A stretch of DNA of 64,000 nt from Octopus sinensis (GCF_006345805.1 NC_043021.1:9052001-9116000); one strand, 5' to 3'; counted from the stretch's first letter, positions 1 through 64,000 are shown. A program made the numbers and translations. The notes: generated from the letters alone by a model not told the origin.

Positions 1-220
1 TAACCGAAACAAGTAAAAGAAATCGAAGAAAAATATACACAAGGACAACCACGATTTTACTTAGCTAAGTAAAATTTTGTGCCCTGCATCACTCTTCTTC
101 CGAGAGTTCGCAGTCTTGCAGGTTCATGGGTGCTGGTATCACATACAAAGCATTTGTAACGCCGAACGAAATACTAAGCAGTTCATTCAGCTTGCTAACA
201 ACTCTGCCAGCTTGCCATCT

Positions 221-269
<49 letters not shown>

Positions 270-285
270 GTAAACATTTCCTTAC

Positions 286-432
286 TTTTTGTTTCCCAGT
301 GCCACTCCACCAAAGTTGAGATCTGAGGCATTTGAAACAATCTTTGGTTTTAACTGAGAACTTGTCACTACCTCTCCTTGGATTGGAACTCCATAAGCTG
401 GTCCTGATGGTAGTAAATAGATGACCAGTTCC
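286..432 (-). CDS. CEP192: CEP192 exon 18 (ELVIYLLPSGPAYG...GGVALGNK)
   Basis: atcccacag| ... |gtaagg; 147 nt, phase 2-2. Confidence 0.92.
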
Positions 433-3400
433 CTGTGGGATGACATAGACAACAAGACATACATGAATGTAAAAGTTATGGTATACGATGATTAAAGAGG
501 AAGGAGGCGAACCAAAGCAAAGTAAGTGATGGGTAGCAATGATAATAAATAGATGGTAAATCAGTCTGTGTTTGTGGTGTTGTTAGCTAACTCCTCCTAC
601 ATTGTTTTATTGATTTTGATGAAACTTGACATGCAAGTAGAACTCATGTCTGGAAACCTTATGACATACTTAGATTGTTGAAAAAAAAAAAATCAATAAT
701 ATAGCCCCTGGAAGGGATCTTTATATTTCCTCATATAACTAATTTTTTTTAAACACCCAAGGGAAATAACCCATAGCAGCTGCCTAATATTTGTTTTGAA
801 ACACTCAAGGGAAATAATCCATTTCATTATGTTCGATTACTTTGAATATTGAATTTTTTTGTGCATCCAATTTCTAATTTTTGCAGCAAAAAAGGGAGAA
901 AGAAAAAGAGTGGAAGGAAAGAATGAGTGGAAGGAGAAAACAAAGAAATGGAAAGAGAGAGAAAGAGGTAGGTAGGTGTATAGGTGTTAGGGAGAAATAA
1001 TACTAGAGATAGAGCTCTCTCCTTCAGAATAAGGAAAAGAATGAGGTGGTGGTGGTGGTGGAGAAAAACAAAATAAAAAAATAAAAAACTCAATATAAAG
1101 AGAGGTGGGAAGAAAAAAGTTACTCACATGTTGTAAAATTGGACAGATTCATCGATCGGGTGAAAGGTAACATCAACACTGGCCACTTGACCGACCGAGA
1201 TGCTTTTCTGATTGCTGTCCAAGCTGAACACGTTTTCACTGTTGTTGATGTACAGCATCACGTTGAAATCAAAGGTGCCGGAATTTAATAGGGTCACTTT
1301 GTGTGTGTGGGGCTTCATTAAAGAAGTCTCCATTTTAATTAACTGTGGAATTAAATAATAATAATAATAATCATCATCATCATCATCATTTAGCGTCCGT
1401 TTTCCATGCTAGCATGGGTTGGACGGTTTAACTGGGGTCTGTGAAGCCGGGAGGCTTCATCAGGCCCAGTCAGATTTGGCAGTGTTTCTACGGCTGGATG
1501 CCCTTCCTAACGCCAACCACTCCGTGAGTGTAGTGGGTGCTTTTTATGTGCCACCTGCACAGGTGCCAGACAAAGATGGCAAACGGCCACGAACGGATGG
1601 TGCTTTTACGCGCTACCGGCACGGGGGCCAGGCGAGGCTGGCAACAGACACGAACGGATGGTGCTTCTACGTGCTACCGGCACGGGGGCCAGGCGAGAAT
1701 AATAATAATTATAATTTAATTCTTTATTGCCCACAAGGGGCTAAACACAGAGGGGACAAACAAGGACAGACAAAGGGACTAAGTCGATTACATTGACCCC
1801 AGGCGAGCTGGCAGAAACGTTAGCACGCCGGGCGAAATGCGTAGCCGTATTTCGTCTGCCGTTACGTTCTGAGTTCAAATTCCGCCGAGGTCGACTTTGC
1901 CTTTCATCCTTTCGGGGGTCGATAAATTAAGTACCAGTTTCGCACTGGGGTCGATGTAATCGACTTAATCCGTTTGTCTGTCCTTGTTTGTCCCCTCTGT
2001 GTTTAGCCCCTTGTGGGTAGTAAAGAAATATACATTGACCCCAGTGCGTAACTGGTACTTATTTAATCGACCCCGAAAGGATGAAAGGCAAAGTTAACCT
2101 CGGTGGAATTTGAACTCAGAACGTGATGTATTATGTCAGCATAAATGCATTGGTTACAACTGGAAGGCCTTTGGTCCCAAGTGGGTTAAATTGGAGCCGA
2201 CTTGGAACTAAACAAAAAAAAAAATATTATACTTACATCAACTCCGTTGATGATCTGTAAGTTGTAGATGCCAGCAATAACACTGAGGTGAATAACAGCC
2301 AGGGGTGGCAGAGAATTGGGTACGTCCAACTGTATTTCAACAAGTCCGACAAGGGAGGCAGACTTAGTGTTATCTATAGGATGGAAGAGAATGGAAAGGA
2401 AAACATTGTAGGAACATCAGTTAGGGGGAGAGAGAGAGAGAGTGAGAGACGGAAGCAAGAGGGAGAGAGAGTGTGTGTGTGAGTGTGTGTGAGTGTGTGT
2501 GAGTGTGTGTTTGTGTGTGTATGCTTGCATGTGTAAATGTGTGTTTGCATGTGTGTATATGTGTGTATGTCCGTGTTTGCATGTGTGTGCACGTTTGCAC
2601 GTGTGCTTACACATGTATGTGTGTGTGTGTGCTCACACGTGTGTGTGTGTGCTCACACGTGTGTGTGTGTGTGCTTGCACGTGTGTGTGTGCTCACACGT
2701 GTGTGTGTGCTTGCACGTGTGTGTCCGTGTTTGCATGTATATGTGCATGTTTGCACATGCATGCATTTGCGTATGTGCATGCTTACGTGTGTATGTGTGT
2801 GTGTGTATCAATGTCATTTCAACAGATCCTTTCCAATGCCTGCATGCATCAATGGAATTTATGCCCTCATCCTTTAACATCCCTTTCCCCATTGCTGTTA
2901 TGGGTTGCACAGTTGGACACGAAGTTACAAAACAGAAGACAGCAACAAAGCTCCGATGTCTTCTTTGGTACAGATGCCCTTCCTAATGCCAACAACTTCA
3001 AAGAGTGTACTGGGTGCCCTTTATATGGCACCAGCACTGCTGAGGTCAACTTGTACATCTGTACTCTTGACTGCATACAAGCACATATGTAAAACAACAT
3101 CCTTTATCATTATCTGCTGATATCAAAATAAGTAGTACATTGAAAACTAAAAATATTTTCAGGGAGTGGGGTCGATTTGACATATTAAAAAATAGCCAAG
3201 GATCAAAAGGGGCCCTTTGGCCAAAATAGGTTCAGAACCTTTGTTTTAAACAATTACTCAGAAGTCATTCTGATGAATATATCTGGGTTTTGAAAGTAAG
3301 CTCTACATATAATTTTTGTACATATTAAAAAATAGCCAAGGATCAAAAGGGGCCCTTTGGCCAAAATGGGTTGAGAACCTTTGTTTTAAACAATTACTCA

Positions 3401-6400
3401 GAAGTCATTCTGATGAATATATCTGGGTTTTGAAAGTAAGCTCTACATATAATTTTTGTACATATTAAAAAATAGCCAAGGATCAAAAGGGGCCCTTTGG
3501 CCAAAATGGGTTGAGAACCTTTGTTTTAAACAATTACTCAGAAGTCATTCTGATGAATATATCTGGGTTTTGAAAGTAAGCTCTACATATAATTTTTGTA
3601 CATATTAAAAAATATCCAAGGATCAAAAGGGGCCTTTGGCCAAAATGGGTTGAGAACCTTTGTTTTAAACAATTACTCAGAAGTCATACTGATGAATATA
3701 TCTGGGTTTTGAAAGTAAGGTCTACATATAACCTTTGAACGGAGATCTAGTTTCAGGTACAAATTAAAGAGAAATTCCACCAGAGAGTCAAATGGTCACA
3801 ATTAGAAACAGTAATAAAATGATAAGACACTCACCTTTAAGGGCAGAGTTTTTGGCAAGGTCACAAAATACTTGAAGGCTCAACATATTAAGCATACAGC
3901 CAGCCTGAGAGCCAGGAAGGGCCAGACTACATATAGTTTTGTTGCTCACTGCATAGTTGCATTCTTCTCTCACGTTCTCCTCTACGGAATAATGATCCCA
4001 ACGAAACACACCTTGAGACTGAAAAATAATAATAATAATAATAACGATAATAATAATAATGATAATATTTCAACTAGTAAATATCTAAAACACAATGAAA
4101 GTAAACTTACCGATATAACCAATCTAAGAGGTAGTTTGGCATTGCTCTTATTGGCCAACCTCACTGGTAAACTCTTACTTGTGCCCCAACTCTGCTTACC
4201 AAATTCCAAAGACTTTGGTTCAATCTGAAAAATGATTTTGATAATAATAATGATGATGATGATGATAATAATGATGATGACAATAATAATAATAATAATA
4301 ATACTTTCTAAAATAGGCACAAGGCCTGAAATTTTGGGTAGGGGGGAAAGTCAATTACATGAACCCCAGTGTTCAACCGTTACTTCTTTTATCGACCATG
4401 AAAGGATGAAAGGCAAAGTCAACTCCATGTGGAATTTGAACTCAGGACGTGCAGACAGACAAAGCGCAGCTTAGCATTTTGCCCGGTGCACTAACAATTC
4501 TGCCAGCTTGCTACCTTAATTTAATAATAATGCTTTCAAATTTTGCCACAAGGGCAACAATTTGGGGGTGGGTTAAGTCGACTACATCGACCCCCCAGTA
4601 TTCAACTGGTACTTATTTTATTGACCCCGAAAGGATAAAAAGCAAAGATGACCTCGGCGGAATTTGAACTCAGAACATAAAGACTGACGAAATGCCATTC
4701 GAATACACCGACCCCAGTGTTTCACTGGTACTTAATTTATCAACCCCGAAAGGATGAAAGGCAAAGTCGACCCCAACAGAATTTGAACTCAGAACGTAAG
4801 GACAGATGAGATGCCTCAAAGCATTTTGCCAGGCGTGCTAATAATTCTGCCAGCTCACCACAATAATAAGTCTGGTGCAACTCTCCAGCTTACCAGCACC
4901 CGTTAAACTGTCTAACCGATGCCAGTGTGGGAAATAGATGTTAAATGAGGACAATGACAATGATGACAACAATGACGACGACAACAATGATGTCGACAAT
5001 GACGATGACAATAACGACGTCGACAACAATGAGGATGACGACGACGACTTTGACAACAATAATGACGACGATGACGACAATGACAATGAAGATGACAATG
5101 ATGAGGATCATGATGATTATGACAACAACAATGATGACAGAATATACATGGATTGTAACCGCCATGGAAAACTGGACATCTGGACATGATGGAAGAAGAT
5201 ACACACACAAGTAAAATATTCTGTCATTGAAGAAAAAGGAAGAAGACTGGCAAACGAAGCGTCACACATCCCAAGACTTGGTTGAGAAGTCAATAAGAAA
5301 AAATCAACTTACATGCAATCTGGGAGAGTCCGCAACAGCAACCAGCTTTACAAAGTGCGCTAAGGGCACGGCTGTCTCATTCTTATGTTTACTTGATGCA
5401 GTTTGCGTGAAGGATTCCACTTTGACTTTAGCGATGTAGGAACCAGGTTCTTGTGGGAAAAAGATTACCTGAAATTGCAAAGAAAATATTGAGGAAAACC
5501 AGAGTAGTTTAATATAGGTTCCATATTTTGGCACAAAGACAGTAAGTTTGAGGGAAGAGGTAAGTTGATCACATCGACCCCAGTGTTCAACTGGTACTTT
5601 GTTTTATCGACCCTGAAGGGACGAAAGGCAAAGTCGACCTCGGTGGAATTTGAACTCAGAACCAAACATTTTTGGCCTGGTATGCTAATGATTCTGCTAG
5701 CTCGTTACCTTCAGATAATTTAATATTATTAGGGCAGCCAGCTGGCAGAATCGTTAGCACGCCGGACAAAATGCTCAGCGGTATTTCTTTACATTCTGAG
5801 TTCAAACACCGCTGAGGTCGACTTTGCCTTTCATCCTTTCGCGGGTCAATAAATTAAGTACCGGCTGTGTACTGGGGTTGATCTAATGAACTGGGCCCCT
5901 CTCCCAAAATTTTGGGCCTTGTGCCTAAAGTAGAAGAGAATCCTCAACACACTGGACATAATGCTTAGTGGTATTTTGTCTGCAGTATTTCATCACACAC
6001 ACATATATTCTTTGCTTTTTATTTTTTATTTGTTTCAGTCATTTGACTGCAGCCATGCTGGAGCACTGCCTGTAGTCGAACAAATCAGGACTTATTCTTT
6101 GTAAGCCTAGTACTTATTCTATCAGTCTCTTTTTGCTAAACTGCTAAGTTACAGGGATGTAAACACACCAATATCAGTCATCAAGCAATGGTAGGGAGAC
6201 AGACAGACACACACATACACACACACACATATATATATATGTGTATGCATACGACAGGCTTCTTTCAGTTTCCATTTACCAAATCCACTCACAAAGCTTT
6301 GGCCGGCCCGAGACTATAGTAGAAGATACAAGGTGCCACGCAGTGGGACTGAACCCGGAACCATGTGGTTGGTAAGCAAGTTACTTACCACACAGCCACT

Positions 6401-9400
6401 CCTGCGCCTATGTATACTAAATTTCAAGCATAAATTTCACTGGTACTTAATTTATTGACCCCAAAAGGACGAAAGGTAAAGTCGACCTCGGCAGAATTTG
6501 AACTCAGAACGTAACGGCAGACGAAATACCTATTTCTTTACTACCCACAAGGGGCTAGACACAGAGGGGACAAACAAGGACAGACAAACGGATTAAGTCG
6601 ATTATATCGACCCCAGTGCGTAACTGGTACTTATTTAATCGACCCCGAAAGGATGAAAGGCAAAGTCGACCTCGGCAGAATTTGAACTCAGAACGTAACG
6701 GCAGACGAAATACCGCTAAGCATTTCACCCGGCGTGCTAACGATTCTGCCAGTTTGCCGCCTTCAAAGGATGAAAGGCAAAGTCGACCTCGGCGGAATTT
6801 GAACTCAGAACGTAGCGGCAGACGAAATACCGCTAAGCATTTCACCCGGCGTGCTAACGTTTCTGCCAGCTCGCCGCCACTAAGCATTTCGTTTAGCGCA
6901 CTAATGATTCTGCCAGCTTGCCACCTTAATAATAATCATGATGATGATGATATCGCTTACCTCATATTCTTTGACTTCTGACGGACCTAGTGCAAGTTTA
7001 GATTTCAATAGAAACGGGCAGTAATCAGTGGTGCTCATCTCTAGTCCATTCACTAAGATATGAATCAATTCAACGTTACACTCCACCCAGTGGTTACTCA
7101 GGTTTCGGATAGCTATTGAACTCTTCTCAGCTATACCGATACAGCAGTCTGAGAATTTGGCCAGTGAGGACACGTCCAGAACGGATTTGCATGCTGCTAG
7201 ATTGGGGTCTGCCAAAACAGAACTGCAGTTTCCGGTGTGGCCAAGCTGATCTTTAGGAAGTGGTTCGCTAGCAGTCAGCATGGACATGAATGGATTCAAC
7301 TGAGTCTGTTCGAGAGGTTCCTCAATGATCGTTTTCCAAAGTTTTGATTCGTCAGTGCCTTCACCAATGAAGTTCTGCTTCGTCTTGTTAGCATGCTGCA
7401 CTGAACAGCCCTCATTAGGTGGCCCTTCCAGCTTCCTACTTGGGTGCATAGTATCATCACTGAATTTCTTATTTTCGCAATATGGTCCGACACCAGCCAT
7501 AGAGATTTTGGTGGCTTCTGGTTTAATTTTAGTGGAAGAGGTAAGGTTTGTTTCGGACTTGAAACTTAACTGACGCTGCAAGTTATCTTCACCAGTACCA
7601 ATTCCGGATCTCATCGACAGTCTAGATTGAGGAACGTAAACATTCTCATTAGTAGCCAAAGCTTTCGCCCTCAAGGAGTCAAGAGAGTGTACAAGATGTG
7701 GTCGAACAAACTCATCTTGGTGTTGTAGGTCACTGCTGACCTGTGGGCGATGGGAGTCAGATAACGGAGAAGACGCATATTCGGGGTTTTTTGATGATAC
7801 AGCAGGTGCGGAATGTACTGTTCTCTGAAGTTTACTGGCAGCACTGGTAGTAGAAACAGAGGTAGCTGACAGAGCCGGTCTTTCTCGAGAAGGTACACCA
7901 CCCATCATGTCAAGATTAAATACTCCTGAGGAGGGAATAGTTTGTATAGAGTGGGTAGAAACTGCACTGGGAGAAGATCTACTCTGTATGAAACTAGGAG
8001 CAGGTACCCGGGAAGGCACAGTTTGCATAGAGTGAGTAATAGATGTACCTGGAGAAAATACACCTCTGGAGATATTTACAGGTGTCTCGGAAGAGAGTTT
8101 AGTTCTCAGATCACGAGGAGCTGTGGGTGCTGTTAGTGTCAAAGAAGGAGTTGAACTTGACATTGATGATGCAGTATGTAATATAGAAGTTGGCGCCGAC
8201 ACAGAAGGAACTTTTAGAGGGTCTATAGAACGTGGTGCCAACGACAACGGAATTTTCTGAGTGTCTATAGAACTTGGTGCTGACGAAAATAGAACTTTCC
8301 GAGGGTATGTAGATGTCGGCGCTGACAAAGAGGTGACTTTCTGAGCATCTCTGAGACTTGGTGTCAACGATAACGGAGCTTTCTGCGTGCGTCCAGAAAT
8401 TGGTGCCGATGATAACGAACCGTTCTGTGTACGTAAAGAACTCGGTTCCAGTAACGATGGGTCCCTCAATGTGTCTGCACTTGATAAAGACACAGAAAGT
8501 TCTGTAAACGGAGCCTCATCACTGAAACTATGCAAAGCTTTTTGAGAGGGGTTCAAACCCTGTGTGGCGTTGATGTGAAGCTGTTGTGTGGGGTTGTGCA
8601 ACTCCAGACCACCAGTAACTCTTGGAGAAGTGTCACTCTGTGATGTTGCCGTTTTGCAGTATTTGGCATCAACCTGATGGGAGGATTCCTTTTTCTGAAC
8701 ACTTCCTCTTGACCTGCACCTGTGGTTAACTTCGGATTCAAATCTAGATGCTATTTCTTTACAGGGCAGGGACAAGCTCACTCCATCGAGCATATCTGAG
8801 ATTAAACTGTTACTAACCAAAGACTGTGAAACCAAGGTGAGATCTGAAAAAATACAAAGAGAAGAAAAACGATACAAACATATAAACACACACATACACT
8901 CAGTCTAAAGATTCTATCAATGAAGCTTTGCTTCTTTGTCAAAAACAAAGCTCCTTAAAAAGAAAAAAGCTCAAATAATGATATTTATAGGAAAGAGACA
9001 AGAGATGGTGTTACACATTCATATCTATGTGTATACGTAGGTATACGTGTGTAGAATACATCCCCACTTTTAGCACTATTTTGTTAGCTTACACATTTTC
9101 CCCCAGTGGTTGGGTTTTCCACATGCTTTGCAGTGTGTACCGAATGCAGGACATTTCTTCCGGTTATTGAACTCATGCTCCGTACCACAGTACTGGCATG
9201 TTCTTTGTTTGCGGGTATGTTTCGTCCTATACCTAGATACAATATCTACACTGCTGCCTAGTGCGCTTGTTTGTAAAGTGAGACCATTTGTTTGGTAGCG
9301 GCTTCGAATGCTCTTGCAGTGTCTACTGCTTCCATTAACTGGAGAGCGTCCTTACCTATGAGGGATTTCTGGACTTCTTTATGAGCACACCCCCATATGA

Positions 9401-10963
9401 GCTGATATTCTACACATGTATACCTACGTATACACATAGATATGAATGTGTAACAGATGGTATTTTATCATTCAAACAGGACTGGCTGGTTTTTATAATC
9501 TCCCTATTCAACCCACCACTAAATACAGCAAGAACAGAGCTTATGTAGAACTAAACAATAGCCACCATGGGGCGAGCTGGAAAGCTGTTACAGACTGAAC
9601 CAACAAGATAGAGTGATCCCTCGTTTATTGCGGTAGATTGGTTCCAAGACCGGCTGCGATAACTGGATTTCCGCGAAGTAGGGACACCATACTTACAGTA
9701 TCTATTTAACGTGTGGCACGTAAAAAGTACCATCCGATCATGGTCGTTTGCCAGCCTCATCTGGCACCCATGACAGTGGCACGTAAAAAGCACCATCCGA
9801 TCGTGGCCGTTTGCCAGCCTCGTCTGGCACCTGTGCCGGTGGCAAGCAAAAAGCACCCACTACACTCATGGAGTGGTTGGCATTAGGAAGGGCATCCAGC
9901 CGTAGAAACATTGCCAGATCAGACTGGGCCTGGCGCAGCCTTCTGGCTTCCCAGACCCCAGTTGAACCGTCCAACCCATGCTAGCATGGAAAGCGGACGC
10001 TAAACGATGATGATGACGATGTGTATTTGGACTTTTAAAACCCTCCCTGTACTGTTAACAACTCACCCATTACAGTAGTCTATTAATAACAAGGACAGCT
10101 GCAAAGCAATAACACTGCGAAGTAGCAAGGGATCACTGTATATAATTTAAACCTAACAGATCCGGCCCAAATATCTGACATGTTTTATGTCCAAAGTGGC
10201 CAGTTTTGGCCTCTCACACTTTACCTACAATGCCATTCCAAAATTAAACAATCACATCATTTAAATCTCAAATATTTATCTGACATGTTACTGTACTCAA
10301 CACGAAAGAAGTTGGAGTAAAATTTGAATGATGATGGTGTAGTCTTCTGTGATTCATATCTAAAATGGCAGGCTACGGCAGCGAAAGTTCTCACTTCCTT
10401 CAACGCATCCAGAAGTTTCACCTTCTCGGCGATCGCCATCATTCTTCGTTTGCGTTTAGGCTCAGTACCAGCACGCTTGGGAGCCATTGCAGGGGATGGA
10501 AATGCAAAGTTCCACGCAAAGAAACAAAAAAAAAAAAAAAATCACACACAGCACAGCGTAAAGTAGTAGAGTAAACCACTCGGCGAGAAAGCTTGAAGCG
10601 AAATGGCCGCGAGAGAGAGAGAGAGAGAGAGACAAGGGAAGAGGCTGCGGATCTGAGCATTGGTCAAAGCACCAATCACAGGCCTGATTACAAAATAGAA
10701 AGCTGTGATTCGTCGTCTCTCTCCATTGCACCAATCACAGCCCGTCTTTAAGTTAAAATACCCCTTTTACTTGTTTCAGTCATTTGACTGCGGCCATGCT
10801 GGAGCACCACCTTTAGTCGAGCAAATCGACCCCGGGACTTATTCTTTGTAAGCCCAGTACTTATTCTATCGGTCTCTTTTGCCGAACCGCTAAGTGATGG
10901 GGACGTAAACACACCAGCATCGGTTGTCAAGCAATGCTAGGGGGACAAACACAGACACACACA

Positions 10964-11003
<40 letters not shown>

Positions 11004-14000
11004 TACGACAGGCTTCTTTCAGTTTCCGTCTACCAAATCCACTCACAAGACATTGGTCGGCCCGGGGCTTTAAAAGAAGACACTTGCCCAAGATGCCACG
11101 TAGTGGGACTGAACCCGGAACCATGTGGTTGGTTAGCAAGCTACTTACCACACAGCCACTCCTGCGTCTGTATATGCTTTTTTGCTATTTTACACTTATT
11201 TTGTTGTTCCTAGACTAGGAAATAATATTTATTATTAATATTTTAATGGATTTAATGAAAAATTTTAGGTGTTCATTTACATATATTTTAAAGATCCGTG
11301 AAGTCGTGAATCAGCGATAGTTGAACCGTGAAATAGCGAGGGATCACTGTATGTGAAACTTAACCCTTTAGTAATTTAAACCAAACAGATCCGGCCCAAA
11401 TATCTAACATGTTTTATGTCCAAAGTGGCCAGTTTTAGCCTATCACACTTCACCTACAATGCCATTCCGAAAATAAACAATTACATCATTTAACCCTTTA
11501 GCGTTTAAACCGGCCATATCCGGCCAAAAGTATTCTGCCTGTTTTATGTTCAAACTGGCCAGATCTGGTCTCTCACACCAACCCTACAATATCGTTTTAA
11601 AAATTAACAGCTACCTCATCAAAATCTCATAGCTACAAGATAATGCATGATTAGTTCAAAACAATAAGGATAAAAAAGGATTAATTTTGGCAGAATAATG
11701 CGAACACTAAAGGGTTAAATCTCAAAGCTATAAGACAATGTAGGATTAATTCAAAGCAATGTAAATAAACAAGAATTGCATTTGACAGAATAATCTGAAC
11801 GCTAAAAGGGTTTATCGAGGTTGTATAGTAAGTTTTGAAGCTATAATTGCATAAAGAATTTATTCATGCAATAAGAATTTTATCCACAAACTCACTGTTG
11901 TCTTGACAACCATCACTCTGCAATGTGTCGCTATTATTATTATTATTACCCTCCTGTTTCTCGTCCGGTATTTGCAACTGTTCACAAAACGATACTGTAG
12001 GATTCTGCTCAGGATTTGCCGCCTCCAGATCCTTATTCTTCTTTACTGACATGTGCATAGGGTGTTGGATATCTTGCAGCTGCACAGATGATGTTCTGGT
12101 TCCCACATCTGCCAAATTCTCCAAGGCAGGTGAAGTAGCGGTTGACAAGGATTGGTTGTACAGAAACTGTAAGAGAGAAACACAAGGAACCGTCAAATAT
12201 ATTGGGTTGTCCGGAAAGTTTGTGCCGATTTTTAAAAGGAAAGAAAAAGGTCAATAAATACTTGCCATTACATTTTTAATCAACCAAATATGAACCATTT
12301 TGTTGCACAATGCGTCTCCATCTTTCCTTTACCTTGAAAATACCCTCTTCCCAGAATTGAGGTGGCTTCATGGCAAACAGTTCATCAAGGTACCTTTTTA
12401 CGTCATCCAAGGAATTGAAATTTTTACCATTAAGACTATTCTGCAGAGACTTGAATACGTAGAAATCCAAAGGAGCAATATCTGGTGAAAATGGAGGGTG
12501 AGGTAACACATCCCAGCCGAGCTGCAGCAATTTTTGTCTGGTTCCCAAAGCATCAAGTGCCGAAAATGAACTTTCCTATCTTCCATTTTAAAGGGTTACA
12601 GAATTAACCCAGGTTATAGGAACATAAACCTTCTTCCACGAAGAGACAGCTTAAACTGTGCTCTAAATGGAGGTGTAGACAAATCCTATTTTATGGACTC
12701 AACCATGTTCTAAAATAAGTCGAGAGGTAAGCTACTATAAATCAGCACAAACTTTCCAGACAACCCAATATAATTGGTTTCAAATTTTGACACAAGGCCA
12801 GCAATTTCAGGGGAGCAGGTAAGACTACATTGACCCCAGTGCTCAAATGGTACCTATTTTATTGACCCTGAAAGGATGAAAGACAAAGTCGAGCTCCACA
12901 GAATTTGAACTCAAAACATGAAGACGGACAAAATGCTGCTAAGCATTTTACCCAGCATGCTAACAGTGAAATAAGCCATCTAATCAAACATTAAATCGAT
13001 ATATTTCTTAAGAAAATCGAATAAGTTCTTGAGAAACCTACAGAATTTGGCAGAGTTTCAGAGCCTATTCTCATATAGGTGCCAACTGACATCCGGTCTT
13101 TTTCTCCTTGGTTAACAAAGCTGAGATGACTACAGTAACTCCAGTCGGTCAAATCAGTAGCCAGGGGTACTTCTAGGCATTTATCCTGGAAACAGATGAA
13201 CAGAAATTTAAGGATTTTAAAAGGACACAGACAGATAGTCAAACAGACAGAAAGTGGGGGGGGGGGCGAGTTTATGTCAGTCAGGGATGCACAAAAGCAA
13301 TGATATTAAAAAGCAAGACTCATGGAATCTTTTCGGTTTGAACGGCAGTTTTTAACATAATTTCTAGGTAACTAAAAAATTTTTAACTTCGTATACTGGT
13401 AGAATGTGTTTATAAAATATCTTTTTCTCTTGGCTTTATTGAGAAAATTCTATACTTTGTAAGATATTTGTTGTTGTTTTTCTTTAATTTCTGGAATTTC
13501 AACCAATCAATGACGTCTATTGAGTTAAAAAACATTGTGCCGTATGAATATGTCCCTTGTTTAAGAAACAGATTGGGTTTATTTACATTTGTGAAGAAAA
13601 AAAGATACCCTTCCCCGCACCCCTAAAACAGATTGAAATGCAATAGATCGTACTAGGGTCATAATTATGGGTGACAATTTCATATGACACCGCTAGAAAA
13701 AACTGCTGTTCAAACTGAAAAGATCCGACTCATGGAAATTCCTTGTTTTATAAATGTTCTTATTTCTATTTTGATGCATAAATTTATAGATCTGTGTAAC
13801 ATTGTTTCATTCTGCTAAAAGATTTCAGAGCGAGAAAGGAAAACGGTGAATTTATGCAAAATTCGTTAAAAGATTTTCTTACGTAATTGGAGCAATCATT
13901 TCTTCCATTGAATTCTGCTTCATCAGCATCTAATTTAGAAGTGCCGGAATCTAGAGAAAAGTAATTAAAATTAAAAGGAAAAAAATTCATCATCATAGTC

Positions 14001-16504
14001 AGAAATTTAGGGGAAAGGGACAATCAATAAAAAATCAATGCAATTACAGGGCCAGTCCCAGGAATTTTTCGAAGGGAGGGCACAAGGTCAGAAAGGAGTA
14101 CAATATATACACACACATACATATATATACACTCTCAGAGTGGTCATACTCTCTCGGAGTGGTCATACACTCTCAGAGTGGTCATACACTCTCGGAGTGG
14201 TCATACACTCTCGGAGTGGTCATACACTCTCGGAGTGGTCATACACTCTCGGAGTGGTCATACACTCTCGGAGTGGTCATACACTCTCGGAGTGGTTTGA
14301 TACACTCTCGGAGTGGTTTGATACACTCTTGGAGTGGTTGGCGTTAGGAAGGGCATCCAGCTGTAGAAACTCTGCCAGATCAGACTGGAGCCAGGTGCAG
14401 CCATCTGGCTCACCAGTCTCCAGTCAAACCGTCCAACCCATGCCAGCAGGGAAAGTGGACGTTAAACAATGATGATGATATACAACGGGTTTCTTTCAGT
14501 TTCCGCCTACCAAATCCACTCACAAGGCTTTGGTCGGCCCGAGGCTATAGCAGAAGACACTTGCCCAAGGTGCCACGCAGTGGGACTGAAACTGGAACCA
14601 TGTGGTCCGTAAGCAAGCTACAATCATGTGACTATGTAAAGCACGATATAATATACACCCTCATATATACATACATACATACATATACAGCGATCTGAAT
14701 ATGAAGAATATGTTGCAAGTGAGATACCAAGCATCTTAGTCGCACAAGACTATCCCATAGACATACACATGCAGACAAAAGCACCGAGAGAGCGAAACAA
14801 AAATAGAAGCCTTACCAAAGGCAAAATCCTCGGATGCAGACCCAAATCCTGAACCTTTCATGTTTCCCACATAGTTATCAAAATCTGCACGGTAAGCAAG
14901 GTCAGTTTCAAAAGGTTCGTCCAAGAAGGTTTCGACATTCAAAGGCTCCGGGTTCTCAGCAGCTGTAAATAATAAAAAAATAAAAAAAAGGGGGCTGTCA
15001 GTGAATTGATTTAGTGTTTTAACTAGTTACAGTAGTGGTTTCCAAAGTGGGTGGTATTACCCCCGGCAGGCAGTGGAAAGTTCCAAAGGGGTGTTAAGGA
15101 AAAGTGGGGTGATAATAGGGTGGCAATTCATGTAAAAAACAACAAAATAATGGGTTCGTTAAGTTAAGTTCTATTTGTGAAATACAGTTGCTTTGAATTT
15201 GTTTGAGAAAGAGGTCTATGTTTGTGATGGTTAGTTGGGGTGAGGGCACTAGGGATGTGGCCGGGGGGGGGGGGAGCCCAAAAGTTTGGAATGAATTACA
15301 TAGGCAGGAGTTTTGTGTGTGTGTGTGTGTGTGGTGTGTGTGTGTACTAGTTCAGTGAGTTCACTCGCAAGAGTTGAATACGTGTGCATGTTTGGTGCAC
15401 CATTATCCAAACCGCCTTCACTCTTGCATGATCTATTGACCGTGCTTCCATGCTTGCTCTTTACACTTGCCCCCACCCTCACCCACCTTTTCTTTCCCCT
15501 TCACCAACCACCTCTCCCTCCACCCAATGCAACGTTCTTCATGCTTTCCAGAAACTCTAATTCGATCCCCTCTACCTATCACATCTTCCTCAACCTAGCC
15601 CTTCCCTCCTTCAAGCATGCCCACAACCTACACACGATCTTCCAGCCCCACAGCTTCTCGCCAGTCCTAGCACCAAAACCTGACTCCTTCCCTTGCTCTC
15701 GCCTATGCTGCCACACCTACCTCTACACCCACTCTCCTACCCTGATGTAATCTCCAGGGATACAGGCATCCAGCAACAGGACCTCCATAATGCCATGATG
15801 GACCGTGAAGTCTGGCGGAGCATGGTAAATTCCATTGTCTAGACCACGGTCAAACAATGATGATGATGATGACCTCTACCTCCCCAATGCCACCATCTTC
15901 ACCGGCATCCCACTATATCACCAATTCATTTATCTGCACCAACAGCAATGTAATCTGTATCTCCTGCTCTGTCTTTCGTCGTACACTGGCCAAACAGGTC
16001 AGTGTTTAACTGACCGGTTTGCCAAACATCTCCGGAGCATCACACTTGGCAATGACAACCAGGTCTCACACCATTCCTGCTCAACCGGTCAATCGCTATA
16101 AGATCTGTATTTGAACTGTCCTCGCACAAAGGCTAGCTGGGCTCCTGCCTCCATCAAGAGCAGGGATTTATTTTCTCTCTTCATCTAAACCCAGCCCCTC
16201 ACACACCATTATGCCCTTACTCAAACACTCCTTTCCACTCCACAAACCCTAGCACATAATACCTCCTGACCCCTACTTCACATCAACCCTAATCCACCTC
16301 ACACCTCCGTGCATCAACCAACACACACATATGCCAGATGGCCTCAAACATATGCACGCACGGACACACACAAACACTAGTGCTTTTACACAAATATACA
16401 TATACACAAACACAGAATATTGCACATATCAACTCTACATACACACTTTATCCAACAGCTCCATATACACACACGCCGACTGATAACAGGGACATGCACA
16501 CTCC

Positions 16505-16537
<33 letters not shown>

Positions 16538-19500
16538 TTCAAGCATAAATACATAATACACACAGACGTCACACAAACATTATGCTCAAACACACAAGCA
16601 ACACACACACATATACACGTGTATGATATGGTGAGAAATGTTAAGGTTAATGTCAAACAAAAATATGCTTACATGACATCAGGGTGCTGTTCATCTGGTG
16701 CCCCCATTTATCTTGTCCTACAGCTTCACTATTTTGCTGGAATTAGAAAATATCATTTATCAACTTGTTGCATTTGAACAGTTTTAACAACTAATAGCAG
16801 TATCGCCCGCCGTTGCTCGGGTTTGTAAGGGAAATAACTATATAAGCATTTTTAGAGATGTAGAGTATAATAGCCATCTCAATATGGTTAACCATAAAGG
16901 GGGGGGTGTTACTGTAGCTTTTTACGTTCTGAGATTTAATAATACATTTTTAGAGAGTTACTTCCCTTATATAATAGCAAAAAAAAAAGGAAAAAAAATG
17001 ATGGTAAATTTTTTTTTAAATCGTAGACTCATCGTAGACACGCGCTAATACCCAGAAGGGCTTGATATGAATCACGACTATAAGATACCCGCTTTTGGTT
17101 ACACTGCACCGCAAAATGTGGGAGTAGTTAATAATCTAAATCGTAGGAGACAGACACACAACTTCACTTTTATACATAAAGATTTTGTGAAGCTAGAGGG
17201 AAGAAAGTGGCTGTACTATGGAATCTCTCTTTTCTTATGACAAGGAAGATAGGGTAGTGCCCCTAACATTTGCTGATCCTTTACCAGACTTGTCATCATC
17301 ATCATTTAGCGTCCGCTTTCCATGCTAGCATGGGTTGGACGGTTCAACTGGGGTCTGGGAAGCTAGAAGGCTGCACCAGACCCAGTCTGATCTGGCAATG
17401 TTTCTACGGCTGGATGCCCTTCCTAACGCCGACCACTCCGTGAGTGTAGTGGGTGCCTTTTACGTGCCACCAGCACGGGGGCCAGGCGAGGCTGGCAAAC
17501 AGCCACGGTCGGATGGTGCTTTTTACATGCCACCAGCACGGGGGCCAGGCGAGGCTGGCAATCATCGGATGGTGCTTTTTACATGCCACAGGCACAGGGG
17601 CCAGGCGAGGCTGGCAACGGCCACGATCGGATGGTGCTTTTTACATGCCATCGACACGGAGGCCCGTCGGGGCAGTGCTGGCAATGACCACGTTCGGATT
17701 GTTCACATACATGCCACCAGCACTGATAGAATATAGTTGATACATAGCTAGATCATTTCTAGGTAAAACAATGGGTGCTGAAAGAATCCCAGAGGGTTAC
17801 AATTTGGAGAGGAAAATAGTTGGTAACATGATGTAGGCACATCATGTCGCCATATGAGTTCTCTCTCCTTTCAATGTAACACAATACACCTTCAGCTACA
17901 AGGGAGAAAACTCATATGGCAACATAACACACCTAAGAGTGCTAAAGGTTAAATCTGGATATCCAGAAAGTGAGATATTATTGCAGTGACAAGAGAAGTC
18001 GTCTTGAGTTTCAGGTCAGACTTTCTGAAGAGGGTTTTTTAAGCTAATGGGTTCACAGAGGGCAAAGAATGTAACTGGCTGAGGGAAAGGAAAAAAAGAC
18101 AAAACAGCACATCCATGTACCAGGGTGAGTCATATGTAAACCTTTAACATTAGGTTACTCTGTCAAATGTAATGCTTCTTCCATCCAGGCTGATGAATTA
18201 CAGTGCCAACCAAAACAGGAGGTCAGTGTTGTTTTATATTGGATGGAAGCACTCCGTCGGTTACGACGATGAGGGTTCCGGTTGATCCGATCAACGGAGC
18301 AGCCTGCTCGTGAAATTAACATGTAAGTGGCTGAGCACTCCACAGACACGTGTACCCTTAACGTAGTTCTTGGGGATATTCAGCGTGACACAGAGAGTGA
18401 CAAGGCTGGCCCCTTTGAAATACAGGTACAACAGAAACAGGAAGTAAGAGTGAGAGAAAGTTGTGGTAAAAGAGTACAGCAGGGATCACCACCATCTCTG
18501 CCGGAGCCTCGTGGAGCTTTGGGTGTTTTCGCTCAATAAACACTCACAACGCCCGGTCTGGGAATCGAAACCGCGATCCTACTACCGCGAGTCCGCTGCC
18601 CTAACCAATCATGGTGACAAGGGCACCAAGTGATCCAATCAATGGATCCATGAGCCTGCTCATGGAATTAACATGCAAATAGCTGAGCACTCCACAGACG
18701 TAGTTTTCTGGGAGATTCGGCATGACACAGGGTGTGACAAAGCTGGCTCTTTGAAGTATAGGTACAGCTCATTCTGGTCAGCTGAGTGGACTTGAGCAAC
18801 ATTAAATAGGGTGTCACACTCAAGGACACAGTGTGCCACCGGGAACTGAACTCACAACCTTATAACAGTTAGCCACACACCATCACAGTGTTCCTCTTTT
18901 ACTCTCATTTTTACTTGTTTCAGTCAGTTGACTGTAGCCATGCTGGAGCACCACCTTTAGTCAAGCAAATCGACTCCAGGACTTAATCTTTGTAAGCCTA
19001 GTACTTATTCTATTGGTCTCTTTTACCGAACTGGTAAGTCACAGGGACATAAACACATCAGCATCGGTTGTCAAGCAATGTTGAGGGGACAGACACAGAC
19101 ACATATATACATATGTATATATATGTAGTGACGTCATTTTCCAGTGTGCGTGTGCGGGACGTCATTCTTCAGTGTGCGTGTGCGGGGCTGGAACCTTCTG
19201 GAAAGGCCTAAGGAAGTTCCCTCATGCACATGCGCTAAAAACTGGGGGAAAAAATTCTATCGCGTTCCTTGTTAGCGTCGGTGACTTGAGACACGGCTAT
19301 TGAAGAGAGAGGACATGTTTAAACGTGTGATTAGCCTATTCTCCTGTCCCAGACGCTTGGGATTTGACCTGCTCTGTTGCTGCTGAATTTGTTGTGAGGT
19401 TTATCTTACAAGTGTTAAACTTCAGCCTTGCTGTACCGACACCAAGTGGTTACCAATATAGCAACATGCCTTCTTTTTGTAAATAAGAAAATAAAGAGTC

Positions 19501-21704
19501 ATATATTTTTCAAGGTTGCTTTCTTGTTCCTGACTGGTAGTTTCTGGAAACAAAAAAGGAAATTTGTGTTGCACCCAAACAGTGTAAAGACACAACCAGT
19601 TCCTTTACATATACATATATACGACAGGCTTCTTTCAGTTTCTGTCTACCAAATCCACTCACAAGGCTTTGGTTGGCCTGAGGCTATAGTAGAAGACACT
19701 TGCCCAAGGTGCCACACAGTGGGACCGAACCTGGAACCATGTGGTTCATAAGCAAGCTACTTACCACACAGCCACTCCTTTGATTTAAAAAGTCTTGAAG
19801 ATAGAGCTCCAGTATGGTCATAGTTTGATTCAATGGCTGAAATCTGTAAATCAACGAATAAATAAAATATATTTGACCAATGGCCAACTAACCTGAGTTT
19901 GCCCAGCACCACCTATTGGTACATTATCTGTCATCTGAGAGAGAACCTTCTCAAGACAAAAGGAATCAGCGAAAGCAGATGGCCGGCCAATTGTACTGCA
20001 ATATGACATTTCCTGCAAACAAAGGAAACAAAAGATAACCAGTAGGGCTATGGGGTGAGGTGGTAGTACTTCTAATTGAGTGTCATGGTTGTTAGTTTAT
20101 AATAATAATAATAATGAAATTATTGTATAGTGCTCAGGTGCAGCACAATTTGTCACAAGTGCGTATAAAGTATATGCAGTAATGTACAAATGTCTGGAAA
20201 GCAAACATACATGCTAGCATGGGTTGGACAGTTCAACTGGGGTCTGGGAAGCCACAAGGATGCACCAGGCCCAGTCTGATCTGGCAATGTTTCTACGGCT
20301 GGATGCCCTTCCTAACGCCAACCACTCCGTGAGTGTAGTGCTTTTTACGAGCCACTGGAACAGGTGCCAGACGGGGCTGGCAAACGGCCACAGTCGGATG
20401 GTGCTTTTTACAAGCCACCAGCACAGGGGCCAGGCAAGGCTGGCAACGGCCACGATCAGATGGTGCTTTTTACGTGCCACCAGCATACATGCTTGTGTGT
20501 GTATGGAGGGGAGAAAATCAGGTGTAGTGTTGGCGAATTTCAGGAGGCATGGAAGTTTTGAAGGATGCAGTGCTCCGACAACTAACAACTGATGCCGGCA
20601 GTCTGTTCCATGCTTCAGCAACTCTTAGCATGAAAAAATGTTTCCGAAAGTCATGGGAGCTGTGCTGTTTTCTGATTTTGTAAACATGTCCACAGGAGTT
20701 AGACGGGTGGATCTTACTGCAGGCGTTATTAATCGCAGGCTGTCATTTATCAAGTAGATATGTAATCAAAGGCATTCCAACGCAGACCGTTCCATTTTCA
20801 ATGTTGTCTAATGTTCCCTCTCTGTCTTTTAAAAACAAAGCAGACGTAGGAGTGGCTTCGTGGTAAGTAGCTTGTTTACCAACCACATGGTTCCAGGTTC
20901 AGTTCCACTGCATGGTACCTTGGGCAAGTATCTTCTACTATAGCATCGGGCCGACCAAAGCCTTGTAAGTGGATTTAGTAGACGGAAACTGAAGCTCGTT
21001 GTATATATGTGTGTATGTATGTGTGTGTGTGTGTGTGTGTGTGTTTGTGTGTCCGTCCAACATCGCCTGACAACCGATACTGGTGTATTTACGTCCCCGT
21101 AACTTAGCGGTTCAGCAAAAGAGACCGATAGAATAAGTACTAGGCTTACAAACAGTAAGTCCTGGAGTCGATTTGCTCGACTAAAGGCAGTGCTCCAGCA
21201 TGGCCTCAGTCAAATGACTGAAACAAGTAGAAGAGTAAAAAGAGAGACCCAATCGATTATCTCCCTTCTCCTCTAGCTGGGAATCCATGAGAACACAAGG
21301 GAGATAACTTTGCTAGAAACAGTTTATTAAGCTGAACAGAAAACGCTTTTAAACAAAGCGAGACGACTGATCAGAATCACAACCTGCTAGAAATAACAGC
21401 GATATCTTCCACAATCCATACTGACACGCACAGCACCCGAGCAAGTGCATTCTATCATAATCTAGGATTTTACAATTGCTTGTCAGTTAGACTGACGGGA
21501 CGCTGGTACTTTACCTCTACTCTTTCACTTGTTTCAGTCATTTGACTGCGGCCATGCTGGAGCACCGCCTTTAGTCGGGCAAATCAACCCCAGGTCTTAT
21601 TCTTTGTAAGCCCAGTACTTATTCTATCGGTCTCTTTTGCCAAACCGTTAAGTTACGGGGACATGAACACACCAAAATCGGTTGTCAAGCGATTTGGGGG
21701 GACA

Positions 21705-21758
<54 letters not shown>

Positions 21759-23440
21759 GGTATGTAGAAAAATACAACATGGACAAGAACGTATAACTCA
21801 AGAAGACGACACAATAAACACGGACAGGACATTCGAAACCCTCAGTCTTCAGTCAAGAACCGGATCATCGTAGTAATTTCGGCTGATTAATCTTGAGATT
21901 ACTAGATCACGGCCAGCCCTCCAAGAAAAACTAAGCAACGAGCATTAGAAAAACTAAGCTGGGAGCGTAGATTTCCTGGAAGAAGGATCGAATGCATACG
22001 GACACCAGGACAGCAAAAGGGACGAATATAAAAAAACAAAAAAATAATGGAATACAGAAACATGAAATACAGAAGCATTAACGGTGAAAACAACAACAAG
22101 TGTCTTACGACTGATAACAAGCAAACAAATTTTTTTCTGGCGCGAGGAAAGGAGCCTTATCGGCGATGCCTATAGCGGCGGACGAAAAACAACGATGTTA
22201 ACACGACGCTGGTCAGAAGCTGAAAGGCAGATTTCAGCCAGCAGTCACGTGACAGAGAGAGAGAAAGAAAGAAAGAGAAGCAACGGAAGAGAGAGAGAGA
22301 GAGGAGAGAGAGAGAGGAGGGACAAACGCAACAAAGAGAGAGAAGAGAGAGAAGGAAGGAATCAGAGAGGAGAAGGGATGGGTGTCGAAGAGCGACCTGT
22401 GAGTGCAGAGCGAGACAAAGAAATAGGAGGGTAGTGGAAGATTAGACCAAAGAATCAGAGGAAGAGAAGAGAAAAAGAGGATGAGTAGAGAGAGAAGGGG
22501 ACAGATCAAGTAAAAGTGAGAGAGAGAGAGAGACAAACAAAGAGTCGTACCAGTTATTAAGAATATGTGCTCACATTAATGTTAAGAGGGTACGTGGCGC
22601 CTGGAATATATGTTAAGGTATGTAGAAAAATACAACATGGACAAGAACGTATAACTCAAGAAGACGACACAATAAACACGGACAGGACATTCGAAACCCT
22701 CAATATATATATACACGACAGGCTTCTTTCAGTTTCTATCTACCAAATCCACTCACAAGGCTTTGGTCGGCCAGAGACTATAGTAGAAGACACTTGCCCA
22801 AGGTGCCACGCACTGGGACTGAACCCAGAACCATGTGGTTGGTAAGCAAGCTACTTTAGCCACCTTTAGTCGAACAAATCAACCCCATTCAACTAAAGAT
22901 TCTTCAAGGCAGTGCCCCAGCATGACCACAGCTGCATGACTGACTGAAACAAGCAAAAATATTAAAAAAATAAACGGTACATAAAAAACAAAAGTGATGA
23001 AAAAGAACAAATTCCTGAATACTGACCTCAAGGCTGTTGTCAATTCTTGGGGTTGCGCTCAGAAAGTCAGTTTCTAGCAAATTAGAGAAATAGACAAAGA
23101 TATTCAGTAATCATTATAGGGACTCCTTATCACCTCCAATCCAAAAAAAAAAAAAAAAGAAAAAAATTCTTTTAATTATAATTGGAACAAACTCAGAGAA
23201 AGGTTTATAAGAAATGTTACTGACCAATGAAAGTTCAAACACTCACATCTTTAGATGACCAGCACAATTCAAACAGTAGTTCCCAAACGTCTTCAGGCTG
23301 CTGCCCCCTTGACACCTAGGCCACATTCCTGGCGCCCCCTCCCCTGCCACAATTCTGCGTGGCACCTTGGGCAAGTGTATTCTACTATAGCCTTGTGAGT
23401 GGATTTGGTAGATGGAAATTGAAAGAAGCCCTTCATATGA

Positions 23441-23482
<42 letters not shown>

Positions 23483-26400
23483 AATATATATTTTACTCTG
23501 TTACTTGTTTCAGTCATTTGACTGTGGCCATGCTGGATCACTGCCTTTAGTCAAGCAAATCGACCACAGAACTCATTCTTTGTAAGCCTAGTACTTATTG
23601 TATCAGTCTCTTTTGCCGAATTGCTAAGCTATGGGGACATAAACACACCAGCATCGGTTGTCAAGTGATGTTGGAAACAAACATACACAAACATATACAC
23701 ATACATACATATATACGACAGGCTTCTTTCAGTTTCCATCTACCAAATCCACTCACAAGACTTTGGTCGACCCGAGGCTATAGTAGAAGACAATTGCCCA
23801 AGGTGCTACGCAGTGGGACTGAACCCGGGACCATATGGTTGGTAAACAAGCTACTTACCACATAGCCACTGCATGTATGTATGTTTGTGTGTCTGTGTTT
23901 GTCCCCCCCCAACATCGCTTGACAACCGATGCTGTATAGTGATTATCAAGCAGGGTCCATATGGCCCTTGGGGGGGTCTACATAAGATCTTGTCATTAAT
24001 ATTTATCTGCAATAAATTGGTTATACTTCTAACATACACAAAATATTAAAATTCCCCACCGGGATTGGACGCTAGTCTATCACGTATAAATTTCCCCACC
24101 AGGACTGGGAGCTGGCCAATCACATGTTAAGCAGATGTGATAAACACTAAACCATGGAACCACTATAGTTACATAATTAAAATCTCATGGCTACAAGATA
24201 ATGCAGGATAAATTCAAAAATGTTAAAGGGTTAAGTTCATTCAATGCAGCAGCTGTGGGCTTGAAGGTACCTTATATATATACTCCATGAAATATCCCCA
24301 CTCAACCAGGACATCTTGTCTTGCAAAGCCACATAGCAACCTCACTTGTGCCAGCGACACAAAAATAAGCATCCAGCTGTAGAAACTACATCAAAACAGA
24401 CAGGAGCTCAACACTGCCCTCTTGACCCACTGAAACCTGTCAATCTCTCCAAACTATGCCAGCCTAGAATACGGACACTAAGTGAGGAAAGAAGGAACAG
24501 GAAGGGGAGAGAGAAAAAGATCAAGAAAGATAGATACATACACATACATAGACAGAGTGAGCAAGCAAGAGAAAGAGAGACGCGCATACACACACAAAAC
24601 TTACTTGGTTTTCCAAGGTCAACACGTGGAAGCTTTGCACTTGCAGAACCCTTTAAAGACACCATAGATATCTCCCTGAGATTGTCTTCTATCAGATTTA
24701 GAATCGGTTGAGCTTCTTCAGGGTCTTCAAGTTCAAACTCACTGTCCAGCATCCGCAGATCCTCTTCCTTCAACTCAACAGGGGGCTGCTTGGAGCTGTC
24801 GCCCATACTTAACATGTGCATCTGAAGGAACGCCTGCGTCACATCCAAACGACCATTACCTGCGACGGACAGCTTCCTCTGGGCAGTGTCGACATTTCCC
24901 AAGGCATGGCGTCGGACTAACTCGATGTCAGACAATCTGGAAGACCGAGAGAGATTGGCCGTTTCTTTGGCAGAATCGACATTGGTTTGATTGAGAGGAT
25001 TCAACAGAGATTCCATTCCACCTGCAGTAAAAAAAAAATCAAAGATTATGAAAAAGTGCATGTGTGTGTGTTGGGGTCGAGGTGGAATTTTATCATTTAG
25101 TGTCTGTTTTTCATGCTGGCAGGGTTTGACTGGAGATGGTAAGCCGGAGAACTGCACCAGGCTCCAGTCTGTTTTGGCTGGGTTTCTACCTGTGGATACC
25201 CTTCCTAATGCCTACCACTCCACAGTGTACTGGGTGCCTGTTATGTGACAAGTACGGTTTCCTGTTATGTGTCACAGCTGCCTGTTATGCGTCATGGTCA
25301 CAAGAACGGGTGCCTGTCATGTGTCGCGGGGAACGGGTGCCTGTCATGTGTCGCGGGGAACGGGTGCCTGTCATGTGTCGCGGGGAACGGGTGCCTGCCA
25401 TGTGTCGCGGGGAACGGGTGCCTGTCATGTGTCGCGGGGAACGGGTGCCTGTCATGTGTCGCGGGGAACGGGTGCCTGTCATGTGTCGCGGGGACGGGTG
25501 CCTGTCATGTGTCGCGGGGAACGGGTGCCTCTCATGTGTCGCGGGGAACGGGTGCTTCTCATGTGTCGCAGGCACGGGTGCCTGTTATGTATCATGGGCA
25601 TGTACCTTAGGAATGAGAACCCAGGTTCGAAATTTCCCCAAGACACCTGATGAAGCCTGGAGGGTATATCAGCTGAAACGTTGTGCTAACAACAAACAAG
25701 ATGAGGACAAATATCCATTGATTGTAAATAATGTACATAATTCCTCATCTCTTAAATATAGAACTGCATAAGTTACTATGCTTAACAAGGTTAATTCCAT
25801 TTTTGGTTAAACACAGAAGATTGTCCTCCTTTATTACAAGAAATCAGAAAATGTGAAGGAAACTTACTCTGAAGGAATTCATCTGGAATAAGACCAAGAG
25901 ATGAAGCATTTGAGAGAATAGAATTCTCAGAATAAGCAGATATATTGTAAGGTTCCACTGCTGGAAAATTTGGTATAATGGTAGCAGATCTGTTTTTAAA
26001 AAAATACAAAAAAGGTTTAATTTTTAGAAAGATTCTTTGCCATCATAAACAATAAATAAAATATAAATAATCAGTGCCACATAAAAAAAAAAAAAACACC
26101 CAGTCCATTCTGTAAGTTGGTTAGTATTAGGGAGGGCATCCAGATGTGAAACCCATGCCAAAATAGACAGTAACACCTGGTGCAGCCCTCTAGTTTGTCA
26201 GTTCCTGTCAAACCGTCCAACTCATGCCAGCATGGAAAACAGATGTTAGATGATGATGATGATGATGATGAAGGTGGTGGTGATTGCAATCACGAACATC
26301 TTGTCTGTTAGGCACATGGGATTGCTAGAAATCATTGTCTTAGAAAAGCACATCAATATGGGTTCGGGCGTGAGCGTTTCTATATGGTGTAGGCACAACT

Positions 26401-26715
26401 GCACTTTATGCGACACCAGCACAGGTCTCTTGTAAGCTAATCCTCTTCAGTGGTAGCAGCCTTATCAAAGAGGATTGACCTAGAGTCTTCACGACTCTAG
26501 GTCAATCCTTTGAAAGAAGCCCATCGTTTATATGTATATATCATCATTGTTTAACGTCCGTTCTCCATGCTAGCATGGGTTGGACGGTTCGACCGGGGAT
26601 CTGGGAAGCCAGAAGGCTGCACCAGGCTCTGGTCTTATCTGGCAATGCTTCTACAGCTGGATGCCCTTCCTAACGCCAACCACTCCGTGAGTGTAGTGGG
26701 TGCTTTTTACGTGCC

Positions 26716-26747
<32 letters not shown>

Positions 26748-29700
26748 ATATGTTTGTTTGTCTGTGTTTGTCTCCCACCCCAACATCGCTTGACAACCGA
26801 TGGTGGTGTTTTTACATTCCCATAACTTAGTGGTTCGGCAAAAGACACCGATACAATAAGTACTAGGCTTACAAAGAATAAGTCCTGGGGTCGATTTGCT
26901 CAACTAAAGGCGGTGCTCTAGCATGGCCGCAATCAAATGACAAACAAGTAAAAGGGAGTAAAAAGGGAGCAAATAAAGACATAATGCATATGGCAGTCTT
27001 AGATACATCATCATCACCTTCAACATTACAATTTAGTGTTCGTTTTCTATGCTAACAAGGATAAGATTGGTCGACTGGAGCTAGTAATCCGGAGAGCTGT
27101 ACCGGGATCCAGTCTGCCTTAGCCGGGTTTCTACAGTTGGATGTCCTTCCTAACACCAACCATTCCACAGAGTATGTGTGTGTCTTGCATGCCATCAGCA
27201 TAGGTGCTTTTTGTGTGTCAGGTGATGGTCAGGGCTGGAATTCTGATCATAATCCTGCTCAATTAAATCCGACCTGGAATTAAACAACAACAACAACAAT
27301 CTACAATTTATACATGTTCCAATCATTGGATACAGTGGAGGCGCAATGGCCCAGTGTCTAGGGCAACGGACTCACGGTCGGAGGATCGCGGTTTCGATTC
27401 CCAGACTGGGCATTGTATGTGTTTATTGAGCGAAAACACCTAAAGCTCCACGAGGCTCCAGCAGGGGATGGTGGCGACCCCTGTTGTACTCTTTCACCAC
27501 AACTTTCTCTCACTCTTTCTTCCTGTTTCTTGAGTAACGCTGCGATGGACTTGCGTTCCGTCCAGCTGGCGGTGGGGGACACATACGCCACAGAAACTGG
27601 GAAACCGGGCCCATGAGCCTGGCTAGGCTTGAAAAAGGGCACATAAATAAATAAATAAATAAATCATTGGATACACTCACTTGTCATCTGTCTTCTCTTT
27701 CTGGCTGACATTTCCTAAAGATGTCTTACCAACTTCCTTACTGACATTCCCCAGTGATGTCTTACCAAGCTTCTTGCCAGTTTTCCTGGGGATGAAACTC
27801 CTGTAATAAAAAGGAAAACAAATGGAAGTAAAATGACCGATGCCATAAATAGGGTTCCCTATCCAAGAACAGGTGAGAGATATCAGACTTTTTCTCAGAA
27901 AGTTGCATATCAGACCATCGTTCTATATCCCCAACCACCACCACCATCATCATCATCATCATCGTCGTCATCAAACATCCATGTTCCATACTGACACAGG
28001 TGGAACAAGTTGACAAGACCCGATGAGCACAAGGTTTGCATCATGTTCCAGTGTCTGTTTTCTTCTCTCGTCTTGGGACAGCATTCACCCGGGGTGGGTT
28101 GAGCTGGCTTCATTCATCCTCAATGCTGCATCTCTCACAAACGCCCCACCAGGCCTGGCGATTTGAGGCTAACGACCACGTGATCACCAACCACTCTTAT
28201 TCCAGCGGCAAACGCCGTAGATATGGGGGCCTAGGTTGGGGTTCCAGATCAGCCTTGACTGACTGTCATCAGCCAGGTTTTTCGTTGTCCACCACATCGC
28301 TTTCGCCAACCCTGAAGTGCCTGTTTTGGGATGGTTTCTCTATGGCCAGATACCGTTTCTAATGCCAACCACTTTACCGTGTATACTGGGATCTTTCTGC
28401 AAGATTCCAAACTCTGATGGGGTAAATGCTAGGAGATAAGGGGCAGAAGATGGATGAAGTATGAGAGAAAGAGCCAGAATGAAACAAGGTCTCTTGGAGT
28501 AGGGGAACAACAGGATTACTCACATTTTAGAAGAGAGAGTGAGGGTAATGAGGCAGGAAGCCAGGTAGAAAAACATTTCATCTAATTAAACCAGGTAAGG
28601 CTGCATAGTTAGACTCATTCTGCAACCACAGGATTCTGACTGATCCCGTTGTGTAGCATCTTAAATAAATGGCTTTCATAAGAAACCTAAGCTCCATGCA
28701 GCTCTGGCTGAAGGAAATGGCGAATTTCTGCTGATTCTTTCGCCACAACTTTCTCTCAGACTTTCCTCCTGCATCTAGCAGCTCACCTGTGATAGACTGG
28801 CGTCCAATCCAGGTGGGGAACCTATACACCAATGAAACCGGGAAACCGGCCCTTTATGAGCCAGGCGTGGCACGAGAAGGAACAAACAACTTTTACAATA
28901 CACTAAGTATTTCAACAATTTTTTTCATACAATCATCATCATCATCATTTAGCGTCCACTTTCCATGCTAGCATGAGTTGGACGGTTCAACTGGGGTCTG
29001 GGAAGCCAGAAGGCTGCACCAGGCCCAGTCTGATCTGGCAGTGTTTCTACGGCTGGATGCCCTTCCTAACGCCAACCACTCCGTGAGTGTAGTGGGTGCT
29101 TTTTACATGTCACCCGCACAGGTGCCAGATGGGGCTGGCAAACGGCCACGGACGGATGGTGCATTTTACGTGCCACCGGCACACGATATTTGATAATTAA
29201 AAAAAAGCCTTTTTAAAACACCGAATGGCAATGGTGGGGGGTCTGTGTAGGGTCCAGTGGAGTAAAATAGGAATCAAATGGGTCCATAGGCAGAAACATG
29301 GTCGAGAATCCCCGTGTTAGACTAAAAGCCTTCAAGGCAGTGCTCCAGCATGGCCACAGTTCAATGTCTAAAACAAGTAAAAAAAAAATTAAGTATGTTT
29401 AAAAACAAAATTTACCCAGGATGTTTGAATGTTGCATTTGTAGTTGTTGTTGTATTTTGTGTTTTTGTAGAAGATTCTGAATGTGGAGAAGATTTCGTGG
29501 CAGACGTACAAGATTGTGTTGTCACTTCCTTCCTAAAACAAAGAATTAGAAAAAGAAAAAAAATATATATATTTTCTTTGATAAAATTTTTTTTTGTGGT
29601 TTTTTTTTTTTCAAATCACTGTAGAAATGAACAAAATTTTAAAGATTACAAATTTTCAGCTATTACTCTCGTTGATGGTCTAAATAATTGAGACAGATAT

Positions 29701-30808
29701 ATACAAGAGGGTGCTGGTTTTAAGGGTATTGTGAAAGGCCTGGTTGGAGATCCAACCTTCTGAATTCTTTTACAGGGCTTAGAAAAACTGAAGGACCGCT
29801 GCAATAAGTGTGAATCAGAGAGGAGGAATATGATGGATAAAACCATAATTAACTGATCCTCCTGTATTTTCTTTTGCCCAAAGCCAGGAACTTTTCAGCA
29901 CCCCTTCATAAACTGGTTTCAAATTTTGGCACAAGGCCAGCAACTTTGGAGGATGGGCAAGTCAATTACATCAACCCCAGTACATTTCGTAAATTTGACG
30001 GATATTTGTCCTGATCTTGTTTGTTGTTAGCACAACGTTTCAGCTGAGATACTCTCCAGCTGTCATCAGGTGTCTTGGGGAAATTTCGAACCTGGATTCT
30101 CATTCCTAAGGTATTTTTCCATATTATTATTATTATTATTATTATTCAGGTCACTGCCTGGAATTAAACTCAGAATCTTGGGGCTAGTAGCCCGCACTCT
30201 TAACCACTATGACATATGACGTGGCGTAGGGGTTAAGAGCGTGGGCTACTAACCCCAAGATTCCAAGTTCGATTCCAGGCAGTGACCTGAATAATAATAA
30301 TAATAATAATAACAGTGAAAAATACCTTAGGAATGAGAACCCAGGTTCAAAATTTCCCCCAAGACACCTGATGAAGGCTGGAGAGTATATCAGCTGAAAC
30401 GTTGTGCTAACCACAAACAAGATGAGGACAAATATCCGTCAAATGTAAATAATGCACATAATTCCTCATCTCTTAAATATAGAACTGTATTATTGACCCC
30501 AGTGTTCAACTGTTCCTTATTTTATTGACCCTGAAAGGATGAAAGGCAAAGTCGACCTTGGCAGAAAATGAACCCAGAACAAAGGCAGACGAAATGCTGC
30601 TAAACATTTTGCCCAGCACACTAACAATTTTGTCATATTGAAATTTCAAGTGTATGGAGAAATGAAAAGGAAATACTTACTTTGCAGTTGATGTAGCAAG
30701 AGGAATCGGTGAACTACAGATGGTCTCATCATTAAAAGAACCAGTTCGAAATATTTTCTCTTTCACTAAACTTCCAGCAGTTGGTGATTGAGATACATTT
30801 CCAGCCAT
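286..30808 (-). CDS. CEP192: Centrosomal protein CEP192/Spd-2 orthologue; 18 coding exons in window, 3' end beyond left edge
   Basis: Spliced translation matches remembered human CEP192 motifs in order: PLATSTAK (PVAVSTLAR), FETDLAYRADF (WVTDLAYYTSF), DRMSVGTYMRIGSE (LRLSLGEFFAQRSE), CCIGIAEKSSIAIRNLSNHW (CCVGIASQTLLSVLNPTDRW), VKLVAVADSP..LEFGKQSWGTSKSLPVRLANKS (VTLTAIAESP..LDFGDLTYGGWKALPLKLINRT), GPAYGVPIQGEV..LNFGGVALG (GPQYEVVLKGEV..LAWGGVPLG). All 17 junctions are GT-AG and phase-compatible. Confidence 0.93.
1128..1342 (-). CDS. CEP192: CEP192 exon 17 (LIKMETSLMKPH...VQFYN)
   Basis: ccacag| ... |gtgagt; 215 nt, phase 0-2; ASH-like LLNSG..VDVTFHP. Confidence 0.9.
1802..2030 (+). mobile_element. 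tRNA-derived SINE family B (~230 bp), representative copy
   Basis: Head ggcgagctggcagaaacgttagc, B box GAGTTCAAATTCC, central gcctttcatcctttcggggtcgataaattaagtaccag (recalls the Meta/MESC-type SINE domain; unverified). Many copies, e.g. ~4310-4860, 5735-5935, 6425-6895, 12775-12965, 36630-37015, 39300-39490, 57460-57650, 62776-63715. Confidence 0.88.
2237..2373 (-). CDS. CEP192: CEP192 exon 16 (NTKSASLVGLVEIQLDVPN...INGVD)
   Basis: cttccatcctatag| ... |gtaag; 137 nt, phase 1-0; aligns with human KVDIEVDSPNP region. Not in the ORF track. Confidence 0.88.
2440..2815. repeat. (GA)n/(TG)n compound microsatellite
   Basis: Degenerate TG repeat. Similar tracts at ~35930-36310, 46150-46550, 48650-49070, 49220-49420 and 61780-62140. 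Confidence 0.95.
3181..3735. repeat. 140-bp tandem repeat, ~4 copies
   Basis: catattaaaaaatagccaagg starts at 3181, 3321, 3461 and 3601. Confidence 0.95.
3835..4018 (-). CDS. CEP192: CEP192 exon 15 (SQGVFRWDHY...NSALK)
   Basis: ttttcag| ... |gtgagt; 184 nt, phase 0-1. Confidence 0.88.
4111..4224 (-). CDS. CEP192: CEP192 exon 14 (IEPKSLEFGKQSWG...LRLVIS)
   Basis: ttttcag| ... |gtaag; 114 nt, phase 0-0. Confidence 0.92.
4945..5140. repeat. Cryptic triplet repeat (GAC/GAT/AAC)n
   Basis: Open in several frames with poly-D/N, poly-T/M and poly-V/I translations. A similar tract lies at 54960-55170. Confidence 0.9.
5313..5468 (-). CDS. CEP192: CEP192 exon 13 (VIFFPQEPGSY...ADSPRLH)
   Basis: tttcag| ... 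|gtaag; 156 nt, phase 0-0. Confidence 0.92.
6961..8843 (-). CDS. CEP192: CEP192 exon 12 (1883 nt; S/T/P-rich linker and start of first ASH/Spd-2 domain)
   Basis: tttttcag| ... |gtaagc; phase 1-0; inside the 664-aa ORF 6901-8895. Confidence 0.92.
9085..9415 (-). mobile_element. Ty3/gypsy gag remnant
   Basis: EYQLIWGC..EVQKSLI..LMEAVDTARAFEA, then after a stop and frameshift CQYCG..KCPAFGTHCKACGKPNHWGKMC (CX2CX4HX4C knuckle). Confidence 0.8.
9611..10138. mobile_element. Tigger-type MITE interrupted by a family C repeat
   Basis: Ends TA-gagtgatccct and gggatcactg-TA. Confidence 0.6.
9714..10020 (+). mobile_element. Repeat family C (RTE-like 3' tail ending in (TGA)n), representative copy
   Basis: ggagtggttggcattaggaagggcatccagcc...catgctagcatggaaagcggacgctaaacgatgatga with internal ~60-bp tandem units. 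Copies at ~1378-1700, 14335-14480, 17295-17690, 20210-20490, 26545-26710, 28940-29185. Confidence 0.85.
10290..11349 (-). mobile_element. Tigger/pogo transposon 5' remnant with nested SINE
   Basis: TA-CAGTGATCCCTCGC terminus at 11349; MAPKRAGTEPKRKRRMMAIAEKVKLLDALKE CENP-B-type HTH start at 10487. Confidence 0.8.
11364..11810. mobile_element. piggyBac-like TTAA MITE with a same-family copy nested at 11494-11714
   Basis: TTAA-CCCTTTAG...CTAAAGGG-TTAA termini. Further copies at 58148-58366 and ~62690-63870 (split by the SINE array). Confidence 0.8.
11896..12166 (-). CDS. CEP192: CEP192 exon 11 (FLYNQSLST...SDGCQDN)
   Basis: ctctcttacag| ... |gtgagt; 271 nt, phase 0-1. Confidence 0.85.
12200..12770 (-). 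mobile_element. Internally deleted mariner element
   Basis: TIRs tattgggttgtccggaaagtttgtgc / gcacaaactttccagacaacccaata; transposase N-terminus MEDRKVHFRHL fused out of frame to the C-terminal HPPFSPDIAPLDF segment. Confidence 0.92.
13042..13185 (-). CDS. CEP192: CEP192 exon 10 (DKCLEVPL...DRMSVGTYMRIGSETLPNS)
   Basis: gtttccag| ... |gtaggt; 144 nt, phase 0-0. Confidence 0.85.
13325..13726. mobile_element. MITE with 8-bp TSD (Merlin-like)
   Basis: TSD GACTCATG on both sides; TIR G(A/G)ATCTTTTC(G/A)GTTTGAAC(G/A)GCAGTTTTT. Related partial copy at ~55808-56180. Confidence 0.75.
13883..13950 (-). CDS. CEP192: CEP192 exon 9 (SGTSKLDADEAEFNGRNDCSNY)
   Basis: ttttctctag| ... |gtaag; 68 nt, phase 1-0. 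Confidence 0.85.
14134..14340. repeat. 19-bp minisatellite, ~10 copies
   Basis: Unit ggtcatacactctcggagt runs directly into the family C tail. Confidence 0.9.
14816..14962 (-). CDS. CEP192: CEP192 exon 8 (AENPEPLNVETFLDEPFETDLAYRADF...)
   Basis: tttacag| ... |gtaag; 147 nt, phase 1-1; contains the conserved TDLAY motif. Confidence 0.9.
15500..16200 (+). mobile_element. Penelope-like element remnant (RT C-terminus and GIY-YIG)
   Basis: LPSFKHAHNL..SFPCSRLCC and YTGQTGQCLTDRFAKHLRSI..VSHH motifs; interrupted by an RTE tail at ~15750-15870. Confidence 0.75.
16673..16736 (-). CDS. CEP192: CEP192 exon 7 (QNSEAVGQDKWGHQMNSTLMS)
   Basis: ttttctaattccag| ... |gtaagc; 64 nt, supplies the required phase 0-1 change. 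Confidence 0.7.
16789..17183. mobile_element. Helentron-associated (HINE/DINE-1-like) element
   Basis: ctagcagtatcgcccggcgttgctcggg end and ttttatatataaagat end; no TSD seen. Confidence 0.65.
19124..19609 (+). mobile_element. Solo LTR (486 bp) inserted in the microsatellite of a family A SINE
   Basis: TGTA...TACA termini, 4-bp TATA duplication, internal AATAAA at ~19490; the host SINE halves flank it. Confidence 0.75.
19893..20012 (-). CDS. CEP192: CEP192 exon 6 (EMSYCSTIGRPSAF...AGQTQ)
   Basis: ttcctttgtttgcag| ... |gttagt; 120 nt, open in phase 0-0. Not in the ORF track. Confidence 0.75.
21756..22702. mobile_element. Non-coding element with ~88-bp terminal direct repeats (Penelope pseudo-LTR-like)
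   Basis: ttaaggtatgtagaaaaatac...cattcgaaaccctca is repeated at 21756 and 22613; the interior has a long GA-rich tract. Confidence 0.55.
23027..23073 (-). CDS. CEP192: CEP192 exon 5 (TDFLSATPRIDNSLE)
   Basis: ttctctaatttgctag| ... |gtcagt; 47 nt, supplies the required phase 1-0 change. Not in the ORF track. Confidence 0.7.
24124..24161 (-). pseudogene. 5' half of tRNA-Val(AAC) inside CEP192 intron 4
   Basis: GGTTCCATGGTTTAGTGTTTATCACATCTGCTTAACA: 35 of 37 nt match the cluster AAC gene; it stops just after the anticodon. Confidence 0.75.
24605..25021 (-). CDS. CEP192: CEP192 exon 4 (GMESLLNPLN...VDLGKP)
   Basis: ttttactgcag| ... |gtaag; 417 nt, phase 1-1; lies in ORF 24408-25157. Confidence 0.85.
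25306..25575. repeat. 27-bp GC-rich minisatellite, ~9 copies
   Basis: Unit tgtcgcggggaacgggtgcctgtcatg. Confidence 0.92.
25868..25989 (-). CDS. CEP192: CEP192 exon 3 (SATIIPNFPAVEPYN...DEFLQ)
   Basis: aaacag| ... |gtaag; 122 nt, phase 2-1. Confidence 0.75.
27335..27661 (+). mobile_element. tRNA-derived SINE family D with 14-bp TSD
   Basis: TSD AATCATTGGATACA (27321-27334 and 27662-27675), B box GGTTTCGATTCCC, (TAAA)n tail. Other copies: 59449-59712 (12-bp TSD TATGGATACAGT), ~60395-60686 (minus), and a longer variant at ~18190-18605. Confidence 0.9.
27681..27800 (-). CDS. CEP192: CEP192 exon 2 (SFIPRKTGKKLGKTSLGNVS...)
   Basis: ttacag| ... |gtgagt; 120 nt. The phase 1 frame has a stop; the phase 2-2 frame is open and matches both neighbours. 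Confidence 0.75.
30029..30075 (-). ncRNA. Minimal type I hammerhead-ribozyme motif in SINE family E (sense in CEP192 pre-mRNA)
   Basis: GACAC-CTGATGA-C-AGCTG-gagagtatct-CAGCT-GAAA-CGT-T-GTGCT: core boxes present, perfect 5-bp stem II, loopless palindromic helix III (AACGTT), stem I with one mismatch. Confidence 0.55.
30221..30487 (+). mobile_element. tRNA-derived SINE family E with Penelope-like 3' module
   Basis: A box TGGCGTAGGGG, B box GTTCGATTCC, (TAA)n spacer, hammerhead-bearing tail. Inverted partner at 29993-30214; headless copies at ~25605-25770 and ~32040-32190. Confidence 0.8.
30362..30408 (+). ncRNA. Minimal type I hammerhead-ribozyme motif in SINE family E
   Basis: GACAC-CTGATGA-A-GGCTG-gagagtatat-CAGCT-GAAA-CGT-T-GTGCT. 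More decayed copies at ~25642-25688 and ~32101-32146. Confidence 0.55.
30681..30808 (-). CDS. CEP192: CEP192 coding exon 1 (MAGNVSQSPTAG...PIPLATSTAK)
   Basis: Acceptor aag| at 30822, ATG in strong context gccagcATGG at 30808, donor |gtaag after 30681, phase 2. Confidence 0.75.
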
Positions 30809-33705
30809 GCTGGCGGCACCATCTTTGGAAACAAGAAAAATAACATTAAATGTTAGTTAGTTAGTTAAATTTGGCTCAAAAGCAAATAGCAAGGCCATGT
30901 AGGGGGACATGGAGTTAAGTACAGGGTGGTGTTCATGTAAAGAGTTCAGGCCACTTGAGGTCAAGGGAGGCTTTGAACAAAGCGGTCGTCGGCATCTTCA
31001 CCATCTCGTCTGAGTTGAGTATAAATAACATTATATTTTTTTCAGATCATCGACTGCACCTCCGCACTCTCTCTTTTACTCTTTTACTTGTTTCAGTCAT
31101 TTGGCTGTGGCCATGCTGGAGCACCGCCTTTTAGTCGGGCAAATCGACCCCGGGACTTATTCTTTGTAAGCCCAGTACTTATTCTATCGGTCTCTTTTGC
31201 CGAACCGCTAAGTTACGGGGACGTAAACACACCAGCATCGGTTGTCAAGCAATGCTAGAGGGACAAACACAGACACACAAACACATATATATGACGGGTT
31301 TCTTTCAGTTTCTGTCTACCAAATCCACTCACAAGGCATTGGTCGGCCCGGGGCTAGAAGACACTTGCCCAAGATGCCACGCAGTGGGACTGAACCCCAC
31401 CTTGCAAATGTGTGTTGCTCTCAGTGTCTGTATGTATATACATGTATGCATATGCTCCAATCTGTGTATACTATATGTTTATATGCATGTGTGTATAAGT
31501 TTGTATTTATTAAATATATATATATATATATACGACGGGCTTCTTTCAGTTTCCATCTACCAAATCCACTCACAAGGCTTTGGTCGGCCCGAGGCTATAG
31601 TAGCAGACACTTGCCCAAGGTGCCACGCAGTGGGACTGAATCTGGAACCATGTGGTTGGTAAGCAAGCTACTTACCACACAGCCACTCCTACGCCTTGAG
31701 ACAGTTTTAGAATATTTACACAACTTTTTTCATCAACTTGGTCTTCGATTATCAGATGTCTTATTTTTGGTTTATGTGTATGGTGGGCAAGAAATAGGAT
31801 CCAGCTACCTTTTAATTTTGTAAGTTGTCTTATTCTTAACTGCTTGTGATGTCCAATAAAGGGTATAAGCAAGTTACAATAGTGGAGTAGAGTCTTTAAA
31901 CCCAAACTGTAGCAGGTTAGGGCGGAGCAGTGTAACCTGATGATTGAAAAGTCTATCCCTATAAATTTCATTAAAAAAAAAAAACCACTATCTATAGAAT
32001 GAGGTTAAATGATAAAACTAATTTAGAATTTACTAAATAATAATAATAATATCAAAAAATACATTAGGAATAAGAACCCAGGTTCGAAATTTCCCCCCAA
32101 GACACCTGATGAAGGCTGGAGGGTATAACTGTCGAAAAATTGTGTTAACAACAAACAAGATGAGGACAAATAGCCGTCAAATGTAAATAATGTGTGTCTG
32201 TGTTTGTCCCCCATCCCACCCTCAACATCGCTTGACAACCGAAGTTGGTGTGTTTACGTCCCAGTAACATAGCGGTTCGGCAAAAGGAGAACGATAGAAT
32301 AAGTACTAGGCTTACAAAGAATAAGTCCTGGGGTCGATTTGCTCGACTAAAGGCGGTGCTCCAGCATGGCAGCAGTCAAATGACTGAAACAAGTAAAAAA
32401 GAGTAAAACAGAATATCTTCCACTGAAAACTTCCTTCATTGAAAGGTCTTCAATCCGATTTAAGATTTATGGGAGGGAGGTTAAAAATTTTCCTTTTTTT
32501 CATCATCGTAGGACTTCCCGTGTCTAAAACGCAAATTTGCAGACGTTTTCAGAAAATTCCAAAATATAAACAAAAGTTATGAGGGGGTTATAGGCGAAAG
32601 TAAAGGATACGCACGCCCGGTGTTTAGGGTCAGGTTAGGGTTTTTGTTACGCCGAAAACAGGTGGTGCGCGTATTCTTTACCTCTGCCTGGGTTATATGG
32701 GGTGATGAAACCAGAATTTCACCGAATTTATCACCGAAAAAGCCTAATTTAAAGAATTTTGTTTTCATTTATTTGTTTTTAAGATAGCTATTATTCAACA
32801 TGTCTCGCCGTCCATTACATGTTCATATCGTAATGATGAAAATGCTAAAGTTTTAGGCTCAGGAGTGGCTGTGTGGTAAGTAGCTTGCTTACCAACCACA
32901 TGGTTCCGGGTTCAGTCCCACTACGTGGCACTTTGGGCAAGTGTGTTCTACTATAGCCTCGGGCCGACCAAAGCCTTGTGAGTGGATTTGGTAGACGGAA
33001 ACTGAAAGAAGCCTGTCGAGTATGTGTATATATATACGTGTGTGTTTATCCTCCCAAAATCGCTTGACAACCGATGCTGGTGTGTTCATGTCCCCGTAAC
33101 TTAGCGGTTCGGCAACAGAGACCGATAGAATAAGTACTGGGCTTACAAAGAATAAGTCCTGGGGGCGATTTGCTCGACTAAAGGCGGTGCTCCAGCATGG
33201 CCGCAGTCAAATGACTGAAACAAGTAAAAGAGTAAGAGTAAAGCGACTCCGCAACCATTAGTTATTCTAACCCCTCTGCTAGAACGCGATATAGTTAAAT
33301 GGTCGTCTTTACACACTCAAACATAAAAGATGTAGGCCTCCTATCTGTCTAGATTGATAATAGCTCCAAATAAGAACGGACTTCGTCTGCGACGACCCTC
33401 CTAACCCATACAAGCATGGAAGAGTGGTTGTAAAGTGATGATGATGTTGGTCAAGCAATCATGTTTTAATAGACGTTGATAAAAGAGATACATTATGCTT
33501 CTTAAATGTTATTTACGACTTAATTCTGTGCTATATAGAATAGAATTAAAGTTGTAAAAATTAAAAATTAACTTTATTTCGCCCTGACTGTAATTCACAG
33601 CTGACATCCGCCCTGAGCTTTTTATTATTGTCCTGATACGACGAAGACAGTTATTGTCGAGTTTACGGTGCCTTAGGAGGACAATATGAGAATAGAGACA
33701 TGATA

Positions 33706-34108
33706 GGCGCAGGAGTGGCTGTGTGGTAAGTAACTTGCTTACCAACCACATGGTTCCGGGTTCAGTCCCACTGCGTGGCACCTTGGGCAAGTGTCTTCTA
33801 CTATAGCCTCGGGCCGACCAATGCCTTGTGAGTGGATTTGGTAGACGGAAACTGAAAGAAGCCCGTCGTATATATGTATATATATATGTATGTATGTGTA
33901 TGTCTGTGTTTGTCCCCCTAGCATTGCTTGACAACCGATGCTGGTGTGTTTACGTCCCCGTCACTTAGCGGTTCGGCAAAAAGAGACCGATAGAATAAGT
34001 ACTGGGCTTACAAAAGAATAAGTCCCGGGGTCGATTTGCTCGACTAAAGGCGGTGCTCCAGCATGGCCGCAGTCAAATGACTGAAACAAGTAAAAGAGTA
34101 AAAAGAGA
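33706..34108 (+). mobile_element. tRNA-derived SINE family A (~400 bp), representative copy
   Basis: A box TGGCTGTGTGG, B box GGTTCAGTCCC, central (TA)n/(TG)n, tail (AAGAGTA)n. About 20 whole or partial copies, e.g. ~6013-6410, 10764-11168, 20847-21245, 23492-23872, 31075-31697, 32856-33242, 41150-41490, 42933-43335, 52174-52540, 53140-53510, 53757-54147, 56240-56460, 57238-57460. Confidence 0.9.
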
Positions 34109-35218
34109 TAGGAATAGCTTAAAATATAAAAAGAACTTCAGAATTCATGTCTGACGCGAGATAATGGCAATGTACTGTGATTCCACTAGACGTAGAATGC
34201 CTCCATGGCTGGCAGAAGACTTCGGAAGTACAGCAAAGCAATGATAAGTGTGTGTGAGACGGAGAAGATAAAAATACTTCATCAGAGACATGAGAGAAAG
34301 ACCTAAGATGAGAACAAAAAAAAACGAAAAACCAAATCTTCGATGAATTGTAAAACAAACTAGGAAACTTGTAGTGGGCTGGAGGGAAATCATATATATA
34401 TTTTAAGCGGTCTTGGGCCAACAGGTTTTTTTGGGGATCTGACCATACGCCATAAAGCTAAACCCTTGATGGACGGGATACCTAAAGTAATCCCATAAAC
34501 CGGCGTCACAACCTGGGGACCTTGAAGACTGCTTAAATGCAAGAAAGTATACTAGTCCCTTAATATTTGATATTCAATATTTCATCTATTCAATAAGACA
34601 ATCAATACTTCATTTCATTTTACTATATAAACTATATATACTACATATTCTATATTAATATTATAAGAATATAAATAACAGAGTTGGAATTCCTTTGAAT
34701 AATACATATATATTATGAGGGGTCATAGGCGAAAGTAAAGAATACGCAATATCCCTCTGTGTTTAGCCCCTTGTGGGTAGTAAAGAAATATATAAATATG
34801 TATATATATATAATACTTAATAATTAGGGTTCAGCAAAGATTTGCTTTACCACATACCGAAGTTTAGAAATAGCAGCCAAAACCTTAGCTATTTCTTCTA
34901 TTTTAAAAAGGGACTCCCAGAGAAACCAAAATACTTGAAGACAATCCACACAGGCAGAGAGGAAAGCAACGAAAATCAATCAATAACTGGTCATCCATAT
35001 ATAAATATATATATATATATATATAATTATAATTAAGGGTTAATTGCAACAAGTTGCTCAAAACCACATACCGAAAATATTAGAAATAACCCTTAATTAT
35101 AATTATTATAAACCTTACCAAAATATGGTCTTTTCCATACCGATAAATCTACTAGGTGAAATTTATTAATTTTATTAAATTAATTATATTCCACCCTTTA
35201 TTGCATATATATATATAT

Positions 35219-35352
35219 AGTAATTAAGGTTTAGCAACGATTTGCCTCACCACACACTGAATTTAGAAATAGCAGTCAAAGAGTTATGGCTTTGACTGCT
35301 ATTTCTAAATTCGGTGTGTGGTGAGGCAAATCGTTGCTAAACCCTTAATTAC
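35219..35352. repeat. ~63-bp inverted repeat with 8-nt loop
   Basis: agtaattaaggtttagcaacg...gcagtcaaag / ctttgactgc...gctaaacccttaattact; one mismatch and one indel. Confidence 0.92.
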
Positions 35353-36159
35353 TTAGTATTACTTAAACCTTCCTCGAATGGGGCTTTTACATGCCGAAAT
35401 CTACTTGGTGAAATTAATGATTATTCCAAATTAATTAATTTCACCCTATATTATTATTGATATATATATATATATTTGCCTCGTTTTCTTTTTCCTTTCT
35501 TTCTTCAAATTAACACTTCTTAAACCTTAGTTCCCGATGAGCCATAAACGAAACAGAATATATATATCTTATCCGATTAAGGATATGATAGACAGATGAT
35601 GGATGGATATTCGAGTTTATGAAAACAAACAGTAAATATTGTAACAATGTCACGAAGATATTATATAAATAAATAAAAGAGGGGACAAAAAAACGTTGAT
35701 TTATACTTAACCTCACCAGTAATTATGTTGCTCAGTGTCCTGTTTGTTGTTGTTGTTGTTGTCTTCGATAACGAAGCTAATTAAGGACTTAATTAATCCA
35801 ACAAATTTTGAAAGATTTGAAAATTCCGCGCTTTAAAAAAAGCAACTGACTACAATTGCGAGGTTAATGGCAGCGAAGACTCTGATTGGTTGATATTGTT
35901 TAAGAGTGTTGACTCATTTTATGTATGTATACAATACACACACACACAGACACACATATACACACACATACACACAAGTACACACACACAGACACACAAG
36001 TACACACACACACAGACACACAAACACAAGTACACACACACACAGACACACATACACAAGTACACACACACACAGACACACATACACACAAGTACACACA
36101 GACACACATACACACAAGTACACACACACACAGACACACAAGTACACACAAGTACATAC

Positions 36160-36201
<42 letters not shown>

Positions 36202-36235
36202 CACACACACACACACACACACAGACACACATACA

Positions 36236-38220
36236 CACAAGTACACACAAGTACACAGACACACAGACACACAAACACAGACACACAAACACAAGCACAC
36301 ACACACACAGATTGCTTCTGCTGAATATTAATAAATATCTATATATTATATTCACACAATATACACACCCACATGACGTTCCTATATATATTAATCTGCC
36401 GTTCTTTCCTGTTAGTTTGTATGGTAACATTCAGAGAGTGATTAGCGAAAATAAATTTGACATTTACTAAGGAACTTCCTTAGCCTAGTTAAGTTTTTGC
36501 TGAGTCTCGAAGGACAAGGGAGGTTTTTCTTTCTTTCTTCCTTTATTTATTTTTTTTTTTTGTTTATTTATTTAGTGACCAGATGTGGGTTTGGGACACA
36601 GTGCCATTCTTTTTCTTTTTTTCTACTCTAGGCACAAGGCCTGAAATTTTGGGGGAGGGCGATAGTCGATTATATCGACCCCAGTACGCAATTAGTACTT
36701 AATTTATCGACCCCGAAAGGACGAAAGGCAAAGTACGACCTCGGCAGAATTTGAACTCAGAACTTAAAGACAGACGAAATACCTATTTCTTTACTACCCA
36801 CAAGGGGCTAAACACAGAGAGGACAAACAAGGACAGACAAACGGATTAAGTCGATTATATCGACCCCAGTGCGTAACTGGTACTTATTTAATCGACCCCG
36901 AAAGGACGAAAGGCAAAGTACGACCTCGGCGGAATTTGAACTCAGAACGTAAAGATGGACGAAATACCGCAAAGCATTTCGCCCGGCTTGCTAACGTTTC
37001 TGCCAGCTCGCCGCTGGAATCGATACCTTTCTAACATTTCGCCAATCCACTCTGACTGGTACTTACTTATCGACCCCGAAAGGATGAAATGTGAAGTTGA
37101 CATAGGCATGATTTGAACTTAGAATGCAGAGAGACGCAACTCATTTTATCCGATGCTGTTAGGACACTGCCAAGTCGATCAGACACACACACACACACCA
37201 CACACACACACACACACACAACACAAGTACACACACACACACACACAGACACACATACACACAAGTACACACAAGTACACAGACACACAGACACACAAAC
37301 ACAGACACACAAACACAAGCACACACACACACAGATTGCTTCTGCTGAATATTAATAAATATCTATATATTATATTCACACAATATACACACCCACATGA
37401 CGTTCCTATATATATTAATCTGCCGTTCTTTCCTGTTAGTTTGTATGGTAACATTCAGAGAGTGATTAGCGAAAATAAATTTGACATTTACTAGGAACTT
37501 CCTTAGCCTAGTTAAGTTTGTGCTGAGTCTCGAAGGACAAGGGAGGTTTTTCTTTCTTTCTTCCTTTATTTATTTTTTTTTTGTTTATTTATTTAGTGAC
37601 CAGATGTGGGTTTGGGACACAGTGCCATTCTTTTTCTTTTTTTCTACTCTAGGCACAAGGCCTGAAATTTTGGGGGAGGGCGATAGTCGATTATATCGAC
37701 CCCAGTACGCAATTAGTACTTAATTTATCGACCCCGAAAGGACGAAAGGCAAAGTACGACCTCGGCAGAATTTGAACTCAGAACTTAAAGACAGACGAAA
37801 TACCTATTTCTTTACTACCCACAAGGGGCTAAACACAGAGAGGACAAACAAGGACAGACAAACGGATTAAGTCGATTATATCGACCCCAGTGCGTAACTG
37901 GTACTTATTTAATCGACCCCGAAAGGACGAAAGGCAAAGTACGACCTCGGCGGAATTTGAACTCAGAACGTAAAGATGGACGAAATACCGCAAAGCATTT
38001 CGCCCGGCTTGCTAACGTTTCTGCCAGCTCGCCGCTGGAATCGATACCTTTCTAACATTTCGCCAATCCACTCTGACTGGTACTTACTTATCGACCCCGA
38101 AAGGATGAAATGTGAAGTTGACATAGGCATGATTTGAACTTAGAATGCAGAGAGACGCAACTCATTTTATCCGATGCTGTTAGGACACTGCCAAGTCGAT
38201 CAGACACACACACACACACA
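36236..38220. repeat. ~1.02-kb near-identical tandem duplication bounded by CA-rich repeats
   Basis: gattgcttctgctg at 36310 and 37334; caagtcgatc ending at 37180 and 38201. Confidence 0.92.
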
Positions 38221-38630
38221 CGTAATATATAATGTACTGTTCCGTTATAGGTGGGATCAACAAAAAAGTTCTTCGTCCACTGAGAGATAAATATCATGTC
38301 ATGCACGTAGAATTTAAATTCGAGCAACTATTAGTTTCATGCTCTGAAAACAAGATAATCTGACAAGCTTGTAAGTGAAGAGCGACCGACTCTTAACCAA
38401 TGTTCGGGCTTAGAAGGTTCTATATAGACGAAGAGCCATAGGTAACTCTCACTCTCTTTCGCTCTTTCTTTCTTTCTCTCTCCCTCTCTCTCTTTCACTC
38501 CTTCTTTTGTGCCAACGCACGAAATTCTCTAATCTCTGTTAGCAGGTGAAATACATATTCACAGAATCATTATAACCATTCGCGCGCGTGCGTACATGCG
38601 TACGTTCGTGTGTGCAGCTCTCTTCCTTAC

Positions 38631-38710
38631 CTTCTCTCGTCGTCTCCTTCCATAGCCTCTCTTTTCGTCCGTACATGGAGCTTCATTCTGAGGAAACCCG
38701 CCCCCCGAAC
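38631..38710 (-). promoter_or_regulatory. Candidate CEP192 first exon / promoter-proximal region
   Basis: CpG-rich unique patch, GC box GGGGGCGGG at ~38697-38706, strong donor GAAG|GTAAGG at 38631. An ATG at 38676 would be in frame with exon 1. No transcript evidence. Confidence 0.35.
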
Positions 38711-39989
38711 GTCTGCTAAGTCAGCTATTTCAGTCCCCTTTGTTTCCTAGTACTTCCACATAAGCGACTTAAGTTTGTATCAACTGATGGGAGGGATGTT
38801 TGAATCCACACCTTTAAAAGTGGGGAAAACTAGTTGAATATTCCATTAAAAATAGCAACCCAATATCCATACCTTATTCTATGAGACAGAGGGATGTTGG
38901 GAATCATACGCTACTGTAGCGGATAGCTACTTAGTGGTAATGAATTTCATTTACACTGACAATTTATGAATATCTATTGCGAACTAATGAGAAACGACAG
39001 GCCTTATATCCAAGCTATAAATTTTCGTCTGTGCTAGGGATCTATAAAAGGCGGGTTCGGCTGATATATTGGTTAAGGAGTCAGAGAATACAGGAATGTT
39101 CAGTGAATAATCGACGGGGCCCGGAACAAGTTTTGTTCCACCTTGCGAAAATTCTTCAATCGGCCTTTTGTATCTGTCTTTTTGCTTGCTGGCTATTTTA
39201 ATAGGTCTGTGTGGTTAGTACATCAAACAAGAAGCCATTTTTGACGGCGAAGCTTCGTAGTAAACATTTACTATTAATAGTGGTTTTACATTTTGGAACA
39301 AAGCCAGGAATTTCGGGGGAGGGAATAAGTCGGTTACATTGACCCCAGTGCTCAACTGGTGATATTTTATCGACCACGAAAAGATGAAAGGCAAAGTAGA
39401 CCTCGGTGGAATTTGAACTCAGAACACGAAGGCGGACAAAATGCCGCTGAGCATTTCGCTCGACGTGCTAACGATTCTGCCAGCTCGCTGCTTTACATTC
39501 ACTATATTCGAAATCAAGGAAGTTGCTTGAAATTACTTTTGAACATCCGAATAAAGTTTTCATTGTAATGAAAGTCTCAGAATTTTTATTTTATTTCTCC
39601 GGCAAAATACACTCTGTATTTATCATTTGGCATCCTTCTGTATTCACACTGTCTCCTCGACATGACAGCGAGCATTAACTTTTGAATAATTATGACTTGA
39701 CTATCATATTCAGAACATAGCTTCAGCCCAGCTTCAATTGATCACTGGTCAATGGTCCTAAACCTCTTAAATGATTTATTTAAACGGCCTTTAAATCACA
39801 AACAGCAATATAAAAGTTTGTTATGATTTCGAGTCATTTTTTAACATTTCTGAACATCCGCCATGAATTTTATTCCGAAATTCAAATGAAACCAAAAAAT
39901 TAAGAGTTAAATTTTTGTTTCAACACTGAGTTTATAGTCACGTTGGGGCAAAAAATGAAATTCAGCACATTCCGTCCTTCCATCTTCCC

Positions 39990-40390
39990 CACCTACTATT
40001 CGTGGGAGGGTCGTGGGAGTAAAGTTCTCAGGCACCTCAACAAGCAGACGAGCAATTGTTCAAGTCTAACACTCGCTAAATGTGATCCGACAACAGGTAC
40101 AATTTTTTCGAGAAACCCAGACGAAAAAAGTGGATATGTCATCCATGCCCTGCTATGCGATTTGCACTTCACGGGAAACAAATTTTAAAGCATGGGAAAT
40201 GTCGCTTTGGTCGAGAAATCTTTCAATCGTTTGTCTTGCTTTCTTAATGTCGGACACTGTTCCTTGTGAAATCTTTGATGCCTTTTCACCATAATCCAGA
40301 CAGTAAAATCTCACTTTTCTGTTCTTTTGTCAATGGTGTTCGGTTTCCTATTACAGACATGCTAACGAACGGCAATATACTCGATCACTC
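39990..40390 (-). mobile_element. Degraded pogo/Tigger-type HTH remnant
   Basis: LTKEQKSEILL, frameshift, then KISQGTVSDIKK; resembles a CENP-B psq HTH. Stops present. Confidence 0.45.
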
Positions 40391-40492
40391 GTATCAGATA
40401 TGTTGCCAGAACAAAGTCATAGAAAAAAATGGAAGAACCAATGCTTTTCCCGTGATTTTAGGTCTTTTAGTATGTCAATCATTTTTATGTTA

Positions 40493-40892
40493 AACTAGCA
40501 GTATCGCCCGGCGTTGCTCGGGTTTGTAAGGGAAATAACTATATAAGCATTTTTAGAGAGTTACAGCCAAAAAATAATTTTAAAATGCATTAAAAATGGG
40601 AAAAAATGACGGTAATTTTTTTTTAAATCGTTGACTCATCGTAGACATTTTTAGAGAGTTACTTCCTTTATATAATAGCGAAAAAATGCATTAAAATAGA
40701 AAAAAAATGATGGTAAATTATTTTTAAAATTGTAGACTCATCGTAGACGCGCGCTAATACCCAGAAGGGCTCGATATGAATCACGACTATAAGATACCCG
40801 GTTTTGGTTAAACTGCACCGAAAAATGTGGGAGTAGTTAGGAATCTAAATCGTAGGAGACAGACACACAACTTGACTTTTATATATAAAGAT
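40493..40892. mobile_element. HINE-like element, second copy
   Basis: Same termini and body as 16789-17183. Confidence 0.65.
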
Positions 40893-41747
40893 TATTTTAA
40901 CACTGTTTAAAGCGACCGATTGAAATCAAACTAACTCACCAACTTACACGTAACTACTTTTGATAACAGTAAATAAAAGACAAGACCATGGCGTAAATGT
41001 CGATCAGTAACACGTCTTGGAATGTACCGTTTTTACATGTCCTGTACCTTTTGTGAGTTAAAATCACATTTATCAGCGTCAAACGCCATTCTTTGAGTCA
41101 AATTAGCGGCAGTCTATATATTCACTTTTAATCTTATAATAATTCTGCTTGTCCTAACCCCAGGACATATTTTTTAAGCCTAGTACTTATTCTGTCAGTA
41201 ACTTTTGCCGAATTGCTAAGTTACGAGACGTAAACACACCAACCCCGGTTGTCAAGCGGTGTTGGGGGCGGGCAGACAAACACAGACACAAAGACACACA
41301 CACACATTGATACATACATATACGGCGGGCTTCTTTCAGTTTCCGTCTACCAAATCCACTTACAAGGCTTTGGTCAGCCCGTCGCTATAGTAGAAGACAC
41401 TTGCCCAAGGTGCCATGCAGTGGGACTGAACCCGGGACCATGTGATTAGGAAATAAACTTCTTACCACACAGCAACCCCTGTGCCTACAGAGAAAAAAAA
41501 GCCCTACAGAGAAACAAAATGAACAATGAGAAAATGAATTGTAATTTCAACTGTTTAAAGCAGAAATCCGGAAAATTTTTCGAGAAAGACAAAAATAGTT
41601 ACAGAATGGGGTGCAAAGGTCCAGGATCTTATTGAAACACTAACGCCCTGACCTAAAACATAAAGAGAAGGAAGAAATACTGCAAGGAATTTTGACTGAA
41701 TTTCTAACGATTCTGCCAAACCACTACCGTTAAGTAAAAAAATACAT

Positions 41748-41820
41748 AGGTTCCAGCGAGTTTCGAACTCGCGACCTTCTGCGTGTTAAGCAGATGTGAT
41801 AACCACTACACCATGGAACC
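41748..41820 (-). tRNA. tRNA-Val-AAC: tRNA-Val(AAC)
   Basis: Acceptor stem GGTTCCA/TGGAACC, anticodon arm TCTGC-TTAACAC-GCAGA, T arm GCGAG-TTCGAAA-CTCGC, T7 terminator downstream; position 73 = T. Confidence 0.92.
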
Positions 41821-43542
41821 ACTCGATATATAAAGGGTCTAAGTTATATATTTATAGAAAAAAATTACGGGTGATAAGGACTAATTCATAGAAATGTTTG
41901 TTTTGTTTTAATTAACTATGCTAATTGTGAATCGTTTCTAGTGCAACACGGTAAAACGAGAGTAACAGTGGTATAGTTTCGGTTTCAGTATCGCAGTCAC
42001 TTCAACTAGTAGTAATATCGCTTATTCCCGTATCATCCCCGAGCAGATTTATGATTAAATGAATTCCAGCCGAAACAATTCCCTCGTTTTTCTCAGCTAA
42101 TAATAATAATAATAATGATAATAATAATAATAAATGTTTTAAAGGAAATTTGGGTAAAAGTAGAGGAAAAGCGGCGTATTTAAAAATGCGAACAGCGGTA
42201 ATAGGGAAAGCAAAAAGCCTTTCCTGAATTAGTGAAACGAATTAATGTTTCGAAATAAACCATTATTTTGTATTTCATTTTCAATCAGTATTCAGAATTT
42301 TATGCTTCAGACATCGAAGAATCTGACAACGCTAACAGAAAAATAAATGTTTGTAATGTTTCCCATCTTTTTTCCAGGTTTTTGTTATTAACATATAACA
42401 CTTGATTTCGAAAATAAAAATTCTTCTTTACAGAAAGTGTTGCATATTGTACGAGAGGAAAAAATACCAATGTGTCACATTTATGTAGCTTTTTATCATT
42501 CTCGTAACCTACATTCCGAATTTCTGTAGCTCTTTATCATTCTCGTAAACTATATTCCGAATTTCTTGAATTTTAACACGCTTTAATTTATTTATTTATT
42601 CGTTTCAGTAATTTGGCACAGCCACGTCCGATTTTAGCCTTTCCTAATTATAATTTCTATATACTCATATCGTGTTACTGCAAATTTCATATCTCTCGCG
42701 GGTCAAATGATCTCATAGTAATTCTTACCGTGTTTAACTTCATGTCAGACCTCACCAAGCAGAACTATGAATAGAAAATATTCTACCTTTCCTAGGATTA
42801 CACTATCCAAGGTGTCTGTCCGTTAATAAAGCGTATTATTGGATAGAGGTTTGGCTGCCCTTTCGAGAAGATCGAGCGACAACGATCTTGTCGCTTTTGT
42901 TGGTTGGGTTTACTGGACTACTGTTTTTTTTTACTCTTTTACTTGTTTCAGTCATTTGACTGCGGCCATGCTGGAGCACCGCTTTTTTAGTCAAGCAAAT
43001 CGACCCCGGGACTTATTCTTTGTAAGCCCAGTACTTATTCTATCGGTCTCTTTTGCCGAACCGCTAAGTAACGGGGACGTAAACACACCAGCATCGGTTG
43101 TCAAGCAATGCTAGGGGGACAAACACAGACACACAAACACATACACACACACACACATATATATATATATACATATATACGACAGGCTTCTTTCAGTTTC
43201 CGTCTACCAAATCCACTCACAAGGCATTGGTCGGCCCGGAGCTATAGCAGAAGACACTTGCCCAAGATGCCACGCAGTGGGACTGAACCCGGAACCATGT
43301 CGTTGGTTAGCAAGCTACTTACCACACAGCCACTCGGGCATTGTTTTAATACCTCGTTTAAACGCAGATTTTTTTTTTATCTAATTTACCTCGGCAAAAA
43401 ACTGTAAGGTTTTGACATCGAAGGTTATTATTCTGGAAAAAATAATACAAAAGTTAATCTGAGAACAAATCAAAAATGAATAAGTTATGGAAACTGGCAA
43501 AATTTATTTTAAAACATTGAAATTTATATTTTCTAATTTATA

Positions 43543-43763
43543 TATGAGGGGGTGTTGAAAAGTTCCTGGTTTCGGGTAAAAGAAAATACAGGAGCATCAG
43601 TTAATTATGGTTTTATTCAACGTATTCCCTTCTCAGATTCATACACCTATTGCAGTGGTCCTTCTGTTTTTCTAAGCCCTGTAAAATAACTCGGAAGGTT
43701 GAGCCTCCATCCAGACCTTTCGCGACACCCTTAAAACCAGCAACTTTTCAGCTCTCCTTCGTT
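43543..43763. mobile_element. mariner-type MITE (~220 bp)
   Basis: TIR-like tatgagggggtgttgaaaagttcctgg / ccagcaacttttcagc; second copy in opposite orientation at 29702-29910. Confidence 0.7.
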
Positions 43764-43829
43764 TTAGCAGAATTGTAATTTGAGATATCTAAATCTTAAA
43801 TTTGAAAACTATTTGTTAAAAAATCATTT

Positions 43830-44420
43830 TGATGGGGTTTCTCCAAGAAAGCTTCCGGACGTTTGAAGAAATCAGGCCGTCCTACCCTTGTCGGGACATA
43901 GATAACACCATTTTCGCTATCGTTCTCATCCCGGACAATCAATTTGCCGTACGGGTCCAAGAATATTGTCTGTATCTAAAACTCTAAGGATTTCCGAAAT
44001 AGCAATAGCACGTCGTCGTCCGACCCCGACTGACCACGAGATGAGTGCACCTCCTATTCGTTGAAAATGGGGGTTGGGGAATGCGTATATGTACTCCAGA
44101 GAACCTGATCTCGCAAACGGCTTTTACTTGCGTTCGCTGAGCAAGCTGATCGCATCCTGCGTATATTTATATGCTTCAGCTTAAGGTCAGCCGTGTCACT
44201 CGGAGAGAAAAAAAATGGGGAACGCACCTTGGTCCCGAGAAAATCTGTTGGCTCAAGGTACCAGCAACTCGGGCAGTCGCCTGGGGCGTCATGTGCTAGT
44301 GGGTGCCAAAGAGGGCGTGGCAAAGACAACGAAATTTCTACGACCGTCAGCTTGTACACGCCGAAGTCCAATTTGTCCGGGGTGCCAGCAACTCTAGAGC
44401 CTGACCCTGGATACAGAATG
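43830..44420 (-). mobile_element. Degraded L1/Tx1-like LINE endonuclease remnant
   Basis: Minus-strand frame LKHINIRRMRS...PIFNE*EVHSS...LLFRKSLEF*IQTIFLDPYGKLIV...VIYVPTRVGRPDFFKR resembles an APE domain (NVRG, DPxG, YAPT); contains stops. Confidence 0.6.
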
Positions 44421-44803
44421 TAGATAGCAGAAACAGATGTTGCAAAGCAAGCTGTTTGATGTCCTGACAATTTCACTGATTTACGGCAGGTCGAGATTTG
44501 TACTTTATCATCCGCGTGAGGTAGAAAAGTAAAGGTAACCTCGACGGGGTTTGAACCCAAAACGAAGAGCAGAGACAGATAACGCAAGTTAGCCGATGGT
44601 CAAGCTTCTCTATATAATGGCAGTAGAAGAGATTTATCAAAGCCAATGTTTCTCTCATGTATAGAAGCGTAGTGAGGACAATACACTGAGGTGGCTTTCA
44701 ACAGCATCCATGATATAAAGGAAAGGAAAATATGCTAAGAGTTGAAACGAATGAAAACATAACTAGGAGGGTAACAAATTAAAGCAAAAGAAAGAAGCCA
44801 TGA

Positions 44804-44876
44804 TGTTTTGATAATGATTGAACCTGTAATACTCTTTGTGGGAGGCAAGCGTGTTAACCATTACACAACGTAACAT
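44804..44876 (-). pseudogene. Decayed tRNA-Val-like gene
   Basis: Minus strand GTTACGTTGTGTAATGGTTAACACGCTTGCCTCCCACAAAGAGTATTACAGGTTCAATC: A- and B-box remnants at tRNA spacing, broken stems, same orientation as the CAC copies, TTTAAATA upstream. Confidence 0.5.
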
Positions 44877-45333
44877 CTGGAAAAAAATTTAAATTATAAA
44901 TATTTAAATATAAACTGCAAGCATAAGTTATATATTTTTATTTTTAGGGATAAAACGTAAATAAATGGTGGTAATACGAGAAAGTAAATTTAGTTGTTTA
45001 ATAGTTCAGTCATTTAGAAGTAATTACAGATATAAATAAACATAATGCGTAGTCAGTCATTCAGCAACACTTCTGCATTTTATCTATAGCAGAAAAAACA
45101 CTTGATCTATGAATCATAATCGATATTTGAAAACCATCGCTATAATATTTTTTACTGTTGTTGTTATTTTATAAATACACGAAGTTATTATACAATGCAT
45201 ATTTATTTTGCTAAATATTTATTTGATTTTATACTTGTGTATATTCGTGCGTGCGTGTGTGAGCGTATGAGAGAGAGAGAAGGGAGAGAGAGAGAAAGAG
45301 GAAGTGAAAGACAGATGTGTGTTTATACGCACG

Positions 45334-45357
45334 AACTGAAAACGAAAGTGAAACTAG
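45334..45357 (+). promoter_or_regulatory. ISRE/IRF-E-like motif, copy 1
   Basis: AACTGAAAACGAAAGTGAAACTAG: three GAAA half-sites at 6-bp spacing; GAAAGTGAAACT fits the ISRE consensus GAAANNGAAACT. Confidence 0.6.
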
Positions 45358-45638
45358 GCTGACTACTTTCAAAACAAAGAACGTAGCTGTATTTGTGTGA
45401 GAGCGAAAGAAAGGGAGATAGAGCGTTGATGGGTACATGCGTAACAGAACGATCTTCAATACAGATGTAAATAAATCTACGCCATCTATAGTAGTTCACT
45501 TTATGAGGCTGTGGTTTTTATTCATTTCGAAATTGTGTTAACCAAATGAACGAATTAATATACTTGCCCTTATTGAGGTGACACTCGTTAGCAATTAAAT
45601 CTGGGTGAAAATATATAGAATGTGAAAAAATTGGCACC

Positions 45639-45711
45639 AGGTTCCGACGAGGATCGAACTCGCGACAGTCTGTGTGTGAAACAGATGTGATAACCACTAC
45701 ACCACGGAACC
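45639..45711 (-). tRNA. tRNA-Val-CAC: tRNA-Val(CAC)
   Basis: GGTTCCG/CGGAACC stem, TCTGT-TTCACAC-ACAGA arm, TTCGATC loop, T6 terminator; position 73 = T. Confidence 0.9.
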
Positions 45712-46302
45712 TTATGAAGGGGCAAACCGAGATTTTAAGTATTTAAATGTAAACCAGAGAAAGCATTTTTACCCCTTGTTTTCAAGATTGAGCTATAAAA
45801 ACATTGATTGAGACAATATCAGAAATGCCAGAATGGAAGGGTTTCATATATGCAATGAAATGAACCTGGAACCCTTGATCAAATGGAATTATCGAAGCAG
45901 TTTCTGAAGCATCTTCCACTGGGGATGTTTAAATTATTTTTTAAAAGTCAAATTAGCAGTGGAGATAATTCTTCAGAAATTAGTTAACCAAAACTTTCGG
46001 TTATAAAAAACAAGATAGACTGGAATGATTTTGGTCTTTAAAACCAATTAGTAAAAAAAAGGGAAATGGACATGTTCCGACCTTATTAAGCCTTCTCAGC
46101 AAAGAGTATCCAGTTTCATCAGGTGGATAAAACTGAAAGCAATAAGGATGTACATGCGAATGAGTATCTGTATGTGTATATATGCTTGTTTGTATGCATG
46201 TATGTATATGTGTGTGTGTGTGTGTACGTATATATATGTGTGTGTGTACGTATATATATATATAGAGAGAGAGATATAGATATAGCGATAGATAGAGTGA
46301 TT

Positions 46303-46340
<38 letters not shown>

Positions 46341-47244
46341 TATATACATACTATATAGATATATGCCCACATACATATAAACATATTTACATATATATAT
46401 GCATATGTATGATCTTTAAATGTGTATATGTATATACATACATACATGCATATATATATATATATATATACATGCACATATATATATGCATATATATATA
46501 TGCATATGCAAGAATATATGAGAATGAGTATGCATATATATGCATACATACACACCGTATTTTAACGTGTATAAGGGACCCTGTCTTGTCAAAAATTAGG
46601 TTTAAAAAATATGGGAGTTTCTTATACACGGATACTATTATAATCCTTTACAAAAACATTTTTTCCAAATTTTAAGCCCCCAAAATTAGGGGGTTCCTTA
46701 TACACATTAAAATACCGTACATACGCGTGTGTGTGTGAATCTATATTGTTATGATTTTATGGGAGTCACCAAAATTGCTTGATTTTTTTAAAAATATATT
46801 AAACAAACAGAAAGCTCAGTTCAGTCAATTGCCGATAGAAATAAACATTAAGCAACAGGATTGTCACCAAGAGATGTCTCTGTATTTAAGCTACATTAGC
46901 TAACATTAACAACACGACTGTCAGCGAGAGCTGTCTTTGTTTTCGAGCTGCGACAATAAACAACATCGTTATAACTAACTTACACCAAAAGCACATTTGC
47001 CATCATTGTAAACAAACACATCATTGCTATGACATCATCGTTATTTTATTTCGAAAACAACAAGTTGTATAAGACTGCTTAATGGGCATTCTTTCGTTTT
47101 GGCTCCGCAAAACGAAGGAATACCTATTAATGCATGAATTTTGTTATATGATTAATTTTATAGTGTACCTTTAGTCTTTTTTTTTTAAATATATTTGTTT
47201 ATGCATTGTGTCTGTGATTGTATGTGAGTTCGCGCGAGCTACGT

Positions 47245-47264
47245 AAAAACGAAAGTGAAACTAG
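47245..47264 (+). promoter_or_regulatory. ISRE/IRF-E-like motif, copy 2
   Basis: AAAAACGAAAGTGAAACTAG. Confidence 0.6.
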
Positions 47265-47524
47265 AATGAATTTCATGTAAACAAACAGCGTAAATATATT
47301 TATGGGAGCGAAACAGCGACGAAGACGAAATGCAGTTACGCAACAACGGTTTCTTACACAGATGTAAGATGAACCAGTAGCAGTTATCTTTGTGAGGTTG
47401 GGATGTTCATTTATTCACAAATAAAATTAAGTGTGGAAACGAAGTCAATTAAAAGCCATTTAAGAAATAAATTTTAGCAGTAAATCATCGATAGAGGAGA
47501 AAACGCAGAAGAAAAATATTCCAC

Positions 47525-47597
47525 AGGTTCCGACGAGAATCGAACTCGTGACATTCTGTGTGTGAAACAGATGTGATAACCACTACACCACGGAACC
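47525..47597 (-). tRNA. tRNA-Val-CAC: tRNA-Val(CAC)
   Basis: Full cloverleaf, perfect T stem ACGAG/CTCGT, T5 terminator; position 73 = T. Confidence 0.9.
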
Positions 47598-47942
47598 CGC
47601 GAGTGCAATCTTATGACAGTAACGTATATATTATAAGCAATATTTATAAGTGAATCTGGGACAATTAAAATTTTTTTTTTAAGGATGAAATATAAGAAAC
47701 AGTGGCAACATAAGAAATAGATAGGCTGGTAGTTTAATTGTTTGGTTAAAAGTAAGGGGTCGATTTGCTCGACTAAAGGTGGTGCTCCAGCATGGCCACA
47801 GTCAAATGACTGAAACAAGTAAAACAGTATTGTTATTAACGTATGTGTTTATTGTCTAATATCCCTTTAGTATTCGAATGTGTATTTGTTTTGCGCTCGT
47901 GAGTTCATGTGCATTTCGTGGAGTTGACGGTTCACAGACCAA

Positions 47943-47966
47943 AACTGAAAACGAAAGTGAAACTAG
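47943..47966 (+). promoter_or_regulatory. ISRE/IRF-E-like motif, copy 3
   Basis: AACTGAAAACGAAAGTGAAACTAG, identical to copy 1. Confidence 0.6.
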
Positions 47967-48152
47967 GCAAGTCTGAATCAAAGTAAAATATTTGTAAATA
48001 GGTTTGCATGAGACAGCGTTGATTGCAATTCCGTGTGAAATTGTGGTTTTCATGCATTTCTAGATAATCAGCTTCCAGTCGAGCAACGAATATTAATAGT
48101 AGATTGTAAGATGAAATATCCACAATATGAAAAAAGAAAAATTACAACCAAC

Positions 48153-48225
48153 AGGTTCCGACGAGGATTGAACTCGCGACATTCTGTGTGTGAAACAGAC
48201 GTGATAACCACTACACCACGGAACC
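48153..48225 (-). tRNA. tRNA-Val-CAC: tRNA-Val(CAC)
   Basis: Full cloverleaf, T loop TTCAATC, T5 terminator; position 73 = T. Confidence 0.88.
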
Positions 48226-48650
48226 CACGATGTAAACAAACGCAGTCATTAGTATTTAAATCAAAAACTAAAGACACTATTATTGTATGATTAACCCTTT
48301 ATTTTATGGGTGAAATATAGATAGATTTTATATAGATAGATAGTGGCGAGCTGAGAAAATAGAGCTCAGCCTTTTTTGAAACTGGTTACAGACGTAAACA
48401 TTAGCAACAGGATTGTGTCCATTAGAAACCTCTCTCCGTATTATACCCACAACAGACAAAACGAAATCAATATAACCGACGTAAACCAGTTGCGATTGAT
48501 ACAAACAATCGCATCATTTACGTAATACCAAAAATACATCATTTTGAAATAGTAATTATTATTATTGTTATTAACACACGAAGCGTCATATTCTGTACCT
48601 CTAGGTTGTTGTTTTTTTTGTTGCTTTTTTTAAATATTTATTTTCTGCAT

Positions 48651-48703
<53 letters not shown>

Positions 48704-48783
48704 TGCACGCGCGTGTGTATGTGCGTGTGCGCGCGTGTGTGTGTGTGTGTGTGTTTGCGTGCGTGTGTGTGTGTTTGCTTGTG

Positions 48784-48806
48784 AATTGAAAATAAAAGTG
48801 AAACTA
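48784..48806 (+). promoter_or_regulatory. ISRE/IRF-E-like motif, copy 4 (decayed)
   Basis: AATTGAAAATAAAAGTGAAACTA; central CG replaced by TA; followed by a SINE fragment rather than a tRNA. Confidence 0.45.
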
Positions 48807-48927
48807 CTCTTTTAATTGTTTCAGTCATTTGACTCCAGGACTTATTCTCTGTAAGCCTAGTACTTATTCTATCGGTGTCTTTTGTTACGGGGACATAAAC
48901 ACACCAGCATCGGTTGTCAAAAAATGC

Positions 48928-48973
<46 letters not shown>

Positions 48974-49026
48974 TATATATAATATATATATATATATTAT
49001 ATATATATATATATTATATAATATAT

Positions 49027-49060
<34 letters not shown>

Positions 49061-49140
49061 ATATATATACCGGAGTAAACACATAAATGTGAAACAAGGT
49101 GGAAAAAAGAATACTCAAATACCAGTGGTAGAGTAATATG

Positions 49141-49220
49141 CTTTATTTAAAGCAGCAGAAAATTCAACAAAACCTGTTTTCTCTGAGGTTTTGTTGAATT
49201 TTCTGCTGCTTTAAATAAAG
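49141..49220. repeat. Perfect 35-bp inverted repeat with 10-nt loop
   Basis: ctttatttaaagcagcagaaaattcaacaaaacct / aggttttgttgaattttctgctgctttaaataaag. Confidence 0.95.
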
Positions 49221-49233
49221 TATATATATATAT

Positions 49234-49345
<112 letters not shown>

Positions 49346-49496
49346 TAGATATAGATATAGATATAGATATATATAGATATATATATATATATTATATATA
49401 TATATATAATATATATTATATAACAAAAAGAAAATACTACAAAGCGAGGACGTGGAACAAGTGTAGTGTTTATGTATGTATGTATGTATGTATGTA

Positions 49497-51420
49497 CTTC
49501 ACTCTTTGTTTGGTAAGGTATGGACTAGTGAATCTGTACCTGAGGACTGGAGAGATGCAGTAATGGTGGTCCTGTATAAGGGAAAGGGCAACAGGAATGA
49601 TTGTGGTAATTATAGGGGAGTATCATTGCTGTCTGCTGTAGGAAAGGTTTTATGCAGGATACTCCTGGATCGTCTGCTGAAATACATTGCAGATTGTGTT
49701 CTTCCAGAAAGTCAATCTGGCTTTCGTGTGGGACGTGGCATTGCTGATATGATCTTTTCAGCTAGACAGCTTCAGGAAAAGTGTGTGGAACAGGGTCTGG
49801 ATTTGTATCAGGTGTTTGTCGATCTGACAAAAGCCTTTGATACCGTCAATAGAAAAGCATTGTGGAAAGTCCTCCAGAAACTTGGGTGTCCTGAAAAGTT
49901 CCTTGCTTTGGTTAGGTCTTTTCATGAAGACATGAATGGTAGGGTGAATGTTAGAGGAAGATGTCGGAGCCCATTTCAATACAAAATGGAGTGAAACAGG
50001 GGGATATTCTGGCACCGACCCTATTTTCCATATATTTCGCGATGGTGTTCAGTATTGCATTCAGAAACTGCAGATACGGTGTTTACGTCCATTATCGAAC
50101 CTCTGGCAGCATATTTAATATCAGGCGCCTTGCTGCAAAAACAAAGATATTTACCTCTATCGTAAGAGACCTTTTGTATGCTGATGATTGTAAGCTGGTA
50201 GCACACACAGAGATTGATATGCAACACATTTTGAATGCATTCTCTGATGCTTGCACTGCCTTAGGATTGACAGTCAATCTCAAGAAAACTGTTGTCATGC
50301 ATCAACCTGCCCCTGGTAAGCAGTATAGTGTACCAAATATCTATGTGAATGGTAAACAACTTGATGTAGTCGATCAGTTTGTCTACCTGGGAAGCACTAT
50401 TAATAGATATGGCAATGTGGATGATGAAATTCCATATAGAATTAGGAAAGCAAGTGTTACTTTCGGAAAGCTAGAAAAGCGCCTCTGGAGTCGGCGAGAC
50501 ATATGCAGAAAGACAAAGATAGAGGTGTACAAGGCATGTGTGCTCCCTTCTCTTCTCTATGCCTGCGAGACGTGGGTCACAAATCGATACCACCTTAAAC
50601 AACTGGAACGTTTCCATCAGATGTGCCTCAGACGGATCTATATCATTAAGTGGAAGGACCGCCTCAGTGATCTTGAAATACTCGAAGGCTCTCGGTGTGA
50701 AAGTATAGAAGCTCTTGTGTTAAAGCAAAGGCTCAGATGGAGTGGTCATCTGGTCAGAATGAAGGATTCAAGGATGCCAAAACAACTCTTTTATGGAGAG
50801 TTAGCTAAAGGAGAACGACCTCCACATAAACCAAAAAGAGGTATAAGGACTTGCTGAAGGCTTCCTTAAGAGATGCTTGCATCTCTCCTGACACATGGGA
50901 AGGCATAGCTATTGATCGTAGCAGGTGGAGAAGGATTGTGCATGAGGGGACAGCCACGTTTGAGAAATCTCGAGTTGCACATGAGAAAGTAAGGAGGGAT
51001 GTCAGGAAGGGCATCGCTGTTACACTTCCAGAAGGGAAGGGTCTTCCTTTGATTCTGACATGCCATGTATGTGCGAGACCCTGCCTCAGTAAAGTTGGAC
51101 TCATGAGCCATCTTCGCAGTCATAAAATGAGACAGATGAGTGACAACATGGCCACTGGTGGTGGTGTAACACACCATACTAATCATACCTGTCGGGCATG
51201 TGGAAGAGAGTGTAATTCGGAAGGAGGACTTAAACGACATGCAAAGGTACATGAAGCCCAGTTACAACTACAGCCGGCTATTACCAATAAAGGTTTTAGT
51301 TGCCAATTTTGTACAAGACATTATAGATTTTTAGCTGAGCTAAAAAGTCACATTCGATCACAGCACCAGTAACAGTTAAGCTTAGTGCAATGGCCATACT
51401 CGATAACGAGGGGGCAGCCA
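49497..51420 (+). mobile_element. 5'-truncated RTE-clade LINE (RT plus three C-terminal C2H2 fingers), two frameshifts
   Basis: NYRGVSLLS, PESQSGFR, FVDLTKAFD, GVKQGDILAP, LYADD, LRWSGH motifs across ORFs 49476-49994, 49961-50857 and 50851-51372; (TATG)n on both sides. Confidence 0.95.
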
Positions 51421-51422
51421 TA

Positions 51423-51455
<33 letters not shown>

Positions 51456-51722
51456 TGTATGTATGTATGTATGTATGTATAGCTGATGTATTTCAGTGTG
51501 CATGTGTGCGCCCCTAACATTTTCCGCACTAATTCCTATATAACCGTCGCTGTCCCTTAGCAACACCTTTTCCATTTTATCTGCTGGGGCCATGAGGCAG
51601 TCTCACTTACAGGAAACTGTACGTTGCATTCCTTAACTAATTATATCCAAGCAATAATTTATGGTTATAATATCTACATTGTATGAAAGGAATTCGTAAA
51701 AATTTTCTTCAAGACATGTCAA

Positions 51723-51795
51723 GGTTCCATGGTGTAGTGGTTATCACATCTGCTTAACACGCAGAAGGTCGTGAGTTCGAAACTCGCTGGAACCT
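51723..51795 (+). tRNA. tRNA-Val-AAC: tRNA-Val(AAC)
   Basis: GGTTCCATGGTGTAGTGGTTATCACATCTGCTTAACACGCAGAAGGTCGTGAGTTCGAAACTCGCTGGAACCT, followed by a long T run. Confidence 0.92.
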
Positions 51796-52670
51796 AGTGG
51801 GCTTTTTTTTTTTTTTCATTTTTATGAGGTGCAAGAATGTTGGTGAAAACTTAACATACCCAATCAAAGGGGTTCCTGCAACCACACCTCCTTGCTTTGC
51901 TTCCCCATAACTTTCAGAAAGAGGATACTTTTTTTGAACGAAAATTTTTTTTTATAAATACCTTCAAAATGGGGGTATATTCAGAGTACGCCGGTATTTG
52001 TAGTGAACATTTTTTCAGCGTGAGTGGGGAAGAGAGAGCTCCCTTTTTTTCTCTGAAATTTAATAGGAAACAGCATCGACTTGTGTTAATTATCCGAAAG
52101 AACTCTCTGTCTTCATCACTCACGCTGAAAAAATGCTCACTAAAAATACCGACATACTTGGAATATAGCCCGTTTTACTCTTTTACTTGTTTCAGTCATT
52201 TGACTGCGGCCAAGCTGGAGCACCGCCTTTAGTCGAGCAAATCGACCCCGGGACTTATTCTTTGTAAGCCCAGTACTTATTCTATCGGTCTCTTTTGCCG
52301 AACCGCTAAGTGACGGCGACGTAAACACACCAGCATCGGTTGTCAAGCAATGCTAGGGGGACAAACACAGACACACAAACATACACATACACATATACAC
52401 AATATATATACATATATACGACGGGCTTCTTTCAGTTTCCGTCTACCAAATCCACTCACAAGGCTTTGGTCGGCCCGAGGCTATAGTAGAAGACACTTGC
52501 CCAAGATGCCACGCAGTGGGACTGAACCCGGAACCATGTGCAAAAAAAAAATCCTCTTTCTGAAAGTTATGGGGAAGCAAAGCAAGGAGGTGTGGTTCTT
52601 TGATTAGGTATGTTAAGTTTTCACCAACATTCCTGCACCTCATAAAAATGCAAAAAAAAAAAGTCCTAAT

Positions 52671-52743
52671 AGGTTCCAGCGAGTTTCGAACTCACGACCT
52701 TCTGCGTGTTAAGCAGATGTGATAACCACTACACCATGGAACC
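52671..52743 (-). tRNA. tRNA-Val-AAC: tRNA-Val(AAC)
   Basis: Identical 73-mer to the 51723 copy; long T-run terminator. Confidence 0.92.
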
Positions 52744-52887
52744 TTGACAAGAGAAATGTGCAAATTTAAAGACTATACAGATGTACATGTCAACAGGGCT
52801 CACACGTAAATACCCACGTGTGTTATGTGTAAAGTTGCGTCTATACACGTGTGTATAGTCTTTAAATTTGCTCTCTTCTCTTGTCAA

Positions 52888-52960
52888 GGTTCCATGGTGT
52901 AGTGGTTATCACATCTGCTTAACACGCAGAAGGTCGTGAGTTCGAAACTCGCTGGAACCT
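52888..52960 (+). tRNA. tRNA-Val-AAC: tRNA-Val(AAC)
   Basis: Identical 73-mer; T4 tracts downstream. Confidence 0.92.
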
Positions 52961-54362
52961 ATCAAGGCATTTCTTTTGTTTATTTTATGAAATGTAGGGA
53001 TGTCAGTAAAATATTAATCCAGCTTTTGTCTCACGGTGTATGAGATCCGCTGGTCGACCCAAGCATTTCTACCCATAGATTACTCTGTTGAAAGAACAAC
53101 AAGGAAATTTCACTTATGGCAAAAAAAATATAGAGAGAGGCGGCGCAGGAGCGGCTGTGTGGTAAGTTGCTTGCTTGCCAACCACATGGTTCTGGTTCAG
53201 TCCCACTGCGCGGTGCCTTGGGCAAGTGTCTTCTACAATAGCCTCGGGCCGACCAAATGATGATGATAATGATGATACGTATGCGTGCATGCGTGTGTGT
53301 GTGTGTGTGTGTGCACGTCGCACTAGTCCGCGTGTACCTTTGCGTTTGTCCCACATTGCTTGACAATCGGTGTCGGTTTGTTTACGTCCCAGTGATAAGA
53401 GTTACCAGACTAAAAAAATAAGTACTGGGTCGATTTGATTGACTATAAAGGCCCTTCAAAGCTATAAACCAGTCTGGCTATAGTTCAATGATTAAAACAG
53501 GTGAAAGAGAGCATACTATCACACGTGTGTCCCACTGGCCTCCACCGACTTCGCGGTAAATTTTTACAAGTACACCCTTCGCAGTAAATTTACCGACTTT
53601 GCTTCTTCATGATTTTTGGAGAGAGGGATAGTTTTTAGTGAAATTTTCTGCAACTATCCTTGAGATGGTGTAGATTCTGATCATATCGGAATTTAATGAG
53701 AAAAGAGAAAACTTGTGGGCGTGCACCCATACATACTGACACACATCACACATACTCTTTTCTCTTTTACTTGTTTCAGTCATTTGACTGCGGCCATGCT
53801 GGAGCACCGCCTTTAGTCGAGCAAATCAACCCCGGGACTTATTCTTTGTAAGCCTAGTACTTATTCTATCGGTCTCTTTTTGCCGAACCGCTAAGTGACG
53901 GGGACGTAAACACACCAGCATCGGTTGTCAAGCGATGTTGGGGGGTCAAACGCAGACACACAAACACACACATATATATACATAGATACAACGGGCCTCT
54001 TTTAGTTTCCGTCTACCAAATCCACTCACAAGGCTTTAGTCGGCCCGGGGCTATAGCAGAAGACACTTGCCCAAGGTGCCACGCAGTGGGACTGAACCCA
54101 TGTGGTTGGTTAGCAAGCTACTTACCACACAGCCACTCCTACGCCTACATGTACAAAATTGAAATATAGAAAAAAAAATTATAAGTACCAGTACGTATAT
54201 ATACGTGCCCACTATTTAATTTATTTACACCATTAGAAAGGTATTTATAGAAAACTTCATTAAAAAATATCCATTCTTATTTCCAAGTTAGGAGGAAACA
54301 AACCTAGCGGACGTGGAGCAGACTTCAACATCCTCATGATAAAGAGAAAAAAATGTTTACCT

Positions 54363-54435
54363 AGGTTCCAGCGAGTTTCGAACTCACGACCTTCTGCGTG
54401 TTAAGCAGATGTGATAACCACTACACCATGGAACC
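54363..54435 (-). tRNA. tRNA-Val-AAC: tRNA-Val(AAC)
   Basis: Identical 73-mer; T-run terminator ~9 nt downstream. Confidence 0.92.
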
Positions 54436-54996
54436 TCAACGAAGGTAACCATGCAAATTTAAAGATTATAGACACAAATATATATCGCGCACGCTCGCAC
54501 GCATACATATGCATTCTAGATTTATATGCGAGGATGTCCCAATAAAAGTTTACTTCGTAATCATAATATCCAGGTGTAATCTCACTGCTTTATTTTATTA
54601 ATGTCCTTCAACGCGATAATTGTTTTGGTACTCGAACGGCTGAATGCTTCGCGATCCATTTTTATAGCGCTTATTGACAACAATTCGGATGTATTTAGGT
54701 ATGTGTATATAATGTGCTGGCGAATGTGTACCTACAAGTGTTAGGATTGTACATTTTGTGTGTCCTTGCTTTGACCTGGCGTGATAGTTGTAGATGAGTG
54801 TCACCGTCATACAAGCAGTGTTATTCGTTTTCTAATAGCCAGTCTAAACTTGTCTGTCCATGCGAAAATATTACCTTGCTTAGAAACTGATAATGAGGAC
54901 TGGTAGACGGGAAGGACAGTAGAAAATATGCCTCGAATAAGCCTGAAAAAGTGGACGTTAAAACAATGATGTTGATGACGATGATGATGATGATGG

Positions 54997-55035
<39 letters not shown>

Positions 55036-55165
55036 TGGTGGTGGTGGTGATGATTATGACGACGACGACGACGACGATGATGATGATGTTGATGAGGATG
55101 ATGATGATGATGATGATTATGACGACGACGACGATGATGATTATGACGACGACGACGATGATGAT

Positions 55166-55199
<34 letters not shown>

Positions 55200-56880
55200 T
55201 TTGAGTTTGTGTGCGTGTGCCTTTGAGTTTGTCCCCGCATCGCTTGACAACCGGTGTTAGTTTGTTTACATCACAGTAAAACAACAACAAAAAAAAAGGT
55301 ACCGATAGAATAAATTCTAGACTTGTAAAATAAAGGGTCAACCCAAAATAAGCAGAGGGATCGATTTGATAAGCTATGCCCCATTTTGGTCGCAGTTCGA
55401 TGAATGAAACGAGTAGAAGAGTGATACGTTTTTGAGAGCATAGATTACGGTTATGTTGATAACATTAATATTCTTTTAAAGGTAGTTTGGATCCTCGTTC
55501 TTACACAATTATTCCCCGACTCCGATTTTGTCCCGTCATAACTTTTAGAAACTTGGATATTTCTTACTGAAATTTTCTATATATACTTTTCAGATTGTAT
55601 AGATTATGAAGACATCGGAATTTAAAAAGAAAGGGCAGGGATCTTTTCTTTTTGAAGGCCAGATTTTCCTAGAAGGCCAGATTTTCCTAGAAAAGATCCA
55701 AGGGCATTCTTTCGATATAACTCGACAAAATCAAAACAGTTTATTCCGGTATTTCCGTGGAAGCAAATAACAGTTCGATTCTGTTTTCTGCTTGGAAATT
55801 TGCGGATTGGATCTTTTCCTTTTGAACGGCACTTTTCAACACAATTTCTAATTAACTAAACACTTCAAAACTTCGTATACTGGTAGAATGTGTCAAAATA
55901 AAACATTTTTTTTCTCTTAGCTTTCTTGATAAAATTGTAATTTGTTTGTTTAACGTAGTTTAATTTTACACACACACACAGGTAAGAACAAATATGCAAG
56001 GCTTTTTTTTTTTCTTTTAAAGTTTAAAATGAGACATTGTTGGCATATATCTTCGTTATATCTATACTCCACAACCGACGGAAATACCCGAAGTGAAATT
56101 ATTTGATTTTGTCGAGTTATATCGAAAGAATGCCCGAATATGTATCTCAGCAAAGTTTCATAGAAAAATATGCATTTTCTTTATAAAGTTACGACGAAAC
56201 ATCGCTGAGGGAGCACCATCTGAAGTTAGGACGACCTAATTGTGGCTGTGTGGTAAGTAGCTTGCTTACCAACCACATGATTCCGAGTTCAGTCCCACTG
56301 CGTGGCACCTTTGGCAAGTGTCTTTTACTAAAGCCTCGGGCCGACCAAAGCCTTGTGAGTGGATTTGGTAGACGGAAACTGGAAAGAAGCCCGTCGTATA
56401 TATGTATATATGTGTGTGTGTGTATGTGTGTTTGTCCCCACAACATCGCTTGACAACTGTTCATTGCCCGGTTGTCAATGCAACATTCGGAACAAGTCTC
56501 CAGTCTGAGTATAACTTTCTCCCCGACCTGTCTTAAAGAAGCAGTGAAAAGTTATAGACAGTATTTTTGCTCTGAATAATCATTTAAAAGTAAAATATTG
56601 CCGAAAAACGATGGTGAGAAAACATTTTGAAAGAGAAGATATTATAAGCAAGGGAATTAATCAGTAAAATCTAAAAGGTATTGATTTGTTGCAGCGTCCT
56701 TGTGAAATCTAATTAAACGAGCAAATTAGATCAGTAAATTATTATAAGCTTTAATATTTATTTAATTCTCCATACATAAATGTAAAAGTATAAAATGTAA
56801 ACAAAAACCGAAGTTGATAATACGATATAAATAATGCAAACAACAATATATACTTTAAATTTGCCAAAGTCTAACGTCAA

Positions 56881-56953
56881 GGTTCCATGGTGTAGTGGTT
56901 ATCACATCTGCTTAACACGCAGAAGGTCGTGAGTTCGAAACTCGCTGGAACCT
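56881..56953 (+). tRNA. tRNA-Val-AAC: tRNA-Val(AAC)
   Basis: Identical 73-mer; long T-run terminator. Confidence 0.92.
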
Positions 56954-57717
56954 ACGAGTGACGTTTTTTTTTTTTCATTTTATATCGTTAAAGATTTCAT
57001 TTAGTAATATACAAGTTTGATTTCAACCCTCTCTGACGTTTCTTTCTCACAACATCCAGAGAAATTTTTTTTTAATTGACATTTTCAGCAAATACGCTCC
57101 AAATGATGTATGTTAAGATTGTTGGGAAAGCTTTTTTTTTTTTAACGAGTGTGGGGTAGGAGGTTTCTCAAGGTTCACAAAAGTCGGCTTTGTTATCTCA
57201 TAACTTTCAGAAAAATTGATATTTCTTCATGAAATAAAGGAGTGGCTGTGTGGTAAGTAGCTTGCTTACCAACCACATGGTTCCGGGTTCAGTCCCACTG
57301 CGTGGCACCTTGGGCAAGTGTCTTCCACTATAGCCTCGGGCAGACCAAAGCCTTGTGAGTGCATTTGGTAGAGGGAAACTGAAAGAAGCCCATCGTATAT
57401 CTGTATATATATATATATATATCTGTGTGTGTGTGTGTATGTATATATATATATACTTAGCAGTATTTCATTTGCCGTTATGTTCTGAGTTCAAATTCCG
57501 CCGAGGTCAACTTTGCCTTTCATCCTTTTGGGGTTGATAAATTAAGTGCCAGTTATGTACTGGGGTCGATGTAATTGACTTAATCCCTTTGTCTGTCCTT
57601 GTTTGTCCCCTCTATGTTTAGCCCCTTGTGGGCAATAAAGAAATAAGAAATAGGTGTCTCGATATTGAGGAGATACATGGTTACCCAGTCAGAGGGGGGA
57701 GAGAGAGAGTAATCAAG

Positions 57718-57768
<51 letters not shown>

Positions 57769-58849
57769 AAAGCCATTCAGAAAGTCCCACAGGCCACAGT
57801 TTGTCCATGACAGGGTAACAAACCACTATAGAATAGCTAAGCTGTTTGAAACTGAATCCACATTGTCAAACAATTCCTCAGTCTATTGTTTTAGCCTTTT
57901 ACACTCAGAGATGTAAAAGATTAAAACAATAATGGGAATGTGTTGAGCTCTTGATCATTCTCAGGGTATTTTTTGATTGAGTCTGATCAAGGATCAAGAA
58001 ACCTATTGTTCAAACTTAACCTACTTTAGTCAGCAAGTTATAAAAATACAAGCAAGGAATTACCTTTCTCTTTTTGGGCAATCATCTCTGGACAGACAGC
58101 AACTCTGTCAGTATGCTGGTCAATGCATGTGAAGGTAGAACTCTTAACTCTTTAGCATTCAGATTATTCCATCAAACATAATGCTTATTGATTCCCATTG
58201 ATTTGAATTAATCATGCATTATCTCATATCTTCAAGATCTTGATGGTGTAATTACTTAATGTAGAATAACATTGTAGGGTAGGTGTGAGAGCCTGGATCT
58301 GGTCAGTTTGAACATAAAACAGATTAGCTATTTTGGCCGGATATGGCCAGTTTAAATACTAAAGGGTTAATGTATCATTCTGCCTTGATTGTTTTACTCT
58401 GTCTTTCTCTTCAGCAGCAGAGTGGTGAAGCTAGCTCCCACACACAATGACAATGGAACCAGAGACAAATATTCCATTGCAACTATAAACAATGCGTGTA
58501 CACATAAACAACTCAACACAGCTGTATATTCCTTATGTATTGCATAGACTAATACTGATTTCAAATTTTGACACAAGGCCAGCAATTTCAGGTTAGGGGG
58601 GTAAGTCGATTACATTGACTCCCCCCAGTTTTCAACTGGTACTTACTTTATTGACTCTGAAAAGGCTAAAAGGCAAAGTCGACTTCTGCGGGATTTGAAC
58701 TCAGAACGTAAAGAGGGTCGAAATGCTGCTAAGGACTTGCCCATCGCAATAACAATTCCCTTTGTCCCCTTCATGCTCTTCTTATATTGGTTTCACATTT
58801 TGGCACAAGGCCAGCAATTTTGAGGGGAAGAGGATGAAGTCAATGACAT

Positions 58850-59908
58850 CTTCTTAGGTCCATTGGTGCCTTTGAGCAACACATCAGGCAGTCAGTAAGC
58901 ACCAACTATCTCCATCTCTGGCTAACAGGTATGCTTCTTCCCAGGTGATGTTCGGTCCGCGTTAGCCTTCTTTGAAGATACTACACCATGTCTTCCTAGG
59001 CCAGCTTCGTTTTCTCTTAGCTTCCAGCAGCATCCAGCCTATGGCTGTTTTGGCAAGCCTCTGACAGCCTTAGTATGTGTCCAGCCATTCTCATTCATCA
59101 TTTGGTTACAATTGCATTCAGGGGCATGCAATTCTTGCTGCTTGGAAAATGTCTTCATTTGTCACTCTGTCTTGATAAATGATTCTTAGGATCTTTCTGA
59201 GGTACCACTGATGAAATATGTCGAATTAGCAGGTGATTTTTGCCATCATCTTCCAGGTCTCAGCTGCATAGATCACTATTGGCAGTATTCCTGTTTTGTA
59301 CTGACAATCTCCATACTTACGTTATTGCTACACCAAAGTGTTGTCAGTCTTCTAAATACTGCCACTGCCTTGCCAATTCTGCAGCTTACATCTGCTTAGC
59401 AGTTTCTACAACTCAAGCTGCTGCATTAGAATAGAGTATGGATACAGTGTGGAGGCGTGTGGCTTAGTGGTTAGGGTGTCAGCATCGTGATCGTAAGATT
59501 GTGGTTTCGATTCCTGGACTGGGTGACACATTGTGTTCTTGAGCAAAACTCTTCATTTCACGTTGCTCCAGTCCACTCAGCAGGCAAAAATGAGTAACGC
59601 TGCGATGGACTGGTGTCCCATCCAGCTGGGGAACACATACGCCATTGAAACCGGGAAACTGGGCCCATGAGCTTGGCTAAGCTTTAAAAGGGCGCATTTA
59701 TTTATTTTATTTTATGGATACAGTGGTTTTCTTAAGATTGTCACTGGAGTAAGACAAGGCTGTCTCCTGTCACCAATGTTATTTCTGATGGTCATCAATT
59801 TTGTTATGCTAAGATCAATGGTGGAACTAGCTGTAGGCATACCAAGGATGGTGAGGGACCAGCTGACTGACTTGGATTTTGCTGATGACATCGCTCTGCT
59901 CGCTGAGA
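58850..59908. mobile_element. Degraded RTE-like LINE with inverted 5' part, interrupted by a SINE
   Basis: Minus strand 59400-58850: DVSCRIGKA, IYAAETW, YLRKILRI, WEEAYLLARD. Plus strand 59400-59908: FYNSSCCIR..GVRQGCLLSP..LDFADDIALLA. Confidence 0.8.
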
Positions 59909-60721
59909 ATCGAGAGAGAGAGAGAGAGAGAGTGTGTGCATGTCAATGTGCACGCACGTACAAATGTGTGTGTGTGTTTCACTTTGGCTTAACATTGTGG
60001 GATGATTGTAAATGACACGGTCACAAACGGTGCTCTTCATTTCCGATATTCTGTGCAACCACATCTGGTTTTTGGAGAAATATTATTACCTTGCTTGGAA
60101 ACAGGTGAGGGTTGGTGATAGGGAGGGCATCCAGCCACTGAAAATCCTTTGCAATAATCTCTGTCCGATGTATGCAAGCATGGAAAAGTAAATGTGATGA
60201 TGATGGCGATGATGATATGTATGAATATGCAAACACCTTATAATTTTTTTTAATAATCTTTTTTAATATACAGCAGACATTTTTATTGACCAACAACAAG
60301 AATAATAAAACTTTGTTCAAAGAAATAAATTTTATTTTCATATTTTGTGTGTGTGTGCGCGCATACACACATACATGTATGTGCATGAATATTTTTTTTT
60401 TTATGCGCCATTTTCAAGCCTAGCCAGGCTCATGGGCCCGGTTTCCCAGTTTCTGTGGTGCATGTGTTCCCCCCAACTGGACGGGACGCCAGTCCATCGC
60501 AGCGTTACCCAAGAAACAGGAAGAGAGAGTGAGAGAAAGAGTACAACAGGGGTCGCCATCCCACCCCACTGCCAGAGCCTCATGGAGCTTTAGGTGTTTT
60601 CACTCAATAAACACACACAACGCCCGGTCTGAGAATCGAAACTGCGATCCTCCGACCGCGAGTCCACTGGGCCATTACACCTCCACGTGCATGAATATAC
60701 AAACACTTATTTTTAAAAACA

Positions 60722-60905
60722 TTATGGATGAGGACAGCTGCCTCAAGAAGTGCCGATATCCAATTGCGGGAGGATCCCGTTGAAGAGGTAGATCCAGGAA
60801 GACATGGAACAAGCTGTTGAAATGTGATCTTTGGATGTCGACTCTCGTGATGGCGATGTCAAGTGACCAAGACTTCTGGTAAATTGCTGTGCTTGAGAAG
60901 ACAAG
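60722..60905 (+). mobile_element. RTE-like LINE C-terminal fragment leading into the family C 3' tail
   Basis: MDEDSCLKKCR...RGRSRKTW...DFW peptide remnant directly upstream of the ggagtggttggcattaggaagg...tgatgatga tail. Confidence 0.6.
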
Positions 60906-60910
60906 CTAAG

Positions 60911-61667
60911 TGGAATCATGGTCATGGCCTAGAGCTGGTAACATGTGAATGGTACCCATGCCGGTAACATATAAAAGGCACCCAGTGCAGTCTATGGAGT
61001 GGTTGGCATTAGGAAGGACATCCAGCTATAGAAACCAGGCCAAGACAGACTGGAAACATTACAGCCCTCTAGACTACCATCTCTGCTCAAACTGTCCAAC
61101 CTATTCCATCATGGAAAACGGATGTTATATGATGATGATGATGATGATTAGACATTTTTACAGAACAACCATAACAAAATTTTGATGGAATCATGGTCAT
61201 GGCCTAGTGCTGGTAACATGTGAATGGCACCCATGCCGGTAATATATAAAAGGCACCCAGTGCAGTCTACGGTGTGGTTGGCGTTAGGAAGGGCATCAAG
61301 CTATAGAAACCAGGCCAAAACAGACTGGAAACAGTACAGCCCTCTAGACTACCATCTCTGCTCAAACCGTCTAACCCAGGGGTGGGCAAACTTTTTTGAT
61401 CGCGGGCCGCACAGTGCGTCTTTGGAACCTTGGCAGGCCTCATTTATAAAAATCGAGTGAAAATATTTTTGAAGGCAGTTATAGACCTATAAACACACGA
61501 TTGATTGAAAGGAAATTTTGTGAAATATTCCTCTCGGCGGGCCGCATGAAAACCTATGGCGGGCCGTAGTTTGCCCACCCCTGGTCTAACCTATTCCATC
61601 ATGGAAAACGGATGTTATATGATGATGATTAGACATTTTTACAGAACAACCATAACAAAATTTTGAT
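60911..61667. repeat. 275-bp tandem duplication; second copy carries the hAT MITE
   Basis: tggaatcatggtcatggcctag at 60911 and 61186. Confidence 0.9.
61377..61583. mobile_element. hAT-type MITE (207 bp)
   Basis: Perfect TIR CAGGGGTGGGCAAACT, 8-bp TSD GTCTAACC; the empty site is visible in the paralogous duplicate at ~61093-61100. Confidence 0.92.
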
Positions 61668-62386
61668 CGCAGAAATAAGTTTTATTTGCATATGCAAAAA
61701 ATATAAACAAACATTTCAAACTAATATAGCAAAACAAGTCAAAAGAAACGTCTTAAATTTTCAAAATGTAACCACTTTATACATACACATATATATATAC
61801 ATATATACACACATAAACATCTATATATATATATGTATACACACATATACATCTATATATATATACACACATACAAACATCTATATATATTTATATACAC
61901 ACATACATCTATATATATTTATAGACACACATACACACAAACATCTATATATATTTATATACACACATACACACAAACATCTATATATATTTATAGACAC
62001 ACACACATACACAAACATCTATATATATATATATATATATACATACACCACACACACACAAACATCTATATATACACGCATAAATGTATATATATATATA
62101 TGTATATATATACACACACACATATATATGTATATATTTATGCGTTTGTTTGTTTTTTTTTTTTTAGCCCTGATGCAAATGCATTCCAACCTTGACCACC
62201 ACATCCTTTCCTCAGGCATTGCAATATCTAGGAGTGCATCCTTCACTTTGTATTCTCATTCTCAAGATTGTATAGTGTGAACGCAAGAGAGTTTTGGCTG
62301 CTATTTTCAGCTTGATGAACATTACAGCAACCCCAGTGTCGGGGTGTACACTTGAATGTCTTATATTACATAAATGCGCATATGCG

Positions 62387-62432
<46 letters not shown>

Positions 62433-62433
62433 T

Positions 62434-62471
<38 letters not shown>

Positions 62472-62775
62472 AGGAGTGGCTGTGTGGTAAGCAGCTTGCT
62501 TACCAACCACATGGTTGCATTTTGTTTTTTGTTTTCTTATCTGAGAAAAATCTGGCTTTAAAGCTATACAGTGTTAAAAAAATAACAAAAAAAAAAACAA
62601 ACAACAGCACAGCAATCTTCAGAGCAGGACAATTCCCTTTTGCCTTCTTCTTCTGAAGAATATGGTGACTTTAACACTATATGTCTTTGACCCTTCAGCA
62701 TTTAAGCCAGCCATATCAGGCTGAAATCTTCTACATGTTTTATGTTCAAACTGACCAGGTCTGGCCACTTATACC

Positions 62776-63715
62776 TATTTCTTTACTACCCACAAGGGGC
62801 TAAACACAGAGGGGACAAAACAAGGACAGACAAACGGATTAAATCGATTATATCGACCCCAGTGCATAACTGGTACTTATTTAATCGACTCCGAAAGGAT
62901 GAAAGGCAAAGTCGACCTCGGCGGAATTTGAACTCAGAACGTAGCGACAGACGAAATACCTATTTCTTTACTACCCACAAGGGGCTAAACACAGAGGGGA
63001 CAAACGGATTAAATCGATTATATCGACCCCAGTGCGTAACTGGTACTTATTTAATCGACTCCAAAAGGATGAAAGGCAAAGTCGACCTCGGCGGAATTTG
63101 AACTCAGAACGTAGTGGCAGACGAAATACCTATTTCTTTACTACCCACAAGGGGCTAAACACAGAGGGGACAAACAAGGATAGACAAACGGATTAAATCG
63201 ATTATATCGACCCCAGTGCATAACTGGTACTTATTTAATCGACTCCGAAAGGATGAAAGGCAAAGTCGACCTCGGCGGAATTTGAACTCAGAACGTAGCG
63301 ACAGACGAAATACCTATTTCTTTACTACCCACAAGGGGCTAAACACAGAGGGGACAAACGGATTAAATCGATTATATCGACCCCAGTGCGTAACTGGTAC
63401 TTATTTAATCGACTCCGAAAGGATGAAAGGCAAAGTTGACCTCGGCGGAATTTGAACTCAGAACGTAGTGGCAGACAAAATGCCTATTTCTTTACTACCC
63501 ACAAGGGGCTAAACACAGAGGGGACAAACAAGGACAGACAAACGGATTAAATCGATTACATCGACCCCAGTGCGTAACTGGTACTTATTTAATCGATCCC
63601 GAAAGGATGAAAGGCAAAGTCGACCTCGGTGGAATTTGAACTCAGAACGTAGCGGCTGACGAAATACCGCTAAGCATTTCACCCAGCGTGCTAACGATTC
63701 TGCCAGCTCGCCACC
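62776..63715 (-). repeat. Tandem array of five SINE-B bodies (185/170/184/170-bp spacing)
   Basis: tatttctttactacccacaagggg starts at 62776, 62961, 63131, 63315 and 63485; a single SINE head lies at the right end. Confidence 0.92.
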
Positions 63716-64000
63716 TTCCGGCCACTCATACTTACCCTACACAATGTCATTCTAATAATATACTGTCACATCATTGAAATCTAGAAGCAGCGAGATAATG
63801 CATAATTAATTCTAACTAATTTGAATAAATAAGCATTAAGTTTGATAGAATTATCTGAATGCGAAAGGGTTAAGGAGATTTCATTTTTTTTTTCCTCAGA
63901 TGAAAAACCACATTTGTAGTGTGTGTGTGTGTGTGTGTACACGTGTATAAGGAAAAGGATTAGAAACAATCCAAAACTGACATTGTAGGGCACCAAAATG

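What the first reader, a model, noticed from the sequence alone, without database searches (positions are those of the whole stretch)
45334..48806. IRF/ISRE-type motif conserved in the diverged spacers of a tandem tRNA-Val(CAC) array
Seen: the spacers of the head-to-tail CAC genes are homologous (e.g. aaacatta(a)gcaacaggattgt at ~46843 and ~48395) but heavily diverged. In contrast GAAAACGAAAGTGAAACTAG is identical at ~45338 and ~47947, differs by one base at ~47245, and survives decayed at ~48787. The three best copies lie about 190-280 bp from the 3' end of a tRNA; the copy with no following tRNA is the decayed one. Known: GAAANNGAAACT and tandem GAAA half-sites at 6-bp period are the IRF/ISRE consensus, and molluscs encode IRFs. 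Inference: the site is under selection and may link innate-immune signalling to tRNA output or to an antisense Pol II transcript. A weak donor-like AGAT|GTAA sits about 100-140 bp downstream of each intact copy (~45466, 47363, 48106), which could mark alternative plus-strand first exons.
Basis: partly seen in the sequence, partly recalled or inferred. Interest (0 to 1): 0.75.

Follow-up and report, generated by a model that had tools for sequence, protein, structure and literature searches.

The report
Conserved ISRE-like site in tRNA-Val array
Each repeat of an old tandem array of octopus tRNA-Val(CAC) genes keeps an almost unchanged 20-base sequence that matches the textbook interferon-response (IRF/ISRE) binding site, so it is probably a selected protein-binding site, but what it controls is untested.

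Summary
Three tRNA-Val(CAC) genes lie head-to-tail on the minus strand, each with its own T-run terminator. GAAAACGAAAGTGAAACTAG lies 185-280 bp downstream of each. Two copies are exact, one has 1 mismatch, and a fourth has 3 mismatches and no tRNA. The repeat units are collinear, but their spacers are only 47-54% identical in aligned columns. The motif is 97% identical, as conserved as the tRNA (95%). No other spacer block stands out.

Its 14-mer GAAAGTGAAACTAG is the core of the standard mammalian ISRE reporter, and oyster IRFs activate such reporters. The motif is not part of the abundant SINE, occurs nowhere else in the window, sits in no predicted RNA structure, and matches no Rfam family.

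The exact 19-mer occurs 3 times in 596 Gb of prokaryote genomes. It occurs at about 20 unrelated, tRNA-free loci in eukaryote-like metagenome contigs, some with a kB-like site beside it. That fits a general cis-element.

IRF binding, inducibility and any link to tRNA output are untested. The proposed splice donors are weak, and one is not positionally homologous. Genome-wide and cross-species tests could not be run. Best reading: a selected IRF-type (or PRDM1-type) site whose target is unknown.

The parts
45338..45357 (+). ISRE-like 20-mer, unit 1 (exact). The block identical to unit 3 spans 45334-45359 (AACTGAAAACGAAAGTGAAACTAGGC).
47245..47264 (+). ISRE-like 20-mer, unit 2 (first base G>A; 19/20).
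47947..47966 (+). ISRE-like 20-mer, unit 3 (exact). The 26-mer 47943-47968 is identical to unit 1.
48788..48807 (+). Decayed copy, unit 4 (GAAAATAAAAGTGAAACTAC). The CpG is lost and the 3' edge abuts a SINE insertion.
45638..45712 (-). tRNA-Val(CAC) gene 1, with terminator TTTTTT just downstream.
47524..47598 (-). tRNA-Val(CAC) gene 2, with terminator TTTTT.
48152..48226 (-). tRNA-Val(CAC) gene 3, with terminators TTTTT and TTTTTT.
45003..45760 (.). Repeat unit 1: left spacer, TG-rich tract, motif, right spacer, tRNA, TATA-like tRNA upstream.
   Evidence: collinear matches
46818..47650 (.). Repeat unit 2 (the most complete).
47830..48290 (.). Repeat unit 3. Its left part is replaced by a SINE fragment at 47756-47829.
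48395..48804 (.). Partial unit 4 (left spacer, (TG)n and motif only), followed by a SINE at 48805 and a LINE at 49476-51372.
45499..45528 (+). The only other weakly conserved spacer block (70-73% identity), containing TGTGGTTTT in units 1 and 3.
45461..45470 (+). It is collinear with 47358-47367 only, and the unit 3 look-alike at 48101-48115 is not collinear.

Best explanation
The 20-26 bp block is a protein-binding cis-element of the ISRE/IRF-E type. It consists of tandem 5'-AANNGAAA-3' cores in 6-bp phase. Purifying selection has held it in every tRNA-bearing unit of an old tandem tRNA-Val(CAC) array while the rest of each spacer drifted to near saturation. The most likely binder is an IRF-family protein, with a PRDM1/Blimp-type competitor possible. 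The site would then act as a small, position-flexible enhancer or promoter module inside the spacer. Shown: the conservation, the sequence identity with the canonical ISRE, and the absence of a repeat, RNA-structure or Pol III-box explanation. Inferred: protein binding and its identity. Unresolved: the target. The site could open chromatin for the neighbouring Pol III gene, or it could drive a plus-strand Pol II transcript that runs antisense into the tRNA. A TATA-like TATTTRT lies 25-45 bp after the motif in the units.
For: Motif identity is 58/60, against 0.47-0.54 for flanking aligned columns and 213/225 for the tRNA. The longest exact spacer blocks are 19-26 nt against a null maximum of 13-15. 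The motif's 14-mer equals the ISRE reporter and probe core. Oyster IRF2 and IRF8 activate mammalian ISRE and IFN-beta reporters. Strict GAAANNGAAACT occurs only 4 times in 64 kb (0.27 expected), all within 300 bp of a tRNA-Val gene. No other copy of the 12-mer core exists in the window, and the spacers resemble nothing else in it. There is no RNA structure signal (z -0.8 to +1.2) and no Rfam match. The exact 19-mer has 3 hits in 596 Gb of prokaryote genomes but occurs at about 20 distinct eukaryote-like metagenome loci with unrelated flanks. Some of those are promoter-like or have GGGAATTYCC 4 bp downstream. The one copy separated from its right-hand neighbours by a SINE has decayed, losing its CpG.
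Against: There are no binding, expression or chromatin data. Only three paralogous copies at one locus were seen. No genome-wide count or distant-species comparison was possible. No κB or other partner site lies beside the octopus copies. The six tRNA-Val(AAC) genes in the same window lack the 20-mer. An exact 19-mer recurring at many independent loci in another organism is sharper than usual for a transcription-factor site, so a different long-footprint binder or an RNA-level role is not excluded. Presence of IRF genes in this octopus was not verified here.
Confidence: 0.5

Rival explanations
1. Same kind of DNA site, different reader. A PRDM1/Blimp-1-type zinc-finger protein, or another long-footprint factor, binds the GAAAGTGAAA core, and the element has nothing to do with IRF or innate immunity.
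For: The motif contains AAGTGAAA and ACGAAAGTG, close to the PRDM1 consensus, which overlaps IRF-E (established knowledge). Conservation covers spacer positions and the CTAG flank, i.e. 19-26 nt, which is longer than a pair of IRF cores needs.
Against: The last half-site is GAAAC, not GAAAG. The 14-mer is an exact ISRE core. κB-like sites sit next to the same 19-mer in other eukaryotic contigs, which suggests an immune-type module.
Confidence: 0.15
2. The block is a piece of a low- or moderate-copy dispersed element, or a hitch-hiking relic. It was inherited by the units and has no function of its own.
For: The locus is riddled with SINE, LINE and MITE insertions. A decayed (TG)n tract adjoins every copy. 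The genome outside the 64 kb window plus 31.5 kb could not be searched.
Against: Descent alone does not explain 97% identity inside roughly 50%-identical flanks. No other copy exists in the window or in L040. The block is not in the abundant SINE. There is no inverted partner or shared flank.
Confidence: 0.15
3. The element works at the RNA level. On the minus strand it reads CUAGUUUCACUUUCGUUUUC, a U-rich element in a host pre-mRNA or a read-through transcript. The neighbouring Cep192 gene is on the minus strand.
For: In the RDH-like paralogues of the metagenome contigs the same sequence sits 9-11 nt into an intron, in sense orientation, right after the donor site. Cep192 exons on the minus strand lie at 6.9-25 kb.
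Against: There is no evidence that the array is inside a transcribed intron. There is no structure signal. In other contigs the motif lies upstream of a TATA box and first exon on the GAAA strand (L006), which suggests a DNA-level site.
Confidence: 0.1
4. The element belongs to the Pol III machinery: a back-up terminator, a TFIIIC or 'ETC' site, or a 3' flank enhancer.
For: It lies downstream of each tRNA. Its minus-strand form has a T4 run.
Against: Each gene already has a T5-T6 terminator 2-12 nt after its 3' end. The distance varies between 185 and 280 bp. There is no resemblance to A or B boxes. The six AAC genes lack it. The same 19-mer elsewhere is never next to a tRNA.
Confidence: 0.05

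Closest known systems
Vertebrate ISRE / IRF-E (ISG54-type ISRE GGGAAAGTGAAACTAG; (AAGTGA)n hexamer repeats; PRDI/III of IFN-beta)
   Same: It has an identical 14-mer core. It has tandem AANNGAAA cores in 6-bp phase, three of them in units 1 and 3. In other eukaryotic contigs the same 19-mer sits beside κB-like sites, as in the IFN-beta enhancer.
   Different: It lies in the spacer of a Pol III tRNA gene array, not in a known Pol II promoter. No inducible gene has been identified. The organism has no known interferon. Binding is untested.
Molluscan IRF-responsive promoters (oyster CgIRF2/8, CgIFNLP axis)
   Same: The phylum is the same, and its IRFs recognise mammalian ISRE sequences (PMC5557890; PMC8218723 listed).
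   Different: Those sites are in promoters of protein-coding immune genes, and no tRNA linkage has been described.
Extragenic control elements of tRNA genes (upstream TATA-like boxes; Pol II factor sites near active tRNA genes)
   Same: The tRNA-Val genes here do carry a conserved TTTAAAT about 30 nt upstream. The idea that nearby Pol II-type factor binding favours Pol III genes is established for mammals (general knowledge).
   Different: The motif is downstream of the terminator, at a variable distance, and is specific to the CAC units.
tRNA-targeting retroelements and tRNA-derived SINEs
   Same: They share proximity to tRNA genes and an adjoining simple repeat.
   Different: The tRNAs are intact and have their own terminators. 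There are no shared flanks, TSDs or extra copies.

Membership tests
ISRE / IRF-E cis-element | Sequence match to GAAANNGAAACT / tandem AANNGAAA cores | tested here: met
   GAAAGTGAAACT is exact in 3 units. The 14-mer equals the reporter ISRE core.
ISRE / IRF-E cis-element | Bound by IRF-family DNA-binding domains | not testable with these tools
   The only indirect evidence is that oyster IRFs activate mammalian ISRE reporters.
ISRE / IRF-E cis-element | Confers virus-, dsRNA- or IFN-inducible transcription on a linked promoter | not testable with these tools
   No expression data are available.
ISRE / IRF-E cis-element | Located in the promoter or enhancer of a Pol II gene | tested here: inconclusive
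   No gene could be assigned. A TATA-like TATTTRT lies 25-45 bp downstream in the units. The donor-like block is weak and not collinear in unit 3.
Dispersed transposon terminus or internal segment | Many copies sharing at least one flank, with TIR or TSD | tested here: not met
   There are 0 extra copies in the remaining 60 kb of the window and in 31.5 kb of O. bimaculoides. There is no inverted copy. The whole genome could not be searched.
Pol III extragenic or internal control element (A/B box, ETC, terminator) | Fixed position relative to the gene; box consensus or T-run function | tested here: not met
   The distance is 185/259/280 bp. The genes have their own terminators. The element is absent from the AAC genes.
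Structured non-coding RNA | Stable or conserved fold, or an Rfam match | tested here: not met
   z-scores range from -0.76 to +1.16. Rfam finds only tRNAs.
tRNA pseudogene relic | Significant alignment of the spacer or motif to tRNA-Val | tested here: inconclusive
   The best case is unit 2 at p about 0.02; the others give p 0.07-0.6.

The most novel reading that the evidence does not exclude
An IRF-type factor docks in the spacer of each tRNA-Val(CAC) gene and couples innate-immune signalling to the supply of one valine isoacceptor. It could do this by opening chromatin for Pol III or by firing an antisense Pol II transcript into the tRNA gene. The exact 19-20-mer would also be a sharply defined invertebrate 'super-ISRE' that recurs unchanged at many unrelated loci in other animals.
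Probability: 0.12. Interest if true: 0.8.

Novelty: new member of a known kind. Interest (0 to 1): 0.45.

Why it matters
If the site is bound and inducible, it would be the first cis-regulatory link between an IRF-type pathway and specific tRNA genes. It would also be a rare defined regulatory element in a cephalopod genome. The three genes differ by diagnostic bases, so copy-specific tRNA sequencing could test the link directly. If it is only a conserved factor site for an unseen Pol II transcript, it is an ordinary, though clean, example of a constrained non-coding element.

Tried and rejected
1. Octopus orthologues or paralogues through spurious ORFs spanning the motif: no candidates.

2. 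Reaching the orthologous array in O. bimaculoides through the neighbouring Cep192 gene. P0001 and L040 were retrieved, but the locus stops at about window position 26.2 kb, an estimated 13-15 kb short of the array.

3. A relic second tRNA or an internal duplication in the spacer as the source of the motif or of 'AGATGTAA'. Shuffle tests gave p 0.02-0.6, so this is not supported.

4. Part of the abundant SINE: no. That SINE carries a different IRF-E-like GGAAACTGAAAGAAG.

5. A TIR or MITE terminus: no inverted copies.

6. An snRNA-type PSE: no Rfam gene near the motif in 20 metagenome loci.

7. RNA structure: none.

8. Identifying the host of the metagenome contigs by contig prefix in the literature: nothing useful.

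9. Chance: excluded.

Full report
**What is there**

ARAGORN and Rfam find nine tRNA-Val genes in the window. Three carry anticodon CAC and lie head-to-tail on the minus strand, at 45638-45712, 47524-47598 and 48152-48226. Each is followed within a few bases by a T5-T6 run, and the three differ from one another at 2-4 of 73 positions.

The 20-mer GAAAACGAAAGTGAAACTAG is on the plus strand. It is exact at 45338 and 47947, has one mismatch at 47245, and has three mismatches at 48788. That is four hits against 0.02 expected. In tRNA orientation the motif therefore lies 280, 259 and 185 bp downstream of the three genes, beyond their terminators.

**The repeat units**

The units are homologous and collinear over about 700-800 bp:
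- Unit 1: 45003-45760.
- Unit 2: 46818-47650.
- Unit 3: 47830-48290, with its left part replaced by a SINE fragment.
- Unit 4: 48395-48804, left half only.

A SINE whose 5' end begins at about 48805 abuts the fourth motif copy, and a LINE reverse-transcriptase gene follows at 49476-51372. This explains why that copy has no tRNA to its right.

**Is the conservation more than chance?**

Yes. Between units, the longest exact matches outside the tRNA are the motif itself, at 19, 19 and 26 nt. Shuffled controls never exceed 13-15 nt, and every other shared block is 14 nt or shorter.

Identities in the three-unit alignment:

| Region | Pairwise identity |
|---|---|
| Motif | 58/60 (0.97) |
| tRNA | 213/225 (0.95) |
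| Spacers, ungapped columns | 0.47-0.54 |
| Spacers, gaps counted | 0.34-0.38 |

Only the motif (45332-45362) and the tRNA exceed 80% in 20-column windows. With about 0.3 probability that a column is identical in all three units, 19 of 20 such columns is of order 1e-9 per window (my calculation).

The units are old, and purifying selection on this block is the simplest reading. The orphan copy has lost the motif's single CpG on both strands (ACG>ATA) and is truncated by the SINE. That is consistent with loss of constraint once the copy was cut off from whatever lay to its right.

**What the sequence is**

- Units 1 and 3 read AACTGAAAACGAAAGTGAAACT. This is three tandem AANNGAAA cores in 6-bp phase, the IRF core (established knowledge).
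- Unit 2 keeps two adjacent cores. The orphan keeps the outer two.
- The 14-mer GAAAGTGAAACTAG is identical to the core of the standard ISRE reporter and probe GGGAAAGTGAAACTAG.
- Oyster IRF2 and IRF8 activate mammalian ISRE and IFN-beta reporters (PMC5557890).
- The strict consensus GAAANNGAAACT occurs only four times in 64 kb (0.27 expected). Three are the CAC units. The fourth is GAAACCGAAACT at 41975-41986, 155 bp upstream of the tRNA-Val(AAC) gene at 41748-41820.

**What it is not**

- Not part of the abundant octopus SINE. That SINE has 15 copies of its 5' head in the window, and none shows the motif in the sequence examined. It does carry its own IRF-E-like GGAAACTGAAAGAAG.
- Not repeated elsewhere. 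The 12-mer core occurs only at the four sites. The spacers match nothing else in the window except tRNAs, SINE fragments and microsatellites. No copy exists in 31.5 kb of O. bimaculoides sequence.
- Not a TIR. There are no inverted copies.
- Not a structured RNA. z-scores run from -0.76 to +1.16, and Rfam gives only tRNAs.
- Not a fixed-geometry Pol III element. The distances vary, the genes have their own terminators, and the six AAC genes lack the motif.
- Not demonstrably a tRNA relic. A relic tRNA or internal duplication in the spacer is not statistically supported.

**Evidence from elsewhere**

The exact 19-mer AAAACGAAAGTGAAACTAG has 3 hits in 596 Gb of prokaryotic genomes but 36 in the metagenome collection.

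About ten of the 36 are bacterial or protist-like chance hits. One further hit (L035) lies in an acidic coding stretch of a transposase-like ORF and also looks like chance. The rest fall on about 20 distinct contigs of roughly 44-46% G+C that carry introns, LINE and piggyBac fragments. These look like host DNA of an unidentified animal or animals.

Their flanks are unrelated except within three small paralogue or orthologue groups. None has a tRNA or an Rfam RNA. The contexts include:
- A promoter-like arrangement: motif, then TAAATATA, then a short first exon (L006).
- A κB-like GGGAATTYCC 4 bp after the motif (L007, L022/L031, and a near-match in L027).
- A site 9-11 nt into the same intron of three of four RDH-like paralogues (L001, L017, L034); in the fourth, L032, the motif lies about 410 bp from that exon.

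This shows the 19-mer is a general, discrete cis-element rather than something specific to tRNA spacers. It fits an IRF/Rel-type module. The exactness across independent loci is sharper than usual for a factor site, and an RNA-level role cannot be excluded.

**Context and the cross-species attempt**

Cep192 exons lie on the minus strand at 6.9-25 kb. The O. bimaculoides orthologue is 87% identical at protein level, and alignable non-coding DNA is 85-94% identical. The window therefore comes from a different but close octopus species.

The retrievable O. bimaculoides locus (L040) stops an estimated 13-15 kb short of the array. The next hop failed. At roughly 90% neutral identity, that species would in any case have little power to test a 20-mer. 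The paralogue comparison within the array is the stronger test.

ACAGATGTAA is shared collinearly by units 1 and 2 only, and at 10 nt it is within the chance range. The unit 3 look-alike lies on the other side of the TGTGGTTTT block, so it is not homologous. The donor scores are weak (-1 T). A TATA-like TATTTRT 25-45 bp after the motif is compatible with a plus-strand core promoter, but that is not evidence for one.

**Verdict**

This is a real, selectively maintained element that is a canonical ISRE in sequence. It is most likely a binding site for an IRF-type (or PRDM1-type) factor. Its target and any link to tRNA-Val(CAC) expression remain hypotheses. It is a new instance of a known kind of element in an unusual place, and its interest is moderate until binding or expression data exist.

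Noticed in passing
L001-L036 (metagenome contigs): The exact 19-mer AAAACGAAAGTGAAACTAG recurs at about 20 distinct eukaryote-like loci with unrelated flanks, against 3 hits in 596 Gb of prokaryote genomes. The host organism or organisms are unidentified. This is far sharper than a usual factor site.
   Followed up: partly
L007 1520-1553; L022 (=L031) around 836-870; L027 around 600-632: In these contigs the 19-mer is followed 4 bp later by a κB-like GGGAATT(T/C)CC (a near-match in L027), giving a composite IRF+Rel-type module reminiscent of the IFN-beta enhancer.
   Followed up: partly
L001 2250-2930; L017, L034, L032: Retinol-dehydrogenase-like paralogues are associated with the motif. In L001, L017 and L034 it sits in sense as CTAGTTTCACTTTCGTTTT, 9-11 nt after the donor of the '...GKYY' exon. 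In L032 it lies about 410 bp from that exon. L001 has four tandem variants beside duplicated exon pieces.
   Followed up: partly
window 41975-41986 (-): A second canonical ISRE, GAAACCGAAACT (ISG15-like), lies 155 bp upstream of the tRNA-Val(AAC) gene at 41748-41820. It is the only strict ISRE in the window outside the CAC array.
   Followed up: partly
window, 14 sites, e.g. 6262, 11016, 41333, 52429, 57375: The abundant octopus SINE carries an IRF-E-like GGAAACTGAAAGAAG next to its internal microsatellite, so IRF-like half-site pairs are dispersed genome-wide by this repeat.
   Followed up: no
window 45738-45753, 48251-48266, 52855-52870, 54452-54466, 56852-56866: A conserved TATA-like TTTAAAT lies about 30 nt upstream of most tRNA-Val genes (gtctTTAAATttgc in the AAC genes), a likely Pol III upstream promoter element.
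   Followed up: no
window 51722-52744 and 52670-52961: The tRNA-Val(AAC) genes form a convergent inverted-duplicate pair (51722+ / 52670-) with mirrored 3' flanks and a SINE between them. They also form a divergent pair (52670- / 52887+) only 142 bp apart.
   Followed up: no
window 46557-46720: A MITE-like insert with roughly 27-bp terminal inverted repeats (CGTATTTTAAYGTGTATAAGGRACCC) lies between units 1 and 2.
   Followed up: no
window 49476-51372 (+): A LINE-type reverse transcriptase ORF has a C-terminal pair of C2H2 zinc fingers, directly right of the truncated fourth unit.
   Followed up: partly
window 6901-8895, 11715-12202, 24369-25115 (-); L040: Cep192 exons lie on the minus strand. 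The O. bimaculoides orthologue (LOC106878835, CM046625.1) is 87% identical in protein and 85-94% in alignable non-coding DNA, so the window is from another, closely related octopus. The tRNA cluster lies upstream of, or in a 5' intron of, this gene.
   Followed up: partly
window 24125-24161: An isolated 37-nt fragment is 86% identical to the 5' half of tRNA-Val, a tRNA relic far from the cluster.
   Followed up: no
window 49145-49216: A near-perfect 30-nt inverted repeat (aaagcagcagaaaattcaacaaaacc ... ggttttgttgaattttctgctgcttt) forms a long hairpin. It gives only sub-threshold miRNA-like Rfam hits.
   Followed up: no
window 45510-45518, 48042-48050: TGTGGTTTT (RUNX-like core) lies in the only other weakly conserved spacer block. 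It is kept in units 1 and 3 and diverged in unit 2.
   Followed up: no
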